Positions 1 through 64,000 of a stretch of 64,000 nucleotides of DNA are shown piece by piece. Origin of the DNA: Blastocystis sp. Blastoise. Its lineage: Eukaryota; Protista; Bigyra: Opalinata. The translations under genes were made by a program, and so were the position numbers. Under the pieces are notes generated by a model. It saw only the letters and a program-made list of their open reading frames with translations. It searched no databases and had not been told where the DNA came from. The stretch's first letter is position 1, and each line of letters opens with the position of its first letter. Location of the stretch: contig JBBPEB010000029.1 of assembly GCA_039096225.1 (NCBI GenBank), positions 124,001 to 188,000 on the forward strand, written 5' to 3'.

Positions 1-2
1 AA

Positions 3-1775
3 CAAAGTATTAGTTATGATTTTTATATATCTGAATCTTATAATAGTTATCGTCTTTATATAAATGAATGTAATAATCATAATATTCTTCAAGATGATTA
101 TTTAGATTGTCAAAATGATAATAATAATAATAATATATATTTTCAATTAGCAGAATTATCTTTTTATATAACAAATAATAAATTATCATGTAATCCTTTT
201 GATGGATATATTGGTGCTTATGATAATACAGAAGCATATAAAGAATGTCCATTTGGTTATAAAGGTATACAAAAAAGATTATGTATAAATAGTCATTTTG
301 AAGAAAATCAATTTTTATGTGATCCTCTTCCACCATTACATATAGAATATATATCAAATACATTTACATTTATTAAATTATTAGAATATTCAATTAATCC
401 TATAATAGAAGGTGTACTTCTTTCTTTTTCTATATATCCTTCTTTACCTTTAGGTTTATCTATTAATATAACTACAGGAACTATTTATGGAATACCATTA
501 ATAGAAACAATAAATTCTTCTTATATAATAACAGTATCAAATCCTGCTGGATCTTTAAATACTACAATAAATCTTATAATAATTAATGAATATTGTAATG
601 AAGAAGGAATATGGATGAAAACTGAAATAGGATCGAATTCTACTCTATCTTGTGAAGATCCAATAAATTATGAAGGATATCGTACACGTAATTGTCTTAT
701 TGGATCACCTGGTATATGGCTTAATGAATATTCTACATGTCAATTACGTATTCCTACACTTATATATCCTTCTTCTTTTATATCTATATATCGTTATGAT
801 TCTCTTGATTCTCAAATTCCTATTCGTACAGGATTATTTTTAGAATCTATGACTATTTCTCCTTCTATTCTTAAAGGATTATCTTTTGATATTAATACGG
901 GTATCATAGAAGGTATACCTTTAGAATTAGGTCAATTTATATATACTATAACATTAACAAATCCTCGTAATACAATAATATATATATTAACAATAGAAGT
1001 ATTACCCTTAAAATGTATAGAAGAAGAAGAAAAAGACAATTCATTATGGTTAAGTATAGAAAGACGTCAAACTAGTTATATAGAATGTTCAAATGGGTTT
1101 TCTGGAATACAATCTAGAGATTGTATTGATGGTGGATTTCATAATGCTACTTGGGATAATAATATAAATACAAAAAATTGTTTTATATATAATAGTGAAG
1201 AAACTCCAAATGAAAATTATGTATTTATACATATTCCATTAATTATTGAAGGTCCATCTTCTATATCAATGAAAAAACCTGATTCTCAAGAAATCTTTAG
1301 ACAATCTATTGTTTCATTATATAATAATAATATTAATATTGAAAGTGAATTAGTTCGTATATTATCTATAATAGATATGAATGATAATAATAATAATAAT
1401 ATAAATTATAATAGAACTATAATTACTATACGAATAATAGTAAAAGAAACAGAAGTTAATACTATAACGACAACGATGTATACATCAATAAATTCAAATA
1501 TATTATTATATAATATACATAATAATACAAATATAGAAACTTTACAAGAAATTCAAAAGATTTATTTAGATGTTTCTGGAATATCTACAGAATATTATAT
1601 TCCTAATAATAATACTATACTTATTATTATTATTATTATTATTATTCTTATCTTATTCATTATTGCTATTCTAGTTTCTATATATATTTTAAAGAAGAAG
1701 AAGAAGATGCAAATACATAAACTTGAACAACCAAATACAACACTTCAACGAAATCAACCTCAAAAAATGATCTAA
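3..1775 (+). CDS. 5'-truncated type I membrane surface protein (putative-Ig/He_PIG-like repeats, Cys-rich modules, C-terminal TM); paralog of 29086-35035
   Basis: Frame reads open from nt 3 into the listed ORF to TAA at 1773-1775. LPLGLSINNTTGTIYGIP and LKGLSFDINTGIIEGIP are putative-Ig motifs. FQLAEL...SC...DG...AYKEC matches the paralog at ~34400. Hydrophobic TM is followed by a KKKKK stop-transfer. Confidence 0.8.
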   Translation, partial: QSISYDFYISESYNSYRLYINECNNHNILQDDYLDCQNDNNNNNIYFQLAELSFYITNNKLSCNPFDGYIGAYDNTEAYKECPFGYKGIQKRLCINSHFEENQFLCDPLPPLHIEYISNTFTFIKLLEYSINPIIEGVLLSFSIYPSLPLGLSINITTGTIYGIPLIETINSSYIITVSNPAGSLNTTINLIIINEYCNEEGIWMKTEIGSNSTLSCEDPINYEGYRTRNCLIGSPGIWLNEYSTCQLRIPTLIYPSSFISIYRYDSLDSQIPIRTGLFLESMTISPSILKGLSFDINTGIIEGIPLELGQFIYTITLTNPRNTIIYILTIEVLPLKCIEEEEKDNSLWLSIERRQTSYIECSNGFSGIQSRDCIDGGFHNATWDNNINTKNCFIYNSEETPNENYVFIHIPLIIEGPSSISMKKPDSQEIFRQSIVSLYNNNINIESELVRILSIIDMNDNNNNNINYNRTIITIRIIVKETEVNTITTTMYTSINSNILLYNIHNNTNIETLQEIQKIYLDVSGISTEYYIPNNNTILIIIIIIIILILFIIAILVSIYILKKKKKMQIHKLEQPNTTLQRNQPQKMI

Positions 1776-2577
1776 AAGAATATGTTTTTTTTTAATTATA
1801 TATTTATTTTAATATATTTTTTTATTTTCCAAATCTATATATAATTTATTTTTTTTTAATAAAATAGAAAATGTTTTTTTTCTCTCTTTCTTTATTAATT
1901 CACGTTTTCTATATTAATTAAATTTTGCTTCAAATTATATATTAGTTTTTATTTATTTATTTATATTAGTTTTTATTTTTTTTTTGTTAATTATTATGTA
2001 AATTTATTTTTATTTTTATTTTTATCATTTTTATGTATATTGAAAGGTATTTAACGTTAGAAAAATATATATACATTTGTTTTGTTTTTGTTTTTTTAAA
2101 AGAATTATTTTTTTTATAATTAAAATAGAATTATTTTCTTTTTAAATAATTATAATATTCAATTCTTAAGAATTTTTTTTTTTTTAAATTAAAAATAAAT
2201 AGAAAAATTATAGAATGAATTCGATTTTTTTTCCTTTTATATATATATATATATATATAAAGAATTCATTTTATATATATTTTAAAACTCAATATTATGT
2301 TTTCAATGATATTCTCAATAAAATAGAAACAATACAATTCTTAAAGAACTGATTTTTTCTTCTGTTTTATTTGTATATGAATGACGAGTATTGTGTTTCC
2401 AATTTTCCAACTTTATAATCCTATTATTTGTTAACCTAAAAATTCGATTCAAGATTCTGGTTTCGAGTATTCTTTTAGAATGATGCATTATTCGTTAAGA
2501 TTTATGAATGAATTATTGTGTGATTTATGAACAATTCTCATATTTTATTTTCATAATAATAATAGTTAACAATTAAA

Positions 2578-5150
2578 ATGACTTATTTAGTAGATGTATA
2601 TAATTTATATATATAATAATATTTAAAAAAATATATAAATAGATTACAAATCCAAAAGGAATTACTTCAGTAGAAGCTTTAGGTGGTAAAGGATGTTCAT
2701 TAGTGAAATTAACAGAAGGAGGATTTCCTGTGCCAGAAGGATTTATCATAACAACATATGGTTATCGTGTATTTGCAAACAAACTTGAATTAATTAAGAA
2801 ATATTCTAATCTTTCTAAGCGAACAACATTTAGTTTAGAAGATGCTGAGATCATAAGTGATGAGATCTATGAAATATTTTCTAAAAGTGTTTTTATTTAT
2901 TTATTATTTATTTATTATTATAATAATATTCTTTATATATAGATTTATACAATAAGTCAATATGCTGTAGATATCGAGAACTATTATAAGAAACCAATGG
3001 ATATGGAATTTTGTGTATATAAAGAAAAGATGTATATAGTTCAAGCAAGACCTATTACTACTTTATTAGATTTACCTAATGGTATTTATTATATATTATA
3101 TATATAATATATATAGATTTAAATCCATTATCAGATGAATATAAGAAGATATATCACAGTTATGCTAATTTTAATTGTATTCAAATGTTAACAGTTCCTT
3201 GGACTTATTGTAGTTTCTCTTGTGTGAATAATGCTATGTTTAAAGCAGATACTTATGTTCGATGGATAGGTGGATATATGTTCTTTGAATATTCACCATT
3301 AATGAATATCTCTTTTATAAGAAAATAATTCTTAAAATTCTTTGGATCAAATGTAGACAAAGAAGTAGCTAATGTATATTTATAATTAATTTTATATATA
3401 TATTTATAATTAATTTTATATATATTTATAATTAATTTTATATATATTAATAGATATCTAATGAATATAATAAGAGTGATCTTCCTTATTATTCTTCTAC
3501 TATTGCTATGAAACCTTTAATAAAAGCAATATTTAATATAGCTTTACCTACTATTCGATCTATATTATGGAATTGGATATTTTCTTTTAATCCTTCTCGT
3601 CTATGTAAAGAGATTAAAGAGAAAATTGATTCATTAATTAATTATTATAATAATATATTAGATGAATTAAAGAATCATAAAAATACTATTACATTAACTT
3701 CTCTTCGTGATACTCCTTTTAATATAATTATGATTATTAAAGAACTTCTACCTCTTTTAGTTCCTTCTTTATTAGCTCAAAGTAAAATCAATCAAATTGT
3801 ATTAAAATATGGAATAGATGAAGATGAAGTAGAACGAATGTTTGGAGGAAGAAGAGAAAATATAGCAAGTCGAATGGATTATGCAATTACTCAATTACAT
3901 TTATTATTTATCAAATGTGAAGAAGAAGAAACTGGATTTATTGAAAAGTTATTAGTATGTTTTTATTATTTTATTATTATATTATTTTTTTTATTATTAT
4001 ATTATTTTTTTATTATTTATTATTTTTATATTATTATAATTAATATACTTTTATAATAATAAAAAATATCTTTATAGACTTTATCAAAGAATGAAGAAGA
4101 AGAAAGAATAAAACAATATATGATTTCATTATCTGAATCTCCTCTTACTTCTCATCAACAATTATATATACAATGGAATGAATTTATGAATAAATTTGGA
4201 GGAAGAGGTCCTGGTGAAATTATGATTAGTTCTCCAAGGTATATATATATTAATAATAATAATAATAATAATAATATATATATATAGATATGAAGATAAA
4301 CCATCAATTATTCTTTTAACAATATTAAATACTTCTTATGAGAATGTAGAAGAGAAATCACCTGATTATTTAGAAAAGAAAGCAGATGAAGCTGTTGATG
4401 AAGTATTTATATATATAATAATATTATAATAATACTTTTTAGATATGTTCAAAAGTATCAAAGAAAGATGCTGAAACAATTCGTTATTATTTACCTGTTG
4501 CTAGACTTATGTTAACTTATCGAGAACATCCTAAATATGTATTAATCTCAATATTTTTTTGTCAACGTAAATTAATTATACAATTAGGTCATAAGATGAT
4601 GAAAGAAGGAATAATTCATGATCTTCAAGATGTTTTCCATTTCTCTATTGATGAATTATGTGATTATGAACAAAATAAACTAGATATTACTAAAATGACT
4701 ACTCTTCTTCAACAACGTAAATCTATTTATATACGTGCTAAATCTATTTCTTCTCCTCGTATAATTGTATCTCCTTATGCATCTATTGTCAATATATCTG
4801 AACAAACAAAACAAGAATTATTAGATTTATCTGAAAATATCTTAAAAGGAATGCCTACTTCTGCAGGTATAGTTGAAGGAAGAGCAGTAGTTGTTTTAGA
4901 TCCTCGAGAAGGACATTTAAAGAAAGGTGATATATTAGTTGCTCCTGCTACTGATCCTGGTTGGACACCTTTATTTGTACCTGCTTCTGCTGTTGTAATT
5001 GCTATAGGTGGTCCTCTTACTCATGGTTCTATTGTAGCTAGAGAAATGGGTATTCCTTGTGTTGTTAATGTACAGAATCTTATGGAAAAAGTCAAAACTG
5101 GTATGAGAATTAAAGTCGATGGAAGCAAAGGAACTGTTGAAATACTTTAA
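2578..5150 (+). pseudogene. PEP-utilizing enzyme / rifampin-phosphotransferase-like gene, apparently disabled
   Basis: Spliced exons give MTYLVD|..LGGKGCSL..GFPVPEGFIITT, KPMDMEF..IVQARPITT, FGGRGPGEI, YREHPKY, and GDILVAPATDPGWTPLF..GGPLTHGSIVAREMGIPCVV (His-swivel domain). In-frame TAA at 3326-3328, and most of the ATP-grasp domain is absent between ~2890 and ~2943. Confidence 0.8.
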
Positions 5151-5317
5151 TATTATTTATTTTATTATTTATTTATTTTATTCTTTCTTTTTATTATTAT
5201 TTGCTTGTTTTGTTTATTATTAAATATATAATAATATTCTATAAACAAATTATTATTCATAAATTTTTTAATGATATATAAAGAGATAGAGAAATATATA
5301 TATAATATATATATAAA

Positions 5318-5462
5318 TTATAATTTCAATCCTAATTGTTGCACAGCTGCATCATAAAGAGATTGCCTATGATTTGGATGAGATATATTTATTAACGCTC
5401 TCGCACGCTCACGTAAACTCTTTCCCCATAAATCTGCTATTCCATACTCTGTTACGATGTAT
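5318..5462 (-). pseudogene. Orphan last exon of an acetyl-CoA hydrolase / acetate:succinate CoA-transferase family gene
   Basis: Minus strand after an AG acceptor reads YIVTEYGIADLWGKSLRERARALINISHPNHRQSL..*, the family's typical C-terminus. No upstream exons were recognised before the next gene. Confidence 0.75.
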
Positions 5463-6309
5463 CTAGATATATATATATATATATAAATGTTTATAATGTG
5501 ATTACTGAATAATAAATATAATATATATAGTAATAATATATATATATATATATATATAATAGGTAATGTTTACATATAAAAGCAATCTTATGAATGATTA
5601 AAACTCTAAAAGAATTATTGTTAAAGACTTATTTAACATTCATTATAATATAGAAATACCTAGTCACAAAAAAAAAAACTCCAAATATATATATACATAT
5701 TTTCTATTCAATTATGTTAAATCAAACATGTCTATATTCTGCATTCTTCTATATATATGACTACAATTGTTTTTCCCCAAAAAAAACAGATAATCCATGC
5801 ATCCGCTTTTATTTTTTCACTTTATCAACTAAAAACACTCATAAATATTACCTTTGATCTAAGCTATTGTATGCACCATTGAAATCCATTAGATTATTAA
5901 TATCAATAATAAAACTATAATTATAGTTTTCTAAAATATCTTTTGAAATTCCGTTGAATTATCAAGCTAGAAATGAAGTACACAGTTCAATGAAAACAAT
6001 ATATCTTCTTATAAAAACACAAAAATAATAAGAAATAATCTATTTACCTTCTTTAGTAAAAAACTGTAGAGAAAACTGCCCTCTATATGTTAGTTTTGAA
6101 TTTTACTAAAAACATTTGAAAAGAAGACGACGCACATGTTTCATTCCCATAATTAATTCAAAATGAACAGCAAAAAAAATATTTTTCATTTCAAAAATTA
6201 AAAATAAACACAAACACAGTCAGTTTCTCTTTAGATATTTTTAGTAATTTAAAGAATGAGGATTTCTTCATTGACATATTTTTTTTGTTTTGATAATTAA
6301 TTAAATATA

Positions 6310-7162
6310 ATTGCAGGAGTTGTTGATAACCCACAGTATGTAGATTTCTTTAAAATAATGCTATGAATAGAATTTTGTTCATTGTTTCTTGTTTTCTTTG
6401 ATCTATTTGTTTCTTATAATAAGTAAAAACTATTCTATAAGTGCTGGCATATATATGAGTGCTATACTAATTTTATAATTATTCATATTCATATAGATAT
6501 AACATGAATCCAGTTTCTTATGACGTTAATAGTATGCCTCTACAAATGTAAGATGTTTATAATAATGATATAGGTGCTCCCTCATCAATTCAATATAATA
6601 CTGGAATGCCACCTCAATCTGTTGTTCCTTCAGGACCTAATTCGAATTATGCTGGCAATAATATGATGAATCCACAAGGATATCCTCCTAGTATGTTTGT
6701 GAACACAATTTCGATATTACATTGCAATAGATATGTCAGGAATACCTATAGCTATGCCTGTTGCAAATCAGTCGATTCCTATGGGTCAAACAGATAATAA
6801 TAAACCAGGTTTCGTTGAATCGCTTGCTACAGAACTAGGTGAGATGGTAACTCCACAAAGACCTACTGATATTGAATATGATCCAAGTCAAACGTATATT
6901 ATGATTCTTATTATTGTTTTTTTTTGTTGTGTTCTATCAATAGTTATTTAATATTATATAAGTAATATATTTATTATTATTATATATAGGAGAGAAGAAA
7001 ACGTATACATATTATAGAATATATTTATATATAATTATCATTTCTATTTTTAAAATAGTTAGAACAAGCTCATTTCAACCCAGAAGAAAGACTTCTCTAT
7101 AAAAATTTTCATAAGATTTATAGTTTATTTTTTATGATACCTTTCCTTTCGATGTTTAATGT

Positions 7163-7228
<66 letters not shown>

Positions 7229-7977
7229 TAATAAATTTTCCTTATTATTCTAATTGCTATGTTTTTATATATATTTATATATTTAATATGTATTATATAA
7301 TATAATATATATAGCTTACTACTGTTGGTTTTGGTTGTGCATATATGGATTTTTATATATGTCTATGTGGCATAATACCGTTAGTTATTGGTATACTTTC
7401 AGCTGCACAAACAATAAAAACATATCGAATTATATCCTTTATTATGTGAATATATATATTTTTATTATATATACATATATATCATGATTTATAATAATTG
7501 AAGAATATTTAACACTTTGGATATATAATTTTTACTCTAGTTAAAACTATTTCTATTATAATAACTATTTAAATATATTTGTTCTTAACTATAAACTTAT
7601 CAATTTTCTCTGGTATCAATGTTGTTTGTCGAATTGTATTATGTATTATATATGAACAATGGATATGTTTAGTTATTGGAGCAATCTTTGATATATCGGA
7701 TATTCTTATGCTTAATACTGTATATAAAAAACGAAATGATATTACTCCAACTAGTATGATATATATATATATATAATTAGCATCTTTAACTATTCTTTTT
7801 TATAATAACTACTTTTATATATTTAAAGTATAATTCATGTTACATTATATATATATATATATTTATATATATATAGTAAAACAAAAAGTTATAATGATGG
7901 AAAAGAAAGTCAGTAGAAATCGCCAAATCTATAATTTGAACCCTAAACCTTCAAGAAATAATCATCATCATCGTTAA
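6310..7977 (+). CDS. Uncharacterised multi-exon membrane protein, Pro/Gln/Met-rich N-terminus, several TM segments (paralog A)
   Basis: GT-AG exons splice in frame, including a 13-nt micro-exon at 6990-7002, ending ..NHHHR* at 7975-7977. Exon pattern matches 8781-10246. First ATG is at ~6504; the position homologous to paralog B's start is ATT at 6310. Confidence 0.6.
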
Positions 7978-8780
7978 ACTACATATAAAAGAACTTCTTC
8001 ATTTTATTATAAATACTCTCTCTAGAAATATTCTATACTATTATACTTCTAATAAACAATTACTATTTTTATACTACTTATTAGTATTATTCTCGCATGC
8101 TACTCTATGTAAATATTTTCGTTTTTATTATTTATGTTTACCTATTTCTTATGATTGTTGCTTGATAATTTATATTTTTAATATTGCCAATATTTTGTTG
8201 TGTTCATATTTTTGTAGAATTAACTTAGTAGATTCATATCTATTCTTTATATATACAAGCAAAAAGTTTATTTTGAAAATTTCATATCTATTTAAAAGCA
8301 TTATATATATATAATTAATATCATAAGACTATTTTCTGTATAATATATATATATATATAGATACCTATTCCTACAAAGATTTGTTTCAATCAGTCAATTG
8401 ATCCTCAATTGAACTTAGCAAACATATATTAAAGAAATATCAGTTCATATTCTAAAATCACAGAAATGCTATCATTCATATAATCAAATATAAAAAAGGA
8501 ATTTTGCGATGTTTTCGTCAATCCCTAAATATATTTTTATTTTTTTAATTGATGATGACTTACTCTATTTGTTTCCTTCTTTAAAATAATAATCGTATTG
8601 TTCTCTTAATTCAATAATATAAATTGATGGAATAATATAAAGAAAACAACAGTGATTTCCACACACAAAAAAACAAAAAAAAAGAGAAACCGAAGATTCA
8701 TTTTTAGAAACTTCAAACTGACTATTTCTTAAACGGCAATGATTTCATTTGGTATTATTTTATAAATAAATTAAAATACA

Positions 8781-9299
8781 ATGGCAGCAACCATTAATAG
8801 TCAACAGTATACACTTATTATGATATGATTCTGCAGTAATTTTTCTTTTCTACAACAAATTTATCGTTTTATCTCTTTTCAATATAAAAAAAGTCAATTA
8901 AAACTATGACTATTCATTTGTATTCTATTTGGATATAATATTCAACTTGTTTCTAACAATGTATATGGTAAACCTCAACAATTATTGGTGCCATACAGTA
9001 CTGCTGTACCTATTTCTTCGTCATACAATACAAGGGCTGAGATTTACGCTCAGCCAATTGTTCCAAATCAAGCAAGCTTAAATTTTCACAGTAATGAGAC
9101 AACAAATTCAATTCCAATGACTTCGAAATTCAGTTCATTAGATACCGTATATGTGGAAGGAATGGACAACTCGATCCCTACTCATAATGATAATCTATAT
9201 AACATACCAAATGTTTCAAATCAAAAAGATACAAATGACGTTCCAAAAAATGATGATATTGAATATAATAATGGTGTAACTATGACTAAATATGCGTAA

Positions 9300-9354
<55 letters not shown>

Positions 9355-10246
9355 TCTTATATATATTTTTCTATAGATTAGAAAGAGAAGTATAAAGAAT
9401 ATTATAATCAATATTTTAATTATAATATAATTAAATTCATTTAATACCATAGATAGAACAAGATGAATTTGATGAACATGAAAGAAAAATATATAAGAAA
9501 TATCATAATATTCTTAGCGGAAATCTACTATATGTTATTCTGTTTTTTCTTGATGGTGTATATATTATATTCTATTCTATTATTGTTTTATATTATATTA
9601 TATTATCTGATAAAAACGATAATATATTTTTTATTATTAGAATTTTTATAATCAATTTTCTTATTATTAATATTATAAAGAATATCAAAAATATAAATAT
9701 ATATCAATATATATCTTTCTATAGTTGTGCACATTTTGGATATCATTGATGGGATTTGGTCAAACTATTATGATCGCTTCAATTCTTCCATTTATTAACT
9801 TTGTAATTACACTAAAACATAAAATTAACTTTATTGGATTATATCCTTTTTTAAATAAATTTATATATATATTTATATATCATTCTATTATTATATTTTT
9901 CTTAACTATTTCAATGTGTGATATTCACTTGTATCAACGTTATTGGCCGATTAATATTAATTATTTTCTTTCACGATTGGGTAGCTCATTTAATTGGCAT
10001 CATAGTTGAAATTATACTGATTTTTAAATTAAGAAAAACATATACATTACGTCATGAACTCACACCTACAAGTATGTTATATATATGTAATTGATATACA
10101 TTTTTTTTTGTTATAACTAATTATATATATATATAGTTGTATCACAAATAGAAAGTGTGGAAAAAAAAGTGAAAGAAAATCGTTATAAATATCATTTGGA
10201 TGCACATGATAGTGACAATGATAATGATTCATCTGATGACGACTAA
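8781..10246 (+). CDS. Uncharacterised multi-exon membrane protein (paralog B)
   Basis: ATG at 8781. DIEY..|13-nt micro-exon 9377-9389|IEQDEF.., TM exons, RHELTPT|IVSQIESVEKKVKENR..DDD*. Aligns with paralog A (RNDITPT|IKQKVIMMEKKVSRNR). Confidence 0.6.
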
Positions 10247-10964
10247 CTTTATATATTTTATTTTATTATGTACCTTTAGCTTTATTTTCATTTTTATAAT
10301 GAAGTTTCATAAATATACTCTCTATCTTTTTCCTTTTGATTTTATCTTTGTTTTTTATCTTTTTTGTTTTTTCATCATCATTATTACATAACTTTTCTCT
10401 ATATGTATATTATATAACAATATTTTTATTGTTTTGAAAGATAATATAAATATATTCATTATTCAAATGTTCTAAGATTAATAATGTAGCATAAATAAAC
10501 TGTTTAGTAAATTTGTGAATATGAATAGAATAATTTATATATAGTATAGAATATTTAACACTAAGAATATATCTCAATAATCATAATATGAGAATATTCA
10601 CTTTTTATAGATCTATATATAAACAAATATATAGTGACTTGATTGGTAACTAGTTAGTTTTTTATTATGTAATGAAAAAAGTTCAAATTGATATAATGAG
10701 TAATTTTATAATCATTAAATAATATATCATAATTATAGAATGGATTATTAACAATCAATAAAAAAAAAGAATAAGAAATACTTTATATGTTAAAAAATAT
10801 TCAAATAACTGTATTAATATGCATACATTTATTTAATTTATATACTCTTAATAATACACGAGTTATACAATTTTATATTAATAAAACATAAATTATGGTA
10901 AAATAAAGTATCTATATGAAAATATAACCAAACAATATATATAGTGAATACCCTTAAAACTAGT

Positions 10965-11564
10965 TTAAAGATTCTTACATACTTCAGGTTTAACACCTTC
11001 ATAAGCATCACAAACTTCTTTTGATAAACTATTAGTATCTTTAACAATGACGTGATTAACCATAAGTAATGGAACAGAATCATGAGCAGGAGTAGCGTCA
11101 CCACATTCAAGATGAAGTAATAAAGCTTCAGGACCATTAAAACAAGAAAGTATTGTGTTTACATCTAATCCAGTTTCTTCAGCACATCGAGTAGCCTCTT
11201 CGTCGTTAACAGTAACAATACGTTCAGCACAAAGAATAAAAGGGAAATAAGTAGTAGGATAATGTTTCATTCCACATAATTCAAGCATATTTCCACGACA
11301 TTCATTTTCACCATGTTGACAAACAAATGTAGGAGGATCTCTAGTAATAGTTTTTGCATTTCCATAAGGATAAAGATGTAAATCAGTAATATTAGCAAGT
11401 GCAGCATTCTCCATATGATCCTTAAGTGTATATAAAATAAGAACAGCGCATCCAGGGCAATCCACTTCATAATAGATATCTACAGGAACTTTAGGAGCAT
11501 CACTACGTAAATTAGAGGCTACAGCACATAGAACAAAAACAAAAATTAAATTAATAAAACGCAT
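10965..11564 (-). CDS. GILT: Gamma-interferon-inducible lysosomal thiol reductase (GILT) family, secreted, intronless
   Basis: Signal peptide, VDIYYEVDCPGC (CxxC), YPYGNA, and the GILT signature CQHGENECRGN. Confidence 0.93.
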   Translation of the reverse strand: MRFINLIFVFVLCAVASNLRSDAPKVPVDIYYEVDCPGCAVLILYTLKDHMENAALANITDLHLYPYGNAKTITRDPPTFVCQHGENECRGNMLELCGMKHYPTTYFPFILCAERIVTVNDEEATRCAEETGLDVNTILSCFNGPEALLLHLECGDATPAHDSVPLLMVNHVIVKDTNSLSKEVCDAYEGVKPEVCKNL

Positions 11565-11623
11565 TCTTAGTCAATATATAATAAAAAACACACCGAAACA
11601 AAATAGTGTTTTTTTTTTCAGAA

Positions 11624-11635
11624 ATGAGTTTTGGA
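11624..11635. repeat. Target-site duplication, left copy (12 bp)
   Basis: ATGAGTTTTGGA immediately before the left TIR; identical copy at 23937-23948. Confidence 0.92.
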
Positions 11636-11686
11636 GAGATAAATCAGCCTATACAGTAGAATTGTTAAAAAGTCAGACAATACAGT
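11636..11686 (+). repeat. Left terminal inverted repeat (51 bp)
   Basis: GAGATAAATCAGCCTATACAGTAGAATTGTTAAAAAGTCAGACAATACAGT is the exact reverse complement of 23886-23936. Confidence 0.97.
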
Positions 11687-13779
11687 AGGGTATGGGAGTA
11701 TCCCAACGTCTCCGAGTATGACTAGGTGTATAAAATAATTATGGGGATAACTTATATTTTAAATAACTGCTAGGGGTATTATATATATATATATGGATTG
11801 AATATTGAGTATGTATATATATTATGCCTTATTATACATATGATGACATATATAGAGTAGATTTAGGTGAGGTTCGTGAAAGTAATTGGGGATTGCCAAT
11901 TAGGTATGCTTATATAGGTCTGATATTGCTTATGTAAACTTATATAGTTATGTTGAAGTGGTTAGATGAATAAGCAAGTCATATTAGACTTTTATCATAA
12001 TGGTCGACATTTGGCTGTCAAAAATAGTCTTTGGGTTATATTATTGATGTATATTATTATATAAGTATGTATTATATCTAAATAGTATATAGGAAACCAT
12101 ATTAAAGAAATATTGATGGAGAATTACAATTACAGAATGTGGAGTTATCTAGAGGTTTGTTTTGTCTTGTTCAATCCCATTATGGTATGACTAGTATATA
12201 ATAACATTATTATCAATATATCTTCTCTAGTTGTATAGAAATGGCAGTTAATTGATGTTCAGGAGTTATTATTGTTTTTAATATTTAACACTATCGTTTA
12301 GTCCTAGATGATGTATAGTACTATTATGTGAATTATTATATGATTAACTGATGTTATTGGAGAGTTATGGATGATTATATATTCAAAATAAAAATAATAA
12401 AAATTTTAGTAAAAAGGTATATTATGATTCTTTTGTCATTTATTTATTCTTATTGTTGTTATATATGCTTATTATTTGATATATATATTATAGAATTATT
12501 ATTTCAACATATTTTCCTGGTCTATTATTGTTATTAATACTACATATAATATTTATATATGTTTTATTATGTATATTGTTATTCTATATATTATTATTTT
12601 ATTATATTGTTAATTACTATTATATATAGAAAAAGTGTATTAATGATCGAATGAATTCATTTATATGTTTATTTGAAGTATGTATTATATTTATATATAT
12701 TGTATATTTATATATATTGTATATTTATATATATTGTGTATTTAGATATATGTGTATATATTATATATATATATGTATACTTATATATTTATTGTATATA
12801 TATAGAATGATGAATTTTTGTTATTTCTTTCTATCAGGGGAAAATAATTGTATATATATATAATATTATATATGTTCTTTTATGTATATTGATCCTATAA
12901 TGATTGTATATGCTATATATTAATATTATTCTATGTACTAATTCTTGTTTTAAATAAATATGCATGATATATTATATTATTATATAGATATTATATATTT
13001 TCTTATTATACTTTCTATTTCAGACAATTTATATGAATTAATTACTATTTATATATGAATATTTTTAGTATATTTATTATCATTTATATATATAGTAATG
13101 TCATATTCTAGAATTATTGAGACTGTGTATCTTTCAACTTTATATTGATGTATATAGTTTATATATATATATATATATATTCCTATATACTTTTTATGAT
13201 GTTATATATAATTTTTATTACATAATATATATACTAGTCTTGTTGTATATAGGATGTGCTCGTTCTATCTCTATTATTAATAAAGTTATCTTCTAGCTTG
13301 TTCATTCATAATATTATATTATGTATGTATATTATTCTATCTATTTATCTTGTTTTATATTCAATTTTTTATACTTTTCTTATAGTATATATATAACTCT
13401 ATAACTTGTATTTATTTAATAATCGATATATATATATATAGACTTTTTATTACAAATAGTCAAATATACTCATATTTTAGGATATACTTTATTACCTGTT
13501 GGATTCATAAAATTATTTTGCTTTTCTTGATGTAAATATGTTCAACTTGTATATATTTATTATCATTATTTACTATATATATATATGTATGCATATTTTT
13601 ATGTTTTATATATACTATATTTATTTTTTATAGGTATATTATTTATGGTGTTATTATTATTTTTGTTGGGTATCTTAAAAGTATGTAGTATCGTATATAA
13701 TTGGTATTTATACTATAGACTTGTTATGTACATAGCTTTTATGTAAATATATATGTTGATATATATATATATTTAATAT

Positions 13780-14480
13780 ATATAGTTATTATTACATATG
13801 TTTTGTATATTCGTTGTATAATTATATATTTATTATTATATATAGTTGTTATTATATAAAGTTGTTATTATATATTTATATATATAGTTATTATTATATA
13901 TAACTGTTATTATATATAGTTGTTATTATATATTCATTATATATAGTTGTTATTAGATTTATTATGTATAACTGTTATTATATATTTATATATATAGTTG
14001 TTATTATATATAGCTGTTATTATATATAGCTGTTATTATATATAACTGTTATTATATATAGTTGTTATATGTATATTTTTATGTATATTTATTATTATAT
14101 ATAGTTGTTATTATATATAGCTGTTATTATATATAGTTGTTATTAGATTTATTATATATAGTTGTTATTATATATAGTTGTTATATATATTTATTATATA
14201 TAGTTGTTATATATTAATATATGTATTTGTTATATGTATTTATTATATATAGTTGTTATATAGTTATTATTATATATAGTTGTTATATATAGTTATTATT
14301 ATATATATTTATTATATATAGTTATTATTATATATATTTTATATAGTTATTATTATATATATTTTATATAGTTATTATTATATATATTATTATATAGTTA
14401 TTATTATATATATTATTATATAGTTATTATTATATATAGTTATTATATAGTTATTATTATATATATTATTATATAGATAT
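13780..14480. repeat. Degenerate minisatellite (TATATAGTTGTTATTA / TATATAGTTATTATTA-type units) inside the MULE
   Basis: Dozens of visible imperfect copies, unit length roughly 14-20 bp. Boundaries approximate. Confidence 0.85.
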
Positions 14481-16585
14481 TATTAGCTTTTCTTCGTTTA
14501 CATTCCTCTATATATGGTTTTTTACAAATATGTCTATATATTTGCCATGTATATAAATATTATTTATATTGTTTATTAATGCTTATTATATATATAGTCA
14601 TTATAAATATGCTTATTATATTATTTTCTTATTATATAATTTGTTTATTATATACATATACTTATTATATACATATACTTATTATTATATATTATACTTA
14701 TTATATATAAGACTATATATATACTTATTATATAATACACTTATTAAATATATTATATATAATGCTTATTATATATATAATATATAATGCTTATTATATA
14801 TATAGTTATACGTGTCCATGATTAACCTTCTCCATTATGCATATATTGTGTAAGATGTATATAGATCAATAAGATAGCGTACTTATAATATATATGACTT
14901 GTATAACTCAATAAATAAAAGTATATATATATATAATAATAATTATTATTATTATATATATATATATTGTTTTAAGTCATCGAATCTATTTTTATACGTT
15001 ATTAACTCTTGTTTCTTATATGACTTCTTTTTATATTATATACAATTACTGATATATATATGATATATATATGATATATATTTCCTTCGTTCTTTTTCTT
15101 TATAAATCATTTTGGTTTCTAGATTTAGTACAATATATTTATAGATATCTTTTTTACTGTTTTGTATTTCATAACTTTATAAGTAATATATGTTTATATA
15201 TATTTAATTCTATTCTATATATATAGTAATAAGTCGATAGCCTTTTATATATCTTCCTGGTTTCAATGGCATAAAAGTTTCGTTGAAGTCTATAATACTT
15301 TATATTTTCATTATATTATTCGTTATACTTATTATATATATATATAGGTTTATGTTGCTCTATGAGTAAATAGTATTATATATTATATACTTATTCTATT
15401 GTTTTATATATAACTTATCCTATTCGTGTATATTCTTTTATATAGGTTTCTGCAAATTATATTTCTACTAATGCATATGAGATTTCTTTATGTATATAAA
15501 TATATATATATAGTTTTCTACACTATTTGATATTTTATATATTTAATTTCTTTAAACTGTTTTTCTTTTTCTATCTCCAATTATATTATTATTTCATTAA
15601 ATATAATATATATACTATAGTTGTTTTAGTATATAGTCTCTTCTGAATTCTAGTATATCATATGCATCTATCATTCCTTATCTGTATATATATATAAATT
15701 TAATTCTTTAGTATACTCATATTTTATATCCCTTTCCTTCTTATACTATTATATATCTTTTATAGAGAATTCATATATATATATATCCTTTTATATGCTT
15801 CTAATCATGAATACAGTACTTGATCTTTTTTCAACTGTTGGTGATCAATCTCCTTATCATCCTATATTACTCTTTATAAGAAGATTTTTAGTATATATAT
15901 ATAAGTATATATATATAAATACTTATATATAAAGATAATTATATGTTAATATGTACTTGTATATATACTTATATATATACTAGTATATAAGTTTATATTA
16001 ATATATATATACTTATATATACTAATATATATCATATCTATATGTATATTATCTTCAATATTCTCTATAGTCCATCATTTTTAACTATTTGTAACTTATT
16101 ATCTTTTTATATTATATACACAGTATATATAGTCTTCATTTATTAGAAAACATCTACAATTAAAATATGTATATAGATCTATACATATATAATTTTTGTA
16201 CAATTATATTTTATTATTTTATTCATTATATCTAATATATACTTATATTAATGCTTATTTATTCTCTCTGTCCTTTATTTATATCTTTATACGCTTTTAT
16301 TATTCTATATAAATTATTTATAATCTTTATTGTCTACATCTTTTATACTATTTATACGACTGTACATATTTTCTATTTTATTTCGCTATAAAATATTTAT
16401 TTATTTAGTGTTTACTCCACTTGTTCTACAAATATAAGAAATCATTATGGATATTCATTAACAATATAGTATAAATTATGTGAAAACTATTATACTAATA
16501 GTTATATACATAAAAATTTATATATTGTTTATATGTTTTTCTTTAAGATTTTGTTTTTATTGATTATATCAATAGTTTTAACACT

Positions 16586-16653
16586 CCTTAGACTGTTTAT
16601 GGTCAGTAGCAATTATTATTGAATTGCTATCAGGTTCAATTCCTGATCTAATG
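16586..16653 (+). ncRNA. tRNA-like cloverleaf with Pol III B-box (non-canonical, putative)
   Basis: Stems TTAGA/TCTAA (16588-92/16647-51), CTG/CAG, TAGCAATT/AATTGCTA with 7-nt loop, and TCAGG/CCTGA with loop TTCAATT. B-box GGTTCAATTCC; T-run downstream at ~16667-16673. Confidence 0.4.
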
Positions 16654-18635
16654 TCATTTATTGTTATTTTTTTAAATATTTTTAAATATTTTTATTTATA
16701 TATATTATATTCGTTTACTCTTCCATTATACAGATATATAGTACATTGAGATATTTAATCAACTATGTATATGGTCAGTCGCTCTCCTATAATGTTTTTA
16801 TTTTGCTTTTCCCAACACACAACACATTGCTAATTAGATGCATCAATTATTTTCTATATAAACTATATTTCATTGATTCATCATTATATACAATTCTAAG
16901 CATCAATAAAACATTAAGATTCTGAATAGACTTCTTAAAGTGAATCAACTGGACATGCATTTAAGAATATTAACTTAAAATGAATTAAGGTAGTTAATTC
17001 AAATCTAAAACATATTTATATCCAATTTTAACCTTTGTGATTTAGTTTCTATTGCTTTTATAAGGTCTATAATACTGATCATCACCATTAAATTCAAAAT
17101 AGGATTCTAATCGTTCACTGTATAACATTCAAATAGGTTTTGCTACTCATAACTTCAAAAATAAATAGAATTAGCTTCTTCTCTCACGACGAATTTTAAA
17201 AACTACTAATTACATGCCTAAAAAGAGATTACTACATATTTTTGAGCTTCATTCAGTATTACTGATCAGTTGATCAACAGATAAAGCTTGTAATTTCATA
17301 AAATAAGATAATTGACAAAAATATCACCTTCATAATATAGAACATCTATCATCTGTGTGAAGATTATTTGAGCTAAGAATACCATTCATAACATAATTTA
17401 CAATAAAATCAAATATGAACATAACATCAATCCATTAAACCACCTAGTTTTGATATAAAAAGTAGCGTAACGATCAATACATAGCTTAGAGAGCAGTAAA
17501 TAAGTAACAAATAATTAATAATAATTAATAAAGGTATTTTGAATAGATAAATAACATTTAATCAAAATTTACTAATGTTTTTTTAAGTAAAGTTAGGGAA
17601 ATGGTATAAAAATATAAATATTTTGTTATTTGCATGTTTGAAGCATGCATAAGCATTTATAAAGCTATTATAAGTGTATTAGAGTAGGTCAAAGTCACCA
17701 TTGCCAATGGATTAAAGTATAGACTTACTTATTTTCAAAGTTGGTATTGCGATTCAATGTAGAAATCTAATCAACTTACTTATTAAATCAAAACAAAGTG
17801 TTATTGAAGCAATGATTAAGTGGCGGGTGTTTTACTTATTCTGGATTGAACATTCCTTCATTAAACTGATTAGAAACACTTATTCAAACACTGGTTGTAG
17901 TCTTTAGGATAGTCTTTATGGTAATCTTCAATTGATTTCAAAAGAAAAGGTCTTCGAAAGATGGTTTTCTCTGTTTCAATGATGATTAAACTGTGCTACT
18001 AATACAAAATGATCAATATAATAGAGGAATAAAGGTATTTATATATAATCATATAATTTGTATCTTATCTTAATCTTAGTTCATTATTATCTATATTATA
18101 CTATTGTATATCATTATATATATGTAAATATATCAATACTATTCTGAATCTAATACATTTTTATAGAATGATTCCATTAATTGTGTATGTGTAAAGGTGA
18201 TTATGTAATGTGTTTTACTTCGAAAAGGCCTCATAATGAAGTTTTGATATATGTCTTTTAATTATTCAATGTTTCTTAATGATGATATAAATGAATATAT
18301 ATTTTGAGTATATATAATATATATTATATATTATACTTATGTATTTATATTGTTTTTAACTATATTGTATATACTATTTTATATTTAAATTGTATTTATA
18401 TTGATTATAGATATATAGATGATATTGATACAGTATAAACAAACAAAACAATGAGTATTATAAAAAGAAGATATAAATAATGTATATATATATATGTAGA
18501 TAGATATAAAATATTTATTTATATTAGTATATATATAGATGATAGATAAATAAGGATATTAATCATATAAAGAATAAATTGTATATTAATAAATAAAGAT
18601 ATAATTATATATGATGATTATTTAGTATAATATGA

Positions 18636-21600
18636 TTATAAAAGATCGATTCTGTCTTCAAATGGGATACTTCTCTTCACATAAGGGATTCTCTTTCTCT
18701 TCTTCTCCATATTGGTCTCAGCCTTTCTCTTTCTTCTATTTACAACTGGTTTCCCTCTTTTCTTCATTGCATAAGCTGGTTTCAATATTTGAACTTTTGG
18801 TATTTCATCAAGTATAGTAGATGGAATCAACCTATATAAAGTATATATCATATATATTTTTTTAATAATTATAATAAGAATATATATTGATTTATTTATT
18901 TATAGAAATAGAATACTATTAAGAATTATAATATATAGATAGTATATAGATGGTATAGAGATAGAATATAGATAGTATATAGATAGAATATAGATAGTAT
19001 ATAGATAGAATATAAATATTATAGAGATATTATATAGATAGTATATAGATAGTATATGAATAATATATAGATAGTATATAGATAGTATATAGATAAAATA
19101 TAGATAGAATATAGATAATATATAGATAGTATATAGATAGTATAGAGATAGAATATAGATAGTATATAGATAGAATATAGGTAATGTATAGATAGTATAT
19201 AGATAATATATAGATAGTATATAGATAGTATATAGTATACATATAGATAGTATATAGATAGTATATAGATAGTATATAAATAAAATATAGATAGAATATA
19301 GATAGTAGATAGATAGTAGATAGATATTATATAGATAGAATATAGATAATATATAGATAGTATATAGATAGTATATAGATAGAATATAGATAGTATATAG
19401 ATAGTATATAGATAATATATAGATAGTATATAGATAGAATATAGGTAATGTATAGATAGTATATAGATAATATATAGATAGTATATGGATAGTATATAGT
19501 ATACATATAGATAGTATATAGATAGTATATAGATAGTATATAAATAAAATATAGATAGAATATAGATAGTAGATAGATAGTAGATAGATATTATATAGAT
19601 AGAATATAGATAGTAGATAGATAGTATATAGATAGTAGATAGATAGTATATAGATAGTATATAGATAGTAGATAGATAGTATATAGATAGTATATAGATA
19701 GTAGATAGATAGTATATAGATAGTATATAGATAGAATATAGATAGTATATAGATAGTATATAGGTAGTATATAGGTAATATATAGATAGTATATAGATAG
19801 TATATGGATAGTATATAGATAATATAAAGATAATATATAGATAGTATATAGTATACATATGGATAGTATATAGATAGTAGATAGATAGAATATAGATAGT
19901 ATATAGATAGTATATAGATAGTATATATAGATAAAACATAGATAGTATATGGATAGAATATAGATAGTATATAGATAGTATATAGGTAATATATAGATAG
20001 TATATAGATAGTATATAGATAGTATATAGATAGTATATAGATAGTATATAGATAATATATAGATAGAATATAGTATACATATAGATAGAATATAGATATT
20101 ATATAGATAATATATAGATAGTAGATAGATATTATATGGATAGAATATAGATAGTAGATAGATAGTAGATAGATAGTATATAGATAGTATATATATACTA
20201 TATAGATATTATATGGATAGAATATAGATAGTATATAGATAGAATATAGATATTATATAGATAGAATATAGATAATATATAGATATTATATAGATAGAAT
20301 ATAGATAGTATATAGATAGTATATAGATAGTAGATAGCAGAATATAGATAGAATATAGATAGTATATAGATAGTATATAGATAGAATATAGATATTATAT
20401 AGATAGAATATAGATAGTATATAGATATTATATAGATATTATATAGATAGAATATAGATAGTATATAGATAGTATATAGATAGTATATATATAGTATATA
20501 TATACTATATAGATATTATATAGATAGAATATAGATAGTATATAGATAGAATATAGATAGAATATAGATATTATATAGATAGAATATAGATAGAATATAG
20601 AAAGTATATAGAATCTATAGGATATATATTTATACTATTCTACTATTATCTATATACTATCTATACTATATATACTATCTATATAGTATATATATATATA
20701 CTACATATACTATATATACTATCTATATACTATCTATATTCTATCCATATAATATATATATACTATCTATATACTATCTATATACTATCTATATACTATA
20801 TATATCATTATATACATATAAATATATACTCTCCATCATAGTTTTGATATTGATTTCTATAAATTTGATTATTCACATTTCTTAATACTCGTGGAATAAT
20901 ATCAGTATTATTATTTCCCTTTTCTATTAAGTACCGAAGGAAGATTATAGCATGTTTACAGGGAGTGTGTTTGTTTTGGTATTCCTTACATTCACATGTT
21001 TGCTTTTCTAAATTTACTATATAGCTAACACCATCATTTACAACAGCAGAAACTCCATCTTTCTTTTCTTTTATATAATACTTCTTATTCTTGATTCTAT
21101 TATATATATTATCAAAACAAGGTAAGAAAACATTATCAATAGGAATACTAGTTTTTATATTAATCTGTTTTGTAATACTATAGTTATAGATACATAGAAA
21201 CATTTTATGAATAGGAATATTTCTAAAACGTTTTAATACTCTATTGTAGCTTTCAGCTACACTTGAGGAAATATACCATTTACAAATTGAATCATACTTT
21301 TGTAAACTTTTATTATTCTTTTCCCAAACTTCAAGAACTTGACATCTAAGATCTTCATCTATAATCTTTTCTGCTTTTTCTTTTGCTTCTTCAAAAGTAG
21401 AAGCTTTATAACTATCTATAATATATTGTTTTGTACGTAAGTCGACTCGAAGATGATCTTGTAATAAATGGAAGAAACAGAGAATATGGGGATAGTCAGG
21501 AAATACCTTTTGAACTGCCGACTTGATCCCCTTAGCTTGGTCAGAAACAATAGTAAATGTTTGATTACCATATTGACTCATTAAAACCTTCTTTAATGAA

Positions 21601-23726
21601 GATAATAAAGTAACCCAAGCTTCTTCACTTTCAGATGGAAAGAATCCAAAACCAAGACATATGGATTCATGATTGATATTAACAGCTATAAAGAGTAATA
21701 GTAATAGTAATAGTAATAGTAATAGTAATAGTAATAGTAATAGTAATAGTAATAGTAATAATAATAGTAATAGTAATAGTAATAGTAATAGTAATAGTAA
21801 TAGTAATAGTAATAGTAATAGTAATAGTAATAATAATAGTAATAGTAATAGTAATAGTAATAGTAATAGAAATAGTAATAATAATATATATATATTACCT
21901 GTTATAACTAAAGTAACAGTACTTCCAAGACCCATAAACGTTCCATCTAGGAAAATAACAGGAGGAGAATAATTTAATAATTTAATATTTTCACCAATTA
22001 AGGTACAACAACATAATAATGATTTATTATTATTATTTTCATCTATAATATCATCAGTATAATCAACAGTATTAAAATCAATTTTATTATTGACTGTTTT
22101 TCCATTATATAACATATAAAAGGCTCTATTATTTGAATTACTAGTATTGAGCTGTTTTATTATCAGAGGTATATAAGAATATGATATATCATCATTTAGA
22201 AGAAACCTCGTTGTAGAACAATATATTATATGTCGATTAATTGAAGGAAACAATGAATGTAGTTCATTAATAATATCTTTAGATATCATTCCTTTATATT
22301 TTTCATGACATAATAAATAATTATATACAAATGTACTATTTAATGGACTTCTAAATAATAATCTAAAGTTTGTATTAATATAACTAATATTAGGTTTATC
22401 TTTACTTTGACTAATAACATTCTCAAAGTATTCCAATGAAACAGATCGTACAGGAGTTGTTATATTATTAACCTTGTCTTTAAACCCATTCATTAATACT
22501 TCATCATCTTGACTATTATTGTTTATATCAATATCACTTTCTTCCTCATTTTCTTTCTCATTTTCATAATCATTTTCTTTTTCTTTTTCTATTACTTCTT
22601 CTTCTTCTTCTTCTTCTAATATATCATCTATATACATATCAGGGAATGTTTGATTATTTATTCTTTTTTCATTATTTTTTTGCATCTCATATAATAATAA
22701 ATCCATTTCAGAACTCATATAAACTCTTTTCTCAAGTATAAGATCTTTTTTTCTGAATTATTTCAGTTTCTATTTCAGTTAAAGGAGTATCATCTATTCT
22801 TTCTTCATATTGTAATGATTCATCAATATTCACTTCATGATTATTATTTTCTTTAATTTGATTAGAAACTAATTCCTTTTCTAATAGTTGAAGACCAGCT
22901 ATATCTATAATAGTATTTCTATCTTGTTCATTATTATTATTAGGTATTTCTTTATTATCATTATTAATAGGTATATTATTAGTTGTTATATTAATTTGTT
23001 TTTGATAATAGTCACAAACAGATTGTTTTATTCTATTTTCCTTCATAAGTTCTATATAGTGAGAAGTAAATTTCGAACATTTCTAAATAAATAAAATAGT
23101 TAATATATAAAAATATAGTTTTTATTAATAAGAGAATTGATAGTATATATAGAAAATATTATTTTAATGTAAAATATAATAAATATTGTAATTATATATA
23201 TTTATACATCTGTATCATGTTGATGGAAGTGTGTTAAGTGATATTTTCCATCTTTAAAGTTGTATTGAATTATGTAATTGCATTCCCATGATGGGACATT
23301 TGTATTTGACATATTGTTTTGAACTTCTTTGAATCATCATAGAATAGCCATTACTATATGCAGATAATCTTAAAAAAACCTCAATCTCTTCTCTTGACCC
23401 AAATTCAGGGCGAATGTTGAAAAGTAACGATATTAGAAAATTCCTATAGATAATGCATAGGTAGTTTGTATAATCTCTGAAAAACCCATTAAAACTGTTT
23501 TCTTCAATCAAAGAGGCAATCTGATTTTGGTCAATGTTTTTAAACATGCTAAAAGTTGTTTTTGTTAACGGATTCACTCTTGAATCCTTATCAGGACGTC
23601 TCTAGATATTAAAATATTTATATATGTGTAAAATACTTATATGACGGAAGGAATGTGTTGAACATATTGAGTAAAATCCTCATTTTCCACTTCCTTATCT
23701 ATTCTGTCAATATCCCGTCTATCCAT
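18636..23726 (-). CDS. MULE (MuDR-like) DDE transposase, multi-exon, with two +1 frameshifts in the N-terminal part
   Basis: N-terminal C-C-H-H zinc finger (YKC..EC..HQH), FLDGTF, SDQAKG, CFFH, AESYN, SWIM CECKEYQNKHTPCKH, and C-terminal KKRGKP. Introns 23083-23207, 21686-21898 and 18832-20829 splice in frame. Start ATG at 23726 is tentative. Confidence 0.9.
18930..20805. repeat. 11-bp satellite (ATATAGATAGT and variants) filling the last transposase intron; orientation flips at ~20620
   Basis: Well over 100 visible copies of TAGATAGTATA/TAGATAGAATA/TAGATATTATA. The last ~180 bp read TATACTATCTA (reverse complement). Confidence 0.95.
21693..21880. repeat. (AGTAAT)n microsatellite inside the 213-nt transposase intron
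   Basis: About 30 tandem hexamers; source of the poly-Leu and poly-SN runs in the ORF track. Confidence 0.95.
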
Positions 23727-23885
23727 TTAAGTCAAATTTAAACAAATAGGTCGAATATGGCAAAAATTAATTATTAGTAGAAAACACATATAGTTTCTTG
23801 ACTGGGAATTTTACAACATATTTGTATTATATTCTAGTCGCCATTATGTTAAAAATACCGCGGGTCATAGGACCCTCTGGAAACG

Positions 23886-23936
23886 ACTGTATTGTCTGAC
23901 TTTTTAACAATTCTACTGTATAGGCTGATTTATCTC
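23886..23936 (-). repeat. Right terminal inverted repeat (51 bp)
   Basis: ACTGTATTGTCTGACTTTTTAACAATTCTACTGTATAGGCTGATTTATCTC, exact reverse complement of the left TIR. Confidence 0.97.
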
Positions 23937-23948
23937 ATGAGTTTTGGA
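23937..23948. repeat. Target-site duplication, right copy (12 bp)
   Basis: ATGAGTTTTGGA immediately after the right TIR. Confidence 0.92.
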
Positions 23949-24225
23949 TATTCCCCATGGATATTTTTTTATGAGAAATTCCCGTGAATATAACAAGAAA
24001 AAGAGTAGAATCTACCATCACAACACAGAAAAATGATAAGATAACAAATAGTTTCCATGAAGTGATTTCATCCATATTCAGAATGGTTTTTAATATCAAG
24101 TTATTTTAAGGAGTATAAAAAATGAGATAATCGTGGATTTTTTCTAGAGAAAGCTTTTCAGAAAAATTAAGTTTTGTTATAAAGAATTTTATAATTGCGA
24201 TATAAAGCGTATAATACTAATAGGA

Positions 24226-24662
24226 ATGGTAAATATGATTGAATATTGAATATAACATGATATAGTCTAAGGAAGTCATATTAGATTTACAAAAATATAA
24301 AGGTCAAGGTGTCCGAATCAAGTTTATTGGTGGAAGAGAAATTACTGGAGTTCTTAAGGGTTTTGATCAACTTTTGAACATTGTCCTAGAAGATGCCTCA
24401 GAATATTTGAGAAGTATATGTCTGATATTGTTATTTATAGGATATGGATATGTTTTTGATGATACAATTATAATTATGAATGATATAAGTTCAGTGTTTT
24501 CATATTTATTTAGATGCTGAGGATCCTGATAGTATTACTACAGAAACAAGAAAGATAGGAATAGTTGTATGTCGTGGAGTTTCGATTATGTCCATAAATC
24601 CTATTGTTGGTATGAAAGAAATAGAAAATCCTTTTGCTGCTGTGAAAGAAGGAGATATATAA
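24226..24662 (+). CDS. LSM7: U6 snRNA-associated Sm-like protein LSm7 (3 exons; first coding exon is only the ATG)
   Basis: M|SKEVILDLQKYKGQGVRIKFIGGREITGVLKGFDQLLNIVLED..|..RKIGIVVCRGVSIMSINPIVGMKEIENPF. Confidence 0.93.
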
Positions 24663-24887
24663 ACAAATTGTTGCTATACTATAAAGAAATTCATAAATTG
24701 AAAGAATAATTGTTGATGTTTTATTGTTTATTAGTTTTGTTTGATGGCAGAGTAGATATTTAGATTGTTTCTACTCATAGAAGAGAATTCTTTGTTTCTT
24801 GACAAATAGTATTTATTAAACAAAAAACATTTGGAACACAATTGATGATAGACTCTATTTTTTTAATTCTTTATTTCAATTAACAAT

Positions 24888-26337
24888 TTATATATTATTT
24901 TCTTGTTCTTGTAATGATTGTAGATATTCATTGAGATTATTCTGTAAGGATGGGTCTTGTAATTCATACGGGTATTGATAAAACATCTGTTCAGCAATCT
25001 GTGTACCGGGATTCTCTTCTAAAACGACATACAACGGTTCTACTGGCTCTTCTATGATTTCTATATCATTGTTTTCTTCTCCAGAAATATTTACATTCGT
25101 ATTTTTTGGTTTTTTTATGATTTCTATATCCTTGTTTTCTTCTCCAGAAATATTTACATTCGTGTTTTTTGGTTCTTTTATGATTTCTATATCATTGCTT
25201 TCTTCTCCAGAAATATTTACATTCGTATTTTTCATTTCTATAGCCAAATTCTTCGGTTTATTCTGTTCACGTTGATTGATTTCTTCACATTTCTCTTCTA
25301 ATTGTTCCATAGATATTAATAATGGATTCATTTCTTTTGAAAATGGAGAGAAATCCAAAATATATATATTATCTTGTTTATCAACATATACATCAAGAAC
25401 AACTATATATACATAAAATGAGAAGAATATGAATATTGATTGAATACTATTTTATATACATACAATTCTCTAATGAAAAACGATCTACAACAATGGTTTC
25501 TACAAATTTCATTAAAATAGACTGTAAATGATCTTTCGATGATTTTAAGAACGAATAATACGTTGCTGAATCTTTCTGAGTTATAGCAATTAAGAAAGAA
25601 TGATATATAAAGAGTCTGAACTGCATAGAAGGAAACATTGTTGCCCATTGTAGTAATATGAGTTGAGGACAGAGACTCTTAGATATTCCATTTGACTCCT
25701 GTTTACATGAATTACTATAGAAATATTTATCATTATTCTTTTTATTAATAATATAATAATATTTGAACAGGGTACATATAAACAAATAGATCAATAAAAA
25801 AAATATACATCTTTTGATAATCACTTTGAAGGATGCCACTACTTTTTAGAAACATAAATACATCTCCTGGAGTTTCACACTTCAAATTACCGGTCATCCA
25901 TAAACAATCCTAAGAATAATTATTATTATACTTATTATTACATGTAGATTATATAGAAAAAAAATGAAAAAAAATACTTTCGGTGAATTCCAATTAGATT
26001 TTGGAAAGCAACAGCCATCTAATTCATTTATTGAATCATTAATCATAATTTCTAAATCTTCAAAAACAGGAGGTTCGACCTCTTCTTCCTCAGGAATATC
26101 TTCATCATCTGAATCAACTGATTCAACCGTATTTGATTCATATCGCGGATCATAAACAGAGGAACAAATCATTTTAGGTAATAAAACACCATCTGTAAAT
26201 AAGTATTCAATAAAATCATCTGATAATGAGATTGATCGAGACTTAATTGCATACTTTTTGAAATAAGGATACCAACAATCGTGTGAACAAGCAAGTAGAT
26301 CCTCATAAGATGATGTTTCGGGTATTCTAGAAGTCAT
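24888..26337 (-). CDS. CDC123: CDC123/D123 (eIF2 assembly ATP-grasp protein)
   Basis: CSHDCWYPYFK, FIEYLFTDGVLLP, FPKSNWNSPK, LILLQW..MQFRLFI..LIAITQ, IYILDFSPF. Confidence 0.88.
25050..25235 (-). repeat. 63-bp coding tandem repeat x3 in the CDC123 C-terminal exon
   Basis: KNTNVNISGEE(S/N)(N/K)DIEII(K/E)(E/K)P repeated three times. Confidence 0.9.
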
Positions 26338-26471
26338 AATGAAAGAAAACAAATAATAAAGAAATGGAAGAAAAATGTTTTGGTTTTTTGTAAATAATAA
26401 ATAAAAATAATTTCGTTGCTTCTCGAAAAGAATCATTAGATATTTATATAAATTACAATTAAAATATATTT

Positions 26472-28341
26472 ATGGAGCAGCAAGAAACACCAAAGATAAT
26501 AAAACGACAATTAGTCAAAAGAAAGGCAATTCCTGAAAGTCTTCTTAATGATCCTGTTTTAAATGAAGCGATTTCTGGTCTACCTACAAAATATAACTTT
26601 GAGATTCCAAAAACTATATTTAGAATTCGTGAATCAAAGGCAAAAGTAGTTGCATTACAATTTCCTGAGGGTTTAATGGTTTATTCTGGTGGGATTGCTG
26701 ATATCTTACATCATTTTACAAATGCTGAAATGATTATTATGGGAGATGTTACTTATGGTGCATGCTGTGTTGATGATTTGACAGCTAGAAGATTAGGAGC
26801 TGAATTTCTTGTTCATTATGGTCACAGTTGTCTTGTTCCCATCACAACAACTAAATTACCAATGTTATATGTGTTTGTCGAAATTAAGATTGATGTGAAA
26901 CATATTGTGGATACTATAAAATTTAATATAGAGAAGAATCAACGAATAGCTATTTTAGGCACAATTCAATTCACAGCAGCCATCAATGCAGTTGCAAATG
27001 AATTAAAAGATATCTATCCTAATTTTATTATTCCTCAAGTATTTTTATTTTTATTTTTATTTATTTTGATTAATTTTGATTAATTTTGATTAATTTTTAT
27101 TAATTTTTATTTATTTTTATATTTGTTTTTGTTTTTATTTATTTTTATTTATTTTTATTATTAATATTCTTGTAATATAAATGTACTTATGTATATAGCG
27201 TAAGCCATTGTCTAGAGGAGAAGTATTAGGGTGTACTTCACCTCAAATAGAGGATGTTGATATTATTGTATTTATTGCCGATGGAAGATTTCATATTGAA
27301 GTATATATATATATATATATATGCTTAATATATCTTATATCTAATTAAATATTAAATATTAAGTATATTCAGTATAAGTATTATTATATAAATACTATAT
27401 AGAGTTGTATGATATCGAATCCTCATATTAAATGCCTTCGTTACAATCCTTATGAGTATATATATATATTCTTATTTTTATAAATATATTCTTTATTCTT
27501 ATTATCATAGTATTATTAAGTATGTAACATATATATTTTTAAAACACATTTTTTTTTGATATATTACAATCATACAATTAAATTATATATATAGTCAAGA
27601 AATAACTCATGAAGAATATGATTATTCTAAAATGATGTCTATACGTCGTTCCTATATATTAAAAGCTTCAAAAGCAAAGAAATGGGGTATTATCTTAGGC
27701 ACTTTGGGAAGACAGGTATATATATAGATTATTATTATTATTCAATATATATATTATTTTTATTATTAGTTAATATATATATATAATCATTCTTCTTATG
27801 CATACATATACTAATTATTCTTATATATATAATCATTATTCTTATACATAACTCTATATATATATAGGGAAATACAGTAGTGATGAATCAAATAGTAGAA
27901 TTACTAAAGAAGAGAAATAAAGAATATATCATTTTATTATTATCTGAAATCACTCCACAAAAAGTATATTATTATAATTGCTATTACTATTCTATATATA
28001 CAATATTTCTTGTATGTAACCATCTTAAATACTTCTTTTTCTACATTATCAATAAATTTATTATACAATTTACTATCTATTTTTCTCTCTCATATCCTAT
28101 CTATATATATTCTATATCTCTATATATCTTTTAGTTAGCATTATATTCAACTATTGAATCATGGGTACAATTAGCATGCCCTCGTTTATCTATAGATTGG
28201 GGCATGTCTTTTGACACTCCTTTTCTTACTGTATATGAATCCTATGTCGCTTTAGGAGAAGTAGAATGGAAAGAAGAATATCCCATGGACTGGTATGCTA
28301 ATGATGGAGGCATCTGGGGAAATAACTCAAAGAAAGATTAA
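26472..28341 (+). CDS. DPH1: Diphthamide biosynthesis protein 1 (multi-exon)
   Basis: [78 protein letters not shown]; stop at 28339-28341. Confidence 0.95.
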
Positions 28342-29085
28342 TGTAGTTTTCTTATCTTTTTTGTTTTTGTTTCATGAAAAAGTATCATAGCTTTTTTTTA
28401 TCAATTATGTTACATATTCTTTTATTTAAGAAATCAGCAGATAATCTCAAGAATAAGAATCCAGAATATCTCTAAGATTAAAAAACTTTTTTAATTAACC
28501 AAAAATCAGCAAAATCGCGTTTTTCTAACAACCTCTTGCTCATAAACTCTTCAAATTTCCCTTCATATATACCGTTATGCCTAATATTTCTATATATTAT
28601 AGATCTCCATTTTTACCACAAATTTACGAAAAATCTTCATATTAGCCTAACAAATCAGACTTATTTCCTAACGTGAATACGTAAATTCGTTTATCAACCA
28701 CTATTCCTCATACAATCACTTGACTATTTTTTTCTAACACAAAAAGAAATCCTAAACTAAATCCACAAAAGCAAAAGTTTCCATTTTTACAAAAAAAAGA
28801 GAACAAAAACAATTCTTGTCGAAATGAAAATCATGATCATTCCTTTAGATCCAATAATTCTATTAGAAAAATGATGGAAACAATAGTTACTACTGACTAT
28901 TTCCTAGAGCAAATGAATATCATTTTCCCAAGGAAATCCTCATTCTCTCTTCTCTATTTTGGAAAATTCATTTAGGAATGACAGCTTCTTTATTTAAATA
29001 TATACAATCCATTCGTCAGACTTTCCATAAACACCTCTTCTTCTTATAAATATTTCTTAATTTTAGTCATTAATTTATATAAAAA

Positions 29086-30084
29086 ATGTTTAAAAGATTG
29101 TTTGTTTACTTATTTCTAATCATCAGCCTTTTGAATCCCTCAGGTAATACGCTTATATACACATTTTTCTAATTATTTTTCTAGTTAATGCTGAGTGTAC
29201 ATCAGGAGAATATGCAGCAACATTAGCTATGACCTATACATCCTCTGCAAATCAGCAATCATTTGATATTTGGAAGGATGCATACACAACTGGTTCTATT
29301 ATTTTTTCTTTAGAAGGTACAACGGCTGATAATAATAATGTCAGATACTATGATTTATGTTTGTCTTCTTCTAATTATGTGGTTCATATGAAAGACAGGT
29401 ATTTTTTATTTTTTGTAATAATTGTTTTCTAAAGTTGTGTTTTTAGTATGACTTATATATGCTTTTATATAGTGGAGGTAATGGTTGGGGTAATGGAGTG
29501 AGTTTCTCCTATATGACTATATATTATAGAGGTATTATTGTTTTTCGAGGTGGATTTGAATATGTTGCTGGAAACACATATAAAGAAAAATTTGATTCAT
29601 TTAAACGTATATCGATGTGAATTTATGTTTCTTGATTATGAATACTATTAATTTTTAAATATATATATATATTTTAAATAGAAAATAATAAAAATTCAAG
29701 TTATATATATATTTGTATAGCTTCTTTTATTATTCCTTTTGGAAGTATATGGAAATATTCTGATACTATTCAATCCGGTTCAGGTTGGCAATTAACAAAT
29801 TATATAGATTCAAATTGGTCTACTGCGAATAGTAATCTATTTCCAGCTTTTAGTTCAAATATAAGATATTATCGATATACTTTAAATTATGGTGATAAAA
29901 CCCAAGTAGGTACTTATATTATATCTATAAAAACAAATCTTGGTATTATTGTATATATTCAAGGAACAAAATTATATGAATTTAACTTACCCTCGTATGT
30001 TCAATATATTTTATATTTTTATTTTTTATATTTATATTTTTATATTTATATTTTCTTATTATATATATATATTGTATATATTTG

Positions 30085-30125
<41 letters not shown>

Positions 30126-31179
30126 ATATAGTGGTACAATAACATCATCATCAAACGCATTATCTAAAGAACAAACAGATTATTATAGAACGTATGTTAT
30201 TTATATATATATATATATAGAATTATTTCTTAGTATACTATTATTATACATTTATATATATGTATATATAGTATGACAGTTCCTCGATCTTTGATTATGG
30301 ACTCTACAAGTATAACTATATCTATAGAGATTCATCGAGAAGTAAATCCTGCTGATTCCAACGATATATTTGACTGTGGAGCTTCTATTCTATCTGTTAA
30401 TCCAAATGGTATATATATATGAATAAATTTATTTCTTTAATAGAAGTATTCTCATATATATAAAATAATAATAATATTCTTATTATTCACATTATTATCA
30501 TTAATATTCTTATTATTCTCATTATTATCATTACTATATACTTATATAGAGAATTCAAAACAGAGATTAATAGATGGAACAGTATTATCTTCTCCTGAGG
30601 GTTTAAATGCTAATTTTTATGGTTCTAAAATATTTGATGAAAACACACTTAGTTATTATTATACTACTCAAACAGATCATCCAGCTATAATTTATTCTCT
30701 TCCTAATCATAGGTATATAGTTATTATTATTATTATTTTATTTTATTTACAGTATTTAGTATATAATAATAATAATATTATTATTATTATTAGTATTTCT
30801 TTTTATATATTTCACATTCAATCTATAAAGACTTATTAATTGTATTACATATATTTCATGATGATTTTATATAGTTGTGAATGGGTGAATGGTTATAGTA
30901 TAAGTACTGCATTAATCACTACTTATGGTGATCCTACAGGATGGAAGATCTCTGCTGCTAATTATATGGATCCAAACATTAATCCTACTACTTCTTCTTC
31001 TACTACTACTACTACTACTACTACTTGGATTGAACTGGATACTAAAGATTATATAAATTGGGAAGGAAGAAAAGAATATAAATATATGTCATTAAGATCA
31101 AATCAACAATGCTATATGGCCTTCAAATTAGAAATATGTATATTGATATTATATTATTTTAAAATTTATTCTATTTATT

Positions 31180-31214
<35 letters not shown>

Positions 31215-34200
31215 TTTTATTTATTTTATTTATTTTATTAATGATACTATTAAATATATAATATATAGTAGGAAGTACAGTAGCTAATAGAATCTCATTA
31301 TCTACATTTACTCCTTATATATCAAATATAAATGAAATTCCCACGGGTCTTCAATATGAATCATCTACTATCACTGCTTATAAAGATATTACTGCTGTTA
31401 GTATATACCCTATTTCTTCAGGATATACCTCTTATTCTATTACTCCTTCTCTCCCCGCGGGACTGACATTTAGTCCATTTTCCGGATCCATCACAGGAAT
31501 AACATCAACTGATCATTCAGGTAGTTATACTATTACTGCTACTAATATTATTAATCAACAAACATCTACATTTATTCTTAATCTTATTATTACTGGTATA
31601 TTTTCATATATTTTATTTTTTATATTATTATATCTAAATTCTATATAATAATAATAAATGTAATAATAATAATAATAATAATATATATATATATATATAG
31701 TGTGTTCTCCTCCTACAAACATAGCACTTCGTCTTCGTAAAATCAATAAACTACGTGCTTTTGATGAGTCTTATACTATATATAATACAAATAATGAATT
31801 AGTGTATGCTTCAACTTATTTCTTAAATAATATTGATCATACAACATATTTATGTCTTCCAGCTTCTACTTATAAATTTATTGTTTTTGATATTTATGGA
31901 GATGGTTGGGCTGATGGTTCTATGTTATATATAGATTATTCTACAGGTGAAGGTGATTGGTATACTGCTGGTAAAATATATGATTATCAATCTGGTGATC
32001 GAACTTATTATTTTAATATGAATTATCTTATTAGTCCTCAATCTACTTCTTGGACTTATATACAAGGAAATATTCCAGTTAATTGGAATAATATTGCAGA
32101 TCCCTCAGGATTCTCTAGTTTCCCTATTGTATCTCGTCCTACTAGTACTAGTCCAATATGGTTATTTAGACATACATTTAATATGAATACTAAACAAGAT
32201 TATACTTCTTTTGAATTAAGAATAAAAACTAGATCTGGTTATGTTGTTTTTATTAATGGTATTGAAGTATTCTTATATAAGCTTTCTTCTAGTACAATTA
32301 CTCTTAATAGTATTCCTATAAATACGGAAACTACATCTACATATAGAACTATTACTGGTTCTCTTAATTATCTTGAATTATCAACAAATACTATTGCTAT
32401 TGGTATAGTAAACTCTATGAATAATAATCCATCTACTATTGATTTTGATGCTTCTTTTCAATTAATTCGTTCTTATGGACAAATAGGTCGTTCGTGGGAT
32501 ATTACTTCTACTTCTTCTCCTGTTACTGATACACTTATACATTTATTTGATTTATCAACTTCTACAGATGCTTTATTTACTACTATCGGAAAAGGATCAG
32601 CATCTATACTTATCAATTATGGTCTACATCGTGCTGAATTTATTAATAAATATTGTTTTACATCATCATCCTTAATATCTTCGTATGATCCTTCTGATTG
32701 GCAAATCTTTGGTTCTATGGATGGAACACAATTCACTTCATTGGGTAGTGTAACAAACGCTTATTTTTCTTCAAGAAAACAAGAACGATGTTTTTATTTA
32801 CCTAATAATAATCATTCATGGACTATATATAAATTTGAAATAACAGAACCTGCTTCTACTTTAATTTCAAATTATCAATATTCTCTTAGTCAATTATCTT
32901 TAATAACTGTAGATATCTCTTCATTAGTTCCTCCTATATTTAATTTTAATCCTAATACTATACAAGGATATATCAATGTCCCTTTTCCTGATGTTACTCC
33001 TTCTTCTTCTCTTTATGGTAATTATCGTATTACTCCTTCTCTTCCTTCTCCTCTTGAATTAGATACATCTACAGGTTCTATTCGTGGTATACCCACTATT
33101 TCTATGTCTCCTACTATTTATACGATTACTGCTACTTCTCCTCAAGGTATTGATTCTACTACAACACTTACTGTTTCTGTTACTAGTTGTATATCTCCTA
33201 ATATTATGTTTTCTTTACTTATTAAATCAGGTAATGCAGGAGATGAAATGGGATTTACATTAAGAAATAAAGAGAATAGTACTTTATATACTAAGAATGG
33301 ATTTACAAATAATCAAGAGAATTATTATCCATTTTGTGTTCCTTATGGTTTATATACATTAGATTTAACAGATAGTGGACATAATGGATGGGATATAGGA
33401 TATTTCCGTGTTCTATTAGAAGATTCTACTAGTATTCTACAAGGATCTTTAGGTGAAAATGAATCTTCAAAATCATTTCCATTATCTATTGGTTATGTAA
33501 TTACTCCTATACATAGTGAATGGAAATATTATAATAATGGAATACAACCTAGTAATGGATGGACTAATTTATTATTTGATGATTCTCATTGGATGACTGC
33601 TACTCCATTAACATTTGGTTCAACTAATGGAAATACAGTATATTTCCGTCATTTATTTACTTTAGATAATATAAATACATATGCTTCTTTATCATTTAAT
33701 ATTAAGAGTCGTTATGGATTTGTTGTCTATATAAATGGTGAAGAGCAATATCGTAATAATATGCCCGAAGGTATTATTCAATATAATACAGTAATTCCTT
33801 CAATTTTAGAGGAATCTGATTATTATGGTACATCTATACCTATATCTTTTAGTAATATAATTAAAGGTGATAATGTAATAGCTATTGAAGTTCATTATAA
33901 TAAAGATACTAATTATATAGTAAAAGATGTTGAATTTGATGCGAATGTATTATTAGTTGCTGATAATAGTTATCGTATTATAGATGGTATAGGATCAAGT
34001 GATTTATCTACAGATACAACTATTTCAAATGTATTTGATAATATAAAAGGATCTATATATGTATCTCCTTCTCGTTGTGAAGGAACTACAATTATTTGGA
34101 CATATAATAAGAATCGTAAAGAGTATATCTCTTCCTATTCAATAATTACAGGTCCAAATTGTAATAGTCGTCATCCTTCTGGTTGGATAATACAAGGTAG

Positions 34201-35035
34201 TAATGATAATATTAATTGGTCTACATTATCTATTCAATCAGGTCAAAATACTCAATATTCTACAGAATATATTTATGATTTCTATAATAAACAAGTATAT
34301 AATCAATATAGAATGAAAGTAACTGAATGTAATAATAGACCAATACAAAGTGAAAATATGAATTTAGAATTAAATTGTGAAACTATAACGGGTATACAAG
34401 GATTTCAATTAGCTGAATTAGGTTTATATGCTAAACAAATTACATTATCTTGTTCTTCTATAGATGGCTTTGATGGTGCTATTGAAGGACAATATGCATA
34501 TAAGAATTGTCCTACTTATTATGAAGGTAGAATAGAAGCTCTTTGTACTCAAGGAATTCTTGGACAACCTATATCGTACTGTGTTCCTCAAATCCCTCTT
34601 AATATTATTTATCCTCAAAAATCTATAGTTCTTCATATTGGAGAGTCTATTGAATATATACCTATTATTCAAGCTGTTAATTATACTATGAGTATTTCTC
34701 CTTCTCTTCCTACAGGATTAATATTTGATACTATGACAGGAACAATTAGTGGAATATCGAATACTATTTATAATTCTACTATTTATACAATTACATGTAC
34801 AAATAATGCTGGTTCTATATCTACAGAGATATATATACAATGTATTCAAAGAGATAGTTTACCCTTATGGGCATGGATTGTTATTATTCTTCTTTCTCTT
34901 CTTATTATATGTACTATTGTATTTTGTATTTGTATTCGTATGAAATCAAGAAATAAAAAGTCACATATTAATATAGAAAAAACAAAACAAATAAAAAACA
35001 AAGAAAAAGGAAAAAAACAAATAGCTAAAATATAA
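29086..35035 (+). CDS. Large type I membrane surface protein: signal peptide, repeated galactose-binding-like/F5-8C-like and putative-Ig domains, C-terminal TM
   Basis: MFKRLFVYLFLIISLL signal. Repeated D..GDGW, W.Y..W..FR..F, P..W.I.GS.D and ISPSLP.GL.FD..TG.ISG motifs. TM WAWIVIILLSLLIICTIVFCICI followed by a basic tail. Confidence 0.8.
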
Positions 35036-35537
35036 TATGTATATATATATATTTTTTTATCATTATATGTGTATATCATTTCTTTATACTATGAATATAG
35101 TTAATCTTATATGTTTCATGGGGGTTATTATTCTAAATATATATATTTTATTTCATAAAATATTTGTTTTGTTGAAATTTGAATGTTTATAAATAATGAG
35201 AAGAGTAATATTACTGTATATATATTATGATTAGTAAAAACCATTCATAAATAAAAACAATATCATAACAAAACAATAAAATAAGCATAGGATAAAATAA
35301 AACAAAAAAATATATATATGCTTAAAAGGAAGATTGATTTTAGACTATTGCTATGCATAATCATATATATATAAATATATAATTGATTAAGCAAATGATA
35401 ATAAAATAATAATCACCAACATAAAATCTTATTTATAAAAAACAATAACGACAAAGTGAATCAAATGATATAGTTAACTAATAATATAATATATAGATAT
35501 CAAGTATCAAATGATAAAAAGATAATGTTTATATTAT

Positions 35538-37083
35538 TTAAAGAGCAGGAGGAATATAAACACCTTGTTGATTCTGTTGTTGCATGGCATACATACTTTG
35601 TTGGGTAGGTACAGGTTGAGCACTCATAGGTTGACCGGGCATATTTTGAGCGGGCATAGCATAAACAGCAGGTTGACCTTGATAAACAGGTTGATTAGCA
35701 TTATAAACAGGAGCAGAAGGAACATTAGCAGGTACAGCATAACTATATGTATTAAGTTTTCTTCTAGAAATATCAGTCTTCTTAGCATATATCCACATAA
35801 GAACAATGAAAATGATCTATATATTGTGATATTATATTATTATTATATGTTATTAATATATATATATATATATATATATACACCAACAACAAGACAAACT
35901 CCAAAGACAGCAGGAAGATTACCAATAACATTAGTTATATAGTAAATATATTAAAGAGAATTATATAATAAATTTATAAGAATAAATAATGTTAATAATA
36001 TTATTATATATATGTTGAAAAAAAATAAAAATAATAAAAAAAATAGAAAATAATAAAAATAATAAAAATAAAATAAAAATAATAAAATAAAAATAATAAA
36101 ATAAAAATAAACTAAATATATAGAATAATAAGGATATATTAAGACCAGCAGTATAGCAAACAGGAGTAGAAGCAGTAGCAGTATCACAAGCAGTAGAAGC
36201 ATATTTAGTTCCTTTACCAAGTTCATCAGTAGTAGATAAGAAACCACAACATTTTAAAGCAGAAGATATATATATATATAGAGTAATTATTAGGATATAT
36301 TATAAATAATGTTTAAAAAAATAATGAATGAAAATAATACTATAATAATAATAATAATATAAACATAAAGTAATACCAATATAACTTTGAATATATTCAT
36401 CTTCATCAGCAAATTCTTTAATAATAGAATCACGAATTTGAGTAGCAACATTATATACATCAGGATCACTAAGGTTATATATATATTATAATAATAATAT
36501 AATAAACATAATAAAAATAAAAAATAATAAAAATAAAATATAATAAAATATAATAAAAATAAAAAATAATAAAAATAAAAAATAATAAAATAAAATATAA
36601 TATATACATTATAATAAACAAGTGTATTCTTTAAGTTAATGGAAGAACTGAGACTAGCAATGAAACCGATACAATCAAGAATCATAATGACAATGTACTA
36701 TAGAAAAATTTGAATAAAAAAAATATTTATAATATATTATTATTTGAGAAATAGAAATGATAAGCAAAAAAAAACATACGAAAATAGAACAGCAGTTGCA
36801 ACAGCATTGAGCAATACTTTCACAAATGATAGAGAAAAGACACATACCAAAAACAGCATAGAAACCAATGATAGCAAAAATAGCAGGGACAAGACTATCG
36901 AAATTACTAACTTCGACGGCAGCAGTAGAGATTGTGTTGATCATAACGATAATTCCAATGATGCAAATAGCAAGCATAACGCAATGGACGATGATAAGGA
37001 TCTTATACCATTTATTTTTTATACAAATACATAAGAACTTATTGTATCTATGTAAATATACTTTCAGAAGGTTCGGGGTTCAT
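35538..37083 (-). CDS. Multi-exon tetraspanin-like 4-TM protein with Pro/Gln-rich cytoplasmic tail
   Basis: Hydrophobic exons with a CCCNCCS cluster, a Cys-containing loop (..KCCG.., CFYCL), final TM, then a PVYQGQPAVYAMPAQ tail. First-exon junction uncertain. Confidence 0.55.
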
Positions 37084-37801
37084 TTTAATAGTAGGATATA
37101 AAATAAAAAATATTTGAACTTTTATTTCTTGGCATCTTTCCTAACTGTATGAAAAATCCAACTGTTTTTTTTTGTATACGTTTAAAAAAGGCAATTGCTG
37201 CAAGAAAAAAGAAACAAAATATTATTCGTGATTATTGTTGTTAATTTACTAGTAATAAAAGAATTCCCAAATTAAAAAGAATGTGGAAAATGATAAATTG
37301 CTGGCAATTGTGGAAAAACCAATTTGTGGAACGAAGCAGGAAACTAGCCAATAAATTCGTTTAGAAGTGGACTCATTATCAAGCTGAATTTATTAAAACA
37401 CGATTGTTATTTATATTTCTTAATTTTTCTGAAAAATGTTGAAATAAATGTAATTAAAATGGAAATTGTTTCTGTTACTTGTTTAAATCAATATAGATGA
37501 TAGATAATATATGTTGATGATGTTCAAATTAAGATATAGACGTAAATTATAAGTTTTAGTGCGAATTAATGTATAATTATGTATATAATTCGGAATAATG
37601 AAGAGTTATTGATAGCAGAAATATGTGAAACATCTATGATTGATATGCTAAAATAAGAATCATAATAAACAAAAGAATAGCGTTGTTTGTTATCTAAAGA
37701 AAAAGAAAGCAAAAAAAGAATAAAAAAATATTTATATAAATAGATGTATGAATGAATTATATAAATAAACTAAAAGAAATAAAAAGTGGTTTTCATGAAG
37801 T

Positions 37802-38113
37802 TTAAAAATGGATTTCCTTTCCTTCTGCATGAAGAGCAATTGAATAGGTTAAGGTTTCTAAAAAATGAGTTTGAATGACTAATAAAATATATTGTATTAT
37901 AAAAAAAAATAAATAAAAATAATAGAAAAGGATATGATTGACATAATAAATAATTTCAGTATTAATCTTTTTATAAAATGAGCAAGAATTCCAAATTCCA
38001 TGAACTCCCCCGCGAATAAGAGAATGTTTTACAGGAACATTCGCTAACTATATAATAAAAAATAAGTAAACAATTAAAAAGATTAATGAATATATTAGTT
38101 TATAGTTAATGAA

Positions 38114-38171
<58 letters not shown>

Positions 38172-39565
38172 GAAAAACAAATAGTAAAAATACTGAAAGT
38201 ATATACTTTAAGATTTTCATTAAAGATAAGAGCACCTTCAGTAACATAATCATACTCACAAGTCATAGTAAAAGTTGGCGGGAAATATTCAAAATGTTCA
38301 AAGTATATAGGACTTCCTTCTGGCATACGTTTTTGCTATATATAGAAATATATATATAAATAAATAATATTAATATATATATATATAAATTTGTTATGAA
38401 AATAATAATAAGTATTATTTTATATATACATCATTTGTTTTATAGAAATAATTATTATAAGCTTGAATAGCAGTATACGTAAGACCAGCTGTTGGAATAT
38501 CAGCTATTACTATATTTATAGTTATTATATTATTATATATTTATTATTATTATTATTATTATATATACAAGTGGGATCTTTAGGAGAAACATCTAAATTT
38601 GGATATATTAAAACCTATAGAATAAATAAATAATAATATTAAATAAGAATAATATAATAATAATATATATATATAATACTTGAAGAATAGGTTTCCATTG
38701 TGTTTCAGCATGTAAACGTTGACATATATTCGCGGTTATATTACCTCCATTACATTCTCCTAATAAAATCAACTTTTCTGTATCAATATGATATTTCATA
38801 GGATTCTTCAATAAGGCCTATATAATATAATAATATTATTATTTATAAATAAATATATATATATATAAGATAAAATAAATAAAAAATAAAAAAGCTATGA
38901 ATTCTATACAATTAAAGCATTATAACAATCTTCAATAGGAATAGGGAATTTATATTCAGGAGCTTTACGATAATCCACATAAACAACACATGCATGACAT
39001 TGTCTAGAGATCTTTATTAAATGTTGCTCATATTCGTGAATATTTCCTAAACACCAATGACCTCCGTGACAGAAAAATATTATAGGCAATTTCTCTTCTA
39101 TTGCATCCTTTGGACGATCTAAACAATATGTATATTAAAAAAATATTATTTTTTTGAAATAAAAAAAAAAATAAAAGTATTTTAATAATAGTATAATAAA
39201 AAATTTATTAAACATTCATATAAAAATGATAGTCACTGATCTGTAGAAAATAAAAATTTATATATACAAACATAAAGAGGTTCAAAGAATCCAGTTGACG
39301 TCGTAATGCAAAAATGTTCTCGAACAACATCACAACAACAATTCATATGAGGAACGTGGAGAGAATGAAAGAAATCATATATCTTTCGTTTATTCACAAA
39401 ATCCATAGGTGCAGCATTACTATTTCTATAATTTCATATAAATCGAGTCAAATTATATAGTAATTCATACTTTCCAAGCAAGAATTTATTGCTTGTTTCA
39501 ATGTTATGAGCAAATGTCTTTGTAGAAAAAGACATATTGCAATTATACGATCCTTTTGTACTCAT
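37802..39565 (-). CDS. Alpha/beta hydrolase, HSL/abhydrolase_3 family, with Cys at the nucleophile position
   Basis: FCHGGHWCLG, VDYRKAPEYKFPIPIEDC, LLGECNGG, SPIY, CEYDYV, GGVHGIW. 3' end approximate. Confidence 0.85.
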
Positions 39566-39960
39566 TACTATAACAAATGAATCTTAAAATAAAGATAGTC
39601 AAGAATATAAAGTAAAAATAAACTCTACATAAAATCCTTTTGTTCTAAAAGAATCTCAAGCTATATTTCTAAACAAAGATTCTTTACGGTAATTCATGAA
39701 TCTTGAGTAAAAAGATGATTATTATTCATAATTTTTTTGTTTTTTAATTTCTTTCATTTTATTTAATGGGTTTTCACAAAATCTAATTGATTTTCATCGA
39801 TACATAAGTTGATAAGTAGTATAAACAAATTTAAACTCGAAACAAAACAAAATAAAACGAAATCTTCTCATGAAAGCATACAAATATGCATACACAACCT
39901 TGCAATCATATATGTTTTGACTACATACATTTGCAGGAAAAGAATATATAATAAATATTC

Positions 39961-41028
39961 TTAATAACTATCTCTATATAACTTTTCAATAACATCAGCA
40001 GTGATATTTTTATGTTCACCAAAAGCAGACTTTGATTGTCTATATCTATAGATATATTATTTTATAAATGATGAATTATGTATAGTTTTATAAAAAAAAA
40101 AAATGAAAATGAAAAAAAAAATAATAATAATATATTATTTATAAAAAAAAAAAATGAAAATGAAAATAATAATATATTATTTATAAAAAAAAATGAAAAA
40201 AATAATAATAATAAATTATTTATAAAAAAATACTTTTCAATTGCTTGAGGAATCCATGATTGATCTTGAGAGCAGTTATAATCACGAATACGAGAAGGAA
40301 GATGCATAACATCACTATAATAATGCTCTAAATAATTCATAGCTTTTCTAGCTTTTTCTTCAGTAGTTCCTTCAGTAATATCTAAAACACGTTCAGCCAT
40401 TTGAGCTAATTTCTCTTTCTTTTGTTCAAAACAATATTCATAGACACGAGGCTATAAATATATATAATTATTATATTATATTATTATTATATATATATAT
40501 ATATACTTGTAAAACAGCTAAAGTCTTAGCATGATCAAGACCTATATATATAGGGTATTATTATAAATAATAATATATATATATATATATATACCTAAAT
40601 AAGTAGTAAGATTATATCCTATACGATGAGTGGCCCAATCTTCAGGAACACCTTGAGCAATCCATTTATTAAGAGCCTATATAGAATATATATATTAATA
40701 CAATAATAATAATATATATAATAGAATAATATATATAATAATAATATATATAATAATAATATGATAATAATAATATGTATAATAAATTAATATAATAATA
40801 ATATGTATAATAATAATATACTTGAGTAGCACACCACATAATATTAGCACGTGCTTCATAATTCTTTGGATCTTCCATAACCTTACGACCCTAAAATATA
40901 TAATATAAAATATTTATTATTATTAAAATATTTATTATTATTAAAATATTTATTATTATTAAAATATATATACATTATTAAATAATGTCTTTAATAATGA
41001 TTCACAATAACGATCTTGTAATTCAGCT

Positions 41029-41063
<35 letters not shown>

Positions 41064-41779
41064 ATTACATAAAATAATTACATAAAATAATTATATAAAA
41101 CACCCCATAAAAAATATATATATATAATTTCTATATATATACCAACAGGATAGGTGATATATTGTTCGCAGACATGAACAATAGCATCCACTACGCCATT
41201 AGCTGTTTGTCCCACGGGGAGAGAATACATAGTTTCAGGATCTAAAATAGCAAATTGAGGATAAGTATGAGAACTACCAAAATTAGTCTTTATATTTTTA
41301 GCTCTCCAAGAAATAACAGCATTTCCATTACTTTCAGAACCAGTAGCAGCAAGAGTTAAAACACATCCAAAAGGAAGTGCAGAAGTAACGAAAGAACCTT
41401 GAGTCTCAAGGATATTCCATAAGTCTTTAGAATGTTCATAAACAGAAGCAGCAGCTATAAATTTAGTTCCATCAACAACAGAACCACCGCCAACAGCTAA
41501 AGCAAACACATTATGAGCACCAATCTTCTTGATTTGATCAACAGCCTTAGTTAAAGTATCAAAATCAGGATTTGCTTCAATTCCACCAAATTCAACGACT
41601 TTATAATTCTTTAAAGCTTTCATACATTGATCATAAACTCCATTTCTCTTAATAGAACCACCACCATAAGTTAAAAAGACAGTTTTTCCAGAAGGAATTA
41701 GAGTATTCAAGGAAGCAATTTGTCCTTTACCGAAAACAATTCTAGTAATGTTAGCGTAGTTGAAATTACCAATAGGCAT
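39961..41779 (-). CDS. Iron-containing NAD(P)H-dependent alcohol/butanol dehydrogenase (YqhD/BdhA-like), multi-exon
   Basis: RIVFGKGQI, YGGGSIKRNGVYDQ, GGIEANP, AVGGGSVVDGTKFIAA, TLAATGSESN, QTANGVVDA, RANIMWCAT, DWATHRIG, GLDHAKTLA. Confidence 0.93.
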
Positions 41780-42263
41780 TCTTTATAGAAACTCAATGAA
41801 TATTTAATAAGAAAATGATGTAATGATCTTTTTTTGATGTTTTCTTTTTTCTTCTGATAATATGTTTTATTGGCTCATTTGATAGAAAAAACCAATAAAA
41901 TGAAATTTTTAGAAATCGTTATTTTTTATTTTTTTTATTGTTTTATTGTTTTTATGTGTTTTTATATACAGTGTAATATTAAAATATTATTTTTTATTGT
42001 ATTTAGATTTAACTCACTTTAATGAATATCAATAATTATTTGATGTTTTGAATTTGAGACTATAATTGATAAATGAAGTTAATTCACCCAATAATACACT
42101 ATTTGAAAGCTAAACGTTGTTGTCAACTAATTTTTTAAATATATATATATATATATAAATCTAAACAAAATAGGGTATATATAAGCAATTATATAAATAG
42201 AACAAAGAAAAAAAAAGAGAACAGAAATATAAAAAATATTAAAGAAAAATACAATAGAGAATG

Positions 42264-42296
<33 letters not shown>

Positions 42297-42300
<4 letters not shown>

Positions 42301-44988
42301 CGTCTTCTTTTAACAGAAGGAACGGATCGTTTTTCATCTCTTAATCGTTCATGTTCTTCTTGTCTTCGGTCACTTTCTTTCGCTTGTCTATCTAATTCCT
42401 CCCACGAAGGTGCATCTTCATCTTCATCTTCATAATCTTCTTCTTCTTCTTCTTCTTCATCTTCTAAATCAATATCATCATCACTTATATCATCATCATC
42501 TTCTTCACTCTTCTCCTATTTATATATTATTATTATTATTTATTGATATTATAAAGTTAAATATTTATATAATAAATAAAAAATATATAATAATAATAAT
42601 ACTATAACTATAATAGAATACATACAAGATCGTCTTCATCAGGAACAAAAACATCACCATCATCTTCTTCTTCCTCTTCTTCTTCTTCATCATCATCTTC
42701 TATATCTAAGAACTTCCAACCAACAGGCTTCTTTGTACCATCTTCTTCAGTATCAAACCAAAAACGTTTATCTTGACGAACTGTCTCCATTATAGTCACC
42801 CAAGAGAAAGAAGCAGGACCTTCAGTATAGGTCTATATATATATTGATTATTATTATATTTATAAAATATTTTTTTTATTTAGTATTACAATAAATACAA
42901 TAAATAAAAATAGATAAAAAAAAAAGAATAGAATACTATATATATATATACCTTATTAATAGAATCAAGCCAAACTTTGATTCCTTCAAATTCATCAAGA
43001 GGAATAGCAGTAATACGAAGAGGTATTTGATTATAATCAGAGAAAATAATAGTCATATCGAAATTACGAGTTAAAGAAGTAACTCTTTCAAAATGAACAT
43101 GTTCTATATCATCTAATGATACTAAGAAGAACTATATATATAATAATAATTACTATTATAATAATAAAAAGAAGAATATTAATAATAGTCAATATATATA
43201 TTCCATAATTTTCATTAAATATAATAATAATAATAATAATAGAATATAATTTCTATATATACAGGCATTTCAGTAAGATTAAATAAACAATCTCTAGAAG
43301 GAGTAATATCTACCATTTCTTTATTAGGAGTACCTTTGAAACTACTCTTTAAATAAGGTTTATCGAAATATACTTTAGGAACTTGTAAAGTGAACTTTTG
43401 GAATGCTTCATTTAATCGTCTTCTCATTTCACGCTCTCTTTGCTCTTCTTCTACTTCATCAGGATCATAACTATATATATATTATTATTATAAACATTAT
43501 TATTATAAACATTATTATAAATAATATTATAAACATAAATAATATAATAAACACTATTATAAATAATACTATTATAATAAACACTATTATAAATAATACT
43601 ATTATAAATAATACTATTATAAATAATACTATAAACAAAAACAATATTATAAACATAAATAATAATAATAATATATATACGCTGAAGATTTAAGATCATT
43701 TAATTTCAAAGACGATTCCATGACTTCAGTATAGAATTGAATATCTGTTCTATTACTTTTACCTACTAAAATCTTATTCTTTAATTTAAAATGTAATATA
43801 ACATATAATGATTTATAACATGGTTGGAAAATAGCATGTTTAATATTATTAAATAAAATATCAAAGCGATCTCCTTTAGTAGAAATAAAACGAAAACCAT
43901 TTTCATGTGCTTCTAATCGACCACTACTCTTTTTACCACTTATAGCTGGGCGTATTTTCAGATCATTTAAGACATGAATATGTTGACCTGAAGAAACAAT
44001 TAGGGCATCTTGCTCTACTAAAGAGGCCTGTTCTTTTTCTTCTTTTTTCTGTTGTTTAAAACGTTTTTGAAGTTCTTTTATTTTCATTATTTGTTGATCC
44101 ATATTATTCTGATTCTTAGCACGTACAGTTACTGTCTTTATATAACTATATATATATATATATAAGTATTTTTATGAATAGAGTAGTATAAATATAGATT
44201 ATTTAATAAATATATAGGATAATATATATAAAATAAATTATTTAATAAATATATATAATTATATATAAAATAGATTATTTAATAAATATATAATAATATA
44301 TATAAGATAAATAGCTTTATAAATATAATAAATAATAAATATAAGATAAATAACTTTATAATAAATATAATTAGCACCCAAATGATTTTCCATTTCTGAT
44401 TTAATAGTTTCACTGATATCCTTATTATTACGGAATTGAGGAGTTTGGAAATTAAAACGGAAATACCCGTAAGGACCTTCATCTGTCTTACTGACACTAC
44501 GAATTGTAAGTACATGGAAAGGAACGGAAATACCATAAATAGGTATAAATACAATATTACGTTCACTATCAACACATATTTGAGATCGTTTAATATCCGC
44601 GGGATAATCACTACTTGTTTCATATGCATTGATTTTCTCTATTTCCTGAGGCTGGTCTTCTTCTCCTTCATTATCTTCTGGATTATAAGAAGCCTATTTA
44701 TATATATAATTATTTATATAGTTATTTATATCATATTTATATAATTATATAAATTATTTATATCATATTTATATAATTAATTATATACAATTAATATTTA
44801 TTTAAAAAAATATATAAATAATAATCTATATATACTTGTTTCTTTTGAGCCAATTGTTCGAATAGAACTCGTTGATGTTCAACACGTTGTTCTTTTTCAT
44901 TAGTACCTTCAATTTCTCGTTGTTCTCTTCTTAATCTTGTTTCTTTTACTATACCTTTTTGACCCACTATATTTGTCATTTGTTTTAT

Positions 44989-45021
<33 letters not shown>

Positions 45022-46366
45022 TTCACTTTCATCTTTCAATTCAAATGATATATCACTCCATTCATTCTTACAACGTGTCATACGTTCTGCACCATTTCCA
45101 GTTATTAAAATCTATTTTATATAAATATATATTATTAATAATAATAACAATATATAATATATATATAAATATAATGATATTATTCTATATACAGTATCAC
45201 CAAGTAAAATAGAGAAAGTCTTCAATCCATTGGTTAAATTCTTATTCTTTTCATTTGATTGGCTCTCATCGACTAACTTATCAAATCCTAAACGGATATT
45301 GAAACACATTCCTTCTCTATATTTATATGTATATATATACTCTAGAGTCTTATAAAAATAAATATAATAATAAAAAAAAATATAATAAACATAATAATAT
45401 TAATAATAATAATATATATATACTCTAAAACAACAGGATTTCCTTCTTTAATTTTCGTATAATTTTCTCTGAATTCTAATCCTATTCCACAGCCACAATC
45501 CTTAAGGAAAAAAGGAAGAAGAGAAGCATTCGATAACTCTAAATAATGTTTTGCTTTCTCATATATCTAGAAAGATATATATATATTTATGTTATGATAT
45601 ATTGAATATCAAGTTTATAATAATAAACATAATAAATAATAATAATAATAATATATATATATATATTTCTCCAAGAGTAACCCCTTTCTTCATATCATAT
45701 AATAATTTATCTTCTATATCTAATAATGTTTGATAACATTTTTGTTGATAATTACTTGCGTTAATAAAATATGTTCTACTTACACTACTACAATAATTAT
45801 TATATTTAGCACCAAAAGAACATAATATAATATCATATTTCATATATTCATCATTAGAAGCAGCAGATAATTTTAAATTATAATCACCACCTGATTGGAT
45901 AATGGGCTGATGACACATCTCCAGAGAATCACTATCACTTTTCTTTATTTTCAATTTATCAGGGTAATTCAAAGCATTATCAATCTATATATATATATAG
46001 ATAATATATTAATAATAAATATATTAAAATGAACATTATAATAAACATAATAATAAACATAATAATAATAATAAACGTATATATCTACCTTATCCGCTAA
46101 TCTACTATGTTTCACTTTCTTTTCATTATTAATAATACTCTCCATCTCTTCTATAAACACATCTTTTAATAAACGACTTGTAATAACAGCAGCTTTCTTG
46201 ATTAACTCATTTTCCCGCGGAGTTTTTAAGCTTAATACAACACTTAATCCTTTACTAATATCACATTCGATAAGATCTTGAGTAGGTAGAAAGTTTTTGA
46301 AATTATTCATTAAATCACCATTCCAATCTTTCTTCTCTTTTGATAATAATCCAAAACGTTTCTATA

Positions 46367-46397
<31 letters not shown>

Positions 46398-47120
46398 GCA
46401 TATTAAAAATAATAAGTATAATAAATAATATTCACAAAAAAACATTAAAAAAACATTAAAAATTAAAAATAACATTAAAAACAACTCAATATATACACCG
46501 CTAAAAGATTTTTTAAATGATTCAATGATCTTTTCGAAATTTTCAGTATTTGGATCATTCTTCTTACGACTTAATAAAGTAATAGGAGTTGTAAAATCAT
46601 TTTTTTCTTGTAATGTCTTTATTAAAGGACGAATAAATTTATTTACTATATAAAAAGATGAACAAAATAGAGATAAAGAAAAGAAACACCATGATCTACA
46701 TACATCTACTTTCTCCACATAAGAAAACAATCTCATTCTCAAATAAAATAAATATAGTATCCGCAAATTCGTAACCAAAAAACAAAAACTATAGAAAAGA
46801 TAGACAGATAACAATAATTCTCTGCTTCAATTTCACTAGAATACTTAGAAAATATATATACTTGACTTGAAGAGGTCTTATTGTAAGATAAAACATCTAC
46901 ATCGACTTGTCCCTCACAGAAACATAAACAATCCGCATCCTCCCATTCACCTCTGCTCTTCTAAATATGCGAATGAATAAAATCAATAAAAATAATTACA
47001 TACTTTCCACTGTGATACGACTCGGTTGTAATTGTCGTAAAAAACATCAGCGTTAATCGTAGGCTATTCAATATTAATACATAGATACGAAACAATACAT
47101 ACAGTAGTATTTTCTTCCAT
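42297..47120 (-). CDS. SPT16: FACT complex subunit SPT16 (multi-exon)
   Basis: PIIQSGGDYNLK, GAKYNNYCSSVSRTY, GRLEAHENGFRF, DILFNNIKHAIFQPC, DIQFYTEV, HFERVT, acidic C-terminal tail. Confidence 0.95.
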
Positions 47121-47527
47121 TCTTCAGATAAAAATGAATGAATAACATATAAAAATTTGGAGGCGTCTTTTACTCAACTGTCAATTGAATCCGATTATTT
47201 TAGTCTTTTGCACTTCATTTTTAATTTTTCTCACGGTTATTCAACAATTAATTGAAAATTAGACTAGAATTCATATTCTTTCAATTTTGAATTCTCTGAT
47301 CTTTTTTATTTAATTATTTATTATGTATTCAATAAAACAAGAATTCTTGCATTTCAAAAAAATTATGTAAATACATAGTGAAGAACTCTGTAGGTGATGA
47401 GTGACTTATTCTTACTTATATATGTCAACGGCTAGTGTAGTGAAAAGGTAGGATCGATAAAAAATTAAGAAATAGAACAAAAAATGTATATATATTCACA
47501 TTTATAAAAGAAATCTCTTTTTTTTCT

Positions 47528-50500
47528 TTATAATACTTTAAATAAATCTAAATCTCCTTCTTTCTTTTCTTTCTGAACTTGTATTTTCTCCATCAAATGA
47601 GCATATGCATCATTAAGTTCATTTTTTTGACACTAAAAAAAAATAGGATTATGATTTCGTAATATACTTGAATGTTTTCTGAAGAATATTCTAATAATTG
47701 TAACGAGATACTCATAAACTCTTCAGCTTTAGTATAAGAAAACAATCGTTCGTAATAAATACCTGTATTCCATCCAATTGTCACAAAAAAATCATATTGA
47801 GGTCTAGTAAAATATGTAATTTGATTATAAATGAAAATAGATTAGAGTGGAAAATACCTTAATGATTCTTCGTAAGTAGATTGATTTGCTAAGGTTAACT
47901 GATACAACTATAGTTCGTCATTAAATAATAATAATTATATTTATAGAAAAGAAAATACTTGTTTTAACCAATGTAATATTTCTTCTTTTTCTGTTGAAAT
48001 CATAATTATCCGTTGTAATATATTTAATAACGAAGAAAGTAACGTATTTTGTTGAGAAAGACATAATTGAAGAGAAAGACGAACACATTCCTATATATAA
48101 TGATTCTTATATAATGGAAATATAATGAATATATATATATGTATTTGAATAATAAAAATTATAATACAAATTATGTTAATAATAAGATATGATTATTTTA
48201 TTTATGTATATATAGAGGAAAATGTAAATAATAATAAAAAAGAAATCATATAAAAATAATTGTAAATAATAAAAGAGTATAATACTTTTTCTGCTTCAAT
48301 CCAATTAGATTCATATTTCGTTATAGAATGAAGTTGTAAAAATGTTTGAAAAGTTACACCAGCAACCGATGTATATGTAGAAAGAGTCTATATTATTATA
48401 GTATATTATTATTATAAATATATATATAGTTTATATAAGAAATACATTAATTAATGATTGATCTTCTAGATATAATTTACATGTATATTCCATAAATATA
48501 CATAATATTAATGTATTTATTTGAATATCATTATATTTATCATGATTTATTGAATAAAGTTGTTTTACTAGGGTTCTACCTATAATAATAAATTATAAGA
48601 AATAGTATACACTCTTATTAATTAATTAACATATATAATTGAAGAATCTATATATAAATATACATTCATTGATATGGAATAAATATTTTTTTGCTTCTTT
48701 CTTTTTCTCTTCTTTCCATGTTTCTTCAATAATAACGGGAAATATACCTTTATAGAATAGTATTCGTAGTCAAATAAATATATTTAGAATTATATATATA
48801 TATATATAAATATATATATATACAATCATCTGTAGCTATAACTGAATTATAGTCCTCTTGTTCTTCAATTTTATGCTTCTTTATATTCATTAATTCTTTT
48901 CCTTCAAGTATATTATTCTCTTTATTATTCTCTTTATTATTATTATTATTCTCTTTATTATTATTATTCTTGGCATCTTCTTCTATTTGCATTGAAGGAG
49001 TGTCAGTTATTGATACAGAATTTGTTTCTATATATTAATAGTAATAAAAAAATATCTTATTTGTAAAATAATTCAAATATCTATATTAATAAAAATAATA
49101 CAAATATATATATATTAATAAGAATAATAAGAATATCTACAATAACATAATAATAAATATAACAATAATAATTACATATTTATATACCTGTTTCTAAGCC
49201 TATTTCCATCATTGCTTTATATGTCTTATCTTCTTTAGTTATATATTCTTTATATCTTCCACGATTCTTTCTTGAATATAGTTCTAGTCCCGCGGTTATA
49301 TAATGTATTAATGAGAGACGTTGTGTATTTAAGGATTCTTCATTAGTAGGAAGTAATGATGAAAATATATAACTATAATAGAAGAAACAACTGGACTATA
49401 TAGTATAGTCATATGTATTAAAGTTTAAATATATATGATTTATATAAATATAATAATGGTAATAGAAAATATAATATGTATATATATAATATATATACAT
49501 AAAGTAAGTCCTTTTTATTATTATCGTGAACAGCAATATTCCAGCAAATTGACACAAACCACTCGATTTCTTCTTTGGATCCAAATAAAGAGAGTATTAT
49601 AGAGAAAGAAGAAGGAGAAGAAGAAAATGGACAATATTTCTATAAATATATAATAATAATGTTTATATTATTATATTAATTAATATAATAATTCATATAA
49701 TAACAATAAGTAGAATAATAATTAATATAATATAAAAACAATAAGTATAATAATAATAATTAATATAATATAATATAATAACAATAATAATATAAAATAC
49801 TACCTACTTTGACAAGATGACATAGTTTCTGTATATAGTTTAATATATATTGATGATCACTACTAGAGAGTGACGATAAGTCTTCAATATTAATAGCTAA
49901 TGCCAACTATATATATATATATAATCATTGAATAATTATAATCATAATAGAATTAAATATATATACAAGTCCTCTAATAATTACAGCAGGTTTTATTTGA
50001 ATGACATTATTATTAATATTAATATTAATATCTTTATTATTATCTTTATCTATATTATTATTTGTATTTATATTCAAAGAAGAAGAAGAAGAAGAAGAAA
50101 CAATTGACTCTAAATCATTACATATAGTTTCTAATGTATATTGAGCTATATATAATAATAATAATTAGTTTATAAATGATATATACATAAATTAACAATA
50201 ATAATAAAAAGTTTATAAATGATATATATTATATTTTTAAAAACATAATAATTCGTATAATAACAATATGAATAGTAATATTTATACCAGTTTTTAGTCG
50301 TTTTGCATGAAGAGCTTCTTGAGTACAAATATATAAATAATCGCGGGAAAAATCTTCTTGTTTAAAGAGAGTCAACATACATTCATTTATTATCTATAGA
50401 AATGAATAATAAATAAATAAATATATATATATACATGATCATCAACTGTTGAGTCATTGACATATATTTGAAAAAGAAGAAAATAAGAGTGTACTATTAA

Positions 50501-53027
50501 GAATATATATAAATTGTAGTTCATTATATTTCATAACTTTAATAATAATATAGACAACAAAAAGGATATTTTAATGTTATTATTTATTGCTAGTGATTGC
50601 TTACAGAGATCTGCTGCTAATTCCTATATATAATTATTATTATATATTATTATTATTATATATATACATAATGCTCTAATTTAAATTGAGAAGAAGCAAA
50701 TAATCGTAGCAATGAACATCTATATATATAATTATATTTATGAAGATTATTATATATATAGTTAAATTTATGAATATTATTATATATATATATAATTATA
50801 TTTATGAAGATTATTATATATATATAACTCAATTTATGAATATTATTATATATAAAACTCTATTTATAAATATATATATATATTATTTTTATACTTTATA
50901 TCTTTATCATCATCAGTAATTCGTAACAAAGATTTACACCACTATATATATGTATATATATATATATAAATAAAATGAATACAATAGATGTTTGTTGAAA
51001 GTCTTCTTCATTATAAATATCTATAATTGTATTATATACCCCTTGTTTTACCTATATATACATATATATATATACATATATATATATACCTTTAAAATAT
51101 GAGAAGAAGGAAGAATACATGCTCCTGATAAATGGTCTATATATATATATATATAATAATAAGTATATACTTTATATATATAATATTCATTTAAATATAC
51201 CTGCAATTATTTTATTGAGAACATCTAGCGCTTGCACGTGCAGATCACGTTGAGGTATCATGGATAAGAGGATATCCACGTGTATATTATGCATACATGA
51301 GGGATATAACGTACTTAAACGATCATATCTATAAATAATATATATTATATATACTCCTCTAACAACATAAATCTATTCTCTCTTTCTATAATAAAAAATC
51401 AATTATATATATATATATATATACCTTTGCAGAATATCTCTATTGAATTGTAAATATATAGCAACAAGTCTGCATGCTTCTAGAAGGAGAGGTAAAGGCG
51501 CTGAAGGGATGGCCAATAGTTGATCGAGGGAATTGAGAAGACGTTGAGGGTAGGGAAGAATAAAGGAATATATATATGAATATACATATAGATATTTATG
51601 AAAAATAATTTTAGATACATATAAAGTATAAGAAGGATATTTCTTTTTTCTGAATATACCATTTTATATAGAGATATAATCCTTCTGGAATACTATTTCC
51701 ATTAGATAGTTCTAAGCATTCTTCGGCATGTGCATCTCCTTTTTGTATATATCTATATATATATAATATAATAATATATAAATATTAATAAAATATATAA
51801 ATTATAATAATAAAATATATAAATTATAATAATAAAAAAAATAATAATAAAATACATAAATAATATAATAAGCTATATATAAATAATAATAATAATAATA
51901 TATAAATAATATAATAAATATCTAAATACGCATTTGCGAGTAATAGCATATTTTTCTGTTTAATTTCTTTATATTCTTCTTCATTATTCTAAACATAAAG
52001 TTAACAAAAACATATATATATATATTCTATATATAGAATCCTATATACATGTTCTAAAAGTTGTAAAAGAATAGGCCCCCAATGAATAATATTGTCCCAT
52101 TCATTATTATTATTAAATTGAATACATATATCATAACTAGATAATATATATATATAGAATCATAAAATTGATTATAATAACAAAGAACTATTCAATTTAA
52201 TAAAATATAGAATATGAATAATCATAGTATAAAGAGTAGTATATATATACATAAAACAACAAGTTGTAGAGAGCATGTCTTTCATTACAGGAAGAATAGT
52301 ATGAATCATCATATTTATAGACTCATAACAGGATTCCCATTGGTGACTCTGCTTATAATAACTACATATACTTGTATAGATCTCATAAGAAACCTCATAA
52401 AACAAACGAATTTCTAAAGAATAAAAATGATTATAAACATTTAACGAGAAGAGGAATACTCTTCTTATTGAATAATAAAAATCAATATGGTTACTATTAA
52501 TATAACAATTATATACCCATAGTCTGATTGAAAGACATATTAACCAGTTTGGAAAGTATTTTCTTGATGAGTTTTTCTCCATTATCTAAACATTTCAAAC
52601 ATAATTTTGGATTAGAGTCTTGGCATTCCTTAGATGTTTTGACATATGCCTTAAGAACATCTTGAGTACTTGAAAAATTGATAGAAACAAGACTTTCTTG
52701 TTTTCCAAGTGATAATTGAAGAAGAAAACAAGATAACGTTCTTATTTTTAGAACAGCATCATTCACATCATTATCCAACTTTGTTTTTGATTTCCCAAGA
52801 GATCGACATTTATTATATAATTCTGCACCAAAAAACTTGATAATTCCTCGATCTGCATTTGACAAGATAGAATCGTTTAGTAAAGACTCGGTTTCAATAA
52901 ATAATGCTATATAGATAGATTTGCATGCTAATCAAGAATAACTACAGTCAATAGTTGAAGGCGAAAGTGAATCTAATTGATCTAATTGGGATGATAATTC
53001 TTTCAGTTGATCAAAGAGAGAGTCCAT
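47528..53027 (-). CDS. TPR protein resembling meiotic TEX11/ZIP4/SPO22 (many small exons)
   Basis: N-terminal GAELYN..IRTLSCFLL..YVKTSKEC..CL pattern and C-terminal WNTGIYYERLFSYTKAEEFMSISLQLL resemble TEX11/ZIP4. Recognised from memory; not confirmed by a profile search. Confidence 0.6.
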
Positions 53028-54080
53028 ATCTTATTCATATAATTCAATTTTACATAAAACGATAAATAAAAAAAAAATTCTTTTAAATATATAAAAAATT
53101 CCCTCTTTTCTAAAAGAGATCTATTGGATGAATAACATATTTTTTTTTGTTGTTATTATTTTATTATTCTTTCATTTATGCGATCATAAATGTAATATTT
53201 GAATATTTGACAAGGAATAGTTGTCACAAAATAAAATTAAATAATTTTAATATCCTTAATGATTACCATAATATTTTTTATATTTGTATCAGAAGAGTCT
53301 TTCATCAATAAGATAGATACGAACTAGTACCTATTTAGCACGTATTATAAGAACTATATGATTATGCAAATACTAAGAATTTTATGATCATTTCATAGAA
53401 TTAGGGGAATAACATATAAAATTAATGCTATCTATCATGTTATAAGATAAGTATTATAATGATGACTCTTTTATAAATCTATGTTGTTACTATATTAAAT
53501 TGCCGATGATATACTCAAATACTAATTATCACAATTTGATTCATATACTTTCTTAATAATCTTGATAAGCTGACAACAGATATTGTGATATGTTGAAGAT
53601 ATCTAAATTATGAAATTCGCGAGATCCAGAAGGAAACAACAACATTAATAAGAATAGAACTGAAAGAATACTAAATCCACAAATGTTTCATATATCACAT
53701 TATTTGAGAAAGCTATATTTCATATATCATGATTTTTGGATTCAACCTAGACACTTAATCTACAACAAAAATAATGAAATGTGTTTTTCTAAAGATAAAA
53801 AAATAAAAAGATTTCTTTTACAATTGAAGAATCATTTGGTTACGGATATAATAATATATAAATAATATAAACTAAATACAAAGAAATAATTATCGTGGAT
53901 GTTTAGTATCTAAATAATGATTTTTAGGCTGAAATTGAAACGAAAGTCGCGATTATTTAAATAATGTAAAAAAGAAAGGTAAAAAGAAGTCATTATTATT
54001 CTTGAGTTTTGTTTATCTTTTTATTGTTGTTAAAAGAGAATGAAAAGATTTTTTGTCTTTTATTTTTATCTTTCGATCTT

Positions 54081-62025
<7,945 letters not shown>

Positions 62026-62861
62026 TATCAATTCAATTATTATTCTATATATCTACGTGAACATCTATTATTTATATATATATTTATATATATATATTTA
62101 TTTATATATTTTTAAGTGATTTTTTTATATCATTTATTTATTGACTTTTTCTCTTGTACATACATATATATATATACATATATATACATGTTTTTCTATA
62201 TTTTCATTTGTGTTGTTTATATATATTTTTTATATATTATATTATTTCTAGATAGATTTCTTATATATTATATTTACAGTAATCTTAGAATCTATTATTT
62301 TCATGAAATTTTTATCTGTTTACGTTATTATTCTTAATATATTTATATATACATTTTTTAATAATAAACAGGTTTCTTTTTAACAGTATGTTTTTACTGT
62401 ATATATTTGTATTCACTTATATATATATATTATAATCATATGATGAATGGTTTTGTTTATAAATATTTATATATATATATATTAATTATTCATTTTTTTT
62501 TAAAGAACTATATCATTCCTATTATTATTAAACTTATTAGCTATTATTATTATTATTTTCATGTTACAAATAGACTTTAATTATAGGATGATTCTAATCA
62601 AATGTAAAAAAATGTTTATTTGTTGTATATATATATATATTGAATAAATCAACTAGTTCAAAATTAAAGTTTTATATATAATTATGAATTATGTGAAATA
62701 AAAGAAATATTTAAAAAGAAGAAAAAAAACACCAATAATTCTATAAGGAAATATAAATAAATACTTATGAATTCTATATAATAATAATTGATATAAAGTT
62801 ATATATAATTTAATATTTATAGCATTTTATATATTTATAATCAATATGTTATATATATATA

Positions 62862-64000
62862 TTATATTTTTTTTGGTTCTCCAAAACTAGCAAATACTTG
62901 AATGGTTCCATTAGTAGATCCCGTGACAATCATAAATCCAGAATGAGGGGTTTGTGTACTATTATTGTTCGCTATGGCTTCGCGGGCTGCTTTGGCGGCA
63001 ATATTGTACTGGCCCGGACGACACATCTCAATTACCTATATATATATATATAAATATATATATATATATTATTATGAATAATAGTGTTTAGTTATATAAT
63101 TTTATTCTATTTTATAAAAATACATTAAATAATAATAAATAATAATAAACGATATATATATATAAACCTTATTAGAAGCAAATATAGCTGTAGTTAGACT
63201 TTCGTTCTCTACAGTAGCCTTAAAATATTCATAAGAATCTGATTTATCTGCATAATTCCCCATCATTGACTTCTTATATAGATCATCTGCTGTTCTCCAT
63301 ATATAACTATGGATATAATAGTATATATGTATTATATATTATGTTGTATATATTATATATTATATACTATATAAACTTAGTAAACATAGATATAAAAATA
63401 AAATGAAATAAATAAAGAATAGAATAAATATATATAATAGAAATTCATTTATATATATATATAAACGTAACCATCATCAGATGGTGAAATTATATGTTCA
63501 AAATCACTACTATATATAAATAATTATTATTATTTATTATATAATTCTATATATATATATATATACCTAAATGTAGCTTTCAATTGAGCATTTCTATTGG
63601 TTAATCCTTTGTACTTATGAAGTACGGAGAAGTTTTCCATGCCAATTAATCGAAGACGACTATCATTTGTACTTACTAATACTCGATTCCCCGCGGGACT
63701 ATTCATAAATGATAAACCACATACTTTTCGACCATTTCGATCTTTTCCGTGATGGTTACGACATTCTATTTGAGTAAAATATCGTAGACCATCGGTATAA
63801 TAAAATATTACTGTACCGTCTACAAGTCCTGCTGAACATAATCTACCTAAATATATATATATTAATAATATGAAAAAAACTAAATATATATAAATTAATA
63901 ATAATAAGAATAATACTATATATATATATTAATAATATAAATAAAACAATATATATATATATATATAAATACCTCCAGGAATAAAAGAAGCGGCAGTAAT
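62862..64000 (-). CDS. WD40-repeat protein, WDR44-like (3' part; gene continues beyond the window)
   Basis: ITAASFIPG|..YFTQIECRNHHGKDRNGRKVCGL..VLVSTNDSRLRL..KYKGLTNRNAQLKATF|S..HIISPSDDG; stop at 62862-62864. Confidence 0.8.

Follow-up and report, generated by a model that had tools for sequence, protein, structure and literature searches.

The question raised by this locus is whether a stretch of AT-rich DNA with inverted ends represents a complete Mutator-like element (MULE), how recently it was inserted, and what fills the large part of it that lies outside the transposase gene. No eukaryote is commoner in the human gut than Blastocystis. The host in this case is Blastocystis sp. 'Blastoise', tortoise isolate Rus-B, obtained from the tortoise gut, with a genome of 33.3 Mb and 23% GC; the window analysed here is a stretch of 64,000 nucleotides. 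The genome had been called compact in the first-pass annotation, which is valid only in a relative sense, as the assembly is the largest and most AT-rich among Blastocystis assemblies (PMC10690189). It was assembled with Flye from R9 MinION reads and polished using racon, Polypolish, and POLCA.

Analysis of the window revealed an element of 12,301 bp (11636-23936) bounded by exact 51-bp terminal inverted repeats (TIRs) and an exact 12-bp target site duplication (TSD), which could be resolved as follows.

11624-11635, no strand: left TSD copy, 12 bp (ATGAGTTTTGGA), read directly
11636-11686, plus strand: left TIR, 51 bp, beginning GAGATAAATCAGCC, exact reverse complement of 23886-23936
23886-23936, minus strand: right TIR, 51 bp, exact inverted match to the left TIR
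23937-23948, no strand: right TSD copy, 12 bp, exact direct repeat of 11624-11635

The perfect TIRs (zero mismatches) and the perfect flanking duplication described earlier were both reproduced. The heptamer ATACAGT occurs twice in the left TIR (positions 16 and 45). The element sits upstream of a minus-strand GILT-family gene (ATG at 11564), with the left TSD 60 bp and the insertion point 72 bp away from the start codon of that gene. The TIR had been considered unusually short; its 51 bp fall inside the published MULE range of 14-500 bp (PMC6446971), and this view could not be upheld. The TSD of the window copy, at 12 bp, is one base over the published range of 8-11 bp (PMC6446971), which counts against the assignment. 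The start GAGATAA is common to the element ends and the TIR of maize MuDR, as had been stated, and the length given for the MuDR TIR is also right, at about 219 bp (PMC2563033).

The search of the genome with the 51-mer TIR, as proposed in the first-pass annotation, returned 11 exact matches (0 mismatches), compared to 0 for a reversed control. Pairing of these 11 ends resolved five full copies, each flanked by a TSD, and one end fragment on contig 15. The full copies are distributed over four contigs (two on contig 14 and one each on contigs 16, 18, and 19) at unrelated sites, with different TSDs of 10, 10, 10, 9, and 12 bp, the last being that of the window copy. Copy length was 11.5-12.3 kb, in agreement with the suggestion of an unusually large family, and one copy is swollen to 30.8 kb by nested insertions. 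Non-autonomous derivatives with the same or near ends (≤3 mismatches) were not found in the genome, and an exact search for the first 30 nt of the TIR in metagenome contigs gave no match.

Comparison of the window copy with the contig-16 copy revealed 99.97% identity, with 4 differences in 12.3 kb, and the proposed recent insertion is borne out by this near-identity. Zero TIR divergence, from which recency had been deduced, does not serve that purpose. The lineages differ by 2-2.7% outside the ends, yet all 11 ends are identical, and the number of variable TIR columns was 0 of 102, where the 4.0% of columns that vary across the left 7.3 kb (mostly cargo) would predict about 4. The ends are therefore conserved by selection, and so their identity is a poor clock. 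The MULE family looks currently active.

A six-exon MULE gene on the minus strand encodes the transposase, which has DDE, CxxH, and SWIM motifs. The exon chain was taken from an annotated 892-aa protein, WA158_004538, which was mapped onto the window copy; on the contig-18 copy, its six-exon model could be recovered without deviation, with introns of the GT-AG type. The exons and the two repeat-bearing introns are listed below.

23637-23726, minus strand: exon 1, ATG at 23726
23486-23601, minus strand: exon 2
23208-23443, minus strand: exon 3, N-terminal Cys/His DNA-binding region
21899-23082, minus strand: exon 4, acidic linker and first catalytic D
21686-21898, minus strand: intron 4, 213 nt, with an (AGTAAT)x32 microsatellite at 21694-21886
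20830-21685, minus strand: exon 5, second D, CxxH, E, and SWIM finger
18832-20829, minus strand: intron 5, 1,998 nt, with an 11-bp satellite
18636-18831, minus strand: exon 6, C-terminal basic tail and stop codon

The microsatellite of intron 4 is in frame and yields poly-Leu in a naive ORF; it is removed by splicing in WA158_004538. Intron 5 is filled by a satellite with the unit ATAGTATATAG, present in about 153 units at 18928-20612, and the roughly 2 kb of intronic satellite reported earlier was confirmed in this way. About 16 further units in the opposite orientation (20631-20805) form an imperfect palindrome with the main array. The same intron is shorter in two other copies (contig 18, 1,292 nt; second copy on contig 14, 1,348 nt), indicating that the length of the satellite array varies between lineages. 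Splicing across this 2-kb satellite intron is a prediction whose one source is the database gene model.

Searches were run with single exons or with WA158_004538, and exons were joined solely for counting frames, stops, and substitutions. Domain analysis with Pfam detected PF10551 (E about 1.8e-16 to 4e-16) and PF00872 (E 1.2e-10), both over the gathering scores, as well as the SWIM domain PF04434. In an alignment of the transposase with 12 homologues, D527, D591, C612/H615, E687, and the C/C/C/H residues of the SWIM finger were invariant (13/13), with the CxxH motif (C612/H615) located between the second D and the E. About 940 homologues were obtained, and the named ones outside the host genome were plant MuDR-type transposases with 24-28% identity; a PDB search found no relative of the transposase. 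The pN/pS values between family lineages were 0.11-0.31, and at the level of sequence comparison the transposase is shown to be under purifying selection.

The first-pass annotation had described the transposase as intact, which is correct for the catalytic part and incorrect for the whole gene as assembled. Codon 30 (23639-23637) is changed from CAA to TAA in the window copy, whereas CAA is present in the contig-16, contig-18, and second contig-14 copies; in the fifth (30.8-kb) copy, a nested insertion breaks the gene just ahead of this codon. An extra base at 23285 in exon 3, seen only in the window copy, and another in a T7 run at about 22746 in exon 4 each cause a +1 frameshift, and the spliced CDS of 2,678 nt is not a multiple of 3. 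Three sister copies, including the contig-16 twin, have intact reading frames of 891-892 aa. A satellite variant specific to the window copy was also observed at 20246. The transposase gene of the window copy reads as broken in the assembled sequence.

The remainder of the element, which had been reported as about 7 kb of unexplained cargo, was then characterized by composition and tandem repeats.

11687-18635, no strand: non-coding cargo, about 6.95 kb, 12-31% GC, no ORF >72 aa
12436-16585, plus strand: T-rich low-complexity tract, 46-57% T and 56-64% pyrimidine, running up to a cloverleaf (composition in 400-bp steps, skews)
12686-12804: cargo tandem array, 17 bp
13747-14480: cargo tandem array, 16/32 bp
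14577-14804: cargo tandem array

The reported length was accurate, and the content could be assigned to non-coding repeats and the cloverleaf rather than to captured genes. No second ORF >72 aa occurs anywhere in the element, and a second gene in 16900-18640 was ruled out, as open stretches there reach 38-44 codons. A Pack-MULE or gene-capture origin was rejected because the cargo has no coding potential and because genome searches with it returned nothing beyond the family copies themselves, the cloverleaf module, and low-complexity sequence. All five copies carry the cargo, at 93-100% identity, and no other locus in the genome has it in full. Between lineages it diverges by 2.0-2.7% substitutions, near the level of synonymous sites, with the first 1.5 kb and 17136-17635 varying 3-4 times less than the middle. 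The full 7 kb is kept in 5/5 copies, and no deletion derivatives were found.

At the end of the T-rich tract, a compact structured element could be predicted.

16586-16653, plus strand: 68-nt linker-less tRNA-like cloverleaf, antisense to the transposase gene, with a T run after it
16578-16961, plus strand: shared module of about 380 bp, made up of the cloverleaf and about 300 bp beyond it on the downstream side; more than 25 other loci match at 70-76% identity

The cloverleaf consists of a 6-bp acceptor stem, a 5-bp D stem, a 7-bp anticodon stem, and a 6-bp T stem, with the T arm and its loop being invariant. RNAalifold analysis of 14 distinct variants yielded 24 pairs, 9 of them with compensatory changes; 96.7% of the cells were paired, compared to 30-44% when the partners were slid, and the covariation score was reached by 0 of 500 shuffles. 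Covariation of the stems is thereby shown, and it indicates that the predicted cloverleaf is selectively maintained. A search of the genome with the cloverleaf model gave at least 150 matches at E ≤ 2e-15, including 5/5 family copies, and the other loci of the shared module are located inside other large repeats of at least 6.4 kb. A second MULE family, with a transposase only 31% identical, carries the same cloverleaf in 7/7 copies at a fixed offset of 12.2 kb. A genuine tRNA gene was rejected, since the stems follow one another without linker bases and the anticodon loop is variable. ARAGORN predicted no tRNA in the window, the element included, or in 12 related loci, and Rfam gave no RNA-family match on the element and no tRNA even at E ≤ 10.

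We consider it highly probable that the locus belongs to a young autonomous MULE family, that the window copy is recent and broken as assembled, and that the extra length consists of a non-coding cassette and an intronic satellite. We judge the MULE family to be new and its non-coding load to be unusual. The alternative, in which no transposon was inserted and the structure is an assembly artefact or a segmental duplication with chance inverted repeats, is extremely improbable, given that the five copies occupy four contigs, that their flanks are unrelated and every site has its own direct duplication, that the flanks have no paralogous partner, and that a bona fide MULE transposase lies between the ends. 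Segmental duplication and misassembly were rejected on the separate sites, their own TSDs, and the flanks free of paralogues. The status of the window copy is less settled, and there is an appreciable, though minor, chance that it is in fact autonomous and encodes the full 891-892-aa transposase, with the stop and both frameshifts being errors of assembly or polishing. Residual errors are possible in a Flye assembly of R9 MinION reads over a repeat present five times. Two of the lesions are +1 changes in short homopolymers (T7 vs T6, C3 vs C2), and the three non-satellite positions at which the window copy departs from the contig-16 copy all lie within the 2.7-kb CDS, which has a chance of about 0.02 and would be odd for real mutations. 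However, the third lesion is a substitution with no homopolymer change, codon 30 is CAA in the three other copies where it is readable, and the extra bases are found in none of the other copies; cross-copy mis-polishing would remove such variants, because the other copies lack them. Three rounds of repeat-aware short-read polishing had also been applied.

Two readings of the 7-kb cargo were weighed on much the same evidence. The cargo may be functionless, the product of neutral AT-rich repeat expansion together with a cloverleaf-bearing fragment of another transposon, and we give this reading some credence while regarding it as doubtful. Its divergence close to the synonymous rate, the differences in array length among copies, and the restriction of its overlap with other repeats to about 380 bp around the cloverleaf are consistent with such an origin, as is the host background, in which low-complexity DNA makes up 12% of tortoise-isolate genomes (PMC10690189) and introns and intergenic DNA are likewise inflated. 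The compensatory changes in the stems, the cloverleaf in every copy of two distantly related MULE families among its many loci, the less variable parts of the cargo, and its retention at full length argue against it. Alternatively, and more tentatively still, the T-rich tract and the cloverleaf may form a functional non-coding RNA unit, independently acquired and needed by large DNA transposons including at least two MULE families. Such a unit could act either as a Pol III small RNA or as an RNase P/Z-processed 3' end stabilising a transcript that is antisense to, and converges on, the transposase gene.

Under the favoured reading of a young autonomous family, the intact sister copies would supply a DDE transposase with a C-terminal SWIM finger, which most likely binds the 51-bp ends. 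The 12-kb unit would be excised and re-inserted at a staggered cut of 9-12 bp, and repair of this cut would produce the flanking duplication. The window copy, probably a very recent insertion of the same lineage as the contig-16 copy, would make no transposase as assembled and would need mobilisation in trans. The extra length would be explained partly by about 5 kb of T-rich tandem-repeat DNA up to the 68-nt tRNA-shaped element, a non-coding cassette likewise found in further large DNA transposons of the host genome, and partly by the satellite that has expanded inside the last transposase intron.

Comparison with known systems supports membership in the Mutator/MULE superfamily, as the family has a MULE/Transposase_mut DDE domain, CxxH, TIRs, TSDs of 9-10 bp in four copies, and multiple sites. 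Maize MuDR/Mutator and the plant MuDR-type MULEs (Jittery, FAR1-related) likewise have a MULE-domain DDE transposase with CxxH and a C-terminal SWIM (PMZ) finger, together with an N-terminal Cys/His DNA-binding region, TSDs of about 9-10 bp, and GAGATAA ends (PMC2563033), and insertion near a gene 5' end is also common to both. In contrast, the catalytic core is only 24-28% identical to theirs, and the element is 12.3 kb long rather than about 5 kb, with a six-exon gene, a satellite intron of 1.3-2.0 kb, and a non-coding cloverleaf cassette. Strict membership of the MuDR clade was rejected on the TIR of 51 bp, compared to about 219 bp in MuDR, and on the absence of a second gene (mudrB). Short-TIR MULEs are known from protists and further non-plant hosts (Trichomonas, with TvMULE, Entamoeba, diatoms, and Phytophthora). 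Their TIRs measure 20-124 bp and their TSDs 9-11 bp, and they have one transposase ORF, which often includes SWIM; stramenopiles were already among the known hosts, and no Blastocystis MULE is included in that listing (Dupeyron et al. 2019, PMC6446971). The Blastoise family shares with them the short TIRs, TSDs of about that length, the single transposase ORF, and SWIM, but is several times longer, the length being non-coding.

Rehavkus of arthropods and annelids is a Mutator-related element with a 9-bp TSD and a PHD finger, which carries an internal minisatellite array immediately ahead of the 3' TIR (PMC6446971). The carriage of a minisatellite array is a likeness; membership was rejected, as Pfam finds no PHD finger here and the arrays of the present element are located mid-cargo and in introns 4 and 5. 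Pack-MULEs also contain several kb of non-transposase DNA between MULE ends, whereas the present cargo has no host exon, ORF, or genomic parent and shares only the module of about 380 bp with other loci. The mascRNA-type tRNA mimics (MALAT1/NEAT1 3' ends) and tRNA-derived Pol III modules resemble the cloverleaf in lacking a usable anticodon context, and further likenesses are the invariant B-box-like T arm, the downstream T run, and the upstream low-complexity tract on the same strand. Unlike the mascRNA-type mimics, to which it has no sequence relation, the predicted Blastoise cloverleaf is transposon-borne, and its conserved module extends downstream rather than upstream.

If the proposed RNA unit is real, this MULE family would be part of a cross-superfamily sharing of a structured RNA module, and the occurrence of the cassette in the Mutator superfamily strengthens the case for selection on it, as opposed to debris. 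Transposons of Blastocystis have so far been reported as bulk percentages only (PMC10690189); a fully delimited MULE family can now be added, for which the ends, the TSD, the gene model, and the intact source copies are described, along with a pair of copies 4 differences apart. The family might be used to trace strain history or provide the raw material for a genetic tool, and we know of no genetic tools in the Blastocystis lineage. It also shows element bloat in the tortoise clade, with satellites expanding inside a transposase intron, in contrast to the 30-bp introns of the human subtypes.

Direct reading of the window upheld the ends proposed in the first-pass annotation: positions 11636–11686 and 23886–23936 are perfect 51-bp reverse complements of each other, and an identical 12-base sequence, ATGAGTTTTGGA, lies on both sides of the element. 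The terminal inverted repeats (TIRs) start with GAGATAAATCAGCC, each contains the heptamer ATACAGT twice, and the inverted match ends at base 52. Since both 12-base copies abut their ends directly, the target-site duplication (TSD) could not be reduced to 10 bp. The search for the TIR across the 33.3-Mb assembly with pairing of the ends, which the annotation had proposed, revealed 11 occurrences of the 51-mer with 0 mismatches, compared to 0 for the reversed control, so that a chance origin of the TIR could be set aside. No extra TIR copies were found in the assembly at ≤3 mismatches or with the outer 24 nt only. The 11 ends could be assigned to five paired elements, with a separate direct duplication at every site, and an end fragment.

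Copies of the Mutator-like element (MULE) in the assembly
Contig 19 (window copy, 11636–23936): 12,301 bp, TSD 12 bp
Contig 16: 12,299 bp, TSD 10 bp
Contig 14, second copy: 11,487 bp, TSD 10 bp
Contig 18: 11,485 bp, TSD 9 bp
Contig 14, first copy: 30,807 bp, TSD 10 bp
Contig 15: MULE end fragment, 126 bp

No paralogous empty site for the flanks of the window copy was found in the assembly, and the metagenome contigs searched for the exact first 30 nt of the TIR produced 0 matches. A gene of the GILT family (PF03227, E 7.5e-25) has its start codon 72 bp downstream of the window insertion, and two other family copies lie 250–320 bp away from an ORF start. MULEs are known to land close to the 5' ends of genes; the near-gene insertions fit this preference, five sites being too few for proof. 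The right flank at 24210–24700, beginning 273 bp past the element, shares 99% identity with contig 5 775687–776177, being either a recent duplicate or a further repeat; a nearby ORF on the minus strand (24888–25358) contains a repeated NTNVNISGEE motif.

The best protein match of the transposase was WA158_004538 of Blastocystis sp. 'Blastoise'. Six exons on the contig-18 copy give this annotated 892-aa protein exactly, with introns of 35, 42, 125, 177, and 1,292 nt that are all GT-AG. The predicted splice signals at the exon borders of the window copy are the same as in the contig-18 model.

Transposase exons in the window, mapped from the contig-18 model
23726–23637, minus strand: exon 1
23601–23486, minus strand: exon 2
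23443–23208, minus strand: exon 3
23082–21899, minus strand: exon 4
21685–20830, minus strand: exon 5
18831–18636, minus strand: exon 6

Pfam analysis revealed MULE, Transposase_mut, and SWIM domains. In an alignment with 12 homologues, D527, D591, and E687, as well as C612 and H615 and the SWIM residues C773, C775, C785, and H787, were invariant. An exhaustive profile-free search detected approximately 940 relatives; after the query itself, the nine best matches were from this same genome, and the nearest named relatives outside it were plant MuDR-type transposases with 24–28% identity over the core. The genome contains at least five additional MULE families, with identities of 65%, 58%, 41%, 31%, and below; some of these families exist in several identical copies. 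Open frames of 891–892 aa were present in the contig-16, contig-18, and second contig-14 copies. Synonymous divergence between lineages was 0.6–2.2% and pN/pS was 0.11–0.31, indicating that the gene was under selection during diversification of the family.

The approximately 2 kb of intronic satellite described previously was located in intron 5 (18832–20829), which contains about 153 units of ATAGTATATAG followed by about 16 units in inverted orientation adjoining the 5' splice site, the arrays together forming an imperfect palindrome. The orientation flips at approximately 20612–20631, and the arms of about 190 nt are 78% complementary (20386–20805), where the pre-mRNA could fold back. This intron measures 1,292–1,348 nt in the other lineages, and the difference in length indicates that the array is unstable. 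Intron 4 contains (AGTAAT)x32, which keeps the frame by chance; thus, a naive ORF passes through it as poly-Leu.

The recent insertion that had been deduced from zero TIR and TSD divergence was retained on other grounds. The window copy is young because it shares 99.97% identity with the contig-16 copy, which occupies another site with another duplication. Identity of the TIRs, however, is not usable as a clock for this family. The cargo, the non-coding region between the left TIR and the transposase, diverges by 2.0–2.7% between lineages, and 4.0% of columns in the left 7.3 kb of the element are variable among four lineages, while 0 of 102 TIR columns were variable against about 4 expected (Poisson P ~0.02). 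It follows that the ends are conserved, in keeping with sites bound by a transposase.

Over 12.3 kb, four positions distinguish the window copy from the contig-16 copy. One lies in satellite, and the remaining three all disable the transposase encoded by the window element: a CAA>TAA change in codon 30 (23639–23637), directly ahead of the first splice donor; one additional base in exon 3, at 23285, within the Cys/His DNA-binding region; and one additional base in a T run of exon 4, at approximately 22746. The predicted spliced CDS is 2,678 nt. Hence, of the intact transposase claimed initially, the D, D, CxxH, E, and SWIM residues are kept, but as assembled the reading frame is not. These lesions may be assembly errors, as two of the three are homopolymer changes in a Flye assembly of R9 Nanopore reads, for which racon, Polypolish, and POLCA served as polishers (PMC10690189). 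However, mis-polishing between copies would remove unique variants rather than make them. Neither additional base is present in the other four copies, and codon 30 is CAA in the three other copies where it is readable. On balance we lean towards the lesions being real, and the family member in the window has probably been disabled recently.

The cargo (11687–18635), about 7 kb of which had been described as unexplained, contained no ORF longer than 72 aa on either strand, the longest being Tyr/Ile-rich readings of TA repeats, and no tRNA or Rfam family. It has 12–31% GC, is filled with 15–50 bp tandem arrays, and was found as a whole only in the five copies by genome search. Its divergence is close to that of synonymous sites, but variation in the first 1.5 kb and in 17136–17635 is 3–4 times lower than in the middle. 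The latter block (500 bp, 23% GC) has 1.4% variable columns compared to about 6.5% in the adjoining 2 kb, and showed no ORF or RNA-family match. The left subterminal 640 bp (11699–12336) match contig 5 21870–22505 at 68%, a match that may mark the terminus of a related family of elements.

The segment 16578–16961 shares 70–76% identity with more than 25 other loci located within other repeats ≥6.4 kb long, and is most conserved in a T arm and the matching acceptor strands. RNAalifold analysis of 14 distinct variants revealed a linker-less cloverleaf at 16586–16653 on the plus strand, antisense to the transposase, with 24 pairs and compensatory double changes in nine. The named-structure count was 96.7% paired cells compared to 30–44% with partners slid, and the covariation score was reached by no shuffle. 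The T arm was invariant across all collected variants, having been part of the exact collection pattern. A T run lies 3' of the T arm, and pyrimidines make up 56–64% of the 4 kb preceding the cloverleaf on its own strand. A genuine tRNA was rejected, as ARAGORN and Rfam were negative and the anticodon loop varies. A covariance model built from the collected variants detected at least 150 genomic copies, all with E<=2e-15, including five of five copies of this family. In the MULE family with a 31%-identical transposase (WA158_002995; seven identical copies on contigs 8, 13, 14, 19, 20, 23, and 31), the cloverleaf occurs in 7/7 copies at a fixed 12.2-kb offset from the catalytic domain, downstream and on the same strand (e.g. 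contig 20, 55431–56321 and 67657–67729), so that these elements, too, probably exceed 13 kb in length. The mystery cargo is now read as the genome's recurrent repeat-plus-cloverleaf cassette, together with the intronic satellites.

The 30.8-kb contig-14 copy is of the contig-18 type with three nested insertions.

Insertions in the first contig-14 copy
Contig 14 124735–133562 (L012:399–9226): CACTA-like, 8.8 kb, at the end of transposase exon 1
Contig 14 136931–143371 (L013:2595–9035): Helitron-like, 6.4 kb, in the satellite intron
Contig 14 144850–148816 (L014:514–4480): third insert, ~4 kb, in the cargo, with a ~22-bp duplication in the host element

The CACTA-like insert has inverted ends CACTATGG... 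and a 3–4 bp duplication. It contains a long Glu/Asp-rich ORF, and the same end sequence was seen beside other cloverleaf modules in two further stretches of the genome (L025 and L039). The Helitron-like insert starts with TC, terminates in a GC-rich hairpin and then CTAG, lies between host A and T, and contains two cloverleaves (L013:2809–2881 and L013:7031–7103).

Blastocystis sp. 'Blastoise' is the tortoise isolate Rus-B and has a genome of 33.3 Mb in 33 contigs with 23.1% GC and a diploid k-mer signal; compared to human subtypes, it has longer introns and intergenic DNA, with about 12% low-complexity DNA (PMC10690189). Transposons were given there only as 5.6–7.5% of the genome, and Mutator was not mentioned (PMC10690189). 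A literature search for Blastocystis and Mutator found nothing relevant. Published MULEs have TIRs of 14–500 bp and TSDs of 8–11 bp, with stramenopile hosts including diatoms and Phytophthora (PMC6446971); the 51-bp TIR falls inside this range and is not unusually short as had been suggested. Arthropod MULEs are 1.4–10 kb long (PMC13359780). The Mu TIR as described in the annotation, beginning GAGATAA and about 200 bp long, agrees with the MuDR TIR, which starts with GAGATAATTGCC and spans ~219 bp (PMC2563033). MuDR in the strict sense was ruled out by this length, compared to 51 bp here. Rehavkus, which carries a PHD finger and a minisatellite ahead of the 3' TIR (PMC6446971), was ruled out by the Pfam domains, and a Pack-MULE by a cargo lacking ORFs above 72 aa and confined as a whole to the five copies. 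The element agrees with the MULE superfamily in every test. Three features stand out: its non-coding length, a kb-sized satellite intron within the gene for the transposase, and a tRNA-mimic cassette. The MULE family represented by this element is real and young, and is new to Blastocystis.
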